Below the pieces are notes generated by a model. The model searched no databases, had not been told where the DNA came from, and worked only from the letters and a program-made list of their open reading frames with translations. Source: Picochlorum sp. SENEW3 (lineage: Eukaryota). Taken from it: a stretch of DNA of 64,000 nucleotides. A program made the translations under genes and the position numbers. The stretch is from contig CP120459.1 in the NCBI GenBank assembly GCA_034226945.1, positions 372,001 to 436,000 on the forward strand. Reading direction: 5' to 3'. Below are positions 1 to 64,000 of the stretch, piece by piece. How positions within the stretch are numbered: the stretch's first letter is position 1; each line of letters starts with the position of its first letter.

Positions 1-499
1 GAGGGCCAAGTATGAGAGGCACAGCCTTGTCCACCCCAATCACCCTCTGCCCTTTCTTCACCTTTTCCAACAAAGGACCCCAATTGGCGTTGGGCATCAT
101 GTCACCCTCGACATCAGGAGCAAGATGATGATAATTCGTATCGAAATACTTGCTCATGTCCAATGCTGGGCACTCTGGAGTACCTCGAGCACAAGCAAAG
201 TACTGTTCCAGACCTTGCAAGTGGCTGAATCTGTCAGGGACCAGACCAAGGTACGTCACCGCAAAATCCAACACGTGATCATACAATGTCCCATCAAGGG
301 CCACCAGATCCACTCCCATGTCCGCTTGTTCCTTCCAAGCGCGGGCGTCAACCTCCTCAGCCGCCAACAGCAAAGCCTCGCCACTCAGGCCACCACTCCA
401 GTAGGACTCGAGGGCTTTCTTCATTTCTCGCTTGGATCCAATCCTTGGAAACCCAATCGTCGAAGAACAGTAAAGATGTGATGATGCGATCTGAGACAT
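1..499 (-). CDS. METE: Cobalamin-independent methionine synthase, 5' part (runs off the window start)
   Basis: Manual minus-strand translation from ATG 499 gives MSQIASSHLYCSSTIGFPRIGSKREMKKALESYW...LYDHVLD...ALDMSKYFDTNYHHL, which carries the MetE N-terminal motifs GFPRIG and MxKxFDTNYH. Absent from the ORF track because there is no stop in the window. Confidence 0.93.
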   Translation of the reverse strand, partial: MSQIASSHLYCSSTIGFPRIGSKREMKKALESYWSGGLSGEALLLAAEEVDARAWKEQADMGVDLVALDGTLYDHVLDFAVTYLGLVPDRFSHLQGLEQYFACARGTPECPALDMSKYFDTNYHHLAPDVEGDMMPNANWGPLLEKVKKGQRVIGVDKAVPLILGP

Positions 500-1152
500 T
501 CTGTCGGTAGTAACGTGTTGTAGGTTTGTTTGATCAGATATCTTGTCTCCACAGAGGACTTGTGATCAATAGAGCAATGAAACGCAAATTTCACTTGAAG
601 AACACTTGCAGTTTGTATGCGGGTCGTAGAAATTCAGATATTGAATTATAATGTACGCATCGTGAGGCAGATTCAGCCATTATCATCGTGATCTGATCCA
701 GTTTGATGGCCTGCACATCGACCTCCCTGTAGTTTTATGTTTGATCGGACACCTTGCCATATCGTAGTTTGACACGTGTTCATCCCCTATCAAATGAAAT
801 CTTGACGGGGTGCCCCCGATGGAAAAAGACCAACTACCTCTTCTCCCATCAAGAGATGGTGTTGAAGGATCAACTACATCATTAATGATGACAGAGCAGT
901 ATTGTTCTGTTAAAGACATAGGAGCACCAAAATTGCCAATATACGGCTGATTCATTGGAATCTCAGAGGTTACTTTTAAACTATTGCTGTAAAAAGTGAT
1001 ATTTGGATTGGGTTTGAGTCATGAATCATGATAGATCGTACCGATCGCTGAGGTGGTTGTGAAGCACTGCGTCAGTGTCACTCGCCACCGGCACCAATGT
1101 CGGATGTGAGAGCCATCACGTAAATGAGGACTTTTACAATTATCAGGCGTGC

Positions 1153-4128
1153 ATGATGGCAACAGCGGACGGGGAGATGCAAGCTTACGTACAGGACACA
1201 AGTCCCAAGCTTGGCCTCTACAGAAAGCCTTCGGGGAAACAGACACAGTATGAGAATTTAGTGGTCAAAGTCATTAAACCTGGATCACTAGGTGGATACC
1301 AAAATCATAATCGGGAAACTAAGGGACAGTGGCGAGGAGTTGCACGGTCCCCGCGACTGAAAAATCTACTTTTTGACACAGCAACAATGCTTGGTCACAT
1401 CTCCTTTGAGGCCACCCAGGCTGCACATTACCATGTATATAGATGCTTAGAAAATGGTATCGATCTTGGACCGATGGATTTCAATGGCTTTTGGTATAAA
1501 ATATTTGATGCAATAAAAGACCTTAGGTATGGTGGGGGTCTAAGCCATATTGACACGCCCCTCTACGATTCACTCAGGGAGTATGAAGAGAACGCCCCAT
1601 TGAGAAGAGGTGATCACCATCTTGATGGCGATGAACCTTTTTTGGGGATGTGGGATTTACCAGGGCACATGTATTGGAGACATGCTTGCCTCAAAGCTGC
1701 TGCAAAAACAAAGGAACAGAATTTGGGCATTATTCTTCAAACAAATGCATATCATAATTTGGGAAAGGTGATCAAGGTGCGTATTGCTGAATACTTTGGG
1801 GATAAATATGCTGATAATTTTCGTTCGCTCGTATCAGCTATTGCCAAATGCATCTGGGACGCTCAGCCTTTGGAGAAGGTCAAAGAGGGGTACAAGCGGC
1901 TGAGTGATCTCACGCAAGAGGAGATTAGAGAGATCGCTTGTCATGTCATAGATCCTATTCGGGAGAAATTTCCAGATGAGACAGGTCGAAAGGATAATTC
2001 GAAAATGATACAATTTGTGTATTTTGTTATGGGTGAGGTGATTGAATACAATAGAGTACGATCTCGTCAGCGGGGAGCACAGGTTGTCAAATTTGTAAAT
2101 GTGTGTGTTGGTCAGCAGCTGGCAAACGACATCGAGAGAGAAATGGGAGATTTGAGCAAGAAAAAGTTTGTCTTGTTCATGAAACATGCATTGGACATAT
2201 TTCGGCAGTGCTCAGGTTCAGATACATCCAGTGTTTGCAGAGATATTGGCATCAGATGTTCTCGACATGTATCAATGAATGGAAAATATCGCAGTCACAT
2301 TCTGCGACGTTTATCAGAGAGGATTTTGTATCAGACGGAAAATTCAATGCTCAAGGATGAGCTTGTGCTAGACCAACATCAAACAATGTGGATTGAGAGG
2401 ACTGCTGCTCAGCTGCAAGCTTCCTTCCAGCTGTCTGAATTTGAATCAAAGAAAGATCTCTTCGTAAAATATCTTAGAGAGTACATTGTACCAAAACTTC
2501 GGGAGTCGAATCTATGTGTGGCACAGAGGGATCACCAAAATGGAAATAATAAGATCCCATGGGGCAGAAAGATTGTGGTGCCCTCAATTCTCCCCTTGGC
2601 CAAAAAAAGAGCGTGTCATGTGAGCATCCCTAATGATGCAATCACATCATTGGCAAAGTTCTTGGCAGAAGAGGATAAGGATATCGAACAGAAGATCACA
2701 CCCATGCAGATCATACTCTCTGAGGCAAAAGAGAGAAAGATGGCAATTGAGAAAGAGATTGATGAACGCATGTTGCAAGAACAAACCGATGAGGAATACG
2801 AAATGGTGTGTCAAATAGAGAGAAACAAGATTGCCAGCGAGAAACAATTCAGAGCCATTCCTACAGGAAAAATACACAAGTACAAGATGAGGCCTGAGGA
2901 GACTGCCTTCAGCATGGACAGAAAGAAGAGGAAAGAAGAGTATTTGTCGAGCAGTGAAGAATTCAAGCAAGCTGAAAAGGAATGGGAACGTGCCAAACTG
3001 CTATATCAAGAGTGTTGCTGGATGGCTCTGTTCAATTTTAAAGTGAAACGACGCCAAGATGCACACGAGTGGCTTTTTGGTGGCGAGTTATCAACAGATG
3101 GTGTGGACGTGTCGATGCAGTACTACAGAATCAAAACAGATGTAGAAGTTGAAGCAGATCAAAAAGAGAAGAAAGAAAGCGGAAAGAAAGCCTTGCAAAG
3201 AAAGACCAAGAGAACAGGCAAAAAGCCTGCAGGCTCGGGCAGTGCTCTGACGGGAGACAAATCGGATGATATCTCCAGTCGAGCAGATTGGCGTAGAGCA
3301 AAAGATGTTTTGGAAGATGACCTCAGTAATCTATGTGTTTTTGATCCAGGTCCATCAGGACATGTGGGCATCAGAATGGATAGATCAAAATTTGACACCC
3401 TGAAGGAGAACAGAAAGCATGGTGACTACGACCCTTTTGAGACAATACACCTGAGCAACCATGAGATGAGAGCTCGGTCAGGGAAATTAAAGAGGATGAA
3501 GCTGAACGCAATATGGTCGGAAAGTAAACCCAAAATTCGGGTATGGAATGCTACAGCACCGAGTCGAAAGGTAGCAACAACAGCAGAAATCTTGGACTTT
3601 TGCAGAAACACAAATAGCCAGTTGCACGATGTCTATGGTTTTTATTCTCAAAACTGTTTCCGGCGGCAAAGGTTTTCCGTATACTCCAGGACTCAGCACA
3701 TGTTGGACATGATGGTTGAAAAGATCTGTGGCACATCAGAGAGGAAAGTGCAGGAGAGGACTGTAGTCGTATTTGGAAATGCAGCAATAAATTCAGGAGA
3801 GTGTCGAACAGGACGAATATGCTTGGGAGAGCTCAAACGTCTACTTCGACAACGCTGTTGCTATATTGAAGTTGACGAATTCAGGAGCAGTCAATATTGC
3901 TGTGCGTGTCAAACAAAGCTGGAACCTCCCCCAAGAGTTGGACTACACAAGCGCTGGAAAGTACGCCGTTGTATGAACAATGAATGTGAGCGTGCTTTTT
4001 GGCAGAGGGATGTAAATGCAGCCATCAATCTCTCAAAGTTCTTCCTCTGGGAAGTTAATGGAGAAGACAAGGACAAAGTTTTCAGAAGGCCTTGCAGGCT
4101 TGACGAAGATGACGTGCCTGATGTGTGA
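1153..4128 (+). CDS. Fanzor1-type (TnpB-like) putative RNA-guided endonuclease, about 990 aa
   Basis: ORF 1075..4128, first ATG at 1153. Motifs: FGGELSTDGVDVS, RuvC-I LCVFDPG, VVVFGNA, RuvC-II VDEFRSSQYC, zinc finger CCAC...CMNNEC, RuvC-III WQRDVNAAINL. Start is uncertain. Confidence 0.88.
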   Translation: MMATADGEMQAYVQDTSPKLGLYRKPSGKQTQYENLVVKVIKPGSLGGYQNHNRETKGQWRGVARSPRLKNLLFDTATMLGHISFEATQAAHYHVYRCLENGIDLGPMDFNGFWYKIFDAIKDLRYGGGLSHIDTPLYDSLREYEENAPLRRGDHHLDGDEPFLGMWDLPGHMYWRHACLKAAAKTKEQNLGIILQTNAYHNLGKVIKVRIAEYFGDKYADNFRSLVSAIAKCIWDAQPLEKVKEGYKRLSDLTQEEIREIACHVIDPIREKFPDETGRKDNSKMIQFVYFVMGEVIEYNRVRSRQRGAQVVKFVNVCVGQQLANDIEREMGDLSKKKFVLFMKHALDIFRQCSGSDTSSVCRDIGIRCSRHVSMNGKYRSHILRRLSERILYQTENSMLKDELVLDQHQTMWIERTAAQLQASFQLSEFESKKDLFVKYLREYIVPKLRESNLCVAQRDHQNGNNKIPWGRKIVVPSILPLAKKRACHVSIPNDAITSLAKFLAEEDKDIEQKITPMQIILSEAKERKMAIEKEIDERMLQEQTDEEYEMVCQIERNKIASEKQFRAIPTGKIHKYKMRPEETAFSMDRKKRKEEYLSSSEEFKQAEKEWERAKLLYQECCWMALFNFKVKRRQDAHEWLFGGELSTDGVDVSMQYYRIKTDVEVEADQKEKKESGKKALQRKTKRTGKKPAGSGSALTGDKSDDISSRADWRRAKDVLEDDLSNLCVFDPGPSGHVGIRMDRSKFDTLKENRKHGDYDPFETIHLSNHEMRARSGKLKRMKLNAIWSESKPKIRVWNATAPSRKVATTAEILDFCRNTNSQLHDVYGFYSQNCFRRQRFSVYSRTQHMLDMMVEKICGTSERKVQERTVVVFGNAAINSGECRTGRICLGELKRLLRQRCCYIEVDEFRSSQYCCACQTKLEPPPRVGLHKRWKVRRCMNNECERAFWQRDVNAAINLSKFFLWEVNGEDKDKVFRRPCRLDEDDVPDV

Positions 4129-4157
4129 TACAACCAAAGTCACATTGCTACATGCAT

Positions 4158-4183
4158 ATATATACAGGGTATATATACAGGGT
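4158..4183. repeat. 13-bp tandem duplication (ATATATACAGGGT)x2
   Basis: Two exact adjacent copies starting 30 nt after the Fanzor stop codon. Confidence 0.9.
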
Positions 4184-4279
4184 ATGCGCGGAGTATATAG
4201 ATAGAGAGTAAATTTTTTTTGGGTCTATTACACCTAGTTATAATAATACAATATTTTCCGCCATCAACTCTCCTTCATT

Positions 4280-4620
4280 TTACTGACTGTTTGGTCCACG
4301 CTTCTTTCCGAAACCAGTGACAACATTCACAAAACGACGGTTGTACTTCATGCGCTTGCAAGCACGTCCAGTTGGCTTCTTGGCCTTCTCCTGTGGAGCC
4401 ACCTTTGGGGTCTGTCCACGCACTTTACCGGCACGGGCGAGAGATCCGTGTACCTTTCCTGCGCAATAATAACAAAAGAATTAAAATCAATACAAACTAG
4501 GAATCCGTGAATGCCCCTGTGAAACTGAACGAGCGCTGTCAAACGGCGGAGGCCGCCAACATGAGAGTTTCATTCGTTCCAGTCGGACGGCGTATCTGTA
4601 GTAATTAGATACGTACCCAT
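4280..4620 (-). CDS. RPS30: 40S ribosomal protein S30 (eS30); exons 4617-4620 and 4280-4458
   Basis: Splicing ATGG|GTACGT...GCAG|GAAAG gives [60 protein letters not shown]. Confidence 0.96.
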
Positions 4621-4831
4621 GGTATTATTTTATCTATCAAGTGTTGGATATAAATTAATGAGTTTTAGAAGATGAACGAGGGCTGTCATGGTCATAAAGC
4701 GGCCGAGGACCTGCTCCTGAATTCGCAGTACCACGGCGATGCCACAATCGCAGTACCACCAGGTAGGCTGAAGACTGGTTCTACACACCTGCACACGATT
4801 GAATGAATAATTGATAGTCTATTTCATCAAT

Positions 4832-5914
4832 ATGGCGATGATGATGCTTCGGAGGCGACTGCTAGCCGGTATGGGAGGAGAATGGAGGAGTGGTCTTGGC
4901 GTCGCATCGCGTGATTGGAGTTTTGGGAATGGTTTTATGACTCTGGGAGGGATCGAGAGAGATTTCACATGCTTATCATCATCTTCAGCTACTAGTGGAG
5001 GGCAGATGCGCCATAGCGAGGTTGGGGGCGTTACAAATAGAGTCACATCTTCTTCTTCTGCTTTGACAGCACAGAATCCCCTCGATATGATGATGATGAT
5101 GATGACGAGGGGAGAGCAGCGATTCATGTCTACAATGACTGATTTGAAAACTAGCAGCAGCAGTAGTATTGGTGCGGAGCAGCAGGCAGCCATGGTGAGC
5201 AGCATGATGGAGTCTGCAGCTGAGCACGCAAGTTCCCGTGTGCCAGTATACGATTTGAACAAACAGCCCGTGTCAGGAGCAGATGGAGCTCCTGCTCATA
5301 TAGAGCTACCCGATGACGTCTTTGCAGAACCCGTTCGAGTGGATATTTTGCATAGGGTTGTCCGCTGGCAGTTGGCAAAGCGTCAACAGGGGACGCATGT
5401 GACAAAGACACGGTCAGATGTTCGAGGTGGCGGTCGAAAACCATGGCAGCAGAAGGGTAGCGGGCGTGCTCGACAAGGTACCATTCGAGCTCCGCAGTGG
5501 CGGGGCGGAGGTGTGGTGCATGGACCTGTGTTGAGGTCTCATGCACACAGTCTTCAAAAGAGAGTACGCCGACTGGGATTGAAATGTGCCGTGTCAGCCA
5601 AGATTGCCGAGGGTCGATTCCTTGTTGTTGATGCATTGCAGCCAGAGGATGCGAAGACGGCAACCATGAAGGGACATGTGGGAAAATTGTTAGAAGGGGC
5701 GCCTCGCGAGTCTGTCCTGTTTGTGGATACCACTCCAGTAGATGAATTACAATTAGGAATACGCAACATTCCTTGGGTTGATGTATTACCAGTAGGCGGT
5801 ATGAATGTGTACTCTATTCTTCAGAGAGATTTTCTCATTCTAACCAAGGATGCCGTGGATGAATTTATCAACAGGATGAGGAGGCCCATCAGGCCATGTT
5901 CTAGAACACCATGA
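4832..5914 (+). CDS. Bacterial-type ribosomal protein uL4, probably mitochondrial
   Basis: RQGTHVTKTRSDVRGGGRKPWQQKGSGRARQGTIRAPQWRGGG motif, with a long N-terminal presequence. Confidence 0.92.
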   Translation: MAMMMLRRRLLAGMGGEWRSGLGVASRDWSFGNGFMTLGGIERDFTCLSSSSATSGGQMRHSEVGGVTNRVTSSSSALTAQNPLDMMMMMMTRGEQRFMSTMTDLKTSSSSSIGAEQQAAMVSSMMESAAEHASSRVPVYDLNKQPVSGADGAPAHIELPDDVFAEPVRVDILHRVVRWQLAKRQQGTHVTKTRSDVRGGGRKPWQQKGSGRARQGTIRAPQWRGGGVVHGPVLRSHAHSLQKRVRRLGLKCAVSAKIAEGRFLVVDALQPEDAKTATMKGHVGKLLEGAPRESVLFVDTTPVDELQLGIRNIPWVDVLPVGGMNVYSILQRDFLILTKDAVDEFINRMRRPIRPCSRTP

Positions 5915-5945
5915 GTATTATTATTATTATTATTCTACATGTTGG

Positions 5946-7460
5946 TTACACATGAAAATGTTTATCAAACAACTGTACAAATTGGAAATCCGCGTACAAT
6001 TTTCGTTGGTTGTACCATCTCCCATGCAGTGTCTTTTGGGCTGCCACAGCAGCTTGCACACTGTCAAACTTGATGTAGACACATCCTTTGCTGTCCTTGT
6101 CCAAATGCAAGAAAAGCACCCGTCCAAATTTAGAACATTCATCACGAATATCCGACTGAATATCTTCATCCCAGTATTGTTCAGTTTCCTGCGTAGGGTC
6201 AAAAGCATTTTTTAGCAAGAGACATGGCGTCGGAATCGGCGACGCTGGTCCTAAAACACCCTGCATCAACGCAGTCTCGTCCACCTCAGCAGGAGACGAC
6301 ACTTTCTTGGCAAAATCCGGCATTTTTGGTACCTCAATACCTGCATTTGCTGCTAATCTATTCATCAGATTCGCACGTGACTGCGCAGACAATTTCATAC
6401 CGCCTCCATCGTCAGCATCAACATCAATTCTCTCCTCCACCATTCCCTGCGCAACAGCATCAACACTTGAGGAATCCATTTCAAGTCGCATAAGCATGCC
6501 TTGAATATCTATTTTGCCTTCTAATTCAGCAACTGCTTGTTGAGCATCCTTTGAATTCACAAACTGCACAATAGCACTTCCCAACGACTCGCCAGACTCA
6601 TCACGATCCACATGCACACTAAACACAGGACCAAACGGCTCGAATATAGGTTTCAAAAACTCTTCCGACAACGATGGATGTACATTCGACAACTTGACCT
6701 TGCCTGCAGCACTACTCGTACCATTCCCTTCCAGAGCCTGCTTCTTTGCTGCCTGGGCAGTATGCCATGCCACATTCTTCTCAGCCTCACTTGGCTTGAC
6801 CATGACAGCCTGCCCCATCAAGTCCTGCCCCGACATACCCAACGCCACCGTCACACTCTCTCGTTTCTCAAACTCTACATACGCAAAACCCTTGGATCGC
6901 CCAGACATGCGATCCTTGATAATCTTAATGTCCACCAAGGGACCCGCTTGGACAAAGAATTGAAACAAATCACGCTCGGACGCTTTCAAATTCAAATTAT
7001 ACACTTGAACCGTACGCATCGTTCGATCCAACTGAGCAAGCTCGTCCTCCACAGAAATGTTTTTGATCCGATTCCTCTCCTCCCGGTGCCTCCTCTGATA
7101 CTGACGGTCACCCTCATCCTCATACCGGTATCGCTCCCTCCGGCGTGACCGTGATCCATAGTCATAGTCATAATCATCTCGGTGTCGATGACGCCGTCGT
7201 CGCCTATCCGGAGACTCGGAGTCGGAGCGTTGCCGTCTCCGATGATGACGGTCTCTCGACCCATCAGACCCACGGCTTCTGGACCTCCTCGAGGGAGACC
7301 GCCTGTCTCTTCTACTCGTATGCTTCACATGACGAGAAGGAGTATCATCATCATCTTTTTCTGGACTGTGATGGCGCCGAGACCCATTCACATCTCGAGA
7401 ACCATCCAAAGGCGAGGCTGACCGTGTCCGAACAACCTGTTCTGCCATAGTATCCGTCAT
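5946..7460 (-). CDS. RBM39: RBM39/CAPER-like splicing factor (RS region, two RRMs, UHM)
   Basis: RS-rich N-terminus, RNP1 SKGFAYVEF, and a C-terminal UHM (CLLLKNAFDP...LHGRWY). Confidence 0.88.
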   Translation of the reverse strand: MTDTMAEQVVRTRSASPLDGSRDVNGSRRHHSPEKDDDDTPSRHVKHTSRRDRRSPSRRSRSRGSDGSRDRHHRRRQRSDSESPDRRRRRHRHRDDYDYDYGSRSRRRERYRYEDEGDRQYQRRHREERNRIKNISVEDELAQLDRTMRTVQVYNLNLKASERDLFQFFVQAGPLVDIKIIKDRMSGRSKGFAYVEFEKRESVTVALGMSGQDLMGQAVMVKPSEAEKNVAWHTAQAAKKQALEGNGTSSAAGKVKLSNVHPSLSEEFLKPIFEPFGPVFSVHVDRDESGESLGSAIVQFVNSKDAQQAVAELEGKIDIQGMLMRLEMDSSSVDAVAQGMVEERIDVDADDGGGMKLSAQSRANLMNRLAANAGIEVPKMPDFAKKVSSPAEVDETALMQGVLGPASPIPTPCLLLKNAFDPTQETEQYWDEDIQSDIRDECSKFGRVLFLHLDKDSKGCVYIKFDSVQAAVAAQKTLHGRWYNQRKLYADFQFVQLFDKHFHV

Positions 7461-8144
7461 TGGAACACGAGGTTACTTTTTATTTGCCAAAACAGTTATA
7501 AATAGTCTTCTTACCCTTGATATTCCTGAACAATATTCCCTACAGTGGTCGCTCTTCGGATGACAGTGGTTGAAATACTCTCTTGAGGAAAGAATAACAC
7601 CGTCTATACGACTCTTTGTTTATATAGGGTAGAAATATATATGAATGTCTCCAAGGGGAGGCGCATGCATTCAATATCAAAGGTTTCCATGTATCTGATA
7701 TTGCCAAGATGGAACAATATCGGTCGAATGTATCATCTGACCGTACATGTCAAAACCAGGGCTAGGTACGTTGTTTGCCCAGACCTTTCGACTCGGTTTT
7801 GGCCAGAGGATATGGATGATGAACCATTCAATGGCTCACACAGACTCTGCATCATTATGAACAACCGTATGATGGGTATATGACTGGTATTCGAATGCAT
7901 GCACCCATGCAGTATCATGATTCACATGCATGCAAGCAGGTTGTTGTCCCTTTCAACGACACGTCGAGTGGGAGAATATACTCTGGTCAACGGTCTCTTT
8001 CAGAATGGCGACATGTATGTTCTTCTTGCCATGTCACCGCGCCCTTTTTCTATTCTTTATTACTATTTACACAGTATTGTTGGTGTAGTATACCAACCAG
8101 TTGTCCCCAATATAGTTGTAGTTGTTGTTGTTGTTCGGGATTCC

Positions 8145-9092
8145 ATGGAACCAACGTGGCAGAAGAAGAGAGCCGCATTGTCGTCCCAGTCGAGACGTCG
8201 TGATGAATTATTGGCAGGCTCTGATTCACACAACCAAGGAGGAGGAGGAGGAGGCCAAGGAGGAGGCGAGGTGCGTGCTTCAGCAGCAGGCATGGACCCC
8301 CAGATTGTTGCCCAGCGAAGGATGGTGCATAGAGGTCTCCAAGAGCATCGCCAGACGACAGAATCGGCAAAGCGGAGTCTCCAAGTTGCAGAATCATGCT
8401 TGGAGATATCTGGTGCCGTTCTGACCGAGGTGCAGCGGCAGGGCGAGTCGTTGGATACGACGGAAAAGCACATGGAGGAGATGGAAGAGGAAGTTGTCGA
8501 GGCAGAGAGTTTGATCAAATTCATGCAAAAATGTTGCCTGTTTCAAGTCTTCTGTTGCTGTTGTACTGACAAGGATGTGAAGCGTGATAAATCTCGCAAA
8601 GCAAGATTGAGACAGAGGCGGCAAGAGAATGAAAGGATGATCCAAGCATTGTCACGGGCAAGAGAGGACAGGCACAGAGATTTACACGAGTTGCTGCATG
8701 ATGAACAAGGACCTCCTATCGTGACCATGGATGGAGATACATCAGAGCAAAAAGATGCCCTTAAAGTAGCCGCAAAATACCATCACGGGACGTCAAGCAC
8801 CGCCACCATTCCCTTTTCAGGACAAGGACATGGCATGTCTCAGCGGTCCAATGCAGCTGTGCAGTCAGGGGCCATTACAGCAGAGGAAATTCAAGAGATT
8901 AGCGAGGAGAGTCTCCAGCAGGATAAATACCTTACACAGATTGACAAAACCATGGATAAGCTCAAGGCGATGGGATTGGAGCTGAGCAGAGAGCTCCATG
9001 AGCAAGACGAGCAGATTTCGAAAATTGATGAGAAAACGTACAATACTCGGATGACACTGACCAGCCTATCAAGGCAGGCTCGCAAGATTTAA
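8145..9092 (+). CDS. SNAP-25-like Qbc SNARE
   Basis: Two SNARE helices (ES..RSL...EVQRQGESL and QDKYL..I...L.ELHEQDEQI) around a Cys-rich linker. Likely ATG at 8145. Confidence 0.8.
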   Translation: MEPTWQKKRAALSSQSRRRDELLAGSDSHNQGGGGGGQGGGEVRASAAGMDPQIVAQRRMVHRGLQEHRQTTESAKRSLQVAESCLEISGAVLTEVQRQGESLDTTEKHMEEMEEEVVEAESLIKFMQKCCLFQVFCCCCTDKDVKRDKSRKARLRQRRQENERMIQALSRAREDRHRDLHELLHDEQGPPIVTMDGDTSEQKDALKVAAKYHHGTSSTATIPFSGQGHGMSQRSNAAVQSGAITAEEIQEISEESLQQDKYLTQIDKTMDKLKAMGLELSRELHEQDEQISKIDEKTYNTRMTLTSLSRQARKI

Positions 9093-9131
9093 TGGCATTG
9101 TAATTTTACTATATATAGCACTATCTGGAGT

Positions 9132-10773
9132 ATGTCCGGATTTCGACGTGTACAGAGTCATCATGAACTCAATGACCCCAATCATGTTCCGACAGTGGTA
9201 CGTGGCGACTATGGCCCTGAATGCTCTATATATGGTACTATGAATATTTTTACATGCAAATACAGGTTATAAAGGTCGGAACGTCGAGTTTAATCAGACC
9301 AGAGCAGAATTCTCTGAATTTATCGAGTCTCGCAGGTATCGTCGGCTTGGTCAGAGATTTGAGAAATGAAGGCTATAGAGTTGTTCTTGTTTCTAGTGGT
9401 GCTGTGGGGGTCGGTTGTCAGCGGCTGGAATTGGAAGTCCGGCCCCGGTTACTTGCGAAGAAGCAGGCTCTTGCTGCTGTTGGCCAGGTGCATTTGATGA
9501 GGTATTATGATGATCTGTTCAGTGCGTACAATATCACGTGTTCACAGGTTCTTCTGACGTTAGAGAATTTATCAAGTAGAACGACGTATTATAATGCGAT
9601 GAATACCTTCAATGAGTTGTTGAATTATGAAGTGATTCCCATTGTGAATGAGAATGATACAGTTGCTGTTGAACAGTTGAGGATTGGAGATAATGATACG
9701 CTGTCGGCGCAGGTTGCGACTCTTGTCCATGCGGATTGGTTATTTCTATTGACTGATGTGGATGCCTTGTATACGGCGAATCCAAACGTTGATCCGAGTG
9801 CTCGTCCAATCCACTTGGTTCCTGATTTGTGGGACCTGGAGGTGAATACAAGCACAGCTGGGACGCAGTGGGGGACAGGAGGTATGGCAACAAAGCTTAC
9901 AGCGGCTCGAATGGCGACAGCAGGGGGATGTAATGTAGCGATTTGCCATTTTGAGGATCCTGGTAATGTGCTGGATATTCTCAGGGGGAAGCAGGTTGGA
10001 ACTGTGTTCCGTGCATTGAATGCTCCTGTGCGGGGCCGCAAGAGATGGATTTTAAGCATGAAGTCTATCGGTGAATTATGGCTTGATGCGGGGGCTGTGC
10101 GAGCTGTCAAGGATCGACATTGTTCCCTCTTCTCAGCCGGTATTATTAAGGTTGTGGGCCACTTTTCTGATCAGGATGTGGTGGCAATTTGTGACGAGGA
10201 AGGAAGGGAATTTGCTCGCGGTCTTGTGAATTACAACCATGTACAAGTCGATGCGGTCAAGGTAGGATGCATTGTATTATTTTTGCATGTTGTATGAAGG
10301 AAGATGAAGGTATTAATACTCTTGTCATGCAGGGTGTTTCATCAAAGCAGCGCTTGAAAGAATTCGGGGACACATACGCAGAGGATGAAATCGTGCATCG
10401 ATCAACCATTTGTCTTTTAATGCCTCAGAAGAAAAAGGTGACAATCATCAACGATGCTGGCGAGGAGGAAGAAACCGAATGCGATGATGACGATGATGAA
10501 AGCATTGTAGACCCACTCGCAGATTCTCGCAGTACCACACCGGCCCTCCCACCAGCCATCCAATTTGTACCAGCATCTGCACTACAAGGACTCTCCGATA
10601 ACGCGACAGATGACGTGTCGAACAAGCTCAATGCGCTGAAATCAGACAAGAATGAGTCTGGAAAGGAATGGAAAAATGAATTGGTCAGCATCGTCGAAGA
10701 GGATTCAGACAAGACTGGTGATGCACTTGCAAAGAGTATTGAGAAGATCAATCTCGAAACGAACGACAAGTGA
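9132..10773 (+). CDS. proB: Glutamate 5-kinase with PUA domain; introns 9198-9265 and 10262-10332
   Basis: VIKVGTSSL, VSSGAV, NENDTV, GDNDTLSA and GTGGMATK motifs plus PUA domain. The GT-AG introns restore the frame. Confidence 0.93.
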
Positions 10774-10949
10774 TGATGATGTTGGTGGTGATGAGAAAAT
10801 ACCTATACCAAATCAGCAGCAGCCTGATGTACCAAACATATTTGGTTCTTTAAAGAAGAAGAAGATTTCATGACATTGCATTATTCTACTCGGTATGGCG
10901 TATCAACCGATGAATTTATATTTTGCATGATAATGTAAAACGCATCACC

Positions 10950-11741
10950 ATGGTGAGAACACGAAGATCCAAAGAAATAGAGGAAGAACAGGTGCATGAC
11001 GATTCTGGGAATGCGCAGGCATCGTCGGGAAGTGATAGCGACGACGCCCCAGAAGAGGTTTCATTAGCACATAGTAAAACTGTACGCTACTATATGTGTC
11101 ATATATTGATCCATACTGTAATGTGTGACGACGTTGTCTTTTTCTCTCTTTGGGAAACATGCAGAATGCTCTACGTGAAAGGAAACAAGAGCGATTGGTG
11201 CAGCGAGAACAGAAACAAAAAGACAAGGAAAAGCGAAACAAACGATTACAGGCGGCCCAAGCTGAAAAGAAGAAGGACCTGCGTCCTTCTGAAGAGGGCT
11301 TGGACCTCTTACCTGACACTGTCCTCGACGCTATTCGTCCACGACATGACGATGATGATGAGGAAGACGATGACGACGAAGAAGATAGAAGGGTGGTCGA
11401 GAGACGGATCGTCAGTGAGCAATTACGGCATGGTATTATGCAAGGCAAGAAGAAGAAGAAATTCCAGGACAAGACTGTTGGTCCAGTACGGGTCACAACC
11501 CTCACTGCCCACTCGTATTCTTCATCAGCAGGTATGATTTTGGGTCTTCTTGGAGTCGTTTGTACCATGTGATGATTTGTACATCATGATGATGATGCTG
11601 TTTTCTATATACTATAATATAGGGTGTGAAGAAGCCAAGGCTTTCCTTCAAAAGAAATTAGTACAACGACACAAGCGTTCCTATTCTGGTGGATCATCCT
11701 CATCGTTCGGACCAAAGAGACACGCATATACCTATTTTTAA
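10950..11741 (+). CDS. Small charged coiled-coil protein, 3 exons (weak NOL7/Bud21-like SDDAPEEVS motif)
   Basis: Three ORF pieces joined by GT-AG introns. The family assignment is weak. Confidence 0.5.
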
Positions 11742-11751
11742 TACACTATTC

Positions 11752-12171
11752 ATGGAAAAGGAAGAGGAAGGGAGATTGGAGACGTGGCGAGATGTGTTGA
11801 ACGGACTGCTGTGTTCAAAACGGATTGATGGATACGCATTGCTGGATACATCGACGGCGAATGTCGTATTAGGATTTGGTAATTTATATGAAGGATTTAT
11901 GATTCCTGATAGCGATGGTAGCGTAAGTGGGGTTGAAGAACGGGAAGCGTTGGTTCAGAGTGTACAGAGTGTGGAGGTACCGACGAGCATTCGGTTGAAA
12001 GGCTGTGGATTTATTGTTGTTCGTCGTGAGACATCATTTATATTCGGTGTGGGGCATCGAAAAAGGCAGTCTGTGTCGCTTCATTCTCTGTATGGGGGAG
12101 TACTGGTGGTGACGTATTCCAGAGTGTCATCTCCATCCTTGCAGGCTGTGTTGGGTGCTCTGATGGCATGA
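11752..12171 (+). CDS. Divergent profilin-like protein
   Basis: 139 aa; N-terminal W..VL helix, IRLKG.GFIVVR, and C-terminal VLVVTY fit the profilin pattern. Confidence 0.5.
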   Translation: MEKEEEGRLETWRDVLNGLLCSKRIDGYALLDTSTANVVLGFGNLYEGFMIPDSDGSVSGVEEREALVQSVQSVEVPTSIRLKGCGFIVVRRETSFIFGVGHRKRQSVSLHSLYGGVLVVTYSRVSSPSLQAVLGALMA

Positions 12172-12307
12172 GTACAGATTCATGTGACGATAATACCAGT
12201 CGAGTGTATTGTAGAAAATGATATTTATTCTGATAACAATTCCTATTCTTATATAGTATAAACACAACAAATATTGATATATATATATGAATGGCAGTGA
12301 GCCAGGC

Positions 12308-13161
12308 TCATGATGATGAGCCAAACATCGAGCTGGCAGCAGATCGTGCCATAGAGAATGATCCCGAGGCCAGATACGTCATACCTTGCGTTCCTCCTGG
12401 GAAGAATGATGCAATATAATACACGAGTGTAATGAACTGAGTGACACACATGGCAATGGAATATATATAACTGTGCATCACCATGGATGCATACATGGTC
12501 CCTACAAGACTTCCAATATATGCTGCATAGAATAATAATATAGTAAAAGTATCACAGAGGAAGGATTCTATGAGCATCTATCTCTATATAAATTCCAGGA
12601 GTAGTGGAAACACACCTGCAGTTGGGACAAGCCTCTCTTTTGATGTGATGCTCCCAAACATGGCCTTCCATCCCCGTAAAAATCCAAGGGATGATAGAAT
12701 CAACGCCGATCCCAGAGAGAATGTGATTGCGAATTTAGATGGGCGGAGAATAATCATGGGAAGAAAGATGAAAAAGGCAAGCAGCAACAGAAAGACTCCT
12801 ACTCCAGCAAAAGCAGCAAAGTACACGTATTGCGTGGTCCCTGGTACTCTGCATAACGTATGAAATTGATATAAAACCCATGCATATCGCTGCTGTGATG
12901 AATAAGCATGGATGCGTACGTTTGGACTCCCTCAACTACCGATGTTGAAGCTGCTGAAACAGAAGATACTGCATCCGTGGCCAATTTCTTCATGGACGCA
13001 GTGCCTTCTTCTGCACTTAATAATAATTTACCAGAAACGGATGATTTGATGGCATCTTTGGATTGATAGGATTTCCAATCGGAAAGAACTGACGCTGTTT
13101 CTGCTGGTGGTTCCTTGTCAGGAGCGGTTTTACCCGAGAACCAGCCACTAAACGAGGCCAT
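12308..13161 (-). CDS. SFT2: SFT2/Got1-family vesicle transport protein, spliced
   Basis: LRPSKFAITFSLGS, ERL and YYIASFFPGG motifs with four hydrophobic segments over several exons. Confidence 0.85.
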
Positions 13162-13936
13162 GGTGGATCTATTGATACTTTTAATATAAAGAATACAGTT
13201 TGTGGACGGATTGGAGTGCTACATGGCTGGAAGAAGAGGGATGATGATTTCAGAGAGCTATGCAAGTGTTGTTGAATTGGCAACACTTCACTGTTCATCA
13301 TCACGTGGACAATACAGCTGTATATGGCGTATGTGAGTTGTGATGATCCAATAGGGTATCTCTGCAATCGCAAGTGATGCTGATGCCGGGGCCATTGTCT
13401 TTCTTTCATTTTGAGAATGGAACGTTCCTCCTCCTCCTTCCTTCTCTGAAGTGAAATCGAGGCAGGCGCCCAGGTGTCGTTGACCATTGCCTGGGCCATT
13501 CACCACGATACATCCTGTTTTAGGCATGATATGTACAACTGATATAGTCAATATTAAAGGATTGATGCGCGTTTGGAAGCAGAAAGATTCACATTGATAG
13601 TGCTTGTGCGTTTGGAAAAGATTCAAGGGGTTTTACACATCCATCGATGACAAGGTGTCATGGATGTCCCTGTTGCGTAGTTCCAAGCTCTACTTTTGAT
13701 ATAATCATACATATATGTGATATATTTGATTTCGTTTGGGCTGGATTCTGCGAGTTGCTGGTGCTTTGTGAGTTTCGTTTTAAAATTGCGCTACCGGTCA
13801 AAGGAGTGGTTTGAGGGTTGGGCGGTGCGACGAGGAAAGGGTGCTCTTGTTCGTGCACATCGCAGTGCTTCAGACTGCATTCTTCATCTTCTATTGGCAT
13901 CGAGAAAGTATCTGAGATATATTTTGAGAGAAACCC

Positions 13937-16072
13937 ATGTCTTCGAATTGGGATTCGGTCCCTATCGGGGCCTTGGAGCAGGTAGGCACAGCAATTTTTT
14001 GGTAGAAGAGGAAGGAATTCGTATGACTCTGTTGCATGCTGTTGCAGATTGCGGAATGTCTTGGGGATGATTATTCATCCTTATCAAATATGAGATTAGT
14101 ATGCACAAGTTGGAGGGATGCTGTGTCGTCGGCAAGGATTTGTCTGTGTCCCAGAGGGTATGACGACAGCCCTGGTGCGTTTGTAAGACCACGGGTTTTG
14201 GACTTTTCTCGGCGTCAATTTTCTCCTGTCATGAAGAGTGATTATTTGCACAAGTTTCAAAAAGATTCTATGCGATTATTGGAGCGTTGTGTTCTCGATA
14301 ATATGCAAAGGATTGCATCCTTGTCAGCCTTGGCACCTACCATGGAGAATTGTTTGTTAGAATTATCCTTGCAGAATTCTGCAGTTACGGATGGTATGCT
14401 ATTGGATGTGCTGCCGAAATTAAAATTATTACGAGATTTGGATCTTCAAGGATGTTTGTATCTGCGGGGAGAATGTATACGTGGGCTTGAGTACACCAGA
14501 GAGCTGCAGGTGCTTAAACTGGGTGCATGTGGGATGGACCTCGTTGGTGCGCTGGATGCATGGAAAGCTGTGATGCCAACTCTGAAAAATCTGAGAATCT
14601 TGAATATTATGAATAATATCGTATCGGATGAGTGTATAAAGGAGTTGGTTGGATGCACAAAGTTGGAATATTTGGACATTAGAAAGTGTCCTGATGTCAC
14701 TCTGTATGAAGGCGTGTATCATTTAAGTAGAAGCCTCTCGCGTTTAGAAACGTTCAAGCTTGGGCCTTTATATCATTGTTCAACCGATGAAATATGGCAG
14801 ATGATTCCGAGGTTCAAGCATGTGAAGGCTTTGGAGATTATGGGAGCAGTAGAGAGGCATGTGAGGCCATTGACGGATGTGCTGGAAACGTCCATCTGGC
14901 ATGTGCCTCGTCTTGAAAAGTTGAGTTTGATGGATTCTCAATTTGATTGGTCGACCATGAGAGTTTTGAGTATTAGCTGTGGGGCAACACTAGAGTATTT
15001 GAATTTGAGCAGGTCTCAAAAGAAGAATGCTTTCTGGTGGGATCAAAGATTAGAGCACCAGGACACAAATGTGGCGTTTCCGAAACTAAAGGTTCTCAAG
15101 TGCAATAATAATAGAGACATATCTTTGACATTCTTGAATCATTTATTGGCCGCTGCGCCATCTTTGGAGGACTTGGATCTCAGTGGACTTTGCCTGGCTC
15201 CATCTGCAAAGACCACAAGGAGATTCCTCGTGTCAGGATACCAAACAGGAAGTCGACAATTGAAGGAAGTATATGAATTTTCAAGAATTTTGGGGTCTTT
15301 ACAGCATTTAGAAGTCTTAAAGCTAGCTGATACTCACCTTGAGGATGTACATTGCACCCATCTGAACCAGTTGGGCAACCTACAAATTGTTGACATCAGC
15401 AAGAATGCAGGGGTGACAGATGTACCATTTGATTCAGGGATGCAACAATGGAACAACATTAGGGTATTGAAATTATCGGGAACGCAGGTTAGCGTGAACT
15501 CGTTTGTTGCTGTAGGCACAGTTTTGGAGCAGTTAGAGGAACTGCACATCTCAGGGACTATACAGGGATTGCAAGAATTTTGCGAGTCGATCAGGTCTTC
15601 TCCGTTAAAAGAATTACACATAGAAGATTGTGAGAACTTGAATGACGAGTCTTTGGGCATCATCCTGTCCAATTGCCCCGAGATCAAGGATCTATCGCTC
15701 GCAGGATGTTGTGGTCTTTCTCCAGATGGCCTCTTGCAGGTGACCATGCTTCCCAAGTTGGAGAGGTTGAATCTTTCTCGTCTGCATAACGCACTTGATG
15801 ACGATACGCTACAGTGTATCGTATCAAACAACAGATCAATCAGTGAGCTTCACCTTTCAGGACATGAGAATCTCTCACGAGACAGCTTGGAGTTTCTCTT
15901 GAGTTCAGAAATGCTCCAATTCGTGGACATTTCGTTCTGTTTCGGCATCGGAAACGATGATCAATGCACAGACATTGTGACGAAAAGGGATTCTCCGATT
16001 AAAATCCGTCTCCCTCAGGGCACTTCGAGATTAGGGCTTGTACATGCAAGGCGAAGTCTCTCATTTGAATGA
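13937..16072 (+). CDS. F-box/leucine-rich repeat protein; intron 13982-14047
   Basis: Spliced N-terminus WDSVPIGALEQIAECL...RLVCTSWR is an F-box, followed by many LxxLxLxxC repeats. Confidence 0.85.
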
Positions 16073-16113
16073 ATGTCTCTCTGATCATGTAAATCTTTAC
16101 AAGATATCATCAT

Positions 16114-17501
16114 CTATTCCACTTTTTGCCTTTTTGAGGATGTATCATCTTGCTTTTTCTTCAGATACAAACCACACTCTACATGATTGGTGTATGGGAA
16201 TTGGTCAAACATGGCAAACCTCTCAATATCAAATATACTCGAAACTGCATCATAGTCTCTCTTCAGGGTATCAGGATTGCAACTGATGTACAAGATATTA
16301 TCAAACTCTTCCATCAATTTCCGCGTCTCGGGATCCAAACCAGCCCTTGGAGGATCCACAAGTAACGTTTTGAACGAACAATCCAACAGACCACTTCCCT
16401 CCAATCGCTTATACTCTTTTCCAGACTTCCACCCCTCGGTGAACTCCTCGCTCCTCATCCTCGCCACAAACACATTCGTCACATTATTCATCTCGAAATT
16501 CTTCCGTGCAGCTGCGACTGCAGATTTACTGACTTCAGTTGCAATCACTTTTCTAAAATTTGGTGCCACCACCGTGGTAAAATTCCCATTGCCGCAGTAC
16601 AGCTCCAACAAATCATGGTCTCCAGACCCCTGCGTACACGACACTGCCCACCCAAGCATGGAGGAGCACGTATATGCATTCGGCTGACTAAACGCTCCTT
16701 CAACTTGAACATATCGGACAGTATCCCTATCTTGAACCTCGAAAGCTTCAATCACTTCGTCTTTATCCAAGCAAATCTTTTGCTTTCGACTTCTTCCAAT
16801 CACATGTAAACACGTCAAACCTTGACAATCCGCGATAATCGATTCCCTCATCTTCTTCGCATGCTCTGTCCACCCATCATCCAACTTTTTATGATACAGC
16901 ATTGTCACCATTGCCTCCCCTGTCAATGTCGTATGAAAATTCACCTGGAACAACTTGTGCTTCAAAGCATCATTCTCCAGCACGAGCCTTCTCACATGCG
17001 CCATGAGCGCATTCACAAGCTCTGATGCTACAGGAAACTGATCCATTCGAATCTTTTTCGTACCATTAGGTCCATTCTCTTCCTTTTGATGCATCACATA
17101 GTACATATCATCCCCATCATGCCACACTGTGAATTCAGACCTGCACACATACTCTGAATCAATCGGTAATCGATACATCTCCCTCACAGACTGAATCAAA
17201 GCACCCACCTCATCCGATAATGCCGAGTCTTTGACTCAAAAACCTCCAACGCTGGAGGCCGATATCCACTAAAAAGAGCCTCCACACGCTCCTTCTTCTC
17301 CTTCAACTGAGGAGCATACTCTCCCTTCTCCATCCGCTCAATCACCGCAAGAGGCCCATCATTATTCTTTTTAATGCCATCGGATGCACTCATAGTGCAA
17401 ATAATTCGCTGTGCAGCGCACAATCGTGTTTTAAATGCGACAGTGGAAATCTGCTGTCTCCTACTTATCGACACCGTGGCCCCAACAAGCCTTGCATGCA
17501 T
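16114..17501 (-). CDS. trmA: tRNA (uracil-5-)-methyltransferase, bacterial TrmA-type; one intron
   Basis: HYRMR|SEFTVWHDGDD, FSQPN, DLLELYCGNGNF, VDPPRAGL, YISCNP and FDQFPYTNHVE. Start is uncertain. Confidence 0.88.
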
Positions 17502-17608
17502 TCCAAAATACATGAAAAATATACTATTCATTCAATCATTCATTCATCGATGCCAGGGTGTCATCTCTGGGATCAATGCCATACATGCCAGCCACATCTG
17601 AGTACCTC

Positions 17609-18343
17609 TCAGATGTGTAGCAATCTCAAATTTCTATCAATGAATCCAATGGTATCCTCCAATCCTTCCGATCTATCTGTGAGAGAGTATACCTCTGCTG
17701 CTGAATACACGCTCCCCACGATGGCCCTCTGCGTGTACCAACGAAGATCCAGGGAAGAATCCCCAGCATACCTGACAATGCAATCAGATAGTCTCTTCAC
17801 ATTCTCTACTGCGTATGCCGCCTCCCTTGGAGTCGCCTGTATAGCAAGAGCACTCGCCCAAAGCTGCCTATAAGGGCTGAGCATGGTGACTCTCTGTGTC
17901 AATCCAAACAACAATTTGTCATGTCTACTTGTCTGTGTCTCATCATGTGCTTTCTCTGCTTCTTCTTTCTCGAGAAGTTTTTCTAGCTCATCGTTACATT
18001 GTTCGTTAAAGTATTGCACTAATGCTCCAGGACCCCGAATCGCACCACAACTGGCTGGCGAAAGGGATAATTCTTCTGCTGCTACTTGAAGACTCTTCCT
18101 CGTCCACCCATGAGAAGGAACGTGATGTGATACAGCTCTGTCTAATATCTGGTCCAACATGGAATCTTTTTCAGTCATAAGGGAGCGTTTGCTAAGAAAA
18201 TTAATGACCTTGTCGTGTGAATTCAAGGACATGTCTTGACCACACAACAAGGCCCTTGCGATGCCCGACACCAGGGCCTTTCGGGCACCTGCAGTCGATC
18301 CTATGGCATGTAATGACATGATGAGTACATTATGGAATGTCAC
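17609..18343 (-). CDS. COQ9: Ubiquinone biosynthesis protein COQ9
   Basis: HVPSHGWT, AGDSSLDLRWYTQRA and D.SEG.EDT..F motifs. Confidence 0.87.
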   Translation of the reverse strand: MTFHNVLIMSLHAIGSTAGARKALVSGIARALLCGQDMSLNSHDKVINFLSKRSLMTEKDSMLDQILDRAVSHHVPSHGWTRKSLQVAAEELSLSPASCGAIRGPGALVQYFNEQCNDELEKLLEKEEAEKAHDETQTSRHDKLLFGLTQRVTMLSPYRQLWASALAIQATPREAAYAVENVKRLSDCIVRYAGDSSLDLRWYTQRAIVGSVYSAAEVYSLTDRSEGLEDTIGFIDRNLRLLHI

Positions 18344-18513
18344 ATGATGACAATGGGCATGAGACCTTGTGGTATGGAGACTGTCGCTTTAATGGTCTAT
18401 TTAGGGAGGAATTCGAATGCAAGTGAAGAGAAGGATGAGTCTGAGGCGACTGCCTGTTGCCATTTCGACCACATTTCGTGTGTTAAAGAATAATTATCCT
18501 AGTAGAAAAAATC

Positions 18514-19255
18514 ATGAAGAATTCATTCGAGACGCTAGAGGATATGGATGAGGAGCAGCAGAGGACAGTTCTGGAGGAAGAGTTTCAACGTTCTTGCACT
18601 GTTGGGACGAAGGGCACACAGCCACGGCATCTACGGGATGCTTTGATATGGATTGATTTGGAAATGACTGGTACGTCGTATTCTCATACACGTGAGATAC
18701 ATATGTATATGCCTGCAGGAGTGCATTCTTTTTTCCCATTCATACATGAATGCATACACTGTAGGATTGGATCTGGAGAAGGATTCTATTTTACAAATAG
18801 CCTGCATTGTGACAAATGGATCTCTATCGGAATGCATTGAAGGAGAAGAAATAGCGATACATCATAGTGATGAGGTGCTGGATGGAATGAATGAATGGTG
18901 TCAAGAGCATCATGGAAAAAGCGGCCTTGTAGACCAGGTTAGAGCAAGCACAGTCACCATGGCTGAGGCGGAGGAGCGAGTGCTGCGATTTATAGAAACA
19001 TATGCTGAGCGTAATTCTCCCATTGCTGGAAATTCTGTTCATGTGGATGTGCAGTTTTTAAAGAAATACATGCCTCGAGTGGCATCCTATGTCCACTATA
19101 GGATTGTGGATGTCTCCACCATTGGTGAGTTGTGCAGGCGATGGTATCCTAGAGTGCACAAACGGCATACAAAGAAGAATGCACATACCGCCATGTCTGA
19201 TATTCGGGAGTCTGTTGAACAGCTCAAGTTTTACAGGAAACATATTTTTAATTAA
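18514..19255 (+). CDS. ORN: Oligoribonuclease (Orn/REXO2); one intron
   Basis: LIWIDLEMTG|LD, AGNSVHVD, HYRIVDVST and HTAMSDIRES motifs (DEDDh). Confidence 0.93.
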
Positions 19256-19259
19256 TTCA

Positions 19260-20606
19260 TTAATCATCTTGTACAGACGTGTCTCTCACATGGACGAAGA
19301 CAGAGCCTTTATTTCCTTTGGTGATACGAATAGTATTGTCCAAGTACAACCAATCGACATATCCATCGGCGTCTGTTTCGATTGGAAGGGTAAATGTCAG
19401 AAATCCAAATTTGAAAAGGACGCGTGAGATGACCACTCTTGTTCGCGTTGCAGACACAGGTTCTGCACCGGCTTCTGCAACAATACTAATGCCTGGGAAA
19501 AGATCTACTCTGTTTTGAAGAGCTGTTCCATCAGCGCTGAGTATTTGCCAATTTTTCACCACCTTGACCAGCCGCTGTTGCAATGGATTGGCAGTTTCAC
19601 CTTGCTTTGTCCACAGCAGTCTCCAACCTCCACGGCACGCTGGACTATACGCTGGTCTCGGAATACCTGCTCCAGAGTCGAGAACATCGTCAATACACGC
19701 TTCAATGGATGCGTCTGATGTAGATGACGAAACAGATTCTAACAAGCGCTCCTGTGGTCCATTATCTTTCACGAGAACAAACAGGGTCCCTTTGTTTCCT
19801 CGAGACAGTCTGAACTGACCGTCTTTGCTTAAATATGTAACATCAAGCCACCCTTTCCTCTCGTCGCCTAGAAGCCGAAAGGGTACAGGATATGGAATTG
19901 TCAATGGAAGGGACTTGAAATAAAATGCGGCTGTATCAAACTGAAAATCAATGCGTGTGTGCACCTTGCTCGGCGGTTCCACCGAACTCGTACCAAGAAT
20001 ACCAAATGGAAGCCCCTTTCCTTTCCTCGGCTCAAAATCCGTGAGTGGCTGCGTATCTGTAGACCCAGCAGCCTCAACTTTTAAAAACCCTACAGTCTTG
20101 CCAAAATCCACAATGTTGTTCACCCGAACACCAGAAGGTCCAGACAGCACTTCCTGAAACACAGAAAACCCATCAACGCCGGTAAACGATCGTTGAATTG
20201 GCGACGCTGAGGACGGGCGCGTCGTATACAAGAGCCTCCAACGCCCCTGCAATAGCTTGGACTTTGTAGGATCTTTGACACCCTGTCTGCTCCTCTCCAA
20301 CTGTTCGACAGCTCGCTCCAAACGACTCTGCTCATCTGGACCGATCCCACTGACTCCACGTCCTTTCACACCTGACACAGCGTCCAAGATATCCTGCTCA
20401 GCGCTCGTCGACCGAGGCTCCACCATAGAAAGGGCAGCACGTGTCACAAGAATGGAACCCCTCGCATTCGCACTATTCTGCTTCTTCAATACCAATGTAT
20501 TAAATTTTCTATGCGATGAGATCTTTTTTGTGGTACTTGAGTGATATTGAGTTGTTGACACCAATTGGTTCACATGTCCATGGACATGTGAAGCAATCCC
20601 AGACAT
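19260..20606 (-). CDS. Plastid lipid-associated protein/fibrillin with two PAP domains
   Basis: Two GxWRLL(Y/W)T...(W/Y)L...RxxxGNKG repeats and a transit peptide. Confidence 0.87.
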   Translation of the reverse strand: MSGIASHVHGHVNQLVSTTQYHSSTTKKISSHRKFNTLVLKKQNSANARGSILVTRAALSMVEPRSTSAEQDILDAVSGVKGRGVSGIGPDEQSRLERAVEQLERSRQGVKDPTKSKLLQGRWRLLYTTRPSSASPIQRSFTGVDGFSVFQEVLSGPSGVRVNNIVDFGKTVGFLKVEAAGSTDTQPLTDFEPRKGKGLPFGILGTSSVEPPSKVHTRIDFQFDTAAFYFKSLPLTIPYPVPFRLLGDERKGWLDVTYLSKDGQFRLSRGNKGTLFVLVKDNGPQERLLESVSSSTSDASIEACIDDVLDSGAGIPRPAYSPACRGGWRLLWTKQGETANPLQQRLVKVVKNWQILSADGTALQNRVDLFPGISIVAEAGAEPVSATRTRVVISRVLFKFGFLTFTLPIETDADGYVDWLYLDNTIRITKGNKGSVFVHVRDTSVQDD

Positions 20607-20875
20607 GGCGCTGTCTCCTCGTTCTTCACCGCAATAGCCTTCAGGTCAGTATGATGTAGATTGTTTTAAATTCAAATGCAAATACATCCTCAGATATCAG
20701 CCATCACAAAATTGAACCATCACGTTATGAGTGGTCTAACTAAATAGAGAGTTTAAAAAAGTTTTCTGAACCACCTTGGCCATGTCATCATACGTGTCCG
20801 TTGCGACTCGAATACAAAAATAAAAGCAAATTTTTGTACGTGTAATACTCAATTATATTTAATTAGAACAATTTC

Positions 20876-21604
20876 ATGGTGAATTCTGTCGCAATAGCTG
20901 TTCCAGTGGGCATAGCAGCTGGGGTTTTTGCCCTCTGGCATGGCCTTACATACTATGAAGTGGACATGAAATGCGAGAAACCAAAGTATTCTGTCCTCAA
21001 AAAGCTTGGGACCACAAAAACATGGTATGGAAAGACGGTTCCCAAGGCCGAACTTCGTCGGTATGCCCCATACCTGGTTGCATATATTACCAGTTCTGGT
21101 GATTCCACAATGCGGGAGGCCCTTGGGTCTGGATTCCGCCAAATTGCAGGATTTATATTCGGAAAGAACACCAGTCCGACTGATGGGTCGAGCTCAAAGG
21201 TTGCCATGACCAGTCCAGTCACGTTGGAATATGCACAGCAGTCTGAGAAGATTGCCATGACCAGTCCAGTCGCAGCTGAATCTCTAGGGGATAACACCTA
21301 CAAGGTAGCATTTATCATGCCATCAAAATACACAAAGGAAACGCTGCCCAAACCCGTGAATGATAACGTCAAGATTGAAGAAGTCGGGTCACACACCATG
21401 GCAGCAATGACATGGAGAGGATCAAGCCCAAGCGAGCAAACCATGATGAGCAAGGCATCCGAGCTCAAGCTCTTGTGTGAACAAGAAGGATTGAAAACAA
21501 AAGGAAACATACATTTGTATCAATACCATCCTCCATTCGCCCCGGCATGGATGAGGATCAACGAGGTCCTGTATGAAATTGATGATATTCCTGCATCAAC
21601 GTAA
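20876..21604 (+). CDS. SOUL heme-binding protein
   Basis: E.PKYSV, GFRQIAGFIFGKN, duplicated K(V/I)AMTSPV, F.MPSKY and R.NEV motifs. Confidence 0.92.
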   Translation: MVNSVAIAVPVGIAAGVFALWHGLTYYEVDMKCEKPKYSVLKKLGTTKTWYGKTVPKAELRRYAPYLVAYITSSGDSTMREALGSGFRQIAGFIFGKNTSPTDGSSSKVAMTSPVTLEYAQQSEKIAMTSPVAAESLGDNTYKVAFIMPSKYTKETLPKPVNDNVKIEEVGSHTMAAMTWRGSSPSEQTMMSKASELKLLCEQEGLKTKGNIHLYQYHPPFAPAWMRINEVLYEIDDIPAST

Positions 21605-22441
21605 TTTCTCATATACTGTCCAAAATGTAACTTGCCACGGCCCTAATCGAAGCCATGTCATACCAAATCCCTTGTATAAGCCGGAAAGTCCTTCCTGATG
21701 CCATGTCTGCCTCAAGCAGTGGAGAGAACTGGAGTAGGCATGGGATGAATCATTCATCATCCTGGATTTGACCACATCTGCAGGCGTGGAAATGAGAGAG
21801 CTACAAAATCCAGAGAATAATGATGATAGAACATGCGTGCGTGTATCCGATGCTGACAAAGGTATTCGTTCTGATGCAACAATTGTAGTTTTGATCCAAT
21901 CATAGGATGTCAGCTCCCCAATATTCACCAAGGCTGCTCTCTGTACCGCTGGTCCACATCCCTTCCACATTCCTCGGAGACCCTTTTTCTCAGAATAAAG
22001 TACCCGAAAGGCATCAACCACGCCTGTATACCGCTGACGAGATGGAGGCTGGGAGGCATCAGCAATCAACCTGACTTTGACCAAATCAAATGGGGATGCT
22101 ACAAATTGACCCAATGCTCCAGACATACATCCAATAATCATCGACTCGTATAGCGATGGAACATGTCCTAGAGCATCCTTGAGCCTTTCAAACGTTGCAA
22201 TTCGTATACTAGTGTATGGGATGTGTCTCAACACAGCTGCACTGCACCCAGAATACATGCCCATGAGTCCCCTCTGTCCAACGACATGCCCCACATCCTG
22301 CATCTTCACTCTCCATCCTGCTCCCTGGGAGAGCTGCAATCGTGTCTTGATAAGATCCAAGGGAAAGGTGGCAGTCTCTGCAACACAGGCTGCTGTTGCA
22401 GCTGCTGCCAAGCGCTTCTCGTTTGCAAGAGATGCCACCAT
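21596..22441 (-). CDS. Mitochondrial carrier, uncoupling-protein-like
   Basis: Three PxDxxKxR motifs, plus QRAALVN and LRLGPW. Confidence 0.9.
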   Translation of the reverse strand: MVASLANEKRLAAAATAACVAETATFPLDLIKTRLQLSQGAGWRVKMQDVGHVVGQRGLMGMYSGCSAAVLRHIPYTSIRIATFERLKDALGHVPSLYESMIIGCMSGALGQFVASPFDLVKVRLIADASQPPSRQRYTGVVDAFRVLYSEKKGLRGMWKGCGPAVQRAALVNIGELTSYDWIKTTIVASERIPLSASDTRTHVLSSLFSGFCSSLISTPADVVKSRMMNDSSHAYSSSLHCLRQTWHQEGLSGLYKGFGMTWLRLGPWQVTFWTVYEKLR

Positions 22442-22646
22442 CCTGTATGATTCAGTTCTTCATCGCATATCAATAGATCGATATTTTTCTGGCGTGTGCC
22501 ATGTTGAGACCATGCCTAATTAATCATTGTGGGTTATGTCTTTGCTGTGCAAATCTGCAGATCTTCATCTAGAGATCTGTTTGGGGGAAGATCTGTATGG
22601 TATATTGTCGCCATTGGATGGGAGTAAAACCGCATTAAATATTTCG

Positions 22647-23581
22647 ATGGTCAACATGAGGTGTCAGATAGCTGTATATGGAGCTTCTGGCTTTTGTAGA
22701 TTCTCTACCATCTCCACCAGACGACGACCCCAACCTTGTCGACAGGGTCTTTGCTATTATGGCCATAGAAGGTGCACAAGGGTGTGTGGGACGCCATCTC
22801 GCAACACAAATGAAAGATATATGTATGAAGAAGTGTTAGAACTGGATGGAATGGATCTCGAGGATTTGAGATCGTCCATGGATGAGGCAATAGTCGACGA
22901 AGAGTACGAAAAAGCTGCATTTTTGAGGGACAAGATTCACGAATTGGAGAATAATGATCCTGTGTTGAGTTTGGAGAGGGATTTGAAGCTTGCTGTCGAG
23001 GAGGAGCGATATGTATGTGCCATGATTCACCTTTCTTGTGTGTCACCTGTGTTTGCTCATGTGTTGATCTGGTGTTGCAGGATGATGCGGCGAGGCTGAG
23101 GGATGAGATTGCTCTATTAAAGCCTCCTCAAATGGATCCGACATCACTTGATGGTGGATTGCAATCGCTATGCAAGAGTACACGGACAACTGAAGGTGTT
23201 CAAGTTGAGGTTCAATCAGTGTACGTGCCTCAACATAATAGAATGACAGGGGGGTATATGTTTGCGTATAAAATACATATTACGAATAAAGCGCATCCTA
23301 CGACCATCAAGCTTGTGTCGAGGCGATGGGAGATTACGGATGCAAAGGGACGAGTAAAGATTGTTGAAGGAGCTGGTGTGATTGGCGAACAGCCCGAGTT
23401 GTCGCCTGGAGAGACGTTTACATATCAGTCTGTGTGTCCCTTGGAGACGACGACAGGAAGAATGAAGGGCCACTTTGAAATGTATAGCAGAGCGAGTCCA
23501 GATTCTAGTTGGAATACTAGCTTTTTGGTGGATGTTGGCGAATTTCAGTTTGATATTGAAGGGCCGAGCACCTTTGAGTAG
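22647..23581 (+). CDS. UVR-domain plus ApaG-domain protein, probably plastid; one intron
   Basis: EEYEKAAFLRDKI and EERY|DDAARLRDEI (UVR); FAYKIHITN..RRWEITD..GAGVIGEQP (ApaG). Confidence 0.87.
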
Positions 23582-23731
23582 TGCAATTTTTTCACCCTGA
23601 TGGATGATTTATTTTTTTCGATTTTTTTCTGCCTGGTCTTCTTCTTTGTAAGAAAAAGTTTCTTTGTATGTTTGTTTAAAAAATAAACACAGGGGTGATT
23701 TGATACACATCAGATCCGAAGCAAACAATCG

Positions 23732-26700
23732 TTAGGCCTCAACCCCAGCTTTGGGCTTTTTAGCCTCCTCTGGGAGATTGTCCTCTGCTTGTTTCCTCTT
23801 CTTGCCAGTGGCGTCTGCATTGTCGTTTGCTTTTGCCTTTGCCTTTGGACCGCGCTTTTTACCTGCTGGTTTTTCGTCCTCTTCGTTCTCCTTCTCTATC
23901 AAGCGGATGAGTGTGTCGCATCGACGTGCTAATTCTTGTGGGGTTCTGCTCTTGATGAACCAATCGAATCTGAACCTCCATGAATTGCGAATCTCTGCTT
24001 TGAGCTCCTCCCATGCACCGTATCCAAGCTTGTGGACCATGCATATCAAAAATCTATCCTCCTCCTCATTGTACGCTTTGCCCTTGGATGGGCCGTACTG
24101 AATCTTCAAATCCTGCCAAGGGTTTTTGCACTTTGACAATTTCTTGGCAATGGCATCCATGATGGCTGCCTGCCACTGAATTCTTTGTTCTCCTTTTTCA
24201 ATATTTTTGAAAATTCTGTCAGCATCGTGCAGTTTGTGACCTCTTTCCTTGAATGCAGCTGCATATTTTCTGATCTCCTCCTCAGTCTTTCCATCAATCT
24301 CTTTGCAGATGGCATCAAGATTATCTCGGCCGTGGCGTTCGCACGAGCGAACAAATGCATTGAAGTCACGTCGACTCCAATTCGTAAATCCTTGGGATAA
24401 GAGCAGGTCTCGTTCTTTCAGTTCCTCGTCCGTGAGAGGTTTTGGATCATCGTCCTTTGGAGCAATAGCTTCATTGATGGCCTCCTCTGATGCTCCCTGT
24501 TGCCGCATGGTGTTTTCTCGCTGTTGGATACTGTATATGTGAGTATTATAGGCATCTTGCTTTTTGTAGAGTTCAGTAATCCGATCAATATCGAAAAATT
24601 GATGCTCTGGTAGATTTGGCATTTTGATGGCACGTGGACCTGAAGGCTTGGATCCCTCTTTTCTCGAATTGTTTTCTGCATAACTCACGATTCTCTTACG
24701 CTCTCTCTTTGGTGGATCAACCCAGTTTGCTCCCATCAATGCCTTGAGTTGCTCTACCTGGTCCTGATTCTCTTCTTCCTTCTCTTTCTTTGCCTCGAAA
24801 TCGTATGCAGACATGCCACCATCCATCGCAAACTTCATTGCATCATCGGTGAAGTTCTGCAATTTTTCGTTCAGTTCATTGGTCGTCCTCTCTCCTTTCT
24901 GGATAATAGCATCAATATCCTCCTCCGTGATTTTCGAAGGTGCAGAAGAGAAGACCATCTCTGCTCCATAGCGAACCATGCTGAGCAAATCGTCCTTGTT
25001 CACACTCTTGGTGTTCTCAACAAGGCGTCCTTGCTGAATGACAAGCGCATCCAATCGGAGCTTTTTGTATGCCTTTTCAATAACCTTTTCCTCGATCGCA
25101 TGCTCTGTGCACAATCTGAACACTTGGACTTCCTTTTTCTGACCAATACGATGTGCACGATCCATTGCTTGCAAATCCATCTGGGGATTCCAATCCGAGT
25201 CGTACAATATAACAATATCTGCAGTGTACAAATTAATACCCAAGCCTCCAGCTCTTGTTGAGAGAAGGAAGACAAACTTTTCAGAATCTGGGGCATTGTA
25301 TGCATCAATCTGTGACTCTCTGTCATCACCAGATGTGTTTCCATCAATCCTGCAGTACTTGTATTTTCTATACACGCAATAATCTTCCAAAATATCAATC
25401 ATACGTGTCATCTGTGAGAACACAAGAACTCTGGAACCACGTTCTTGAAGTTTGGGAAGCAATTTATCCAGCAGAACAAGTTTCCCTGCATTCTCCACCA
25501 AATGCTCTCCTGTAAAGTATGGTGGCCCTGGCTCTGCTCCTTGGAACAAATATGGATGGTTGCAACACTTTCTCAATTGCATGACAATATTGAGCAAACG
25601 TGATCTATCTGCTCCTCCAGTAATTGCATCCATATCCTTCTGCAGCAATGCTGCATAGTATTTCTTCTGCATATCAGACATACCAATCTTCAAAATCGTC
25701 TCCTTCTTTGGAGGTAAACTCTTTTCGACGTCACTCTTAAGTCGACGCAGCAGGAACGGCCTCAGCACCTTGTGCAGCTGCTGAACAACTTCCGCCTCTG
25801 CCTCTTTCCCATCCCCTCCAATTTGGAACCATTCATCAAACTTCTCTGCCGAGGAAAACACCTCTGGCAACAAAAAGTTGAGCAACGCCCACAATTCATG
25901 CAAGTTATTTTGCAAAGGAGTACCAGTGATCAAAAGTCGATAGTTTGTCTTGAGGGTTCTCACGACTCTGGAAAGGATTGAATTCTCATTCTTGATGCGA
26001 TGTGCCTCATCAATAATCACATATCTCCAGTGGAACTTTTTCCAATGGTTCTTCTCCTTGATCACCATTTCATATGATGTCACAACCACATCAAACTTCC
26101 CTGGACTGCACAGGTTCTCTTTTTGATATGCACGGTCCTCTGCATTTCCATGAAACTTCACAGCCTTGATCGATGGACACCACCTTCTGAACTCATTTAA
26201 CCAATTATGAAGAGTAGATTTGGGAACAATGACCATGTGAGGCCCCGTGATCCCTCTGTACTCTCTGAGATAGGCCAACAGGGAGATTGTTTGCAGTGTC
26301 TACATCAAACACTCTTTTATTGTAAAACACCTCTTGATGAGGACACGATTGCAGACAGAATATCACACACCTTTCCCAGACCCATCTCATCTGCCAAAAT
26401 ACCATTGATCCCATTATCATACAAATGAATCAGCCAATTCAATCCTTGCATCTGGTATTCACGAAGTTTTCCATGAGCAATAATAGATGGCTGTGCGAGC
26501 AGCCTATGCCCAGCCATTTCCCCTCCAGTCTCTTCATCCCTCAACAACTCCTCATCCTCTTGCTCTTCCGTCCGCATGCCTCCATGCCTGCCCTTCTTCT
26601 TCCCTTTGCCTTTCAGTGATTCTGCCGGAGCAAAATGCTGAAACACTTCTGCTTGCTGCAACAAAAAGTCCAGGCGCTTCTTTCCACGCGCAGCCTGCAT

Positions 26701-27241
26701 AGAAATCATAATAAGTCAGCGTGCATTCTTTACAATGCCTCGTCGCGCACCACCATTCACATACCTCTCCTGCCGCGGCATCAGAGTTCAACTTTGCATG
26801 CATTTGCTCAACCTGCTCCTTCCTCTGCTGCTCCAACAGCTTCAAACGAGCCTTCTCTTTCCGAGCCATCTCCTTTGCCTGCTTATTCTCCAGAACCTGC
26901 ACAATATTGAGTAGACTCGTCAGAAACCACCCAGCCCACGTTGGTATTGTGGACACACTGCCAGTAACGCATTCAAAAACCAGCCCATCTCGTGCGTCCT
27001 ATTCCATAACAACAATTAAGTAATCATTCAAATTCAATCATTTGATAAAACGTACGTCATCAGGAGCTTCTTCCTCCGTGTTGTATTCTTCGCCATCGTC
27101 AGGCTCTTCTTCTTCCTCTACGTCACTCGCTGACGCATCTGCTATCGCAAAATCATCATCTGGTGCACCATCCTTGTAGGAAACCTCGTTTTCCTCCCCA
27201 GTATCCCCTGCGGCCTTCACGTCCTTACCCTCTTCAGCCAT
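23732..27241 (-). CDS. ISWI: ISWI chromatin-remodelling ATPase, multi-exon
   Basis: [20 protein letters not shown] and [11 protein letters not shown] motifs with C-terminal HAND-SANT-SLIDE. Upstream exons are joined by GT-AG introns. Confidence 0.95.
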
Positions 27242-27435
27242 CGCGAGTGCTTTCTGATCTTTCTTGTACTGGTGTGAACACTTGAATATCTATCTGTTCA
27301 GCAGTCAATATTTCAAATAAATTTGTATACTGTATTCGATTGGATGTATCAACGCCGTAGTACGCCAATGAGACTCGGAGCGTTTGAACGTTGGGATTTT
27401 CTAATTGCTAATTTGGGAATTTTTACATTTGACTA

Positions 27436-27459
27436 CCGTAAAAATTTTAAATTTCGTTT
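27436..27459 (+). repeat. Left terminal inverted repeat
   Basis: Pairs with 29978-30001 at 21/24 positions; preceded by TA. Confidence 0.85.
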
Positions 27460-27567
27460 AATTAAGGAATGTAACATCTAGTCCATTTGACTCTGGTCAA
27501 TCCGAATCTTCTAGAACCTTGGATTGGTATGAAGTCGAGCCGCCATCGCCAACCGTGTCATTTCAAA

Positions 27568-29880
27568 ATGAAAAAAAAGAGAAAGGTGTCCGCCACACCA
27601 TCGAAAAAGGTGAAGAAAAAGAAGTTTACTCGATTGGATGTGGCTATAAAGAAGGATAAAGACCGTTTTTTCAATAAGACAGTCGTCAAGTGCACTTTGC
27701 AGCCTTTTTGTAAGTTCAAAGTGGTTCAACGCGAAATTGAAGAATGTGTATTCTACCTGAGTAGACTACAGATTCATGCGCATCATGTCATGCATCTATT
27801 GTTATTGAGGAACGGTGGGGCATTTAGGGACGATAAAGATGAATCTCTCTACGAACTCTACAACAAAATCTACAGACACCTTGCTAATCATTTGCAACAA
27901 AAGAAGGAGAGAAAGGATGTTGATACCAACTTGCGCGACTTGTGCAAGGAATATTGTGAGGAGACTGGGTTAAAAACAGATTGGCCTCAGGGTTGTGTCT
28001 CTGGTTGGAGGGGCAAAACAATGGAGCAGATGGCCCAGCAGTCGTCTGTTATGCATACCACGCATTTGGAAACCAATCTTAATGTATATGCATTACGGTA
28101 TCTGAGATATTTGCTATTTCGAGACGACACGGACTTTGACCAAATCAAAAATTTGTCAAAGAAGAAGTTTGGACAAGTATTTTCTGCAATCACACAGGCA
28201 TTCTGGGAGAGGACGAAAGTCAGTGATATTGTTGAACGTAGACCATCATTGACAGAATTTGCGTCTGATGTGTCAGTATGGGATGAAGCACAGAGAGCCT
28301 TGGATATCATTTGCTCGTTGGTGCCAAAGACGACAACTCTTTCTGAGAAATCCAGAATTTGCTTCTTCATTTTGGGTCACTTGGAGCCATTCGTGGAATC
28401 ACTGCAACAGAGGTTCAGAAACGGAGAGTTTGAAGGGAAGAAGAGTATACTTGGAAGACAGAAATGGACATTTTGTCTGTGTCCACAGATGGCCTGGAAA
28501 CCAAAGCATATCCATATCTCCAGCACAGCAGTGAAGACTATGGTTGAGCAACTCGCAAAGAAATATCCATATATCAGAAAGATAGTAGATGACTGTCCAG
28601 CACTGGATGACTATACAAATAAGTATTATTATTGGAAATCGATATTCAACATGAAGCGAGTATTGAAAAAAAAGCACATGAAGGACCAAAAGAAACTCAG
28701 ATTCGGATGCTCTATATGCACTGATGGCGTCTCTGTTTCTGCTGTTATAGACACTGTGAAGTCGGATCTGGAATGCACGATAATCCATCTGCAGGATGAT
28801 ATGAATTACGTCAAAGCAAAGTTGTGGGCCACCTACTGTGGGATGTTTGCAACCAACATTATTGCAAAAAAGATCAGATATGACCCTTTGCGTATTCTCC
28901 TTGGTGACATTTCCACCATACATTATGTTCTACTGAAGCCATTGTTGCATACATTAAAGTCACAAAAGGACGTTCTACAGAAACGAAAGGCTAAAAACAA
29001 AGACAAGACAGTCATCACAGAAAGGATCAAAAGGTTGGCTGGCATACGCAAAGATGACCATGGTATATATCACACAGATTGTATCATTGTCGGTTTGGAC
29101 CCAGGTAAAAAGTCAGCGGCCACGTGGGTTTTTCATGATTCGGAAAAGCAAAAGATCCATGCAAAGTGGAATGCAGAAAATGGTCGTCATACAGAGGTGG
29201 AAGACAGATATAAAAGTGATTCTCTGGGGTCAGGAGAATGGATCTTCTTATCTAGTCAGAAACAGTATACAGCCAAAATGAAGAAAAGGATGTCTGAATA
29301 CTGTCCTGCATGGGTGTCTGTGCCAACATGCAAGACAGTAGATCTTGAGAAAATTTTTGAGAGTTACAGATTCCAAGTTTCTATGTGGCCCCAACTGCAA
29401 CAAGCCTTCTTCGATGACAAAAAATGGTATCAGAAACAGAAGATGAGGAAATTTTGCAAGGAAAAGTCGGCCATGGAGGATGTGGTCGCTCGAATCTGTG
29501 GAACAAGAAACAAAGAGGCACAGAAGAGAGTCATCGTGGCGTATGGTGATGGTGATAATAACGGCACAATGAGGGGCACTGCTCCTATCATGAGCACAAA
29601 ACTGTTCAACAAGGTATCGGAATGTGCCACAGTTGTGTTGGTTAATGAGTTCAATACGTCCAAAATCTGTTCTTGCTGTCATGAGGCAATGGAACAGTAC
29701 AACAAACAATTCAGGATGAAACGTTGTCACAACAATGAATGCATTCGAAATGTTTGGGACCGTGATGTCAATGCCAGTATCAATATCAAAGACTTGTTTT
29801 TGGAAAAGTGTTACAATGGATCTCGAATCAAGGCTTTCAAGAGGACGAGGAAAAGGCAAAGGACATCAACACGGCAATGA
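27568..29880 (+). CDS. Fanzor1-type (TnpB-like) putative RNA-guided endonuclease, about 770 aa
   Basis: ORF 27487..29880 with ATG at 27529 or 27568. Motifs: FGCSICTDGVSVS, RuvC-I IVGLDPG, VIVAYGDG, RuvC-II VNEFNTSKIC, zinc finger CSCC...CHNNEC, RuvC-III WDRDVNASINI. Confidence 0.92.
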   Translation: MKKKRKVSATPSKKVKKKKFTRLDVAIKKDKDRFFNKTVVKCTLQPFCKFKVVQREIEECVFYLSRLQIHAHHVMHLLLLRNGGAFRDDKDESLYELYNKIYRHLANHLQQKKERKDVDTNLRDLCKEYCEETGLKTDWPQGCVSGWRGKTMEQMAQQSSVMHTTHLETNLNVYALRYLRYLLFRDDTDFDQIKNLSKKKFGQVFSAITQAFWERTKVSDIVERRPSLTEFASDVSVWDEAQRALDIICSLVPKTTTLSEKSRICFFILGHLEPFVESLQQRFRNGEFEGKKSILGRQKWTFCLCPQMAWKPKHIHISSTAVKTMVEQLAKKYPYIRKIVDDCPALDDYTNKYYYWKSIFNMKRVLKKKHMKDQKKLRFGCSICTDGVSVSAVIDTVKSDLECTIIHLQDDMNYVKAKLWATYCGMFATNIIAKKIRYDPLRILLGDISTIHYVLLKPLLHTLKSQKDVLQKRKAKNKDKTVITERIKRLAGIRKDDHGIYHTDCIIVGLDPGKKSAATWVFHDSEKQKIHAKWNAENGRHTEVEDRYKSDSLGSGEWIFLSSQKQYTAKMKKRMSEYCPAWVSVPTCKTVDLEKIFESYRFQVSMWPQLQQAFFDDKKWYQKQKMRKFCKEKSAMEDVVARICGTRNKEAQKRVIVAYGDGDNNGTMRGTAPIMSTKLFNKVSECATVVLVNEFNTSKICSCCHEAMEQYNKQFRMKRCHNNECIRNVWDRDVNASINIKDLFLEKCYNGSRIKAFKRTRKRQRTSTRQ

Positions 29881-30020
29881 ATTCGGCATGTAAGTCGGCT
29901 GCTTTTTGCAGACGCTATGCTTCAAGATACAGCAGAGAGAACGATGGAACTTCCAAGTTTGGAACATTCCGTCCGACAAACGAAATTAAAAAATTTTACT
30001 GTATCATGCTCCAAGCAGTG
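29880..30020 (+). ncRNA. Candidate Fanzor omegaRNA (scaffold up to the right TIR, guide from the flank)
   Basis: Nested pairings: GTCGG 29894-98/CCGAC 29973-77; CTGCT 29899-903/AGCAG 29931-35; hairpin GATGGAA-C-TTCCA-AGTT-TGGAA-CA-TTCCGTC 29943-73. The position matches known Fanzor/TnpB omegaRNAs. Boundaries are inferred. Confidence 0.6.
29978..30001 (-). repeat. Right terminal inverted repeat
   Basis: AAACGAAATTAAAAAATTTTACTG followed by TA. Confidence 0.85.
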
Positions 30021-32031
30021 TTTTGACATCCTCTGGGGGGTGGATGGAGGAAATCAGAGCACTTCTAGATGCGGCATGGTATGCATTTGTATATACATCA
30101 ACGATGCTCGAGGCAATTTTGTCTGCAATAGCGTTCCTGATGCCTTGCTCAATGATGGCTTGGTCTGCTCTGACAGTGCTGCATGACGGGTCTTCCAGCT
30201 TTGACCACAGTGCAATGGCACCTTGGGCAGCCACGTCCTCCGACAGAGGCTGGTTATCTAAAGCTTCATTGCTCTCTGTTTGGCCATCGACTGTAATATG
30301 CGCCTTTTCAGCGTCATTGGTGGAGCCCTGTGCGCGAAGCAATGTTCCCTCTAAAATCCTTGAAACGTCTGTTGCCACCATGCGGTCCATGGTCTCTTCA
30401 ATCTTGTCTTGCAATTTCTTAACAAGAGCGGACACGGATTCGTACGATTCAATCTGACGCCGGATATGACACAAGCAGTTGATAATGTACACATACTGCT
30501 TGTTTGGATTCATTGCAGATGTTGTGTCATCCAACCTGACTGAGGATTTTGGATTGAGCGCATCTGCTCCCGCAATCACTGAATTAATGATTGGATCCAT
30601 AATGTTGAATAACAAGGACTCGAATTCATCATCTTCTGTCACGGAGGCGTCGCCAGTATCGTCTTTATGTAGCAGTGAACTTTCATAAAACTTGATGATG
30701 CTGACGCCAATGGAGAGTCTGTCACTGTACAAGTCAGGCATGGAGAGGTCCTGAGGAGGGAGTGGGGGCTGCCTCACCAATCTATCTCCTCGCTGTTTCA
30801 TCTGATCTCGTAATAATTTCTCAGCGTTTGACTGGCAGGATCGCAGAGTATGTAAAAGCTTTCCATCTTCGCCCATGACTGGTTGTATGGTTCTCACATA
30901 AAATCCAAACAATGTGGTGAGCTGGAAATTCAACACGGGAGATGGAGCAGCCATGAGAATTTGATCCAGGCGTAATTTCAATGGCCTGCAAATACTATCA
31001 AAGATTGTATCCATGATTTCTTGCAGAGACAAGAGTTTTGATGAATCATCATCATCATCCGTCTTGTTCTTGTTGTCCTGTGCTTGCATGTATGCCTGTA
31101 AACTAGATGTTCGGGAGACAAGACCTCGAGAATCATAGCACCCTTGGAACAAATTGCCTACAAGCTCCATCTCACTCGCAATGGCTGCGTGCACCCACGC
31201 AAGCATATCATTGGCGTATCGCCAAGGATCCGCTGCATGCATTTCAATAGGTCGCGGGCCCTGAGACAGAGCCTGAATGAATTTTTCAAACACGGCTGTT
31301 CTGCGAGCAATGGCAATCTCCTCTGCGCAGTACGAATATAGAGGAGGGCGAGATCGCAACAATTTCATCGCCTTTGGGATCATATCGGCTATTTCTGGGG
31401 CATCAGGAGACTCGATTGATTGACACTCGGCCTGAATCCAGGAGCACACGTGTTTGAATGCTTCATCTTGCAACGCAGATAACTCATCCAGCAACGCCAA
31501 ACCAGCCTTATGGTGATACGATAATCCTAATGATCGACAATTACTATGGACAATCTGAACTTTCTTCAGCGCATCGATAAAGGCTTCATTGATCACCCCT
31601 TCCTGCAGTGTCTGTACATATTCTCGTGGAAGCTGATACTTTTCCTGAAATACATCCAACCACTCCTTTTTGGACTCTGTCAACGATATAGAATGTTCTA
31701 ATCTTTCAATATCGTTCAGTACGTTGGAGCATTGCAGCTCTCCCTCGGACAGAACAGAAGACATGGTGTCACACAAGGACCCCAGCCTTGCCAAGTCATT
31801 GCACACTGTATCAATCGATCCCATGATTGTTTCAGCATCTCCAACAAACCGCGTACTACTCTCAATCAGTCCTTTCTCGATTATGGAGCGAATGTTTCTG
31901 CGATTGTATGCGCTGTTATCGCTGTAAATAGTGGAAAGTGCTGAGAGATCTTTGGACACTTCTGGACTATCCGTCTTTTGCCCCAAAACTTTGCTCAACT
32001 TGCGCTGCAAACCAGGCGCTACTGAAGACAT
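30004..32031 (-). CDS. COG6: Conserved oligomeric Golgi complex subunit 6
   Basis: APGLQRKLSKVL, NRRNIRSIIE and GPRPIEMHAADPWRYANDMLAWVH motifs. Confidence 0.92.
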   Translation of the reverse strand: MSSVAPGLQRKLSKVLGQKTDSPEVSKDLSALSTIYSDNSAYNRRNIRSIIEKGLIESSTRFVGDAETIMGSIDTVCNDLARLGSLCDTMSSVLSEGELQCSNVLNDIERLEHSISLTESKKEWLDVFQEKYQLPREYVQTLQEGVINEAFIDALKKVQIVHSNCRSLGLSYHHKAGLALLDELSALQDEAFKHVCSWIQAECQSIESPDAPEIADMIPKAMKLLRSRPPLYSYCAEEIAIARRTAVFEKFIQALSQGPRPIEMHAADPWRYANDMLAWVHAAIASEMELVGNLFQGCYDSRGLVSRTSSLQAYMQAQDNKNKTDDDDDSSKLLSLQEIMDTIFDSICRPLKLRLDQILMAAPSPVLNFQLTTLFGFYVRTIQPVMGEDGKLLHTLRSCQSNAEKLLRDQMKQRGDRLVRQPPLPPQDLSMPDLYSDRLSIGVSIIKFYESSLLHKDDTGDASVTEDDEFESLLFNIMDPIINSVIAGADALNPKSSVRLDDTTSAMNPNKQYVYIINCLCHIRRQIESYESVSALVKKLQDKIEETMDRMVATDVSRILEGTLLRAQGSTNDAEKAHITVDGQTESNEALDNQPLSEDVAAQGAIALWSKLEDPSCSTVRADQAIIEQGIRNAIADKIASSIVDVYTNAYHAASRSALISSIHPPEDVKTLLGA

Positions 32032-32574
32032 TTTTCTATGTGTTATATCCAATATGCTTGTTCTGGGTATCTATCGAGTGTAAACCTAAAACCAGAGGTA
32101 CGACAAGTAGCCTTTCATCGTCCCCTTGCTAGTACAACGTCACATGTATGAATGGCTTCAATAGCCATTAACTATCTTCAATCTACAATTTTATATGAGT
32201 TTCAGGCAAGATCAGTTCAATGTATCCGGGAAATTCCAAGATCCATCCGTGTGGCACTCGATCTCTGTGGTCAATTTCGAGTCCGGACAGGAAGGGTCTT
32301 TGACCGTTCCTATGAAACGAAAGTTCACCGCGTTGTTTCTCGGACCTTGTTGTCTCTGACAATTGTATACTCGGTCACATGGTCTGCTCATATCAAATAT
32401 TGCACTATATTAAATTGATTGCTGGTGTCGGATGGATTGGAAGCCCTGCATTATGGAGGGCATTGATGTGTAACTGCCCCGAGTCTACCGTTGCGTTGAC
32501 TGTTTGGTATTTCTGCGTGTATCACGGATACGGCGTTACATCCTTTGGAAAAATATACCTTGTATCTCGTAGTG

Positions 32575-34950
32575 ATGCTTGAAGAGGGACAAGAGCCAGT
32601 TCCTTGTCGCGGTGACCCTAACCAGGGTGCAGGTACCTCTACAGCACCAAAATCGTCCCTTCGGGATGACTATGGATTTGTGATTCAGTCGCCGTATGTT
32701 AGCTTGTATCACACATTCTCTCACGTGTGGCATGAGGAAGAGATTGAGCGATGTCATGTGTGGGATGCGTGGATATCGAAGCATGCAACAGATGCTGATA
32801 GTTCACAGCTCTACAATGCACTCAAGAATGCTCTCAAGAATGCACTCAAGAAGAATGGCCCTCTGTCCGACTCACGGGAGGGGTTGGAGGAGTTGCATGC
32901 GCTTGTTCGAATGGGAATACCAAAGAAATACAGAAAGGTGTGCTGGAAACTGTTTCTAGATATAGACTCTATACGGGTCGATGGTGAGTATGCCAGATTG
33001 TTAAACACACTAGAGGAGAGGGAGAGAGAGCAGCAGGGTCAGGATGGGACCAGACCAGGCGCCCAGGATGATACACTGCCCGAGGAGGACTTTATGGGGC
33101 AGATTGACAAGGATTTACACAGGACATTTCCTGATCATCCTCTTCTTATGGAAGGATCTGATGGAAAGAAAAAGTTGAGGCGCATGCTCGGTGGATATGC
33201 AATGAGGAATCCAGTGGTTGGGTACTGCCAAGGCCTCAATTTCCTTGCAGCAGTCTTTCTTCTACTGTACGACGGAGACACGGAGGAGGAGGAGGAGGAG
33301 GCATTTTGGTGTTTTGTATCGCTTGTAGAAAATATTTTGACGGGATACTTTGATCCGATGATGATCAACCAACAGGTGGATGGTCTGGTTTTTGAGCAGC
33401 TCTTGCAGCAATTGTTGCCGCATGTTGCATCCCACATTGAAGACATTGGTGTTCATGTGCCAACTGCTGTCGCTGGATGGTTCTTGGTTGCATTTGTGAA
33501 TTCCTTTCCGATCGAGACGTTATTACGAGTGTGGGATATGATATTTTTTGAAAAGAGTCCAGTGGTCTTGTTTCGAGTGGGACTTGCACAGATTGACATT
33601 TTCTCTGAAGCATTGTTAGAAGCTCGACAAGAAGTGGATGCCTACATGTTGTTTCAGGCAATGGGACCGATGAGTTTTGATGCTAGCAAGATTTGTGAAA
33701 AATCTTGTGTGCATTTTTCTCATGTCAAAGATTCTGCGCTGAGAATATTGCGAGACAAGTATGCCCCTGGAATCACTCGTGTCATGGAGAAGATGTACAA
33801 CGTAGAAAGCAATTTACCTTCCATGACAATATCTACAGGGGTGCCAAAAGCACCCCAAAGTCGCATGTCTTCTGCTTCTTCTCTTTCTGCTACTGGTCGG
33901 AAAATGATTTCAGATGGAAGAATTTCAAAGAGAGAGAATAGCGCAGAAGGAGGAAAAGAAGAACACGGCGTGGAGGGAATCGATGGTCGGCTGGGTATAC
34001 TGCGGCTTCGGCATAAGGACCAAACAGACAGCTCAGAGGATCTTCTTGTTCAATCCAAACTGGAGTCTCTTCGTCGCACGCAGAGTGCATCACTATCAAA
34101 CCTGTATAATTCTAGAGGACACAAAGAGAGACTACAGCAGCAGCTACGAATCAATCTGCTGTCCATGTCAACATTTATTCCAAATTTGAGCATAGCACCT
34201 GTTGCGACAGCCTTTCGAATTGCAGGAAACATTCCACCTCGGTCACGGACATTGTTTGCTGAAAAGCAGACAGGCACAAAAGATAACAGCCAGACAGAAG
34301 TTTTACAAAAGGGATACGGATCAGGTCGGACCATTGACATCTCTGCATCAGTCTCGAAGAATTCTAAACAGGGTGATGGCCCAGTGTCTCGTCGATTCAC
34401 AGATGGCGGTGCATTGGTGATGGCGTACTCGCCACAAAAGCATACATCCACGCCAATATGGTCAAAAGCATCACCATCCAAGATCCACATGCATGAAAGC
34501 CAACTTGCGTCTATTACCAAGCAGAACCTGAAAGCATTGGCAATGCAGCTGGAACAAGAAGTAGGGATAGCATCCCAACGCCTCCAAGACATTTCCACAA
34601 GAAATGTTGAGAAGGAGCACATGATACAAGACCTCTCCACACAGTTGGAAAAAATTCAAGATGAAGTGGAGCACAAGGCTGACATTCTAAATGCCCTCTT
34701 TCAACGAAGAACACAACTTGAGAAACAGGCCTCAGAGTTGGAACTACAGTACAGAAAACAGTTGACAGAAAACAACCAACTCGTTACATCCTGGAAGGTG
34801 ACACAAGAAGCACTCCTACGAAACAATCAAAAGCTGAAAGAGCTCATGGAACTGGCTGGCAAATCATCACAGGGCGATTCGAGTCCCACAAAGAGGGGAT
34901 TTCAACAACATGTGCATAGACTGATTGGCAGAAAATTTACATCAACTTGA
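32575..34950 (+). CDS. TBC-domain Rab GTPase-activating protein with C-terminal coiled coil
   Basis: RDDYGF, QIDKDLHRTF, VGYCQGLNFLA and LRVWD motifs. Start is uncertain. Confidence 0.9.
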   Translation: MLEEGQEPVPCRGDPNQGAGTSTAPKSSLRDDYGFVIQSPYVSLYHTFSHVWHEEEIERCHVWDAWISKHATDADSSQLYNALKNALKNALKKNGPLSDSREGLEELHALVRMGIPKKYRKVCWKLFLDIDSIRVDGEYARLLNTLEEREREQQGQDGTRPGAQDDTLPEEDFMGQIDKDLHRTFPDHPLLMEGSDGKKKLRRMLGGYAMRNPVVGYCQGLNFLAAVFLLLYDGDTEEEEEEAFWCFVSLVENILTGYFDPMMINQQVDGLVFEQLLQQLLPHVASHIEDIGVHVPTAVAGWFLVAFVNSFPIETLLRVWDMIFFEKSPVVLFRVGLAQIDIFSEALLEARQEVDAYMLFQAMGPMSFDASKICEKSCVHFSHVKDSALRILRDKYAPGITRVMEKMYNVESNLPSMTISTGVPKAPQSRMSSASSLSATGRKMISDGRISKRENSAEGGKEEHGVEGIDGRLGILRLRHKDQTDSSEDLLVQSKLESLRRTQSASLSNLYNSRGHKERLQQQLRINLLSMSTFIPNLSIAPVATAFRIAGNIPPRSRTLFAEKQTGTKDNSQTEVLQKGYGSGRTIDISASVSKNSKQGDGPVSRRFTDGGALVMAYSPQKHTSTPIWSKASPSKIHMHESQLASITKQNLKALAMQLEQEVGIASQRLQDISTRNVEKEHMIQDLSTQLEKIQDEVEHKADILNALFQRRTQLEKQASELELQYRKQLTENNQLVTSWKVTQEALLRNNQKLKELMELAGKSSQGDSSPTKRGFQQHVHRLIGRKFTST
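32815..32850 (+). repeat. In-frame 12-bp tandem repeat x3 (NALK)
   Basis: AATGCACTCAAG AATGCTCTCAAG AATGCACTCAAG. Confidence 0.9.
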
Positions 34951-34976
34951 TTAGAATTCTAGATACTATGACTTAT

Positions 34977-35514
34977 TTATTTAACATTGACATAGGTCCG
35001 ATTCTTCTTCCGATCTTTTGTAAAAGACACACAACCTTCCACCAAAGAAAACAGTGTATGATCCTTCCCCATACCCACATTCACACCTGGATGAAACCTT
35101 TTCCCCCTCTGCCGCACAATAATGTTCCCAGGGATACAATGCTCGCCTCCAAACAACTTGACTCCCAAGAACTTGGGGTTGGAGTCCTTGTTATTCTGAG
35201 TGGAACCTCCCTGCTTCTTCGATGCCCACCGAACTTGCGTATACAGTGAACCGCTATTGCTACTAGGATGATATGTTTGGTCTCTCGTATCAAGACGAGT
35301 CTGTAATGCGCCAGTTACCAACTGGTTCGTCGTCAAACCTCCTGCACAGCGAAAGAGATCGTTACAGACATGAGCGGCTGTTGCAATTCACCATTAAATC
35401 ATATCAATACATACCACTGAATGAACGAGTGCATCCAGATCCCCTCCAGAGGGTGCAGCCGAGTGACTCGGAGATGCGCAGAACCACTTGTCCAAATTCT
35501 CGCCGGCAGTTCAT
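34977..35514 (-). CDS. Ribosomal protein bL27, probably mitochondrial; one intron
   Basis: [38 protein letters not shown]. An upstream exon from ATG 35514 splices in frame. Confidence 0.9.
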
Positions 35515-35625
35515 CTCTCTATCAAGATGCTATGCATACTTTGATTACAACAATAGTATCATCAACAATACAGACAGGTACATATACGTGTATATAAGCA
35601 AGACAAGATGCAGAGATGTGCATTA

Positions 35626-37443
35626 TCAAGTGCATTCCTGGGATGGCCTTGTCAGGAGCATGGTCATTTGAATCAGTACAATACCAATCAGAACCCCAAT
35701 ACACCCTATCAAAAACTCTATTGACCATACATGCGTGTCATTCTTTGTTGTGCGTCGTCCCACCGTCGTCTCATCATCGCAAGTGTCCTCTTTCGTATCA
35801 TGACTGTGGTGGTCCTTGTCCTCTGTCATTGTCCTTGCTGGTATCATTGTCTTTTTAGGTCCCTCACACTCAGAGCCTGGAGGTGTCAGAATATCCCCAT
35901 CCATCACATCACATTCAACCACAGACATGTTTCGTCGGTGTTTGGGCTTTGACAGAGAAAACTGGTTCTGATCTGCCAAGCTTTGTTGCATCTTTCGAAG
36001 GGAGGAGAACCCATCCCGAAACTTTGGCTCTACTTGACTAAGAATCATATCCCAATCTTCTGCAGACTCTGGCAATAAATCTGTAGGACGTTTGGGCTTG
36101 GGGGACGATAGTTTTTGGTCATCATCAGTCTCTTGGTGATCAATCGTGGCAATCTTTTGATCTGCCAATCTCTTGAACATTTGATATGCTTCAAGCAGAG
36201 AATCTGTCACACCCTTTTCTATAAACTTCTTCCACATGGTATTCTTTGTAAATGGTACACCAATATGAATCCTCAAGATGGAAGAATTCGGTGATTTTGT
36301 ATCTGGAAAAATATCCCATCGAGTCTCTACTTTGAAGTGATCCCCATACGGAATATCGCTCATCACCTGACTCGTTTCAAACAGAATATGATCATTCTTG
36401 TACACACGAACACGCTGTGTTTGATGACAGAGCGCTTCAGAAGGCCCAATCCTGAAACCCTTCAACATGGTAACAAAACTCAAATCCCTGACTGGCCCAA
36501 TCAGATTATGTTCATCCCAGGAAGACAGTTCAATCTGCTTGTGACCCTGTGCCGTGTGAAAATCTATGAAAAAATCTGATTTTGAACTCAAAAAGGCGTC
36601 ATAAAATCCTTTTGGCTCCACAGGAAGAGAATATTCAATAATTTTCTGCATTGTATCCGATACAGCAGGTGCTTCTCGTGGCTCCGACGAGGACGACACA
36701 TCCGCAAAAGCAACATGCTTTATTTTCTTCTTCCGTATCTTCTTCTTTTCTTCTTCGCCTTCGTGTTCCTCATCGTCCTCCTCTCCTTTCGGCGTCGTAA
36801 TCATATCACCATTGTGTAAATCCTCCTCGCCTACCATTGTCGCCGCCGTATCAATAATATCATAATGATGCTCAGGCGACTCTGGAGGTGTCCCTCCATC
36901 ATGCCGCAGCGTGGTGGTACACCCCCTAGAGTCCTCCCACAAGGACAATATCAACCGAAACGCTTCCTCTCTATTCAAAAACGACGTAAAAAACTCCTTC
37001 TTCACCTCCTCTTCACTCGCCTTCCACACAATCTCCACCGAGTTTGGAAACCCAACATTCTTCATCTTCCTCAATGACAGAATGGCATCAATCGGAATCA
37101 CCTTGATCTTGTGATACCCAAACAACGAGCACGAAAAACACACATGCGCATCAAAAATATACATCCGCCCCTGTAACAATATCTTTTTCTTCAACGCACA
37201 CATAAAACTATCCAACAACTCCTCTCCTCCCTCCAACCCAAACTGTCCCTGCAGTTCCTTGGCCTTTGACTCAATCCTCCTCACCCAACTCTTCCTCCCC
37301 TTGGTGGGTGCATCGAATTTCTTCTTCCACGACGTCGCCGTCGTTGTCTTTACACGCAACTGACCACGATGAGACGCAAGATGATCCTCTTCAGCCATAT
37401 CCTCTCGCTCCCCTGCCAGCTCATGTGCCTTCGATGACTCCAT
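35626..37443 (-). CDS. GRAM + VASt (StART-like) domain protein with C-terminal TM segment (VAD1/Lam-like)
   Basis: FMCALKKKILLQGRMYIF (GRAM), DIPYGDHFKVETRW (VASt) and a hydrophobic tail. Confidence 0.88.
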   Translation of the reverse strand: MESSKAHELAGEREDMAEEDHLASHRGQLRVKTTTATSWKKKFDAPTKGRKSWVRRIESKAKELQGQFGLEGGEELLDSFMCALKKKILLQGRMYIFDAHVCFSCSLFGYHKIKVIPIDAILSLRKMKNVGFPNSVEIVWKASEEEVKKEFFTSFLNREEAFRLILSLWEDSRGCTTTLRHDGGTPPESPEHHYDIIDTAATMVGEEDLHNGDMITTPKGEEDDEEHEGEEEKKKIRKKKIKHVAFADVSSSSEPREAPAVSDTMQKIIEYSLPVEPKGFYDAFLSSKSDFFIDFHTAQGHKQIELSSWDEHNLIGPVRDLSFVTMLKGFRIGPSEALCHQTQRVRVYKNDHILFETSQVMSDIPYGDHFKVETRWDIFPDTKSPNSSILRIHIGVPFTKNTMWKKFIEKGVTDSLLEAYQMFKRLADQKIATIDHQETDDDQKLSSPKPKRPTDLLPESAEDWDMILSQVEPKFRDGFSSLRKMQQSLADQNQFSLSKPKHRRNMSVVECDVMDGDILTPPGSECEGPKKTMIPARTMTEDKDHHSHDTKEDTCDDETTVGRRTTKNDTHVWSIEFLIGCIGVLIGIVLIQMTMLLTRPSQECT

Positions 37444-37890
37444 GTATTCGTATCACTTTGAATGTACTAAAACCCACTATAAACAGTATATAATAAGACA
37501 AGTATCCGAATACCACCACCACAATGCTACCAGAGCATCTCTTTTATCAAAAATAGTCGATGTTCCAACAGTAGCAACGACTAATCACAGTCAGTCAAAA
37601 GAACCCTTTTGAGATTCATTCCCATCCATTCTTCATATTATAGGAGAAAAAAGTACAGTAGAAAATGATATATGGTAGCACAGGAGGCATGGCGTTATAT
37701 GACGAAGATTCCTTCACGAGAAATCTCGCGAGAGCCTAGAGATCTCTTTAAGATCTCCTTCTCTTCGAAGAGAATTCTCCATCATGCATGACAACACCAT
37801 GCAGCCATTGATTAGTATATCCATGGATATGAATGAATGCATTGCAACACATGATATAATAAACAGAGCACTTTATTGATTACATCATCA

Positions 37891-38484
37891 TCAAAGCGAA
37901 GAAGAAGAAGAAGAATATATTTGTCGAGAAATCTCAGAGAGAGAGGTATTCACCCCAAACAAGACCACGCTGGTCCCCAACACCAACGCAATAACCAACA
38001 ACGTGTTCAACAATGCACTCGTAAAACTAGGCCATTCGATCAATCGGACTTCCTCCAACACCCCCTGCACCAGAGATTCATCCTTGGATGCATCATCCTG
38101 TGAGGACGCTGCTGCTGCTCGCAGGGCACCCATCTGTCTCTGAATCTCTTCTGTACTCAACACTGTGCTGTCCTGTGATTCATCTTCAGTAGTACTACTA
38201 TTGTCAGTGGCCGTAGAGACTGCCTCGTCGACAGTATCGTTCTTCTCTTCTTCTGCTTCTTCTTTTGGTACCTGCTTATCATCACCCGCTCGTACCGAAA
38301 AGACCGCAGACGTTCTTCTTTGTCCGCTGTGAGCCATGCGATATACATCCATCTGCTTGTCTTTTCTATGAATATATCCATGTGAAGAGGATGGGGCACT
38401 ATGGCGAATAGGAAGACATTGGCGATGTTGGACTCTGCACTGAGACTGCGTGGCTGCAATGGATAAAGATACTACGGCCGACAT
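37891..38484 (-). CDS. secE: Plastid preprotein translocase SecE
   Basis: EEVRLIEWPS followed by one TM segment; long transit peptide. Confidence 0.82.
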   Translation of the reverse strand: MSAVVSLSIAATQSQCRVQHRQCLPIRHSAPSSSHGYIHRKDKQMDVYRMAHSGQRRTSAVFSVRAGDDKQVPKEEAEEEKNDTVDEAVSTATDNSSTTEDESQDSTVLSTEEIQRQMGALRAAAASSQDDASKDESLVQGVLEEVRLIEWPSFTSALLNTLLVIALVLGTSVVLFGVNTSLSEISRQIYSSSSSSL

Positions 38485-38662
38485 ACTGGTTTCTTGCTCT
38501 ATTTTCCTTTTTAACTACGACTTTTTGTTTGTATTGAATACTGAAATAACAGGATGCGCAGCATCCTCTTGTCTTGAACTGGAGATGAAGACCACACAGG
38601 TGCCTAGCCTTTTCTTTTCCTTCTTCAAAGAGCAGAAATCTTAATCTTCTTCTTCTTCTTCT

Positions 38663-39586
38663 TTACACAACGGATACAAACACTATTACTATCATCATCA
38701 TCATGCTGAAGAAAGAAGAATAAAAAGAGGAACTACTTGTGGAATCCTCCCCTTGGGTGGTCGTTGTTGTTGAAGAACTAGAAGAACTAGAAGAAGAAGA
38801 TGTCTGCCCATCAGGAAAGTATGCTGCACACTGTGCTGGCACATCTCCAGAAGACGAGCTAGGAATATCCACATAACTCGAACATGTCGTACTCAGAGAC
38901 GATGGGCACGAGAATGCCTCAAACGTCGTCTTATCGATACACATCTGAATCTCCACCAGGGCATTTCTGGAGCACTTGAACACTGCCCCAGACACCCCAA
39001 ATGCCTCTTGGATGGCCTCCTCAACATCCTCTGTGCGCACATCATCTCCCGATGACAGATCAATACCATTCTCTTCCAAAGCAACATTCAAATCATATTG
39101 TGAGTTCAACTCGAGAGCTTTGGCAAAGTAGTCTTCCTGTGTCGGAAGCACAGAGAGAGAGCATGTTCCATGCTTGCTCCACTCGTGATTCCAGAATCCT
39201 TCATCTGACCCCGTGAGAGAGATCCATTCGCAATCCATTTGCTTCAGTGTATCCGACTCCAAGTTTCTCGTCGAGAACCTGTCGCTTGAATCGCAATATT
39301 GAGGCCATCCGTTGTAATAATTTGGCCACAAGCCATGAATGGTAAATTGATTGAAGGGATCGACACTGCACGAGTTGCTCCTGTATTCACAATATGATGG
39401 TCCGAATTGTCTGACAAATAAAAAGAAATCAAAATCATCCTCTGCTGCTGCTGCAACGAGGGTTGTTGTTCCCAGAGGTGCCGTGTTTCGACCAGTTGTA
39501 GTCAAACAGCACAGGACGACTGCTACAGCAAGGTGCATCAGCCATCTGGCTGATGATGAATAATATTCTGATACTGACAGTACCAT
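38663..39586 (-). CDS. Ribonuclease T2, secreted, with Ser/Thr stalk and hydrophobic tail
   Basis: CAS I FTIHGLWP and CAS II FWNHEWSKHGTC. Confidence 0.93.
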   Translation of the reverse strand: MVLSVSEYYSSSARWLMHLAVAVVLCCLTTTGRNTAPLGTTTLVAAAAEDDFDFFLFVRQFGPSYCEYRSNSCSVDPFNQFTIHGLWPNYYNGWPQYCDSSDRFSTRNLESDTLKQMDCEWISLTGSDEGFWNHEWSKHGTCSLSVLPTQEDYFAKALELNSQYDLNVALEENGIDLSSGDDVRTEDVEEAIQEAFGVSGAVFKCSRNALVEIQMCIDKTTFEAFSCPSSLSTTCSSYVDIPSSSSGDVPAQCAAYFPDGQTSSSSSSSSSSTTTTTQGEDSTSSSSFYSSFFSMMMMIVIVFVSVV

Positions 39587-39842
39587 TGCTTTTTGCTGAT
39601 GAATTAATACAGTGTACTAGCACTGCAATGTCATCCTTTCATCGCAACATGAGCATGAGCTTCTTCTTCTTCTTGTCTGGTGTTTTTAAAAAAGAGTGAT
39701 GCAGTGTTGACAGATATTGACCGATCAAAGGATGCGTTCAATGGGAACATGGTCACTTCTGGGATTCAACCCATGCTCATGTGTCTTAGCCCTATAGGGA
39801 TGGGTTTCTTTGCATAAACAATACTGATATATATAATAAATC

Positions 39843-41826
<1,984 letters not shown>

Positions 41827-41880
41827 CTCTGAAATAATAATAATGACTGTAGTGATTTGTAATACACTGAATACGAATAA

Positions 41881-43983
41881 TCATCTTTTTCTAGAGGAAT
41901 TTTTCAACGCCTTTTGAAAATCAAAGTCTTGTTCCTTGTCACCACCACCTACTGAGTCATGTTGGCGCTGCTCTTGTGTCCCAGGCTGCCCGAGAACAAA
42001 TGGATTTTGAACCATTGAGGTAAAACTAGGGTCTCGGCTTCCCTGTGCTGATGGATGAGTGACATCATCAATGGAAGTCCCTGGAGCTTCCTCTACACTA
42101 CCAAACCCTGCAAGGGAGTCACCTGGCAGCAATTCATCCACCACATACACCGGCTCACCCTGATGTAGAGTTTCTGTAGCAGCGGCCCTCCCAGTCTCAT
42201 CAATGCTCATCTGTTTGAAAAGGCTAGCAGCTTTTTCTGGGGACTCCTTGCTGAGCATTGTTTGTTCATGGGGATATTTTCGAGGAGACAGAGACTGCTC
42301 TTGAATTCCCTTGACAATATGCGATCCTGTTCGAAACAAAACTGGGGGTTCAATTAGCTCTTCATCCTGGCTCATCTTGCTGTATGAATGGCTGGGCAGT
42401 GTTGTCTCTCTGGCTTCCCTGGTTTTGCTCAGCAACATGTCACGACGCCTGATATTGGCATCCTGCGATAATATTGCTGCTTCAGTCATTCGTACATCCA
42501 TCGATTTGGGCGGTACAGTGCTTGTTGGATTGGATCTCTTTCTGAGATTGTTTGATTGGTCGAATCCTTGTGATGCAAAAGAGCTCAAGCTGGAGTCTGA
42601 CCCTGGTATGACAAACCTCCGAAGTGTCTCCACTTTTTCATTCTGTCGCACTCCACTGCTTTCTGGATCAGTTGAAGAACTTGGCTGCCACTCATTGTAA
42701 CTATCTGATCGAGCAAACTTATCCAGTTCTGTTGACCCATTGCCTCTATGAAGAAACGTGACTCCAGCACCTCCTGTATGCCCGTCAAACACATCCCCAT
42801 TGCCCATTTTTGTCTCAAATGAAAAGTTTCTCAGGTACCCCAGGCTATCTACCTTGGAGAATCCACGAACCAAATATTCTTCCTCTGTCATGCTGGATAT
42901 TTTATTGGGAGACGTGGATCCCTCCAACAATGCTTTCAGATCATACTTTCCAAATGACAATTTTCTATCAACATCATCTCCCATCTGCGACTTTCGTGGA
43001 GAAGAGTCTGCCACTCGAACTATCTGAGCCGCTGAAACTTCCAAATCTCCTGGATACAAGCTTGGATCCACCCCCATATCAGATGGAATACGTTCCAAAA
43101 ACGAATCATATGGCTCCAAATCCTCTCTGGCATCATGCCTCGGGGCCTCTTTCATCCTTTGCTCCTGCACGGGCTCTTCCCGCTTCAAATTTGTTCCAGC
43201 AAGTTCTACACTATCTTCACCAAATATTTCCGAATATCGTTTCTTTCTCATCGCAGCCTCCCTCTTCGGTCTGCTGGACTTCCCAGCACTCAGACCAGAC
43301 CCTGATGGTGTCATGCTACCAGCCTGACCCATGGACACCCTTCCCGCCACCCTGCTCGTACTCGTGCACAAATAATGAACCATAACAACATCATCATAGC
43401 GTTTATCTAGAATCCAATAACACCTCCTCTGCAAACCATCATTCCTATCAGCATGAGCATAATAGCAATTGAGTGTTTCCTTGTCCTGTACTTTTAGCTT
43501 CTCATGCGTCTCTTTGATCGTCTTATTATCTGTGCATCGGAACAGTAATATTATATTGTTATTATGTGTCCATCAGGAATACACGACACATCGCCACGCA
43601 CCATTCTTCTTTCGCCAAGTGTGCTTATCATTCCGAAACGCCCTACACACCTTTCTAGAAAAGATGTACAGCCGCCCACCTGCACACGCACATACAGAGC
43701 ACGTCAATGAATCAACACATTCTCTTCATATATACACCCAGCGCGAATCCAATCCAATCCACATACCTTCAGGCTGCGTCGCAGCCTGCTGTGGCCAAGA
43801 CAAGTCCAATCCCTGAAACTTCTCCAAAACTGCCAGCACCTCCTCATTCTTCAACCAGCTCGACTCTGCTTTCTTCACAATCTCCATCACATTTTCCCCC
43901 AATTCAGCTGCCTCTGGATCCAGAGGAACAGCTTGGCGCTTCTCTTCACCGGGCGGAATCCTGCTAATGACCAGGTCTTTCAT
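41881..43983 (-). CDS. CG-1 DNA-binding domain protein (CAMTA-like N-terminus), spliced
   Basis: Exons give SWLKNEEV...FRNDKHTWRKK...IKETHEKLKV...LNCYYAH...QRRCYWIL...VMVHYL. Confidence 0.85.
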
Positions 43984-44196
43984 TCTGCTCCCTGTCTGGC
44001 GCTTTTGCTTTATATATCACCAGAGAAAAGAAATAATTGAACTGTGAAATGGAGGCCTTCTTCACCACAAGGAATTCATTTGAAACGTCTTGACTAAAAT
44101 CTGGACTGCCCGCGTCTCCTCTGTCCTTGTCGATATACCACTCTACGAATTCTCAAAATATTTTTACATTCATTTATTTGTTCTAGATAAATACCG

Positions 44197-45420
44197 TTAG
44201 ATGGCTCGCCGTGCCACGATTGTTCTTTCATTCTGAGTGTTTGCCATCAGGCACAAGTTCTTCATCCCAGTAATGTCACAGGTAAATGCATCCGACAACG
44301 CTTTAATGGACTTGTCCAAGTTCCGCGCCCCATTCCCTCGAAACTTCAAGGTCACGACCAGCATCCCTCCTGGTCTGAGATATTTCAGTGCAGGTGCAAG
44401 CATCTTGCCAAGCATGAATGGATCTCTATTGGCATCACACGTAATCAAATCCACCTCTTTCTTCGTCGCATTCTCCATAATTCGATCAATATCAGGACCT
44501 GCGTCCTGTGATACCTTTTGCACGTGATGAACATTATCAAGAGCTGCAACAGACTCGTGCAGCATGGCAGGGTCAATGGCAATCACCGTGTGCATGTCTT
44601 TGGCCAATTGATGCGTCCATCCACCAGGAGCCGCACCAATATCTATCGCACGTGCATCCTTCGTTCGACACTCGTCCCAAAACCCAGTCACCAGAAGCGC
44701 TTCGTGCAACTTGCCAGCAGCCTTGCAAAACTGACCAGCCACTCTGGCATCCCCATCTGGCTTTGTATGAAACGTCTCACACGCCGGTCGTAAACAATAC
44801 CGAAAACTACCGTCTTTCTTTTGAATAATATGCAAGGTTCGTGTGAAATTGACTGGATGAAACTCAAACACACCATCATCCCCAAAAGCATCCAAAAACT
44901 CTTTTTCCAAAGGCCTTGGGCAACACATGATGCGCACCGGCGCCGACTCTTTCTCTTTTATAATACCATCTGAAGCACTCAACTGCGCCACGACATCCTC
45001 TATAGACGATGCCGTACCATCCTCATACGCTCCTCCAAACAAAAACATTCTATTCACACAGTGCTGAAGGAAGGATGCATCCATCCAATCCACCCATTCC
45101 TTCCCAGTCCGACCCACATTCTCAAACATCAACAAGTACGTCCCCGTGCGCTCTACCCCACGCGGGTACCCCAGATATTGAGCCTTTGATGCAGCTCCAA
45201 ACGCCCCTCGAGGAAAGACAACATGGCGAATGGACTCATCCTCAAAATACTCCATTAAGCGCTTCGCATGAGAATAGTGATTCACTTGAAACACACAGTC
45301 CATCCATAATGAGGACGCATCGTTCCCATGGCTGCTCGCATCCGCCGTGACACGCTCTCCGTGTTGCATGGCATTGTCCTCGCATGCAGTCCCATTCACA
45401 TGCTCTCTATCCCTCTTCAT
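44197..45420 (-). CDS. FtsJ/RlmM-like RNA 2'-O-methyltransferase
   Basis: KAAGKLHEAL, AIDIGAAPGGWT, LITCDAN, VVTLK and NERT give the K-D-K-E tetrad. Confidence 0.8.
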   Translation of the reverse strand: MKRDREHVNGTACEDNAMQHGERVTADASSHGNDASSLWMDCVFQVNHYSHAKRLMEYFEDESIRHVVFPRGAFGAASKAQYLGYPRGVERTGTYLLMFENVGRTGKEWVDWMDASFLQHCVNRMFLFGGAYEDGTASSIEDVVAQLSASDGIIKEKESAPVRIMCCPRPLEKEFLDAFGDDGVFEFHPVNFTRTLHIIQKKDGSFRYCLRPACETFHTKPDGDARVAGQFCKAAGKLHEALLVTGFWDECRTKDARAIDIGAAPGGWTHQLAKDMHTVIAIDPAMLHESVAALDNVHHVQKVSQDAGPDIDRIMENATKKEVDLITCDANRDPFMLGKMLAPALKYLRPGGMLVVTLKFRGNGARNLDKSIKALSDAFTCDITGMKNLCLMANTQNERTIVARRAI

Positions 45421-45477
45421 CGAACCAATCTACTATTTGTTGTTTAAATTTAAAATGCGTGTTAAATAATAATAAAG

Positions 45478-46011
45478 TCATATCTCACAGTACACTCGCT
45501 CCATCCTGTATCCACGACGCCGTGCCCTCTCTGCAAACTGCCTTCCCCGTTCCACATCCACATCACACCCATATCCTTCCATCAGCATTTGACCCAATAG
45601 CGCCATAGCCTTGACATCCCCACGCATCGCATCCCTCTCAGCCTCCATATACCATCTCTTGACGGCATCGTCCACAACAGCCCCCAGAGGTGTTGGAGCC
45701 ATCAACCGTCCATCGTGACTATACACAACAGGTATTTCTTTGGTAGCCTTGTCTCCTCCCTTCCTCTTGCCACTACTACCATTACTATTATGTGACTTGC
45801 GTGAAGAAGACGGAGCTCCTCCGTCGCCAGCAGAAGTATTCTTCATCCAAAAGAGGTGATTTTTTCCAAAATTGTCTGACACGCTTGCTCTGCAAAGAGG
45901 AATGCTTCTTCTTGTTGTTGTTTTCTGTTGAACCGAGTGGTAATTAGAGCCTTGTTTTCTAGTAGGAGGAGTAATAATAATACTAATGGTTGTTGTATTC
46001 AGGGAATACAT
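45478..46011 (-). CDS. Small Sel1-like repeat protein
   Basis: AMRGDVKAMALLGQMLMEGYGCDVDVERG. Confidence 0.7.
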   Translation of the reverse strand: MYSLNTTTISIIITPPTRKQGSNYHSVQQKTTTRRSIPLCRASVSDNFGKNHLFWMKNTSAGDGGAPSSSRKSHNSNGSSGKRKGGDKATKEIPVVYSHDGRLMAPTPLGAVVDDAVKRWYMEAERDAMRGDVKAMALLGQMLMEGYGCDVDVERGRQFAERARRRGYRMERVYCEI

Positions 46012-46358
46012 GAACCGAGGCTGCTACAATGTTCCGACACTCGGTGACAAACCCCACACGCTTTTACTTTTCAATATTGCGTTGATTGTGTTTTATTACG
46101 ATACACGTATTGAACGATACAATAGAACTGGTAGGTTATAAAATACATGGCGGTGAATTTTCTCTCTCTCTCCGGTTTTTTTAATCTTCTTTTTATGGTG
46201 TTTTTTTGGGCATATATGCACTGAAAAGTACTACCATGTGGTGTGTGCTGTAACCCACACTACTTAATTGTGGTATTTATTTTTCTTTCTTATAAATCCC
46301 TCAAGAAACACCCACTTTGGTTGACAATCCCAATTGAATCAAATCAAATCAATCAACA

Positions 46359-46973
46359 TCATGGTGATGATGATGTGTCTGCTGATTTCGTCTGATGCTG
46401 AAATTCGTCCAGATATTCAACAATACCAGACCCTCGCATCCTCAACCCAGAGCGTATAATCTCCATATCCTCCTCACTGCTCGCCTTCAACACGCGTTCT
46501 AAACTGTGGGTCACCTCATCCATATCCTGATCCTGTTGCTTTCTAATTTTTTCAATCTCAGCGAGAGCACTTCCAAATCGATCATCCTCTGAGCGCTTGC
46601 TTTCAAAAATTGGCCTTGCTGTATGCAGAATAGCATCAGCCTCCTCCACCATCTCGCTCTCGCATTCAAGCTCTACCAATGTGTCATGGAAATGACCAGC
46701 CACGACATCAAAATGGTATTCATTCAACCCGCGCTCATCAATCAATGATTTATGAGCTTCTGCAATATCCTTTCCTGTATACTTTGCGGGTCCTCCGAAA
46801 ACATATGTGAAGAATTCCACCTGCTTCTTCTTAATCCTATCTGTATCCACTCCATCGAAATATGAAGAAATTCTATCATCTGACATCAGTTTTTTATAAA
46901 ATAACTCGACAGCAGGGATGATGAAGCCCAAAGCAGCTACGGGCCCTCCGAGCTTGTGAACCAGACTCGGCAT
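46359..46973 (-). CDS. Group 1 truncated hemoglobin with C-terminal extension
   Basis: SL..KLGG, AVELFY, FGGPAKYTGKDI.EAH and HFD.VA motifs. The 5' end is uncertain. Confidence 0.87.
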   Translation of the reverse strand: MPSLVHKLGGPVAALGFIIPAVELFYKKLMSDDRISSYFDGVDTDRIKKKQVEFFTYVFGGPAKYTGKDIAEAHKSLIDERGLNEYHFDVVAGHFHDTLVELECESEMVEEADAILHTARPIFESKRSEDDRFGSALAEIEKIRKQQDQDMDEVTHSLERVLKASSEEDMEIIRSGLRMRGSGIVEYLDEFQHQTKSADTSSSP

Positions 46974-47604
46974 CCAAATGTGTCCAAACCTCAAGAGATG
47001 AAACAATGTTTCCTACGTACGTCTTATTATTGAAGATAGCTCATTGCCTAATTTCTGTTATTATTATTACAATAGAAGGAGGGCAAGAATGGAGGGTGCA
47101 GATGATGCCCGTTATTCGAACAAAAAAAGCATGATGCTGACAGAGGGATGTCGTCATCGATGACGACAAGATTGTCGCCTGAAGGCGATGCACTTGTTGT
47201 TTGTGTTTGACTGCCTCTACAGCTTTGTTTATATCATCCACTGTGACAAACAGTATACATCAACCACCCTGTATCTCTTTTTCTGGAAGAGAAGGGAATC
47301 ATCCCTGTGAATTGTAACCCTTCAAAGACAGCCTTTGAAAGGCACCCTTTCTAAAACAGTCGTAGATCTCAGATCTAAGATCTGCTACAGTACTCCGAGC
47401 GTGGGATGGTGATTCCTCAAGGTATTCTCAGCCACAATACTTTACAGAGACATTGTACTATTATTATTGTCATTGAAATTTTAAATCAGCCTTGAATGCG
47501 GTGCGCTGAAGGCTTTCAATCAATCAATCAATCAGTCAGTTGTGTGCAGAAATTTTGAATTCTGCGGTATCATTTCATTTCATTAAAAAAACCCGAGTAG
47601 TTAC

Positions 47605-48558
47605 ATGCAACGCATCCCTTCCTATACGTTTAATTCTTTACTAAAATCTCCAAATACTAGGTTATTATTCCGTATCAGCATGGGACAGAAGCGTTTGGAC
47701 TGCTTTGTGGTTCAAACAGAGTCCTCAACAGCAAAGAAAGTCAAGGCCACAGGCGCCGCTCATATATATACCAGCGCTGAGGATGTCAACATTGGAAAGA
47801 GGCGAGCAGAGTCGAATAAAAACCATGCTCTCGCCAAAAAAGCTGTGATTGCATGTGAGAGAGAGGGTGCTGTCCCATACCTGAAGGATCTATTGATTGA
47901 GGCATCGTGGAAGGCAGAATTGGAATCAGAATTTGATAAATCGTATTTTAAATCGTTAGAAACATTTGTGAGAGAGCAATGGGTGGGCGGGAAGCTCGTC
48001 TTTCCTCCCAAGGATTGCCTCTTCAGGGCCTACAATGCTGTGCCTCTGAGGCACGTCAAAGTTGTGATTCTAGGGCAGGACCCGTATCATGATCTGGGCC
48101 AGGCGCAGGGGCTGTCCTTCTCTGTTCCCACAGGGAAACAATTACCGAGCAGTTTGCGAAACATATATAAAGAGATTACGGAGGATATTGGCTGTCCCAT
48201 GTCAAAGCAGAATGGATGCTTGGAGCCCTGGTCCCATCAGGGCGTGCTCCTTTTGAATGCCGTCCTGACAGTCGAAGCGCACAAAGCTGCCAGTCATAGT
48301 AAAAAAGGATGGGAGGAATTCACCACGCACACGGTCCGTGTGATCAACAAGGAAACATCTGGTGTCGTGTTTCTGTTGTGGGGCAAGTATGCCCAGGAGA
48401 AGGGCAGTTTGATCGATACGAAACGGCACCACGTACTCAAATGCCCCCACCCATCTGGACTCAGTGCGCACAGAGGCTTCTTTGGATGCAAGCATTTCAG
48501 CAAGGCGAATGCCTTGCTCAAGGAACAGGGCAAGGAACCAATCAACTGGCAAATATAG
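47605..48558 (+). CDS. UNG: Uracil-DNA glycosylase, family 1
   Basis: GQDPYH, GVLLLN and HPSGLS motifs. Confidence 0.95.
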   Translation: MQRIPSYTFNSLLKSPNTRLLFRISMGQKRLDCFVVQTESSTAKKVKATGAAHIYTSAEDVNIGKRRAESNKNHALAKKAVIACEREGAVPYLKDLLIEASWKAELESEFDKSYFKSLETFVREQWVGGKLVFPPKDCLFRAYNAVPLRHVKVVILGQDPYHDLGQAQGLSFSVPTGKQLPSSLRNIYKEITEDIGCPMSKQNGCLEPWSHQGVLLLNAVLTVEAHKAASHSKKGWEEFTTHTVRVINKETSGVVFLLWGKYAQEKGSLIDTKRHHVLKCPHPSGLSAHRGFFGCKHFSKANALLKEQGKEPINWQI

Positions 48559-48789
48559 GGCAGTATACGGTCAACCTAGGCATTTGATGGGATACGTCCT
48601 CCCCATGGGCTGATCCATCGAGAGGTACATGCGAGACTCCGACCTCTCGTCCTTGTAGTTCTGAAATATATTTCGCTCTATCCTGCTACACAATAATTCT
48701 CTCATTTTTATCATTTTTAGCATATTGTGACAAGAATTGAGACTTCTTGGGGCAGGCGCATTTGAATTATTGACGGATTGTGGAGAACC

Positions 48790-51700
48790 ATGGCAGGAAT
48801 CGCAGGAAGCAGAAGTTTGGTGCTTACTCCAGCATCGTGCCGTTCTCTTCTTCATAGAAAGTCCTATGGACGTAAAAATGTGAATTCACGCCGTACAGTG
48901 GCTGTAGCCAGAAATGTATGTGGTTTTGAATACAAGTTGCATTGCGTGCGCGACCTCGAATCGAGGAAAGGAGGGAACGACGTAGGATGGAACAATGTAT
49001 GTTTCTAATCCTTATTTATATTCATATGCAGTCATCAGATGTGCCATCGCAGTCAAATGGTCGAGTTTCTAGTTCAAGCAATCAGTCACATGTGGCCAAT
49101 GCCCTCGCGACGGATCGACCAGTGTTTGACGTGGTCGATGCTGAGAGGCACGTGCCTATTGAGGTTGCAGACGCCGAGGATATTTTGAAAGAGCGGGATG
49201 CATGCGGAGTACGTGTTTCTATGTGGTTTTGGTTGACATGTGGTAGTTCGCGCTCAGGGCGAATCAATCTCTACTACTATCCATTCTCGGCGCGTGAATG
49301 ATCTGGAGTGGCGTGTTATTTGCAGGTTGGATTTATTGCCAGTTTGAAAAATGAACTGAAGCATGATATTGTGTCAAAGGTGCGTCTAGTGTTGTGGTAG
49401 GGTTTTTGGTGTTGGTGGCAGAGGTTGAAAGTTCAAACGTCTCTCGGACGGTGTTCTGATAAGGCTACTACTGTTGTAGGCTCTTGTGGCTCTTGGATGC
49501 ATGGAGCATCGCGGTGCTTGCTCTTCTGATGACGTTTCAGGAGATGGTGCTGGGTTGATGACCCGCATTCCATGGGGACTGTTGAAGAAGGAGTTTCCAT
49601 CATTGAATGAGAAGACCTGTGGAGTTGGTATGGTGTTCATTCCAGATGATGATTCGGTTGAAGAGCAGGCGAAAGCCATGTACCAGAAGGTGGCTGATGC
49701 TGAGGGCTTTACTGTTCTCGGGTGGAGAGATGTTCCTGTGGATGTGACATATGTTGGAGTCATTGCCAAGGCAAACATGCCACGATTCCGTCAGGTGATG
49801 CTTGAATCCAAGGAAGGACTTACTGGAAAGGATTTGGAGCGCGCTTTGTATGTTGTGAGAAAGTTGGTGGAGAAGGAGAGAGACGCCACATTTGATGCTG
49901 AGACAGCTTTCGACTTTTCCACATGCACCCTGTCCAACCAGACAATTGTGTACAAGGGAATGCTCAACTCCGCATCTGTTGGTCCATTTTTCAAGGATCT
50001 TCAGAACCCAGATTTTGAAACGAATTTTGCAATTTATCACAGACGTTTCTCCACCAACACAAATCCAAGATGGCCACTTGCTCAGCCATTCAGGTTTTTG
50101 GGACACAATGGTGAGATTAACACACTGCAGGGAAATATCAACTGGGTTGCTTCCAGACAGACTGGTTTGAAGAGTTCTGCATTGCAAGGAAGGGAGGCTG
50201 ACCTTCTTCCTCTCTGCTCAGCTGCCGAGTCTGATTCCTCCAATTTGGATCACTTGGCTGAATTGTTGGTGAGAACTGGTAAGGATCCAACCGAAGCTCT
50301 TATGATTTTGGTGCCAGAGGCATACAGAAACCATCCAGATTTGGTGGCCAACTATCCAGAAGTTGAGGACTTTTACACATACTGGGAGGGTATGCAGGAG
50401 GGATGGGATGGACCAGCCCTCCTTGTTTTCTCTGATGGAGAGAAGGTTGGAGCTCGTCTTGACAGGAATGGTTTGAGACCAGCTCGTTTCTGGAGAACAT
50501 CCGATGACATGATTTATGTTGCATCAGAGGTTGGTGTCTTGGGTGATGTCTTTGAGAATGCCGCTAATGTTGTGGCAAAGGGACGTCTTGGACCAGGTCA
50601 GATGGTGTGCGCTGATATGGTGAATGGAACATTCAAGGAGAATACAGCCATCGCCAAGGATGTGGCATCTGGCTCACCATACAAGGAGTGGGTATCCAGT
50701 ACTTCCAGAACACTCGAGTCCTTGAGTGCCACAAATGTGTTGGATGAATGCCAGATGGACGCTGCCAAGTGCATCAAATTGCAGTCTGCAGTCGGATATG
50801 GTTTGGAAGATCAGCAGATGATTATCGAGGCCATGGCAATGACTGGTGCTGAGCCAACATACTGCATGGGAGATGATGTTCCCCTCCCAGTGTTGGCATC
50901 ATCTGCCCACATGCTGTACGATTACTTCAAGCAGCGTTTTGCTCAGGTCACAAACCCACCAATCGATCCACTTCGTGAGGGATTGGTGATGTCTTTGGGA
51001 ATGAGACTTGGTGGAAGAGGTAATTTGCTTGAGGCTGGTCCAGCAGCATACAACCAGGTCATCCTGAATTCACCAATTCTTTTGGAGTCTGAATTGGCTG
51101 CCATTGCTGGGGATTCGAGCCTGAAGACACAGACTTTGTCCACCATTTATACTGCTTCTGGAAAAGGTTTCATGAAGACTGCCTTGGACAAGTTGTGCCA
51201 GGATGCCGAGGCTGCTGCTCGTGCCGGGTGTCAATGCATTGTCCTCTCTGACAGAGAAGCTGAGAGCAATGCCAGCCCAGAACAGCCGCCAATTCCTCCT
51301 CTTTTGGCGGTGGGAGCTGTCCACCACCACTTGATCAAGCAGGGAGTTCGTACTGATACATCTCTTGTTGTGGAGACAGCACAGTGCTTCAGCACCCATC
51401 ACATTGCCATGCTTGTTGGTTATGGAGCCCACGCCATCTGCCCATATCTCGCCTTCGAGTCATGCAGACAGTGGAGAGCATCTCCTCGTACAGCAAACTT
51501 GATCAAATCCGGCAAAGCTCCAGATCTCACAGCAAAGCAGGCAACCATCAACTATAAAAAGGGACTCGAGAAGGGTCTCATGAAGATTTTGTCCAAGATG
51601 GGTATTTCACTCCTCTCTTGCTACCACGGAGCTCAGATTTTCGAGGTGTATGGACTTGGCAAGGAAGTTATTGACACTGCCTTCAAGGGATCCGTGTCTC

Positions 51701-53991
51701 GCATTGGTGGAATGTCTCTGGATGACCTTGCTGAGGAGAATGAGCGCTTCTGGTCAAAGGGATTCCCAGAAAAGGATCTCACCAAGCTTGATGATTATGG
51801 ATTCATCCAATCCAGACCAAAGGGAGAGTATCACGCAAACAACCAGGCCATGGCCAAATTGTTGCACAAGGCTATTGGTTTGGGAGGAAAAGGCATGGGC
51901 CCACAGGAGGCATATGATGCCTACCTGAAGCACTTTGAGGACTCTCCAGTACATGTCCTCAGAGATATGCTGGAATTGAAATCCGATCAGGGCGCCATCC
52001 CAATTGAGGAAGTCGAGTCCGCTGCCGACATCATGTCCAGATTCTGCACCGGAGGTATGTCCCTGGGAGCAATTTCTAGGGAAACACACGAGACAATTGC
52101 CATCGCCATGAACCGTATTGGAGGAAAATCCAACAGTGGAGAGGGAGGTGAAGATCCAGTGAGATGGGAGAAATTGTACAATGTCGATGCTGAGGGCAAG
52201 AGTGAGAGCCTTCCACACTTGAACGGTCTCCAAAATGGAGATATTGCAACCTCAAGAATCAAGCAGGTCGCCTCTGGAAGATTCGGAGTCACCCCAGAGT
52301 TCTTAGTCAACGCTGAGCAGCTCGAAATCAAGGTAGCCCAGGGAGCAAAGCCAGGAGAAGGAGGTCAGCTCCCAGGAAAGAAGGTGTCTCCATACATTGC
52401 CGGCATGAGACGCTCGAAGCCAGGAGTCCCACTCATCTCCCCACCACCACATCACGACATCTACTCCATCGAGGATTTGGCACAGTTGATCTACGATCTT
52501 CATCAGATCAACAAGGCCGCCAAGGTCTCTGTAAAACTAGTAGCTCAGGCTGGAATTGGAACAGTCGCATCAGGTGTCGCAAAAGCCAATGCTGATGTCA
52601 TCCAAGTCTCTGGACACGACGGAGGAACCGGTGCCTCACCAATCTCTTCCATCAAGCATGCTGGAGGACCTGTCGAGATGGGACTTGCTGAAGTTCACCA
52701 GACTCTCACAGCAAACGGACTCAGAGAGCGTGTCAGTCTCCGAGTTGATGGTGGTATGAGAACAGGACGTGACGTCCTCGTCACCGCTGCATTGGGAGGA
52801 GACGAGTATGGTTTCGGTACCATTGCCATGATTGCTACTGGATGTATTATGGCTCGCGTGTGCCACACCAATAACTGCCCAGTCGGTGTTGCGTCCCAGA
52901 GAGAGGAACTTAGAGCTCGCTTCCCAGGAGTGCCAGAAGATCTGGTCAACTACTTCCACTTTGTAGCCGAAGAAGTGCGCGCTGGATTAGCCTCCATGGG
53001 TCTCCGCTCTCTTGATGAGCTTGTCGGCAGAGCTGATTACTTGAAACAGCGAAGCACACCACTTGAAAAGACAACAGGTCTTGACCTCGGCTTCCTCACC
53101 ACCTATGCTGGAGAGACAGGATCAAGTATGAAGAGAATCCTGCAGGAAGCACACGACAATGGACCACAGCTCGATGATGAAATCTTGGCTGATCCAGCCA
53201 TCCCAGCTGCTATTGAAAACAATGGCACTGTCACCAAGGATGTGGAGATTGTCAATGTGGATCGCTCAGCCCTCGCTCGTGTTGCCGGAGCTGTCGCTCT
53301 CAAGCACGGAGACAGAGGATTCAAGGGAGAGATCGCCATCAACCTTAGAGGATCTGCAGGTCAATCCTTCGGATGCTTCTTGGCTGGCGGCATGCGTGTC
53401 AAGCTGGTCGGAGAGGCCAATGACTATGTCGGCAAGGGCATGGCAGGAGGTGAAATCTCCATTGTACCACCAGAGGAATCCACATTCGCCCCAGAAAAGG
53501 CATCAATCGTAGGAAACACCTGCTTGTACGGTGCCACTGGAGGAAGACTCTTCGTCGGTGGACGCGCTGGTGAGCGCTTTGCTGTCAGAAACTCCATGGC
53601 AGAGACTGTTGTCGAGGGCACTGGAGATCATTGCTGCGAGTACATGACCGGTGGTGTCGTCGTCGCACTCGGCCCAGTGGGTCGCAACGTCGGAGCAGGT
53701 ATGACTGGAGGTCTTGGCTACTTCTACGACCCAGAGGGCACCTTCCCAGAAAAGGTCAATGGAGAGATTGTCCAGATCCAGCGCATCCAGACAGAGGCCG
53801 GAAAGACCCAGCTCAAGACGCTCATCCAGGACCACGTAGACAGAACAGGATCATCCACCGGACGTGCCATCCTCGACTCCTTCGACGCTGAGCTGCAAAA
53901 CTTCTGGCAGGTTGTCCCACCATCCGAGGCCAACACACCAGAGGCCAGCCCACTCGCAGAGGAGGACAGTTCTGTTGCAGTAGCTGCATAA
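48790..53991 (+). CDS. GLU1: Ferredoxin-dependent glutamate synthase, plastid; three introns near the 5' end
   Basis: Spliced ERDA-CG|VGFIA mature N-terminus, [20 protein letters not shown] and [13 protein letters not shown]. No NADH beta-subunit domain. Confidence 0.95.
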
Positions 53992-54079
53992 GTAAGTATG
54001 CAGCAGCAGCCATCGTCGTCGTGCTCTTCTTCTTTTCCTTCTCTTCTTCCTCCATAGTTGTAATAGTATCGACATCGAT

Positions 54080-54103
54080 GAATCAATCAATCAATCAATC
54101 AAT
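54080..54103. repeat. (AATC)n microsatellite
   Basis: About five to six AATC units; a shorter run lies near 47516-47533. Confidence 0.8.
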
Positions 54104-55131
54104 TTGTAACATACATGAATCAACTTGAGTTGTGTCTAATGCCAGCCAGAAGCGTAGTAGTAGTAGACAAGGGTATTCCCATCAAAGGACTATGCCAATG
54201 GGAACAAGGGCATCCGGGTGCTGACGAGGACAACAAGATACCGCATGCAACTCCAATCTGGCATGCAACAACGGTGCGCTCCCTCATCCGACATGGATCA
54301 ACACATACCCTAGTCCCTCCCCGATACTCGTCAAAGTTTTTCCAACAATAAAATTTTGATTTCATATTCCACTCAGAGACGATTGATATTTTCAGACAAG
54401 GTACGATGAGCAAGACTCGGTCGGATAACACGCCGAGATACGTCCGGACGAGGGTATCCGAACACTACCATTCGGATGCGGCCATGAATCGCTTGCATGC
54501 GTTACCCATTGTATATATATTTGAAAATCATGATGAATGAGTGTCATTGTGTGATATAATTGGGGGGGAGGGGAGTAAACGTGGTCGTGGTGGCAGTTGA
54601 CGCGACCTTGTCCGGTCATGGAGATGGATTGATGGGTAGGGAGGGTTGAGATCGAATCTTCCGTCGTAGTAGGAATCTGACGTGTTCTAGGGCTAGGATG
54701 ATGGTGCTGTTGTAGAACAATGTACGGCCCGATTGACCAGTATTCTTCATACATTGTAGATTTGATACATTTTGGTATTGATTGATCCAAGCGCATTGCT
54801 GTTTGAAGCGACGTGTCACTCATTGATTGATTGACTGTGTGATTTGTTTCAACTGGTGGTGTTCAATCAGAACTGGAGAGAGCAGATCAGATCTATTTGA
54901 TTGATAGACGATAGATATAAGAGAGTGGTTGATCTATTGGATAGCCGTGTATGGTTGTATTTCTGTCCTGATTGGTGCATTTCAATTGCGGACAGTATAC
55001 ACACACATATAATACAACAACAAACAGAGACAACCACAGAAGTGGATCAAGAGAAGAAGAGGAAGAAAGCGGTAGAGTGCGAGACGTCATCTCTGCTGCT
55101 GATCTTCGTATAAAACAAAACATTCATAATA

Positions 55132-56754
55132 ATGATGATGATGAATACAAACAAGACGGTGGTGACGGGGCAGCATGGGCGTGTGTCTTTGCACAATGGT
55201 GGGAGCGAGGTGATGGATTTGGTGACGCCAAAGAGTCGAGAGGTTGGATTGTTGGCGAGGAAGAGCGATTCTTCAGTGGATCATTTGGACAGTTGTGATA
55301 CAGATGCTGCTGTGTTGGATGATGGTGTGTCTGCAAAGGAGGTGTTGGTGGCCAAGAGGTTGACCAATTCTGATTCATCATCTGGAAGGATTATTTTGCC
55401 AAGGGTTGCAGTGGAGACAAATATGTCTTTTGTGACGGCACACAGGCATTATGCGTTGCATGTGAAGGATGTGCGTGGTGTGGAGCATGAGTTTGTGGTG
55501 AAATCGTGGGCCAATGGAACAGAACACAGGAGGGTGTTTGTGTTGGAGCAGGTGGGCAAGTTTTTGAAACAGTATCATGTTGGTGTGGGAGATACGGTTG
55601 GGATTTGCAGAGTGGGAGATGGTTTTGTTGTGGAGGTGAATACGGATGATGTGAAGATGGCAGCCATGAATGGACGGTGTACAGCATCAACAGCTGTGAC
55701 TGCATCGCATATGACATCCACGTCGCAGCCAAAATTGGCTGGATCGGGTGGAAAATGCAAGAGGAGTGCTCATTGCTCCAAGGTTGCAGGACACCCTGGA
55801 TTCTGTTCGGGAAGAAAAGCTTCCACGGGGGTTTCCAACAACAGTTACAAGTCCTCCCAGAGTTATTATTATTCTGGAGAGGATTCTTCGCATTTTGGGG
55901 TTGATGGAAGTGACTTTACGAGCAGTGATGAGTCTGGGGGCATGACTATGGTGTTTATGACCCAAGATATGGTGAACAGTGAGATGAGCAAGTTGCCAGA
56001 TGGGTTGAATAGGCTCATGTATGTGCCATCTCGTGTCAAGATTGTGAAGAAATTGACAGAGTATGATTTGTCGTCGAGACGTATCGTTCTTCCGGCGGAG
56101 CAGGTTGCGCATGGGCTGATTGATGTGAGCCAGAGCGACAAGGCAGACATGTATCATTCATTGGCCACGGTGGATGAGTCTCAGGGATGGCAATTCATGG
56201 CACTGAGAACCTGGCACAGTGTGACTGGGCGCAAAGGATACTATATTGAGGATAAGGATGATTTGATGAAGTCAAGAGGAGCGAATGCTGGTGACTATTT
56301 GATGATCTATCGTGACAGTATTCATGACCCACCACGGATGGTGTTTTTGGATGGAGAGTCACATCGTGTGAAGAAACCTGTCAATGGTCCTGATGCCGCC
56401 ATCATGTTTTCTGAGTTGCCAGTGTTGTTGTTGCCTCCGGGAGAGAATTCGGATGTTGCCTCGACACACCATGCCTACAGTTTGACTGGAAACAAGGGTG
56501 TCCGTTTTGGTGAGAGGAGCTGCAACAGGACACATGGATGCACAAAGGCTTTCGGGCATCAAGGATTTTGCTCTGGACATCGAGGTTTTAAGAGAAAAGA
56601 TTTTGACGGACGATATGGAGCATACCTCATGGAACAGCCCTCTGAGGATGATGATGATCATGTCTCGTACCACAAGTCTCCTCGATACTGCTCCGTGTCT
56701 ACTCCACGGGGAGCCAGTGATCCATTGGTGTCTCTGTTGAATCTTCTGGAGTAG
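55132..56754 (+). CDS. Double B3-domain transcription factor, each B3 followed by a C/H motif
   Basis: AKRLTNSDSSSGRIILPR..KSWANG..RVFVLE and KKLTEYDLSSRRIVLP..RTW. Confidence 0.82.
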   Translation: MMMMNTNKTVVTGQHGRVSLHNGGSEVMDLVTPKSREVGLLARKSDSSVDHLDSCDTDAAVLDDGVSAKEVLVAKRLTNSDSSSGRIILPRVAVETNMSFVTAHRHYALHVKDVRGVEHEFVVKSWANGTEHRRVFVLEQVGKFLKQYHVGVGDTVGICRVGDGFVVEVNTDDVKMAAMNGRCTASTAVTASHMTSTSQPKLAGSGGKCKRSAHCSKVAGHPGFCSGRKASTGVSNNSYKSSQSYYYSGEDSSHFGVDGSDFTSSDESGGMTMVFMTQDMVNSEMSKLPDGLNRLMYVPSRVKIVKKLTEYDLSSRRIVLPAEQVAHGLIDVSQSDKADMYHSLATVDESQGWQFMALRTWHSVTGRKGYYIEDKDDLMKSRGANAGDYLMIYRDSIHDPPRMVFLDGESHRVKKPVNGPDAAIMFSELPVLLLPPGENSDVASTHHAYSLTGNKGVRFGERSCNRTHGCTKAFGHQGFCSGHRGFKRKDFDGRYGAYLMEQPSEDDDDHVSYHKSPRYCSVSTPRGASDPLVSLLNLLE

Positions 56755-57295
56755 TATACAAGTGTGTGTGAACTCTTAAAATGGATCTTGCAAAGAGAAT
56801 GGGAGCAAACGTTGGACGCATTTTCATCAAACAACCCTTTTTTCCCCCTTGTTGGTTGATAACTTGTACTGCATCTGCCAATAGCAGGTACATGCGATAA
56901 ACAGATGAATCTTTCATGTATACAGCATCGATATTCTGGGAGAGGAAGGAATTGATATGCCGAGGTACACATGCCAAGTTTTGATGATTGAATCGGGGCT
57001 CTTTTTTCCTTTTGATGGAGCGACAATCACGAAAAATTTCGAGAATGAACACATAATTTCTTAACGAATTCAGAATGTAAACGCATAGACAAGTCTTGTT
57101 TTCAAACGACTCATCGTTCATGTCCTACAAAACAGCAACAAACTGTACATGTGTGTTGGTTTGTCCAAGACATTTCATGTGAATGCGCTCAGGCGGACTC
57201 TGGACAAGAGTATTCATTCGTTCTTTGATCCATGGTGATTTGAAAGTGTGTCAAATAGACTGGATGGCTCATAAAATATCGTACAGCACATATTC

Positions 57296-58771
57296 ATGGG
57301 GTATTCTCGCACTGTTGGCAGCGCTGACACAGACATTCTCCTGCCTCCAGGAGAATCAGCTCGCTCTGTTGGCTCGACGGTGAAGGGTATCAAGAGTTAC
57401 TTCTCAGCATCAGCGTGGTTTCGATATGCATCCATAGTAGTAGCAGTGCTGTGTCTGTGTATTGCCTGTGCCAGGGTTTTATTTTCAACTTCTCTCAAGG
57501 TATTTGACTCCTCTTCCTGGAGGTTTGTCACGGCGAATGGAACCGTGTTCATGGATGGAGATAATCCATTCTATGTTGTAGGATTCAACATTCATAATTT
57601 GATGGAGATTGCCATGCCTCAGATACGAAAGAGCATGGATACTCATGCCCCTGACACTGTTGATGGTGTGCTTGCTCAACTACAACAGGATGGGGTAAAT
57701 GTCATCCGCGTATTTGCCCACACCACCGATCCCAGATATCCATTTCAAGAATCTCCTGGAGTGTACAATGATGATGCGTTTGCATCGTTGGATTATATTC
57801 TCGCATCGTGCAAAATACATGGCATTAGGGTTATCTTGAGTATGGCAGACTCCTGGAAATATCGAGGAGGTGTGCAAGAGTTCATCGATTTCAGCGAAAC
57901 TGCACCCCCTAGACCAGAGAAATATACACCTCCTATCAATGTCGATGGCGACTTTGACTATTCTCGCATGACAAGGGCGCAGGAAGATTATGAAAAGCAA
58001 CGGATGATGCTCTTCTTCTCAGATGAGGGAACACAAAGGCTGTACAAGAATCATCTTGACACAATCCTACGACGCAAAAACACAATAACAGGAATCCAGT
58101 ACAAGGAAGATCCGACCATATTTTCCCTGAGCTTGATAAACGAAATGAGATGTGAAAGTTCACCAGCAACTTCCACGTGTCCTGAGGCTGTGCAAGCTTG
58201 GATATCAGATGTGGTGGAGCATGTTCGATCAATCGATACCCAACATATGCTCACAATCGGTGAAGAAGGTTTCTACTCGTCAACAAAAGCACGGAGAAAA
58301 TACAATCCAGCAAACTGGGCAGAAAGCAGTGGCCAAGATTTCATTAGGGACCATCAAGCTCATCCAGGAATATCCTATGCATCAATCCACATCTGGCCAT
58401 CCACGTGGCAGTGCGATGACGACGTGGCTTCCTCAGACTTTACAGTAGAAGATTGGATTTCATCCCACATGGAAGATGCGCGTAACGTGCTGCAGAAACC
58501 TCTTTTGATTGAGGAGTTTGGATATCCAATTTCATCATCATCTGCTGACAGCGCCAAGGACATTCAGAACCTTCGCAAGCCCATCGTTGATCTCGTGTAC
58601 GCATACGTGAACCAATCTATACACGAAGGGAATTCTTTACAGGGTAGTGTGTTGTGGGAGTATTCATTACGCATGTACAAGGGCGCTGCCACGAATCAAT
58701 ATGGTATCTCGAGAGGCTCTACTACATACAACCTAATGAAGCAGCACGCACATTCGATTCGACACATGTAA
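57296..58771 (+). CDS. GH5 endo-beta-1,4-mannanase-like protein with N-terminal TM segment
   Basis: YKEDPTIF.LSLINEMR (acid/base), IG.EGFY, SIHIWP and KPLLIEEFG (nucleophile). Confidence 0.88.
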   Translation: MGYSRTVGSADTDILLPPGESARSVGSTVKGIKSYFSASAWFRYASIVVAVLCLCIACARVLFSTSLKVFDSSSWRFVTANGTVFMDGDNPFYVVGFNIHNLMEIAMPQIRKSMDTHAPDTVDGVLAQLQQDGVNVIRVFAHTTDPRYPFQESPGVYNDDAFASLDYILASCKIHGIRVILSMADSWKYRGGVQEFIDFSETAPPRPEKYTPPINVDGDFDYSRMTRAQEDYEKQRMMLFFSDEGTQRLYKNHLDTILRRKNTITGIQYKEDPTIFSLSLINEMRCESSPATSTCPEAVQAWISDVVEHVRSIDTQHMLTIGEEGFYSSTKARRKYNPANWAESSGQDFIRDHQAHPGISYASIHIWPSTWQCDDDVASSDFTVEDWISSHMEDARNVLQKPLLIEEFGYPISSSSADSAKDIQNLRKPIVDLVYAYVNQSIHEGNSLQGSVLWEYSLRMYKGAATNQYGISRGSTTYNLMKQHAHSIRHM

Positions 58772-58950
58772 TTCAAAAATGCTTTTTACATCCTATTTTG
58801 CAGAACTTCGAAGAATAATCATGTACTGTGTATGAATGAATCAACTCGATCAACTCAATCAAGATGGGAAAAAAAGGAAAGAATCATATTCAAAGCAGAT
58901 ATGCTATTCGTTCAAGAAAAAATCGTCTGTATTATCGTGCATGTTCATTT

Positions 58951-59961
58951 TCAGCAAGATCCTGGTACGACAGCTTCCTGCTGCTGCTCCTCCTCCTGCT
59001 TCTGTGCCATGTATTCGGCATACTCTTCATGAGATACAAAGCGTCCCTTAATTCGTGGACGAATCTCTGCATACGCCTTCCTGGATTGGTATCGAATAGT
59101 CTTCTGGAAGCATCTTCTGGCACGTTTTGCTCTGTATCGAGCCACACGCTCCTCTCTTGTAAGCTCTGGTTCCTCCACCATGTGTGCAGAGATGTGCTGC
59201 TGTGCATTATGATGATTTGCCATGGTACGTCTCGTCAACCTACGAGATCTTGATCCCACACGACGTGGCGTCACATAAAAGTCAGCATCATCGTTATCAT
59301 CCTCCTCGTCTTCCAAGAATGAAGAATACTCAAAATCATCATCATCAATGTATGCTCCCTGCACTGCCCGTCTCCTCTTCTCCCCTCTCATCTCCTCTTC
59401 TTGCTTCTCCTCCACCACAGGCGCATCAACATCAATAAATGCCAAAGGCTCCACTTCTCCTTCCAAGCAAGGAACCATCTGTGGCACCATCACATGCTCT
59501 TCATTCATCTCGGGCATCACATCATGCTGGTTCATCTTGCTGGACTTGATAAACACATTGTCCTGAGGCACCATATTCGGTGCCTGGGGTACCATATCTG
59601 TTGCCTGAGGCACAACTCCGAACGCAGCGTCATCAGGCAAGCAAGAGAACAAGTCATCAAACTGACCCAGGTCTTCCGTCTTCATACTTACAGGCATATC
59701 CACCTCTGGAAAGAACACATCAGAAGAGAACAGGTCATCCTGCCCTCCCAACTGTGGCACGACAGCAACATCATCGAACGATGTTCCAGATACCTGAGTC
59801 TTATACACAGTATCAATTTTCTGTCTCACATGCTTTGCTCCAAGAGGGTTGGCATGGTGCTCTTCATCACACACTTGGCACAAGTACGCATCGTCATTCA
59901 CGCAGTACATTGTAGCTCTGCTGTCTTCGCATTTCGCGCACATAATCATGTTGTCAATCAT
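58951..59961 (-). CDS. CONSTANS-like B-box + CCT protein
   Basis: C..C...[23 protein letters not shown] (B-box) and [34 protein letters not shown] (CCT). Confidence 0.92.
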
Positions 59962-60681
59962 CGCGCTGAATATAAAAGTCGTATCCTACAACCGGCAAGG
60001 ATGTCTTCCCCAAGAGTTTCGATCAAGGATGCGCAACGTGCACGAGTCGAATGCTATAGCTGCCGCAACAAACGTATTCTGCAGACAATTATAAATATAT
60101 CGAGTATGAGAATAACGCCAACAAGGTTAATTTACTTCTAAAACGGCGTCGACGACGTGCCCGTCTGACAACGTCCCGGACGACGATACTACGTACCGTT
60201 GCTGAGTAATGGGCTGTAAAAAAATTAAATGAAATATCGGACACGCACGAAAAACGTCTTAGACAATAATCGCATTAAATTTTGAGAGCACAGGAGCATA
60301 CTTATCCTCTCGTAAGACAGACTCTCTACTATTTGGTACTGCGATGATGAATCATGGTACTGCGAGAACTGGATCCCGAATTACTTTGCCTCTTGAACAT
60401 GGAGACGACGGTGTTTGAAAGACACACGAGTACTGGCGATCGGATACCTGGGAGCGCATTATTGGTCTATTATATGAAAGTTTTTAATCATAAAATAGGT
60501 CAGTACTACCATATTTAGTCATACGAAGGACAAAGAGCGGTGGATTTTCGATACACAGTCCATTCCATTGTCGTCGATCAGAAAAAACAAACACTGTGTC
60601 TCACTCTTTCTCTATTGCTGCGCTAGTGCTATACTATACATTTGATATCAATAACAGATTAGATACGTAAAACTATAGACT

Positions 60682-62337
60682 ATGGCTGGTTCAATGGCGG
60701 CAGGAAGTGGGGGCTTGCCGTATGGTTTGCAAGCCATGCTCAAAGAGGGGTACAAGCACCTGTCTGGGTTGGAAGAAGCTGTGTTGAAGAATATAGAAGC
60801 ATGTAAGCAGTTGACTATGATTACGAGGACATCCATGGGTCCTAATGGGATGAATAAGCTGGTGATTAATCATCTGGACAAGATTTTTCTGACGAGTGAT
60901 GCGTGTACAATTGTAAATGAGTTGGAAGTGCAGCACCCGGCGGCGAAAATGCTGGCGATGGCTGCGGCTGCCCAGCAGCAAGAGATTGGAGATGGAACGA
61001 ATTTTGTCTTGTCGTTGGCAGGGGAGCTGTTGAAGAGGGCAGAGGATTTGCTGCGGGATGGGCTGCATCCAGTGGAGATTGCAGATGGATATAGCAAGGC
61101 TGGAGAGCTGGCGCTGGAGATGTTGGATGATATGGTGGTGAGTGGAACGGAAGTTGTAGATTTGAAGAATGTAGATGATGTTGTGAGGAGGATTACTGGG
61201 TGCATGTCGAGCAAATTGCATGGGTATGAGAAGATTTTGGCACCGTTGGTGGCAGAAGCGTGTGTGTCCGTGTTGCCGAAGAATGAGAAGAATTTCAGCG
61301 TTGATAATGTTCGAGTAGTGAAGATTCAAGGTGGTAGCGTTCATGATTCGACGGTAATTAAAGGTTTGGTGCTCAAGCGGGGTGTGGAGGGGACGGTGAA
61401 GCATGTTGAGAATGCCAAGGTGGCTGTGTTTGCTCAAGGTGTGGATACGTTAGGAACGGAGACCAAGGGTACAGTGTTGATTAAGAGTGCTGATGAGTTG
61501 GAAAAGTATTCACAGGGCGAAGAAGACAAGGTAGAAAAGGCAATACAGGAGCTTGTGGATGCTGGAGTGAATGTGGTGGTGTCTGGAGGATCCTTTGGGG
61601 AGATGGCGCTTCATTTCCTCGAGAGGTTTGGATTGATGGCAATAAAAATTCCATCGAAATTTGATCTCAGAAGGTTTTCGAGGGCCACTGGTGCTCCAGC
61701 TCTGGTGAGCTTGGGAACTCCAAAAGAAGATGAGATTGGCTTTGCCAAATCATTACGAGTGCAAGAGATTGGAGGCACCCCTTGCCTGGTACTGGAACAG
61801 GCCGCCACAAAAAGTGCGATTTCTACCATCGTATTGCGTGGTGCTACCACGCAAGCGTTGGACGACGTAGAAAGGGCTGTTGATGGAGGAATCAATGCAT
61901 TCAGAGCGCTCACTCGTGATGCACGCGCTGTCCCAGCAGGTGGCGCGACCGAGATCGCGTTAGCAAGTCGAATCATAGACCTTGGTCAGAAAGAAAAAGG
62001 TCTGGATCAATATGCGATCACTCAATTCGGACATGCTTTGGAGGTTATTCCAACAACCATTGCAGAAAATAGTGGCCTGGATGCCACTGATGCTATCGCA
62101 GCACTGTATGCAGCCCATGCAGAGGGCCACAATAGAGATGGTTTGGATATTCTCACTGGAAAAACGAAAGATCTGGGTGAGTCTGAGTCTATCTTTGATT
62201 TATACGTGGCAAAATGGTGGGGCATGAAGTTGGCTGTGGACGCTGCAACAACGGTGCTGCGTGTCGATCAAATCATCATGAGCAGGCCTGCTGGGGGACC
62301 TCGTGCACCACAGGGTGGATCATTTGACGAAGATTAG
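60682..62337 (+). CDS. CCT8: T-complex protein 1 subunit theta
   Basis: GLEEAVLKNIEAC, GDGTN, SKFDLRR and VDQIIMSRPAGGP motifs. Confidence 0.95.
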   Translation: MAGSMAAGSGGLPYGLQAMLKEGYKHLSGLEEAVLKNIEACKQLTMITRTSMGPNGMNKLVINHLDKIFLTSDACTIVNELEVQHPAAKMLAMAAAAQQQEIGDGTNFVLSLAGELLKRAEDLLRDGLHPVEIADGYSKAGELALEMLDDMVVSGTEVVDLKNVDDVVRRITGCMSSKLHGYEKILAPLVAEACVSVLPKNEKNFSVDNVRVVKIQGGSVHDSTVIKGLVLKRGVEGTVKHVENAKVAVFAQGVDTLGTETKGTVLIKSADELEKYSQGEEDKVEKAIQELVDAGVNVVVSGGSFGEMALHFLERFGLMAIKIPSKFDLRRFSRATGAPALVSLGTPKEDEIGFAKSLRVQEIGGTPCLVLEQAATKSAISTIVLRGATTQALDDVERAVDGGINAFRALTRDARAVPAGGATEIALASRIIDLGQKEKGLDQYAITQFGHALEVIPTTIAENSGLDATDAIAALYAAHAEGHNRDGLDILTGKTKDLGESESIFDLYVAKWWGMKLAVDAATTVLRVDQIIMSRPAGGPRAPQGGSFDED

Positions 62338-62611
62338 ACGCATGGTATGCGTAGCACTTGCATGCGCCATTCACCATATAGCACCATGTAACTGAATCGG
62401 TACCACAAGAAGCGCCTCCTCTGCTGAGGAGAGATGCTGCCTCCATTCGACCGCATCGAATCGTCCCCATAGACACACAGCACGGCCCACAGAAGGGCAT
62501 TAAAAAATATTATATTCAAACAGGTTAAATATCCTTGCGGTCGACTACCCGTTTGGTCCTGTTTCTCAGTAACACATACAAAAGAAAGACTTTGTCGCCC
62601 AATCAACAAAG

Positions 62612-63765
62612 ATGCCTTCCGCCGCCAAGCTTGTTGCCAAGGAGGAGGTACGCCTGTGTTCATAGTGTTATATTGGACGATATAAATGCCATGATGAGTG
62701 AAACATGGCGGATACGTGGATGACTGAGACGGAGGAATGTGTGCCGCCGCTTTGCCTGCGGCACCCTTGTTCCATGAATTGGGTCCCATCCGTTGATGTA
62801 GTGCATTTCTATGACAATATTCTGACGACATATTGTGCTCTATACTGCAGTATGACAGGAAGCTGTGCCATTTGATGGACACGCACACCAAGTGCTTCCT
62901 TGTGCACGCTGACAACGTCGGATCCAAGCAGTTCATGCAGATCCGTGCTGCTATCCGTGACAACTCCACTGTTTTGATGGGAAAGAACACAATGGTTCGC
63001 CGTTGCATCCGATCCTACGTGGAGCGGACTGGAAATGAGCAGTGGGGAGGACTGGTGGAGCACATTGAGGGAAATGTTGGTTTGATCTTCACCCAGGGTG
63101 AGCTTACAGAAGTGAAGGACGCCATTTCAGAGTTCAAGGTTGGAGCTCCAGCAAAGGTGGGAACCGTTGCTCCAAGCAGTGTCACCATTCCAGCCGGAAA
63201 CACTGGAATGGATCCCTCTCAGACATCCTTCTTCCAGGTCCTCAACATCCCAACCAAGATTACCAAGGGTACTATTGAGATTACATCAGATATTCAGGTG
63301 GTGACTGAGGGAGAAAAGGTGGGAGCCTCCGAGGCAACACTTCTCTCCAAGCTCGGAATCAAGCCATTCTCCTACGGTCTCGTGGTGCAAAAGGTCTACG
63401 AGGATGGAGATATCTATGACGCCTCCGTGTTGGATATCACCGACGATCAGTTGAGCGATGTTATTGGTGCTGGAGTCCAGAGAATTGCCGCCCTCTGCAA
63501 GCAGACTGGAGTGCCATCTCTTGCCTCTGCTCCTCACTCCATCATCGATGGATACAAGAACCTCTTGGCCATTGCTGTCTCTACAGAATACAGCTTCCCA
63601 TTGGCTGACAAGGTTAAGGACGTACTTGCCAACCCAGAAGCATTCGCTGCTGCTGCTGCCGCCGCTGCCGCCCCTGCTGGTGGAGATGCTGCCGCTGCTG
63701 CCCCAGCTGCTGCTGAGGAGGAAGAAGAGGAAGACGAAGACATGGGCTTCTCTCTCTTTGACTAA
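62612..63765 (+). CDS. RPLP0: 60S acidic ribosomal protein P0 (uL10); intron 62648-62850
   Basis: ADNVGSKQF, LMGKNTM and TGMDPSQTSFFQ motifs with the C-terminus EEEDEDMGFSLFD. Confidence 0.96.
62688..62828 (+). ncRNA. Probable intronic box C/D snoRNA
   Basis: Box C ATGATGA 62691-97, D' CTGA 62724-27, a long stem (GTGCCGC/GCGGCAC, GACGGA/TCCGTT), C'-like TTGATGT, and box D CTGA 62822-25, all in an unusually long ribosomal-protein intron. Confidence 0.6.
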
Positions 63766-64000
63766 TCCATTACATATATGAAGCATTCGATTGTAATAGA
63801 TTATTTACAAGTATACAGGGAAAAACTCGTAAGAGATACTGAAACAATGTACACGAAATTTGTCATCCTTTAATCTTTGTGGTTGAATCTACGCGATCTG
63901 TTTCTAACTTTGCAGCCGGAATAATACTAGGAACACCACGCAATGCAATCTCGCTATTTCCTCCTCCTAACCAATTTCCATTCTTCGAGCCACCACCGCA

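Follow-up and report, generated by a model that had tools for sequence, protein, structure and literature searches.

The window, by which we mean the whole 64,000-nucleotide stretch of Picochlorum sp. SENEW3 DNA that was analysed, carries a Fanzor1-type gene between METE, which is divergent from it, and RPS30, which is convergent (Table 1). Its product, here P0001, is encoded in a single uninterrupted frame, matching the ORF of about 1000 aa in the original prediction. That prediction started the gene at 1075, a position that does lie in the same open frame, closed on its upstream side by a TGA near 1045, but upstream of the first ATG at 1153; the stop codon is at 4126-4128. The placement of the gene between the two neighbours was borne out through their Pfam matches, with the RPS30 stop codon at 4280-4282 leaving the expected gap of 151 nt to the Fanzor ORF. 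The stretch separating Fanzor from METE is shared with the latter and presumably holds the promoter.

Table 1. Features of the METE-Fanzor-RPS30 locus and of the second Fanzor-like ORF, in window positions.
Feature	Position	Strand	Basis or remark
METE 5' part (cobalamin-independent methionine synthase), divergent	2..499	-	Pfam Meth_synt_1, E 3.2e-45
Intergenic stretch METE-Fanzor	500..1152	.	no recognisable left end
Fanzor1-type ORF, P0001	1153..4128	+	991 aa, no intron
N-terminal beta strand (residues 36-45)	1258..1287	+	secondary structure of model
Helical lobe, REC-like (residues 67-480)	1351..2592	+	model and fold comparison
Long charged helical region (residues 494-626)	2632..3030	+	model, A2 alignment
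Lys/Arg-rich linker (~residues 688-703)	3214..3261	+	sequence, model
RuvC-like nuclease domain with inserted zinc finger	3331..4056	+	alignment, profile, fold
Codons of D731, E909, D953	3343-3345, 3877-3879, 4009-4011	+	
C916, C919, C940, C945	within 3898-3987	+	
First 31 nt after Fanzor stop	4129..4159	+	partial match to contig from another locus
Two tandem copies of TATATATACAGGG	4157..4182	.	repeat search; adjoin possible right boundary 4159
RPS30, convergent	4280..4620	-	Pfam Ribosomal_S30, E 2.7e-30
RPS30 exons	exon 2 4280-4458, intron ~4459-4616, exon 1 4617-4620	-	splice sites read from sequence
Second Fanzor-like ORF, 783 aa	27529..29880		
TIR of the 783-aa copy	27434-27459 / 29978-30003		26 nt, 88% complementary

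All the motifs on which the gene had been recognised are present in P0001: FDPG (residues 730-733), VDEFRSS (907-913), the cysteine motif, which reads C916-x-x-C919 and C940...C945 (CxxC...CxxxxC), and QRDVNAAINL (951-960). The catalytic residues D731, E909 and D953 and the four cysteines are invariant in all ten sequences of alignment A2, which includes four deep lineages just 29-35% identical to P0001, and are at least 90% conserved in the 105 sequences of alignment A3. Furthermore, the catalytic motifs align with the matching motifs of SpuFz1 and GtFz1. P0001 thus shows the two features by which a Fanzor1 is told, a D...E...D triad in a split RuvC domain and a zinc-finger/TNB insertion between RuvC-II and RuvC-III. 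Pfam family PF07282 matches residues 901-960 with an E-value of 1.6e-5, at 25.4 bits, that is, 0.9 bit below the Pfam gathering score of 26.3. Alignment, profile and fold hence all support the claim of a Fanzor with an intact triad.

When 105 relatives were combined into a profile, it placed the protein in the same family, matching the Fanzor1 proteins SpuFz1 (E 9.7e-67), GtFz1 (1.5e-53) and PpFz1 (4e-53) far better than Fanzor2 L79 (1.3e-12) or TnpB (1.9e-4). A plain sequence search of the PDB with P0001 returned chance-level matches only. With the structure model as query (pLDDT 76.7, pTM 0.75), the top seven of 350,542 chains in Foldseek were Fanzor1 throughout, and in the VIA fold comparison the Z scores were 18.3 for PpFz (528 residues aligned), 16.8 for SpuFz (546 of 607) and 15.1 for GtFz, against 12.2 for the next unrelated row, 9.8 for TnpB (8h1j) and 9.1 for Fanzor2 (9b0l). 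P0001 is a Fanzor1, and its predicted fold is closer to the solved Fanzor1 structures than to Fanzor2 or TnpB. The overall fold is shared with SpuFz1, PpFz1 and GtFz1 from residues 34-36 to residues 965-980, with the RuvC D/E/D residues and the zinc finger aligned, although identity in the structural alignment is just 14-17%. P0001 is also some 400 residues longer than SpuFz1 (546 of its 991 are aligned), and the surplus is helical, located in the N-terminal lobe and at residues 494-626. It belongs to an unusually long Fanzor1 subfamily (~950-1000 aa) that is otherwise known only from metagenomes.

The model gives an idea of how these parts are arranged. The N-terminal strand lies where the structural alignment to the Fanzor1 chains starts, at residues 34-36, and may be WED-like, a name that we give it by position. 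The REC-like lobe that comes after it is larger than in the solved Fanzor1 proteins in the fold comparison, and is modelled with low confidence at residues 303-319, 350-406 and 448-471. The charged helical region that had been predicted appears in the model as long helices, in part modelled at high confidence, and is shorter in the relatives P0010-P0012. The Lys/Arg-rich linker, disordered in the model at residues 691-704, is by its composition a possible nuclear localisation signal.

No transposon ends were recognised around this gene. A repeat search detected no TIR or direct terminal repeat bracketing the Fanzor ORF, and the best local alignment of 480-1260 with the reverse complement of 4091-4300 scored 20, where 200 shuffles averaged 19.2 and reached 25 at most. 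The absence of a TIR pair had been noted from the outset, as had that of TGTAA after the stop codon, and TGTAA is indeed missing from 4129-4282. No transposase or Rep/helicase is encoded within the 64-kb window. Recognisable ends are not universal in any case, being absent from some active Fanzors in the literature. A TIR does flank the window's second Fanzor-like ORF, than which P0001 had been said to be about 200 aa longer (208 by our count). This second ORF shares with P0001 the C-terminal RuvC and zinc-finger module and the Pfam match, at 29% identity over the last 157 residues, and elsewhere nothing significant, so that on sequence the two are not recent duplicates. Apart from it, searching all of the window with the locus by blastn and tblastn yielded no further copy or remnant. 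A 15-nt perfect inverted match between 3876-3890 and 4711-4725 was considered as a remnant or guide target and rejected, as there is no protein similarity around it and all four of the public runs described below carry a mismatch at 4714.

Some known Fanzor loci resemble this one. The GtFz1 locus, in the excerpt of its description that we draw on (PMC10432273), is likewise devoid of inverted repeats and of an associated transposase; Fanzor loci lacking inverted repeats are hence already published, and the Picochlorum locus adds another. SpuFz1, on the other hand, exists in multiple copies that have clear inverted repeats, and also has 'ghost' loci, none of which is seen for P0001. In Chlamydomonas reinhardtii, the Fanzor1 genes CRe-1/2/3 are carried by Helitron2 elements without TIRs, copies of which are often 5'-truncated, with 3' ends over-represented, as stated in the available text of Bao and Jurka 2013 (PMC3627910). 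As far as that text goes, the likeness includes a green-algal host, the lack of TIRs and an apparent over-representation of the 3' end, but CRe Fanzor1 genes have five exons and many copies, whereas P0001 is one intron-less ORF. Helitron-type termini or hairpins and a Rep/helicase were not recognised at the P0001 locus.

The METE-Fanzor-RPS30 stretch is covered by contigs of four public runs, which have the same flanks and show ~1-3% nucleotide divergence, so that the time span they sample is short. When 200-4800 is divided into 30 bins, X9, X11 and X15 each cover 29-30 of them. One X15 contig runs over 3953-4800, from the 3' end of Fanzor through RPS30, further contigs begin 285-385 nt upstream of the Fanzor ATG, and X11 and X15 share a 20-nt deletion at 881, in the METE-Fanzor intergenic stretch. 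The earlier suggestion that the gene is immobilised is supported as far as it is testable, by the lack of ends, the lack of a transposase in 64 kb and the identical flanks in the contigs of the four runs. Near-identical dispersed copies, empty sites and neutral evolution without expression, all of which had been named as grounds for abandoning it, were not found, in a search that was weak for copies and empty sites.

Orthologues 93-97% identical to P0001 occur in several Picochlorum sources, and a single 90% cluster of full-length proteins was detected. The family alignment had no match in metagenome contigs. Fragmentary relatives also occur: paralogue proteins are 55-79% identical to P0001, and a related fragment, the P. 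oklahomense transcript P0166, is 35% identical over the A4-aligned region, the representative of its cluster reaching 50% over residues 772-853. The Fanzor is thus not always single-copy, as more diverged, fragmentary paralogues exist. Summed contig depth at the 3' end of the ORF (bin 3896-4049) is 252 in X11, versus ~45 elsewhere, and 97 in X15, versus ~11; these are contigs and the values are neither copy numbers nor expression levels. This excess of 4-8 times in two runs is compatible with a Helitron2-borne type of element without being specific to it. Together with the fragmentary paralogues, it points to past mobility of the Fanzor. A contig from elsewhere in X11 and X15 matches 4009-4031 and 4136-4159 (joint 4031>4136) and then diverges, with loose ends at 4009 and 4159; position 4159 may be the right boundary of an old element. 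The 22-mer 4138-4159 is unique within the 64-kb window and had no match in metagenome contigs.

Among seven orthologue sequences, 74 of 986 covered positions vary. Positions conserved in the family, that is, identical in at least three of the four deep lineages, vary in 2 of 198 cases, versus 72 of 788 elsewhere (odds ratio 0.10, p = 1.3e-5), and the avoidance holds in both halves of the protein (N-terminal, 2/104 versus 62/619; C-terminal, 0/94 versus 10/169). Since orthologue substitutions avoid the family-conserved residues, P0001 has, as judged by this site pattern, been under purifying selection, which has kept it largely intact in related strains. The RuvC half has changed least: 3.8% of its residues vary among orthologues, versus 9-12% in the rest, and its divergence in X11 (5/447 and 2/232) is roughly half that of the other parts. 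On the other hand, the reading frame is not intact in all carrier lineages. A 2-nt deletion at ~1887 is common to X15, P0005 and the split pair P0006/P0007, in three datasets, and the N-terminus of P0005 corresponds to the +1 frame of the window; X15 has a second frameshift, +G at 3518. Because one lineage carries a frameshift, the Fanzor is not indispensable. Two truncated gene models of BPE23 (759 and 740 aa) were examined as further cases of breakage and set aside as uncertain annotation, since the tail of the 759-aa model resembles the translated 3' flank (~4157-4198).

We propose, as the leading but still tentative reading, that this is a stranded, functional Fanzor1 gene without a transposase, kept at the METE-RPS30 locus, and that the likeliest beneficiary of its activity is the element itself, which would thereby be retained. 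The ORF encodes what looks, from its sequence and model, like a complete and probably active Fanzor1-type nuclease. A mobile element would have inserted between these two genes in an ancestor from which a group of closely related Picochlorum-like strains descends, would since have lost, or never have had, recognisable ends and a transposase, and the gene would have stayed in place, its function maintained by purifying selection. Like the proteins of the solved Fanzor1 complexes, P0001 would bind an omegaRNA read from the 3' end and flank of its gene, reaching from about 200 nt before the end of the ORF to ~4159, with the guide beyond, and the complex would cut guide-matching DNA beside a short target motif. 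In an alga that is diploid and recombines, a cut repaired with the occupied homologue as template could then retain the element. The single hint of such an omegaRNA is the homology to another locus that ends at 4159; folding of 3960-4200 was no better than that of shuffles (z -0.96; 36/200 shuffles as good) and an Rfam search of 1-6000 gave no match; the tail of the 783-aa copy gave no folding signal either. Self-retention by homing needs empty alleles, and no empty METE-RPS30 allele was seen among the runs, although all of them were picked for holding the stretch, which gives this little weight either way. The ratio among the 18 best-supported nucleotide differences in the ORF (13 nonsynonymous, 5 synonymous) is near neutral, in a small, biased sample with 182 more differences outside the list, and speaks against a functional gene. 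Finally, the purifying selection that our site-pattern test points to, acting on one fixed orthologous copy, is a classical sign of domestication and as such argues against a selfish element.

Domestication, that is, a single-locus gene co-opted by the host for defence, repair/recombination or RNA-guided regulation and inherited vertically, is the alternative to be taken most seriously, though we hold it to be rather unlikely. It would account for the same locus in all four runs, the lack of transposon hallmarks and the avoidance of conserved sites, which is not expected of a dead insertion. Codon usage is indistinguishable from that of host genes (GC3 0.44 versus 0.425-0.512), and a transcript exists: one assembled MMETSP transcript, P0005, the frameshifted form, falls in the 90% cluster of P0001. 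Contigs of metatranscriptome X18 also cover 23 of the 30 bins of the stretch, where DNA carry-over is possible. Furthermore, the four deep lineages, which fall in small clusters (1-5 members), have kept the same architecture of 950-1000 aa, and their 29-35% identity is, by rough estimate, about what would be expected at ~3 times the rate of the neighbouring COG6 where COG6 proteins are 55-65% identical. That same rate (~97% versus 99% identity to JGI and MMETSP cluster members) is a point against domestication, as are the frameshift common to three datasets, the second one in X15 and the failure to find any full-length orthologue of 60-90% identity. The intact catalytic triad of P0001 is another point against: TldR, domesticated proteins of the TnpB family, are described as transcription factors in the part of that literature available here. 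TldR proteins no longer have nuclease activity. The claim of domestication is supported by the avoidance of conserved sites and the one transcript, and is weakened by the shared frameshift, the short ~1-3% span and the diverged paralogue fragments. A host function seems less likely than self-retention of the element.

It is improbable that the gene is a recently stranded relic, a dead transposon copy in early neutral decay whose ORF is by chance still open. The frameshifts in some lineages and the 13 nonsynonymous to 5 synonymous differences fit such decay, as does, in the window's own copy, a +1/-1 pair that compensates itself at the cost of a nearly invariant proline, and divergence of the ORF in X11 (62/2594 nt over 868-3461) resembles that of its flanks (12/441 and 12/540). 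Contrary to this reading, substitutions are strongly depleted at conserved sites in the N-terminal and C-terminal halves alike, the RuvC half has diverged about half as much as the rest, both the window and the ENA sequence P0008 have kept the 2.97-kb ORF open, and no frame-breaking indels occur in the accountable parts of X9 and X11. Least likely of all is that the gene is still mobile on a TIR-less carrier, Helitron2-like or otherwise algal, with ends invisible from a single copy: this agrees with the Chlamydomonas elements, with an uncharacterised Fanzor-bearing element being the most abundant repeat in the trebouxiophyte Auxenochlorella (excerpted text of PMC12633428), with the 3' depth excess and with the homology to another locus that ends at 4159, but not with the lack of a second copy, Rep/helicase or other transposase in the 64-kb window, with other loci that are diverged (55-79%, P0166 lower) and fragmentary instead of near-identical, or with the single 90% cluster and the same flanks in all four runs.

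The stranded, self-retaining gene that we favour is a candidate for a Fanzor retained for function, with a copy at what appears to be a fixed locus, no transposon ends and selection on catalytic and structural residues. Fanzors, which correspond in eukaryotes to TnpB and Cas12, serve as compact genome editors, and their natural role for carriers and hosts is unsettled. Picochlorum, being small, transformable and diploid, is a tractable place to ask whether selection keeps a Fanzor without transposition, and who benefits, through homing-type self-retention or a host function. A broader and doubtful proposition is that P0001 and P0009-P0012, the latter on contigs of 6-35 kb, constitute a clade of Fanzor1 proteins with catalytic activity that Picochlorum-like picoalgae pass on vertically and retain as hosts, the METE-RPS30 gene being one orthologue; if true, a eukaryote would have taken a nuclease-competent Fanzor into its own service, much as TnpB was captured as Cas12 in prokaryotes. 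If the gene were merely a slowly dying insertion, the finding would be an ordinary one. The long subfamily in any case adds a Fanzor1 variant with large helical insertions that may be of interest for structural studies and for engineering.

The best viral fold matches to P0001 are Fanzor1-like 'transposases' of giant viruses in BFVD (E 2.5e-17 to 1e-11), from Gaeavirus (876 aa), Homavirus, Klosneuvirus (799 aa) and Tetraselmis virus 1, some of them long like P0001. Unlike these proteins, which are set in viral DNA, P0001 is encoded among ordinary nuclear algal genes. The single IMG/VR locus found (L001, a distant giant-virus Fanzor) matches residues 894-986 only, at 29% identity. Language-model look-alike clusters of P0001 are, as a lead only, mostly from Nucleocytoviricota.

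The gene between METE and RPS30, whose product we call P0001, belongs to Fanzor1, because comparisons of profile, fold and viral matches all lead there. HMMER, run exhaustively against 1.84 billion representatives, found 384 relatives at E <= 0.001, and the four full-length ones among the matches listed (948-1003 aa, 30-35% identity) are all metagenomic and carry no protein name. We built an alignment of 105 sequences from the query, 99 of the 150 hits listed (length and E-value decided the choice, and most short fragments were excluded) and five additions, namely the orthologues P0008 and P0005, two cluster members and the smaller Fanzor of the window. Its profile matched the solved Fanzor1 proteins SpuFz1 (E 9.7e-67), GtFz1 (1.5e-53) and PpFz1 (4e-53), as against 1.3e-12 for Fanzor2 and 1.9e-4 for TnpB. 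When the AlphaFold model built on this alignment (pLDDT 76.7, pTM 0.75) was submitted to Foldseek, ranks 1-7 were all Fanzor1 chains (E 5e-12 to 2e-9); VIA-align gave Z of 18.3 for PpFz, 16.8 for SpuFz (546/607 SpuFz residues aligned) and 15.1 for GtFz, and outside Fanzor1 9.1 for Fanzor2 and 9.8 for TnpB. The best viral matches are giant-virus proteins of at most 876 aa. Plain sequence search of the PDB with P0001 gave no match, and its sole Pfam domain is the Cas12f1-like TNB zinc-finger (E 1.6e-5), slightly below the gathering score.

The original prediction of an uninterrupted ORF of about 1000 aa was borne out, with the exception of its start at 1075, which lies in the untranslated leader, in frame with the ORF; this frame is open back to a TGA near 1045, upstream of the ATG. 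Every motif it quoted is present in P0001, and Pfam matches and stop coordinates agree with a divergent METE and a convergent RPS30, 151 nt separating the Fanzor stop from that of RPS30.

Features of the locus and of the smaller Fanzor (window coordinates unless residues are stated)
Feature	Position	Strand	Remarks
Fanzor1-type ORF (P0001)	1153-4128	+	one ORF, 991 codons
FDPG	residues 730-733		
VDEFRSS	residues 907-913		
Zinc finger cysteines (CxxC..CxxxxC)	C916-x-x-C919, C940...C945		
QRDVNAAINL	residues 951-960		
METE 5' part	2-499	-	Pfam Meth_synt_1, E 3.2e-45; upstream of Fanzor ORF, opposite strand
RPS30	stop 4280-4282, exon 2 to 4458, intron ~4459-4616, ATG 4618-4620	-	Pfam Ribosomal_S30, E 2.7e-30
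Smaller Fanzor	27529-29880		783 aa; Pfam PF07282, E 4e-8; tightly placed between ISWI and COG6
TIRs of smaller Fanzor	27434-27459, 29978-30003		26 nt, 88% complementary

The RPS30 intron, the only one of that gene and among the few visible in this compact stretch, interrupts codon 2 (ATG G, then GTACGT ... CAG, then GA). Elsewhere the window carries ordinary nuclear genes, including MRPL4, an RBM39-like protein, ISWI, COG6, RabGAP, GOGAT and CCT.

When the query is aligned with two orthologues and seven relatives, homology spans the entire length and D731, E909, D953, C916, C919, C940 and C945 are invariant. Compared with SpuFz1, P0001 has about 400 residues without counterpart, which the model places in predicted helices within the N-terminal lobe, some of them modelled with low confidence, and in long charged helices at residues 494-626; the latter correspond to the long charged helical region noticed in the ORF. 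In the same 10-sequence alignment, the added length is common to the whole subfamily and not peculiar to the window copy. Members of the nearest deep cluster (P0009, P0159, P0160 and P0161) are near-identical, yet have three different C-terminal tails that part ways after a common '...EE(D/N)L(T/L)GG'; these could mark an element boundary with differing flanks, or the ends of contigs.

Seven proteins that share 93-97% identity with the query fall into one 90%-identity cluster: an intact ENA protein of 989 aa (P0008), two Picochlorum sp. BPE23 gene models of 759 and 740 aa (P0002 and P0003), a P. renovo model of 382 aa, an MMETSP transcript ORF (P0005) and a split pair from a single JGI contig (P0006 and P0007). 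At least part of the stretch is present in 20 public runs from nine studies, all stored as contigs, and we compared four of them (X9, X11, X15 and X18) over window 200-4800; the runs were selected for holding the stretch and are uninformative on strains lacking the gene. In X9, X11 and X15, which diverge by about 1-3%, 29-30 of the 30 bins are covered; one X15 contig (3953-4800) runs from the Fanzor 3' end across RPS30 and past it, and other contigs of these runs begin 285-385 nt upstream of the Fanzor ATG. The Fanzor thus has the same location in these three. The BPE23 models are allelic and both end before the RuvC half. The tail of the 759-aa model resembles a translation of window ~4157-4198, in the 3' flank, implying that a predicted 'intron' excises the nuclease domain; this is either a true lesion or an artefact of annotation.

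Selection was assessed at the protein level on seven orthologue sequences, in which stretches below 60% identity in a 15-residue window (frameshifted or mis-modelled tails) were masked, leaving 986 of 991 positions covered, 74 of them variable. Positions were called conserved when the query residue was present in at least three of four deep lineages (P0009, P0010, P0011 and P0012), the near-duplicates P0159-P0161 being excluded. Only 2/198 conserved positions vary, against 72/788 others (odds ratio 0.10, Fisher p 1.3e-5); the counts are 2/104 against 62/619 in the N-terminal 726 residues (p 0.004) and 0/94 against 10/169 in the RuvC part (p 0.016). Against selection, the 18 best-supported nucleotide differences inside the ORF comprise 13 nonsynonymous and 5 synonymous changes, a small and biased sample with 182 differences outside it. 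Also against it, in X11 the N-terminal two thirds diverged (62/2594) about as much as the flanks (12/441 and 12/540), the RuvC part having diverged less (5/447 and 2/232). The neighbouring COG6 shares 99% identity with its JGI/MMETSP cluster representative, and the Fanzor about 97% with P0005 and P0007. Constraint on the Fanzor is therefore real, though less tight than for a housekeeping gene. The ORF has host-like codon usage. This selection signal on a fixed Fanzor copy is the part worth following.

By analogy with solved complexes, the protein would bind an omegaRNA made from its own 3' end and flank, and its RuvC site would cut guide-matched DNA; RNA folding of the 3' region and Rfam gave no direct sign of such an RNA. 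Picochlorum is diploid; BPE23 shows two alleles, and bubbles of allelic contigs were observed. We tentatively place first a Fanzor1 that is stranded yet functional and that most likely uses its activity to maintain itself in an alga that is diploid and recombines. True domestication, for which the same constraint would speak and its looseness would not, comes second as a possible but less probable reading. Among titles and abstract beginnings on Fanzor and domestication, no title pairs both terms, and the literature searches showed no host-retained Fanzor, a scope too narrow to call one unpublished.

Third, and unlikely, is a relic in early decay, of which the depletion of variation at conserved sites is not expected. 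On its side stand broken frames. X15 carries a 2-nt deletion at ~1887 and a 1-nt insertion at 3518, and the deletion is uncompensated, since the listed indels explain all 27 gap letters of the contig over 796-2582. Owing to the same 2-nt shift, the N-terminus of P0005 reads as the window's +1 frame, and the P0006 tail as its +2 frame. This frameshift after residue 244 is hence common to three independent datasets, implying that one lineage gets by with no full-length protein. The indels listed for X9 and X11 are compensated or keep the frame. Relative to the four runs and all orthologue proteins, the window copy alone carries two indels, +1 and -1, spaced 14 nt apart (2417-2431), that turn LPSS into ASFQ, with loss of a proline at least 90% conserved in the family alignment; they are either a genuine compensated frameshift or two assembly errors.

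Least likely is a Fanzor still mobile on a TIR-less carrier, for which Helitron2 offers a precedent, and the 64-kb window contains neither a transposase nor a second copy of the locus.

The reported lack of a TIR pair was confirmed: in a repeat search no inverted or direct repeats bracket the ORF, and sensitive local alignment of upstream sequence with the reverse complement of downstream sequence remained at chance level (score 20; shuffles mean 19.2, maximum 25). The smaller Fanzor, which has TIRs, shares 29% identity with P0001, limited to the last 157 residues. As far as the available text of the cited papers goes, absent TIRs are not unusual: the GtFz1, NlovFz2 and MmeFz2 loci seem to have no inverted repeats or associated transposase (Saito et al., PMC10432273), Chlamydomonas Fanzor1 genes are cargo of TIR-less Helitron2, with 3' ends over-represented (Bao and Jurka, PMC3627910), and in the trebouxiophyte Auxenochlorella an uncharacterised Fanzor-bearing element is more abundant than any other repeat (PMC12633428). 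The gene is a new, unusually long Fanzor1 member in a locus type already published; titles and abstract beginnings on Fanzor and Picochlorum revealed no work on it, and the supplementary tables of Saito et al. may list Picochlorum loci.

In a giant-virus metagenome bin (L001, 6234-10324), a 664-aa Fanzor1-like ORF (8330-10324) lies about 1 kb from a 339-aa ORF in opposite orientation, a putative DDE transposase; the pair is similar to the Mariner-Fanzor1 arrangement in the available text of Bao and Jurka. We rejected a perfectly complementary 15-nt pair (3876-3890 and 4711-4725) as probably due to chance, with a mismatch at 4714 in all four runs and no protein similarity around. It joins the DEFRSS codons with the RPS30/MRPL4 intergenic region, and by our own estimate about 0.01 such pairs would arise by chance in 4.4 kb.

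In X11 and X15, summed contig depth reaches 4-8 times the value of neighbouring bins over 3896-4049, and in both a contig from another locus matches 4009-4031 and 4136-4159, with unlike sequence on both sides. Protein searches recovered fragments of a second lineage, 55-79% identical (P0013, P0022, P0027 and P0042), and one X15 loose end encodes the same zinc-finger variant as P0027. A less similar fragment, the P. oklahomense transcript P0166, is 35% identical over the region aligned, and its cluster representative P0037 50% over residues 772-853. Excess depth, the matching foreign contig and the diverged fragments together show that the family was formerly multi-copy and that its other copies decayed. 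Our best guess, offered as a lead, puts the old right end of the element at 4159, where homology with another locus stops. Directly after it, the 13-mer TATATATACAGGG forms a perfect tandem duplication (4157-4182), also found in the gapless X11 contig over 3953-4184.

Follow-up and report, generated by a model that had tools for sequence, protein, structure and literature searches.

A predicted guide-RNA scaffold at the right end of a transposase-less Fanzor1 element

The window, by which we mean the whole 64-kb stretch of DNA analyzed here, contains an intact and recently mobile 2.57-kb Fanzor1 element of the Tc1/mariner type, which resides in an intron-poor eukaryotic host and is inserted between the stop codon of COG6 and the TGTAA signal of that gene (Table 1). 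Its terminal inverted repeats (TIRs) give it ends that read TA/CCGT...ACTG/TA, and the flanks diverge directly past TA in the window, in the public runs X1 and X2, and in two related lineages (L010 and L011) whose sequences part directly after ACTGTA. The tail of the right TIR consists of CTG followed by the TA duplication (30002-30003); the first two bases of the left TIR, again TA, are read as the target-site duplication (TSD). The reconstructed empty site is TGA-TA-GTCAAATGTAA, i.e. the COG6 stop followed by the TGTAA of COG6. Matches to the TIR in the window are restricted to 27434-27459 and 29978-30003 (0 expected). Contigs from X1 and X2 break at 27434 and at 30003/30004 with other flanks beyond, and both runs show other insertion sites and about two-fold depth across the element. 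X2 has additional depth over 29337-29433 and over 29919-30015 as well as loose ends at positions 29429 and 29968; truncated or guide-only derivatives could account for these.

The TIRs are strongly conserved, being 92-96% identical over 25 nt between the window and L010/L011, with proteins that are 39% identical. No transposase gene was found among the ORFs of the element. TIRs combined with a TA target-site duplication are described as marks of Tc1/mariner-type elements (PMC3627910), and it is from these two features that the superfamily is read: the element would be a transposase-less representative of this type. Searches with blastn-short recovered no ghost copies in the window or at the loci of its relatives, megablast of the element against a phage collection gave no match, and no Rfam match was obtained over 27000-30500 with E-values up to 1.

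On sequence grounds the product of the element is a Fanzor1 nuclease. It matches the Pfam Cas12f1-like TNB domain (E 4e-8), and across 25 homologues D511-P512-G513, E694 (in NEFxTS), D733 (in DRDxNA) and the cysteines C701/C704/C720/C725 are invariant, as are D386-G387 of the TDG motif, with T385 nearly so. These correspond to the published Fanzor1 signatures, namely the RuvC-I DPG, an alternative RuvC-II glutamate, the RuvC-III aspartate and a C-terminal zinc finger, together with the TDG motif in the WED domain that characterizes Fanzor1 (PMC10711439); the ORF is intact, with the DPG, alternative glutamate, D733, CxxC...CxxxxC zinc finger and TDG all present. A family profile matches GtFz1 of Guillardia theta (chains 9cer/9ces/9cet; E 7.7e-5), with the match confined to residues 636-742, and phmmer with the single protein against PDB sequences returned no match. 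The N-terminus is lysine-rich and NLS-like, and translation from an alternative in-frame ATG (27529) would yield a product of 783 aa plus stop.

Table 1. Features of the element and its right flank, in window coordinates.
Feature	Coordinates	Strand	Remarks
Left TIR, TACCGTAAAAATTTTAAATTTCGTTT	27434..27459	+	26 nt, 88% complementary to 29978-30003
Fanzor1 gene	27568..29880	+	770 aa from ATG 27568; stop TGA 29878-29880
Leader block, ATGAATTCGGC	29877..29887	+	overlaps the Fanzor stop codon
Outer pairing	TTCG 29882-85 with CGAA 29981-84	+	3' arm inside right TIR
Candidate first hairpin, CGGC/GUCG with loop AUGUAA	29884..29897	+	in MFE, probability 0.54
P1	GTCGG 29894-98 with CCGAC 29973-77	+	
Long-range P2	CTGCT 29899-903 with AGCAG 29931-35	+	
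Second hairpin, CUGC-UUUUU-GCAG (alternative P2)	29899..29911	+	CTGC 29899-902, GCAG 29908-11; probability 0.49-0.51
Single-stranded linker, GCUUCAAGA	29919..29927	+	conserved
Box UACAG	29928..29932	+	5' strand of terminal stem, pairs with 29999-30003
P3	29943..29973	+	interrupted 12-bp hairpin, 7+5 bp, one G-U
Right TIR	29978..30003	+	ends in CUGUA (29999-30003), which forms the 3' strand of the terminal stem
Predicted guide segment	30004..30020	+	flank of ~15-17 nt, a length taken from published Fanzor1 RNAs
COG6 ORF	30004-32052	-	

The segment between the Fanzor stop and the right end was compared with that of seven related lineages from metagenome contigs, whose proteins are 35-52% identical. 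They show a shared order of parts: a conserved leader (A)TGAATTCGG comes first, then a small hairpin whose loop is YGTAA, a second hairpin that varies, and a conserved linker with its box (GCTTCAAGA-TACAG). The last part is a terminal stem, formed by the TACAG box and the last bases of the element (CTG plus the TA duplication) around variable hairpins and the TIR. The length from stop to end ranges from 61 to 176 nt in these lineages, despite the retention of leader, linker, box and ACTGTA terminus. On the gene strand the conserved blocks begin at 29877, extend as far as the terminus at 30003 and include the right TIR. The leader GAATTCGG, or a one-letter variant of it, lies past the stop in the window, L001, L002, L003/L004, L006/L007 and L010, and the block has 8-mers common to L002, L003, L006 and L010 above shuffles; it may also be written GAAUUCGG or, as RNA, (A)UGAAUUCGG. 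Every form, long or short, has the linker upstream of its box, as GCTTCAAGA, GCCAAAAGA, GCTAAAAGA, ACTCAAATA or ATTCAATA. Overall, the window module shares 8 and 9 8-mers with L001 and L002 respectively (shuffle means 0.26 and 0.19, maximum 4).

The hairpins of this module are more variable. The YGTAA hairpin is kept in 5 lineages and in the window holds TGTAA (29889-29893) in its loop; it has only 4 bp, with 15/16 cells paired over four lineages and one two-sided change, a score equaled by 425/500 shuffles, and a rival CG-AAUU-CG hairpin is present in relatives. The position of the second hairpin is occupied in L001, L002, L007 and L010 by a hairpin differing in sequence and length, and in the P3 region only ATGGAACTT is common to the window and L001. 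The short forms L003/L004, with at least four near-identical copies, have neither the GTAA hairpin nor the second one. Two scans of viral contigs were set aside: the 64 loci returned by a motif scan with GAATTCGGNNNGTAANNCG had the box downstream in 0/64 and were judged chance matches, and the four loci from a protein-profile scan were all distant (26-43% over short parts).

In the terminal stem, all five pairs form in 10/10 related sequences, with pair 4 being A-U or G-U and pair 5 G-C. The exception at pair 5 is seen in L004/L021/L028, which have A-U by a two-sided change relative to the 98%-identical L003, and this difference is one compensatory change. These pairs were tabulated by script; MAFFT split the termini into two column sets. 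The stem is part of the unconstrained MFE in 6/8 sequences. In the window it has only 5 bp, two of them from the TA duplication, is rivaled by a register-shifted GCAG:CUGU pairing, and belongs to a fold 0.5 kcal/mol above the MFE, with an ensemble probability of 0.11-0.14; in L002 it is absent from the MFE and lies 3.4 kcal/mol above it. The z-scores of the 3' domain are -2.30 in the window, -3.21 in L001, -3.31 in L007, -4.34 in L010, -1.96 in L008 and +0.05 in L002.

The initial annotation had placed a structured guide-RNA scaffold here, with coordinates and letters that are correct for the interval and its stems, and had drawn it as a multi-stem junction of an outer pairing, P1, P2 and P3. 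Every complementarity that it listed exists in the sequence and P3 is very stable, and a CGTCG/CGACG match comparable to P1 can be seen by eye in L002; nevertheless, that this junction is the functional fold of the scaffold is very improbable. Over 29872-30003, where the MFE is -27.9 kcal/mol, it scores -18.7 (-20.4 when the alternative P2 is used), and the ensemble pair probabilities are 0.03 for the outer pairing, 0.01-0.13 for P1, 0.06 for the long-range P2, 0.49-0.51 for the alternative P2 and 0.81-1.0 for P3. The outer pairing, P1 and the long-range P2 are all missing in relatives, and C29973 is used by P1 and P3 alike. While P1 is the best helix joining the 5' part to the interior of the 3' part, its score is reached by 84% of shuffles, and such an inter-domain helix exceeds shuffles in 0/6 lineages (p 0.10-0.97). 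Both P1 and the long-range P2 moreover clash with the conserved pairing of box and terminus, because P1 crosses that stem and the long P2 takes two box bases. Of the two forms proposed for P2, the local hairpin is favored by the folding and is the form whose position relatives retain, and P3, found in both MFE and centroid, is real as a hairpin but lineage-specific, relatives having other hairpins or none.

The calculations on the interval as a whole are in line with this. The MFE of 29880-30001 is -26.9 kcal/mol (z -1.44; equaled by 22/200 shuffles), so that the proposed fold for the most part does not stand out from shuffles, and the MFE contains P3 and a small hairpin at TGTAA with neither P1 nor the outer pairing. 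The 3' half taken alone (29928-30003) does beat shuffles (z -2.30; 6/200), whereas the 5' half does not (z +0.30). As for covariation across copies, those in X1 and X2 are without variants in 29880-30003, so that this element offers no within-family covariation. A pseudoknot or other inter-domain pairing was also sought, either P1-like or between leader and inner TIR (the latter prompted by the likeness of GAATTCG to the inner TIR); no lineage rose above shuffles, and the L004 group is partnerless. The kind and position of the scaffold originally proposed are supported by the conserved blocks and the terminal stem; its specific junction is not supported.

The strand on which the module acts is suggested by the pattern of substitution in its internal arm. 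When this arm is compared with the complement of the right end in six anchored alignments, 12 transitions are G-U-compatible versus one of the A-C type (12 to 2 in unanchored alignments); with a G-U-compatible share of 0.55 expected by opportunity, this gives a binomial p of 0.005. The bias points to a plus-strand RNA. Taken together with the conserved blocks, this leads to the proposal that the Fanzor1 nuclease has its guide-RNA (omegaRNA/reRNA) scaffold gene in 29877-30003, a prediction to which we give a probability of about two in three. It fits the published Fanzor1 omegaRNA/reRNA design, and the RNA would therefore be of an already known kind.

A purely DNA-level account has to be weighed against this, in which an ordinary 3' UTR with TGTAA as its poly(A) signal is followed by a subterminal transposase-binding sequence, and the TACAG box and its extensions in relatives are a degenerate internal left-TIR copy, either a fold-back or a nested miniature element, devoid of RNA function. 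Box and right end would then be complementary through their common descent from one TIR. The internal arm indeed resembles the left TIR in L006 (32/38), L010 (21/26) and L008 (12/13), and in L006 is nearer to it than to the right TIR when the latter is complemented (22/29), so that an origin of this complementarity at the DNA level has to be taken as real. The high identity of the TIRs, the enrichment of TGTAA past host ORFs detailed below, the formation of hairpins on both strands (those of the minus strand being about equally stable, z -1.85) and the S. punctatus ghost loci, described as two inverted repeats without a gene (PMC10432273), all sit well with it. However, the 12 to 1 G-U bias is not expected of a double-stranded DNA feature, the linker and leader are conserved though not TIR-like, and the window, in which neither module nor TIR recurs elsewhere, has a box that retains just the five terminus-pairing bases, its other likeness to the left TIR being lost (10/15 in a non-anchored alignment). 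DNA origin and RNA use can, besides, coexist. We regard the account without RNA function as unlikely.

Under the preferred guide-RNA reading, the plus-strand RNA would comprise the leader, one or two small hairpins (29884-97 with its UGUAA loop, and 29899-911), the linker and the terminal stem, in which UACAG (29928-32) would pair with CUG and the duplicated UA (29999-30003) around the dispensable, lineage-specific P3 as well as the AU-rich TIR. From 30004 onward, about 15 nt of flank would serve as the guide, and nuclease and RNA together would recognize and cut the empty target site, in which a TA-ending motif precedes the right flank. The predicted guide segment is antisense to the final COG6 codons. 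Published Fanzor1 RNAs are described as running 14-15 nt past the scaffold (PMC10432273) or about 15 nt past the TSD (PMC10711439). For the element itself, the intact gene, the ends, the conserved blocks and the terminal complementarity with its G-U bias are observed, and RNA production, the 5' end, guide length, binding and cleavage are what we infer. The RNA-library data consist of assembled contigs, with parts present in X18 (share 0.25), X19 (0.10) and X20 (0.06). A contig of the oligo-dT library X18 spans 29787-30004, halting where the element ends; such contigs give no strand, start or level, and neither the uncovered parts nor the halt at 30004 are counted as evidence for a transcript end. 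These contigs could represent DNA carry-over or the antisense COG6 3' UTR.

The 5' limit of such an RNA bears on the TGTAA at 29889-29893, directly 5' of P1, which had been called a poly(A) signal. TGTAA occurs 13 times within 120 nt past 12/25 ORFs of at least 250 aa, and its density is 3.47 per kb in the first 150 nt after these ORFs versus 0.77 per kb window-wide, a 4.5-fold enrichment that renders the poly(A) reading plausible. In Chlamydomonas, TGTAA is reported to precede the poly(A) site by 14 nt on average (PMC3439250), and the TGTAA of the module is likely a host poly(A) signal. On the minus strand, another TGTAA at 29815-29811 might let COG6 now end close to 29790. This admits a shorter guide RNA, with leader and UGUAA hairpin serving as the cleavage/polyadenylation region of the mRNA, and the RNA beginning around 29907 in the loop of the second hairpin to comprise only linker, terminal-stem domain and guide. 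The enrichment and the Chlamydomonas distance accord with this, as do the 5' half of the window, unstructured beyond chance, the short forms L003/L004 that persist in several copies without both 5' hairpins, and the RNA of PpFz1, given as 75 nt in total (PMC11423790). The signal, however, is CGTAA in L002 and L006/L007, GGTAA in L008 and missing in L010, the leader GAATTCGG is retained even by the short forms, and solved Fz1 RNAs are described as requiring a first stem-loop upstream of the linker (PMC11423790). The X18 contig is, weakly, a further point against it, being unbroken near 29907. On balance the shorter RNA appears quite unlikely.

A related and improbable candidate is that the YGUAA loop is a cleavage/polyadenylation signal coupling guide-RNA production to mRNA 3' processing. 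A cut about 14 nt downstream would terminate the Fanzor mRNA while freeing a fragment of linker, terminal stem and flank, which the nuclease would capture as its guide RNA and shield from degradation, so that a single Pol II transcript could yield both protein and guide. The module, as a left-TIR-like arm folded back on the right TIR, might then also move alone as a guide-only element.

These observations add a well-delimited and apparently active Fanzor1 element from a subfamily whose sole sequence-detectable solved relative is the weak GtFz1 match. They also provide a comparative map of the constrained parts of the 3' module, namely the leader, the linker and the box that pairs with TA and the end of the TIR; this map indicates a scaffold at 29877-30003, a guide starting at 30004 and a P3 that is probably trimmable. 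The left-TIR-like arm that pairs with the TIR end and TA, with its G-U-preserving changes, supports the published view that transposase-imposed sequences are absorbed into Fanzor1 scaffolds. The TGTAA inside the module poses the question of how guide RNAs are produced from Pol II transcripts in eukaryotes.

Precedents are presented by four Fanzor systems. In SpuFz1 (SPu-1) of Spizellomyces punctatus, an element of about 2.1-2.6 kb likewise has one Fanzor1 ORF, inverted repeats of about 30 nt and a putative TA duplication (PMC10432273, PMC3627910), and its RNA is encoded from the stop to the right repeat, which it spans, with the flank as guide (PMC10432273). The scaffold is described as an SL1, a 6-nt linker and a stem 2 with its base next to the guide and a dispensable distal part (PMC10432273), i.e. 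the same succession of stem-loop, short linker and last stem at the guide that is predicted here. The two differ in that phmmer detects no likeness between the proteins, our profile matching only GtFz1; the interval is 75 nt versus 123 nt here, where there is an extra hairpin; and ghost copies are described in S. punctatus (PMC10432273), with none in the window. The first hairpin of SpuFz1 has 7 bp against 4 bp in our candidate, and solved Fz1 RNAs have a first stem-loop of 7 bp bound by RuvC/TNB (PMC11423790).

The reRNA of Spodoptera frugiperda ascovirus 1a (SfAV) similarly derives from a non-autonomous TIR element encoding Fanzor1 only, and is a predicted three-stem RNA with no pseudoknot described (PMC10711439). 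In Fanzor1 reRNAs, including this one, TIR and TSD lie within the scaffold and the terminal bases are in a double-stranded stem (PMC10711439); here, the duplicated UA would pair with the UA of UACAG. The ascoviral element belongs to another transposon family and host, and its reRNA was seen by in vivo small-RNA sequencing, whereas ours is predicted (PMC10711439). GtFz1 of Guillardia theta, the nearest solved protein by profile (E 7.7e-5, in the RuvC/TNB part), has a comparably long scaffold, its 150-nt RNA carrying several stem-loops beyond SL1 of which some make no contact with the protein (PMC11423790). The likeness is limited to about 110 residues, and the GtFz1 RNA overlaps 17 codons of the gene (PMC10432273), in contrast to the conserved block here, which begins at the stop codon. 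Finally, CrFNuc-1 of Chlamydomonas, an element of another type that we liken by description only, has an fRNA that is equally a non-coding RNA in the 3' UTR of the Fanzor mRNA (PMC10530073). A conserved upstream region is missing from its RNA trace, which suggests processing (PMC10530073) and parallels the question raised here by TGTAA.

The 3' non-coding stretch that follows the Fanzor stop is, with a probability of about two in three, a predicted guide-RNA scaffold of the Fanzor1 type. Comparison of related loci indicates that its conserved core would consist of a leader, a linker and a stem formed between an internal TACAG box and the CTGTA terminus, rather than the P1/P2 multi-stem junction proposed in the initial annotation. 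The stems of that junction are all present in the sequence as drawn, except that C29973 is claimed by both P1 (GTCGG/CCGAC) and P3. The interval as a whole does not stand out as a structured scaffold (-26.9 kcal/mol, z -1.44, 22 of 200 shuffles equally good), and on 29872-30003 the junction reaches -18.7 kcal/mol, or -20.4 kcal/mol with the alternative P2 (CTGC-TTTTT-GCAG), against an MFE of -27.9. In the ensemble for 29872-30003, P3 is firmly formed (pair probability 0.81-1.0) and the proposed outer TTCG/CGAA pairing is practically absent (0.03). P2 survives in its alternative form (0.49-0.51) and not as the long-range CTGCT/AGCAG pairing (0.06), while P1 falls to 0.01-0.13, being the best helix between the two halves, yet with a score that 84% of shuffles attain. 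A search against Rfam returned no match.

A family-profile scan of metagenome contigs recovered 55 loci; 11 of these are close relatives (L001-L011, 35-52% identity), and L021 and L028 are additional copies of the L004 family. Seven lineages have a readable 3' end; L005, on a contig that does not reach the stop, is left out. From stop to end there are 123 nt in the window, 174 nt in L001, 176 nt in L002, 159 nt in L006/L007, 148 nt in L010/L011, 72-78 nt in L003/L004 and 61 nt in L008/L009. In spite of this range and of saturated protein divergence, four 3' blocks recur: (A)TGAATTCGG at the stop or just past it; CGG-N3-4-GTAA-N-YCG in five lineages; GCTTCAAGA-TACAG, with variants of the form ...AATA-TACGG; and ...ACTGTA at the terminus. 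The window module has eight 8-mers in common with L001 (shuffle mean 0.26) and nine with L002 (0.19), the shuffle maximum being 4. Upstream of the linker, the relatives display a hairpin of varying sequence in the place of the window CUGC-UUUUU-GCAG, preceded by a small hairpin of 3-4 bp whose loop reads YGUAA. The latter pairs in 15 of 16 cells, as it does in 425 of 500 shuffles with only four informative rows, giving no separation, and in L007 and L010 it competes with a CG-AAUU-CG hairpin. The 5' half of the window module is no more stable than its shuffles (z +0.30). The 5' part is thus kept in sequence, and its hairpins are candidates.

The box:terminus stem closes the 3' domain in the unconstrained MFE of six of the eight sequences (L001, L007, L010, L003, L004 and L008); the fold containing it lies 0.5 kcal/mol above the MFE in the window and 3.4 kcal/mol above it in L002. 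All five pairs are formed in 10/10 sequences, with pair 4, otherwise A-U, being G-U in L007 and L010, and pair 5, otherwise G-C, being A-U in L004, L021 and L028. Pair 5 is G-C in L003, to which the element of these three is 98% identical, and its A-U form is hence a two-sided change. A sixth pair is U-A in L007 and L010 or G-C in L003 and L008, and is lacking in the window, L001, L002 and the L004 group; the stem attains 11 pairs in L007 and ~22 in L010, with the whole TIR covered. The z-scores of the 3' domain are -2.30 (window), -3.21 (L001), -3.31 (L007), -4.34 (L010), -1.96 (L008) and +0.05 (L002). The interior of the stem is lineage-specific, comprising P3 and the TIR in the window and only a four-base loop in L003. 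L003 and the L004-type copies are 98% identical up to ...AAGATACA, where two types of terminal hairpin are seen, TACAGG-AATT-CCTGTA in L003 and TACAA-N10-11-TTGTA in L004, L021 and L028; in every L004-type copy TA comes next. The last module of these elements has been exchanged or remodelled with the pairing preserved. The same design recurs in two more distant Fanzor families (L025/L055; L017/L027/L029/L041/L043; 24-50% identity over parts), each with an internal arm that can pair with the right end, G-U pairs included, and with multiple copies that part right after the conserved terminus (...CAACTGTA; ...TTTGTAATAA).

The host is an intron-poor eukaryote, and the neighbouring ORFs in the window code for COG6, an ISWI-type SNF2 ATPase, a RabGAP-TBC protein, a GRAM/VASt protein and a glutamate synthase. 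The Fanzor ORF, with a possible alternative start at an upstream in-frame ATG (27529), shows only a Cas12f1-like TNB domain in Pfam, and a PDB search with the single sequence gave no match; the family profile matches the Guillardia theta Fanzor1 (E 7.7e-5, ~110 residues). An alignment with 24 homologues (36-99% identity) has as invariant features the DPG motif (D511-P512-G513), E694 within NEFxTS, D733 within DRDxNA, four zinc-finger cysteines and D386-G387, with the preceding T385 nearly so. Yoon et al. (PMC10711439) list DPG, an alternative glutamate and TDG as the Fanzor and Fanzor1 signatures.

The 64-kb window holds just two matches to the terminal repeat, namely the element's own ends (0 expected). 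L010 and L011 are identical as far as ...ACTGTA and part directly afterwards, and contigs from two public sequencing runs, X1 and X2, have breakpoints at 27434 and 30003/30004, beyond which they carry different flanking sequence. Depth in X1 is 117-130 over the element versus 56-57 over the flanks (~2x). X2, labelled as another organism than X1, contains the element, inserted elsewhere and with 4 differences over 1888 nt; its contigs leave the window flanks uncovered, a gap that proves nothing. Two segments in X2, 29337-29433 and 29919-30015, show ~4-fold extra depth, and loose ends lie at 29429 and 29968; these pieces may be truncated or guide-only derivatives. The element ends, TA/CCGT...ACTG/TA, fit a TA target-site duplication, as described by Bao and Jurka for Mariner-borne and SPu-1 Fanzor1 elements (PMC3627910). 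The TIRs are 92-96% identical to those of L010 and L011 over 25 nt, and the proteins only 39%; ends are much better kept than cargo, a pattern to be expected of elements mobilised by a single transposase family. In the 5' untranslated/promoter region, TCTAGAA is found in the window, L001, L002 (as TTCTAGAA) and L006, and TCTGGTCAAT is common to the window element and L003/L004; either may be a promoter or transposase site.

Removal of the element and one TA yields a reconstructed empty site with the minus-strand sequence TGA-TA-GTCAAATGTAA, in which the COG6 stop (30006-30004) is followed 8 nt on by TGTAA (27428-27424). The insertion has thus separated the COG6 stop codon from the probable poly(A) signal of that gene, and COG6 transcripts must now cross the whole guide-RNA module in antisense. 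A TTTT run lies in the COG6 coding sequence, 17-20 nt beyond the right end; since the loose-end insertion sites in X1 and X2 are without such a run at that distance, it is probably a coincidence and not a terminator.

Coordinates of the element, its module and the compared loci (window positions unless a locus is named)
Feature	Position	Strand	Remark
Element	27434-30003		2.57 kb; bounded by 26-nt inverted repeats, 88% complementary
TIRs	27434-27459, 29978-30003
TCTGGTCAAT	27492-27501
TCTAGAA	27510-27516
Fanzor ORF	27568-29880		770 aa; sole ORF in element
3' module	29877-30003
Box TACAG	29928-29932
P3	29943-29973
Terminus CTGTA	29999-30003
COG6 ORF	30004-32052	minus
TTTT run	30020-30023
L010 TIRs	2325-2349, 4735-4759
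L003, region with terminal hairpin	3206-3225
L004, region with terminal hairpin	4139-4162
L021, region with terminal hairpin	216-239
L028, region with terminal hairpin	205-229
L025, distant family	3488-3573
L055, distant family	687-772
L017, L027, L029, L041, L043, distant family	~95 nt after stop

The internal arm also resembles the left TIR (L006 32/38, L010 21/26, L008 12/13), and hence the complementarity may have started as a duplicated TIR in the manner of a fold-back. Across six anchored alignments of the arm with the complement of the right end, 12 transitions keep plus-strand pairing as G-U versus one giving A-C (12 to 2 including two unanchored alignments), where the share expected by opportunity is 0.55 (binomial p 0.005); the window copy, its arm being only the five-base box, makes no contribution to this count. 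Such a bias is not expected of a double-stranded DNA feature and speaks for selection acting on a transcript of the plus strand. The RNA-library data are assembled contigs, and those of X18, an oligo-dT run (27434-27755, 29353-29503, 29575-29778, 29787-30004, 30148-30200), record the presence of the sequence in the library and nothing beyond. A COG6 3' UTR running antisense through the module would account equally well for the piece at 29787-30004; the minus-strand TGTAA first met after the COG6 stop lies within the element at 29815-29811.

The suggestion that a TGTAA near the Fanzor stop serves as a poly(A) signal is plausible, both from its enrichment after host ORFs and from Chlamydomonas, where TGTAA is the main signal, at a mean of 14 nt ahead of the site (PMC3439250). 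There are 13 occurrences within 120 nt downstream of 12 of the 25 ORFs of at least 250 aa (Fanzor among them), the density over the 150 nt that follow ORFs amounts to 3.47 per kb, versus 0.77 per kb in the window (4.5-fold), and AATAAA is rare (0.53 per kb). The host signal is probably UGUAA, as in green algae. If used, it would place the mRNA end near 29907, within the second hairpin, and the guide RNA would then derive from read-through or be a downstream cleavage product. In the relatives GTAA is retained, often without the T that would complete TGTAA.

A precedent for the predicted scaffold is the SpuFz1 RNA, in which 75 nt from the stop to the 3' repeat are joined to a 14-15-nt guide, in the order stem-loop 1, 6-nt linker and stem 2, with the base of stem 2 abutting the guide and its distal part (C40-G70) dispensable (PMC10432273). 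Solved Fz1 RNAs have a 7-bp SL1 in common, are variable beyond it and total 75-150 nt (PMC11423790). Yoon et al. describe Fanzor1 reRNAs of a three-stem shape without a pseudoknot, which include the TIR and TSD in the scaffold, hold the terminal bases in a double-stranded stem and reach ~15 nt beyond the TSD (PMC10711439), and Jiang et al. report, for several Fanzors, RNAs that originate in the 3' non-coding sequence directly next to the right end (PMC10530073). The design of the window module agrees with these point by point, although its first hairpin is short relative to the solved Fz1 RNAs. By this analogy, the module would be a further case of the already known Fanzor1 guide-RNA design and no new kind; ordinary within its family, it has its value as a delimited example.

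Follow-up and report, generated by a model that had tools for sequence, protein, structure and literature searches.

The closest structural counterpart of the protein considered here is SpuFz1, the Fanzor1 of Spizellomyces punctatus (9ceu and 8gkh, E 2e-10). In the passages of PMC10432273 on its RNA and cleavage, the SpuFz1 RNA is encoded after the open reading frame, spans the inverted repeat, and consists of a 75-nt scaffold and a variable 3′ guide of 14-15 nt; the nuclease uses a CATA TAM, every base of which is required, and cuts at positions 16-21. The Picochlorum locus resembles SpuFz1 in the layout of its predicted RNA and in a predicted TAM that likewise ends in TA. Unlike SpuFz1, which has about 600 aa, the Picochlorum Fanzor1 has 770-783 aa, is 12-13% identical to it and belongs to a green alga, and its RNA and TAM are predictions.

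Two further groups of Fanzor1 systems are close to this locus. As presented in the relevant part of Bao and Jurka 2013 (PMC3627910), Fanzor1-only Mariner elements such as PUl-4 carry one Fanzor1 open reading frame between Mariner-type terminal inverted repeats (TIRs), are flanked by TA duplications and have no transposase of their own. The Picochlorum element resembles them in all these features, its TA duplication being a probable one, and differs in host and sequence family. In the Fanzor1 section of PMC10711439, the reRNAs of the SfAV and lepidopteran systems were sequenced, the TIR and the target-site duplication (TSD) are predicted to lie within the scaffold, and about 15 nt of RNA follow the TSD. 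The same arrangement is predicted for Picochlorum from two sequences, with the TA pairing with UACAG.

Compared to these, IS200/IS605 elements with TnpB (ISDra2) offer a more distant model, in which the guide is likewise the right flank and the TAM is the left-flank motif (PMC10711439, in part). Their excision is scarless and they insert beside a fixed motif, so that the TAM is fully set by the insertion site. In these elements, TnpB re-cuts the emptied site, which restores the element. Unlike IS200/IS605, the DDE-type cut-and-paste mode at the present locus fixes only a TA and duplicates it; therefore, a TA is also found at the occupied junction.

The window, that is, the whole 64,000-nucleotide stretch of Picochlorum sp. 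SENEW3 DNA that was analysed, contains a 2,566-bp mobile element at 27436-30001, with a single intact Fanzor1 gene inside it and a TA at either side. The features of the element and its surroundings are as follows.

27423..27427, minus strand: TGTAA, probably the native COG6 poly(A) signal (motif scan; 8 nt beyond the TA)
27428..27433, plus strand: left flank TTTGAC, candidate TAM-distal bases, which differ at other insertion sites
27434..27435, no strand: left TA copy of the target-site duplication, where similarity to other copies begins in 3/3 other runs
27436..27459, plus strand: left terminal inverted repeat (CCGTAAAA...), one arm of inverted-repeat pair I1
27568..29880, plus strand: Fanzor1 coding sequence, 770 aa from conserved Met14
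29881..30003, plus strand: conserved 3′ non-coding block, putative guide-RNA (omega/reRNA) scaffold, from identity to the metagenomic relative L001 and from folds
29978..30001, plus strand: right terminal inverted repeat (...TTTTACTG), the other arm of pair I1; the end of L001 is similar (...GCCTGTA)
30002..30003, no strand: right TA copy of the duplication, predicted by folding to be paired inside the scaffold
30004..30020, plus strand: predicted guide and protospacer of about 15 nt (at most 17-20), its position modelled on PMC10711439 and PMC10432273
30004..32052, minus strand: COG6 open reading frame (Pfam COG6_C 2e-96, COG6_N 7e-20), stop codon at 30004-30006

The TIRs measure 24 nt without the flanking TA and 26 nt with it; the arms with TA included (27434-27459 and 29978-30003) are 88% complementary and form the longest of 102 inverted-repeat pairs found in 27000-30400. 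TA-flanked TIR elements starting with CAGT or CCGT are a hallmark of Tc1/mariner transposons, as stated in the passages on terminal repeats in PMC3627910. A single long open reading frame is found within the element (27487/27529..29880, plus strand), and no transposase domain was found in the 20 that were scanned of the 41 window open reading frames of 180 aa or more. With its TIRs and probable TA duplication, the element, 2.57 kb in length, is a Fanzor1 carrier of the non-autonomous, cut-and-paste Tc1/mariner type. Neither a second copy of the element nor one of its TIR was found within the 64-kb window, and the right TIR had no exact match among the viral and prokaryote genome contigs searched. 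Another inverted repeat, 1429-1446 with 4154-4171 near a second Fanzor-like open reading frame, lies inside that frame, is TA-rich and was judged to be due to chance.

The boundaries were checked over the region 26800-30700 with Logan contigs from four public runs (X9, X11, X17 and X18); such contigs show joins between sequences, not RNA ends or levels. Contigs of X9, X11 and X17 contain the element at 99% identity next to unrelated left flanks, with similarity starting from 27434 in 3/3, and similarity in the contigs of other runs is lost precisely at 27434 and 30003/30004. An X11 contig of 2,757 nt spans 27434-30004 in a different genomic context with a TA on both sides and represents a second complete insertion. 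A TA was therefore present on both sides in 2/2 complete insertions (the window and the X11 contig) and at 4/4 left junctions. In addition, an X9 contig of 2,823 nt at a depth of 235 joins 27432 straight to 30004, skipping 2,571 bases, and represents an element-free allele, the only natural empty allele seen among the contigs of the four runs. These observations show that the element is insertion-polymorphic between related organisms. Copies of the element differ from that in the window at 13 of 2,426 bases in X9 and at 15 of 2,571 bases in X11 (about 0.5-0.6%), while each flank piece of the X9 empty allele shows 16 differences, in 495 and 697 bases (3.2% and 2.3%). That the element is far less diverged than the flanks indicates its recent movement or transfer. 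Contig breaks are expected at repeat borders; 29813-29943 is uncovered in the X17 contigs, and one contig of X18, an RNA library, ends at 30004.

The protein has the marks of an intact Fanzor1. An upstream in-frame ATG at 27529 would give a version of 783 aa (P0002), and the conserved start is Met14 (27568), after which a lysine-rich N-terminal stretch follows that looks like a nuclear localisation signal. The Cas12f1-like TNB domain of Pfam (OrfB zinc ribbon, PF07282) was detected at 4e-8 (33.7 bits against a cut-off of 26.3). Of 8,000 candidates scored in a search of a set of 5.8 billion proteins, 13 had E <=0.001, with identities of 40-99%. Alignment A1 was made from 13 sequences, the query and 12 relatives of 41-99% identity, with P0015 (557 aa, 51% coverage) left out. 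Invariant in A1 are the RuvC-I motif D524-P525-G526, the alternative RuvC-II glutamate E707 six residues ahead of C714xxC717, C714 and C717 themselves, C733, C738 and R745-D746; T710-S711 is also present, and the second cysteine pair is of the form Cx4C. The combination of DPG with the alternative glutamate is the Fanzor fingerprint given in PMC10711439, where the strict pattern DPGx(120-160)Ex6CxxCx(12-18)CxxCx(4-8)D was, in the part on database searches, applied to NCBI nr to find TnpB proteins with the RuvC1/2 features of Fanzors. This strict pattern matches nothing in the present protein set, because of its DPG-to-E gap of 180 and its second pair of the form Cx4C; when relaxed, the pattern matches 12/14. 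A regular expression in the form of Bao and Jurka, D-X(125,275)-[TS][TS]-X-X-C4-X(5,50)-RD, likewise matches 12/14 of the proteins P0002-P0015.

Structural comparison points in the same direction. An AlphaFold2 model built on A1 was of mediocre quality (mean pLDDT 65.7), and a Foldseek search with it against the PDB returned only Fanzor1 structures at ranks 1-7 (SpuFz, PpFz, GtFz; probability 1.00, E 2e-10 to 3e-7), with TM-scores of 0.28-0.47 and the best Fanzor2 at rank 10 (E 0.02). A sequence search of the PDB with the protein found no Fanzor, its one match being a chance lectin match (E 0.51). A scan of metagenomes gave two relatives, L001 and L002. L001 is 55% identical in amino acid sequence and retains its right end, with a contig end of …AAAATAAAAAATTTGCCTGTA that matches the right end here, and L002 stops short of the right end; no left TIR was detectable in L001. 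The scan of viral contigs yielded 15 loci of 22-47% identity, mostly in the C-terminal part only, which were too distant to be used.

The family and its surroundings point to a Picochlorum-like green alga, vegetatively diploid, as the probable host. At 90% identity, the closest relative clusters with proteins annotated as hypothetical in Picochlorum sp. BPE23, Picochlorum sp. SENEW3 and P. renovo (NCBI, eukprot), with three BPE23 proteins from two locus-tag series. The window has 45.9% G+C and compact genes, including those for a plastid-type PAP-fibrillin and glutamate synthase; Picochlorum genomes are described in passages of PMC11092101 and PMC12636532 as having 46.3% G+C, being poor in repeats and at least diploid. 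Papers that name both Picochlorum and Fanzor include PMC12636532 and PMC10820777; the passages on Fanzor in PMC12636532 concern Auxenochlorella, Chlamydomonas and Chloropicon, and no description of the present family was found there. Transposons are not mentioned in the BMC Biology paper on Picochlorum BPE23 (PMC9615354).

The element is inserted, apparently at a TA, in the COG6-ISWI intergenic region, directly 3′ of the stop codon of the Golgi gene COG6 (TGA, the complement of 30004-30006). Its left flank reads TTTGACTA at 27428-27435, and its right flank consists of the TA at 30002-30003, TCATGCTCCAAGCAGTG at 30004-30020, and TTTTG to 30025. The COG6 stop is in the same place in the X9 empty allele; therefore, the insertion lies 3′ of the native stop and leaves the coding sequence uninterrupted. 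Since the element is right behind this stop, the predicted guide would match the end of COG6: the 17-mer 30004-30020 runs antisense to the stop, to the four codons ahead of it (L L G A) and to two bases of a Thr codon. The first-pass annotation (30002-30025) had predicted a native guide that would target the end of the COG6 coding sequence, and the sequence quoted there and its overlap with the stop and last codons are confirmed. Such a match is an ordinary consequence of the element type, as every Fanzor copy has a flank. Like the right TIR, the COG6 end had no exact match in contigs from viral and prokaryote genomes. The element probably also separates the COG6 stop codon from the poly(A) signal of the gene. 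The TGTAA beyond the left TA corresponds to UGUAA, which we take to be the green-algal poly(A) signal; support for this role at the locus comes only from an X17 contig in which a poly(A) tail follows 14 nt past another TGTAA, at 27470 in the left end of the element.

The 123-nt block from the Fanzor stop to the end of the right TA is 71% identical to L001 (80/112 aligned bases), compared with 39% (284/721) at the third codon positions of the two Fanzor genes, and on this ground we regard the non-coding block as constrained. Its best-conserved core, about 29924-30003, takes in the right TIR and the TA. RNAalifold applied to the window and L001 predicts a stem of 14 pairs (29882-29899 with 29919-37) that encloses a 33-nt length difference, with one pair changed on both sides, four on one side and none broken, and a separate hairpin of 5 pairs; overall this is one compensatory pair among 19, from two sequences only. 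In both elements the cores of about 84-90 nt are predicted to fold into a closed form, in which a conserved internal UACAG pairs with the terminal CUGUA made up of the TIR tip and the TA. Compared to shuffled sequences, the fold of the 84-nt window core has a z of -1.87 (12/200 shuffles as good), that of the L001 core -2.65 (3/200), and that of the window core with a 17-nt guide -2.79 (1/200). The 164-nt 3′ region shows no fold signal over shuffles (z 0.16, 113/200 as good), and an Rfam scan of the putative scaffold gave 0 matches. Since the published Fanzor1 RNA architecture and the UACAG/CUGUA closing stem agree, the guide most likely starts at 30004 and spans about 15 nt, a register that suits the first-pass proposal of a guide taken from the right flank after the TA. 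The guide 15-mer has four other 3-mismatch matches in the window, a number expected by chance (mean 3.4; 29/100 shuffles with >=5). A TGTAA conserved in L001 stands 9 nt past the Fanzor stop codon, and transcripts could end there, ahead of the guide.

For the TAM, the four left junctions can be compared. The bases ahead of the shared TA are …TTTGAC in the window and …TATTTTA, …AAATAAA and …GATACA at the other sites, so only the TA is common to 4/4 and the outer bases vary. The base just 5′ of the TA is C in the window and A in the three other copies, and it is G at the occupied right junction, which reads ACTG and then TA (29998-30003); the occupied allele thus presents ACTGTA in place of TGACTA, as had been read in the first pass. 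Since the TAM is set by the protein, it should fit the insertion sites of the family, not one site. From the four insertion sites, it probably ends in the target-site TA preceded by a base other than G. The occupied junction invariably retains a TA, so that discrimination between self and empty site must rest on the preceding base or bases. The first-pass argument that the TAM must read at least one base 5′ of the TA is sound in its self-avoidance logic, with G against C or A at 4/4 sites, but is not forced. Such a base is made plausible by the fully required CATA of SpuFz1 and by the ATN given for PpFz1 in the corresponding passage of PMC11423790. In the TAM results given in PMC10530073, DpFNuc uses TA alone, so a base 5′ of the TA is not compulsory.

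Alternative readings of this evidence have to be weighed. The proposal of (GA)CTA as the TAM, read from the single left flank in the window, is highly improbable: the window site does have GACTA, and it shares none of the four bases ahead of the TA with the occupied junction (TGAC at the site, ACTG at the junction), but C, AC or GAC precedes the TA in 0/3 of the other insertion sites, and a TAM that mirrors insertion sites should suit those of most copies. What stands of that proposal is the TA, found at 4/4 left junctions; the GAC, which is in none of the three other flanks, is to be taken as the flank of this one site and not as a family motif, since the other three sites differ before the TA. 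It is also improbable, if a little less so, that the TA belongs to the guide, which would then run from 30002 (TATCATGC...) with the preceding bases, TTTGAC here, as the TAM. The two registers are indistinguishable from the window alone, and the IS200/IS605 TnpB guide begins at the first flanking base, but the same section of PMC10711439 has the Fanzor1 TSD predicted as part of the scaffold; moreover, in the folds of both elements the conserved UACAG pairs with the UA, and no common TAM could be read from the bases ahead of the TA, which are different at each of the four sites. The X9 empty allele invites another explanation, in which the terminal TAs belong to the element, no TA is duplicated, and the true pre-insertion site is …TTTGA ATG TCATGC… as in X9. 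This sole empty allele indeed has ATG where CTA was predicted and no TA at the site, contrary to the …GACTATCATGC… expected of empty alleles if the TA was duplicated. We nevertheless regard the explanation as very doubtful, as it does not account for the change from ATG to C and the element, and disregards the Tc1/mariner hallmark of TA-flanked TIRs (PMC3627910, as above). On the side of a duplication, two point differences within a given trinucleotide would be unusual at the divergence of these flanks (at least two differences, p ~0.003 and ~0.002), yet possible, and three adjacent changes occur nearby in X9, at 26980-26982; to the right of the site, from 30004, none is found until 30037 among the 11 of 16 differences listed. 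The X9 site is unlikely to be a Tc1/mariner excision footprint, since its length is unchanged and a footprint would have made it longer.

A broader objection is that no guide is made from the right flank at all. The 3′ block would then serve transposase binding through the TIR and formation of the mRNA 3′ end through the stop and TGTAA, Fanzor would be inactive here or use an RNA made otherwise, and the "guide" would be mere flanking DNA. This is possible, if rather unlikely. The TGTAA so close behind the stop and its conservation in L001 speak for it, as does the X17 contig, since a poly(A) tail downstream of the TGTAA in the left end of the element indicates that such a signal is used, and so does the lack of a fold signal over the 164-nt region. 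Against this, conservation runs well beyond the TGTAA to the TIR, two diverged elements are both predicted to form the UACAG/CUGUA stem, all relatives in A1 keep the catalytic and zinc residues unchanged, and the Fanzors tested in the cited passages of the literature all carry such RNAs.

The explanation that we favor, with somewhat better than even confidence, is that the 3′ block is a guide-RNA scaffold, that the next 15 or so nucleotides are the guide, that the TAM ends in a non-G base and TA, and that the ribonucleoprotein recognizes the empty COG6 allele. From the observed anatomy of the element, its Fanzor1 gene, its position at COG6 and its polymorphism, we infer a scaffold formed by the conserved stretch of about 80-125 nt past the Fanzor stop, with the right TIR and TA, a guide at 30004-30018, or at most to about 30020, and cutting of the element-free COG6 allele about 16-21 nt in. 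By analogy with SpuFz1, such a cut would land in the last five to seven codons of COG6. Cutting of the empty allele would favor copying of the element from the occupied homologue.

Cutting of alleles emptied by excision, as envisaged in the first-pass annotation, is doubtful. Excision by cut-and-paste Tc1/mariner transposition makes the break itself and usually leaves a footprint, and the usual footprint keeps the TIR tip beside the right TA. Because of this, a footprinted allele would show CTGTA like the occupied junction. A homologue that had never carried the element would be the more natural substrate and, in a diploid alga, could share the nucleus; it suits the role of cutting target better than a post-excision allele. 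Fanzor may even be a homing, drive-like nuclease that targets the homologue lacking the element, with the ATG allele of X9 as a TAM-escape allele, a combination that we consider scarcely probable. If this were true, Fanzor activity and resistance to it would here have left their first trace in nature.

The prediction of a guide alone adds nothing new, and the locus extends the known Fanzor1-only TA-duplicating elements. In the passages of published work considered here, Fanzor cleavage in vitro and editing in cells are treated, not the service of the nuclease to its transposon. For that, the locus is a clean natural test case: one intact Fanzor1 is carried by an element of the TA-duplicating kind, alleles with and without the insertion are found in nature, and the protospacer falls in the last codons of a conserved gene. 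Picochlorum is reported to be diploid, compact and transformable and would thus be a tractable host for this test case. The locus makes concrete the self-targeting problem of carriers that generate target-site duplications.

The element, a Fanzor1-bearing insertion (27436-30001) with a TA on each side, sits in a spacer of approximately 195 bp that contains the 3′ end of COG6, a minus-strand gene (30004-32052) whose stop codon adjoins the right TA. The promoter of the gene downstream of COG6, which encodes an ISWI-type chromatin remodeller, presumably lies in the same spacer. The features that bear on transcription across this region, including copies of the probable green-algal poly(A) signal TGTAA, are as follows.

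23732-27250, minus strand, ISWI-type chromatin remodeller with SNF2, Helicase_C, HAND and SLIDE domains
27423-27427, minus strand, TGTAA lying 8 nt past the TA; at the empty site no other copy is closer to the COG6 stop codon
27470-27488, plus strand, stretch of the element's left end that carries a TGTAA
29811-29815, minus strand, next TGTAA, within the Fanzor ORF

The insertion has displaced the native TGTAA 2.57 kb from the COG6 stop codon. Because the next one on that strand falls within the Fanzor ORF, the COG6 mRNA of the occupied allele would be antisense over the whole putative guide-RNA region. At the left end of the element, a contig from X17, one of the other public sequencing runs compared, enters from an unrelated upstream flank and stops 14 nt past the left-end TGTAA, in a run of 25 A. 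Transcripts reading in from outside seem to be polyadenylated by the element's left end. Another X17 contig, which covers COG6, begins right after adaptor letters at 30019, position 16 of the predicted protospacer (30004-30020). As the adaptor is also found on two other X17 contig ends (28494 and 29777), this start is probably a library artefact.

In X9, another public run, the element-free allele (27432 joined to 30004) carries ATG in place of the expected CTA with its length unchanged. This replacement could have arisen through a pair of point mutations or an event affecting several bases, or it could reflect selection against a site that the nuclease can cut. The same run includes one contig that links 29858 to 29927, skipping 68 bases, at a depth of 210, and the unskipped form is also present at a depth of 257. 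The joint, whose side lengths are short (29), may represent a variant copy in which the sequence surrounding the Fanzor stop codon differs; the part common to both forms (29927-30003) corresponds to the best-conserved core of the putative guide RNA.

The window also holds a second Fanzor-like ORF, which is larger than the element's Fanzor.

1075-4128, plus strand, second Fanzor-like ORF, 1,017 aa

Across the 142 residues at its C-terminal end, this ORF shares 29% identity with the element's Fanzor (tblastn E 6e-17), and a Pfam search of it gave no match at 1e-5. Element ends were looked for around it and not found, the sole inverted repeat nearby falling within the ORF itself.

Between organisms, the element (27434-30004) differs by only about 0.5-0.6% (13 of 2,426 and 15 of 2,571 bases), whereas the host flanks (26938-27432 and 30004-30700), COG6 coding sequence included, differ by 2.3-3.2%. 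This lower divergence of the element suggests that it has spread recently.
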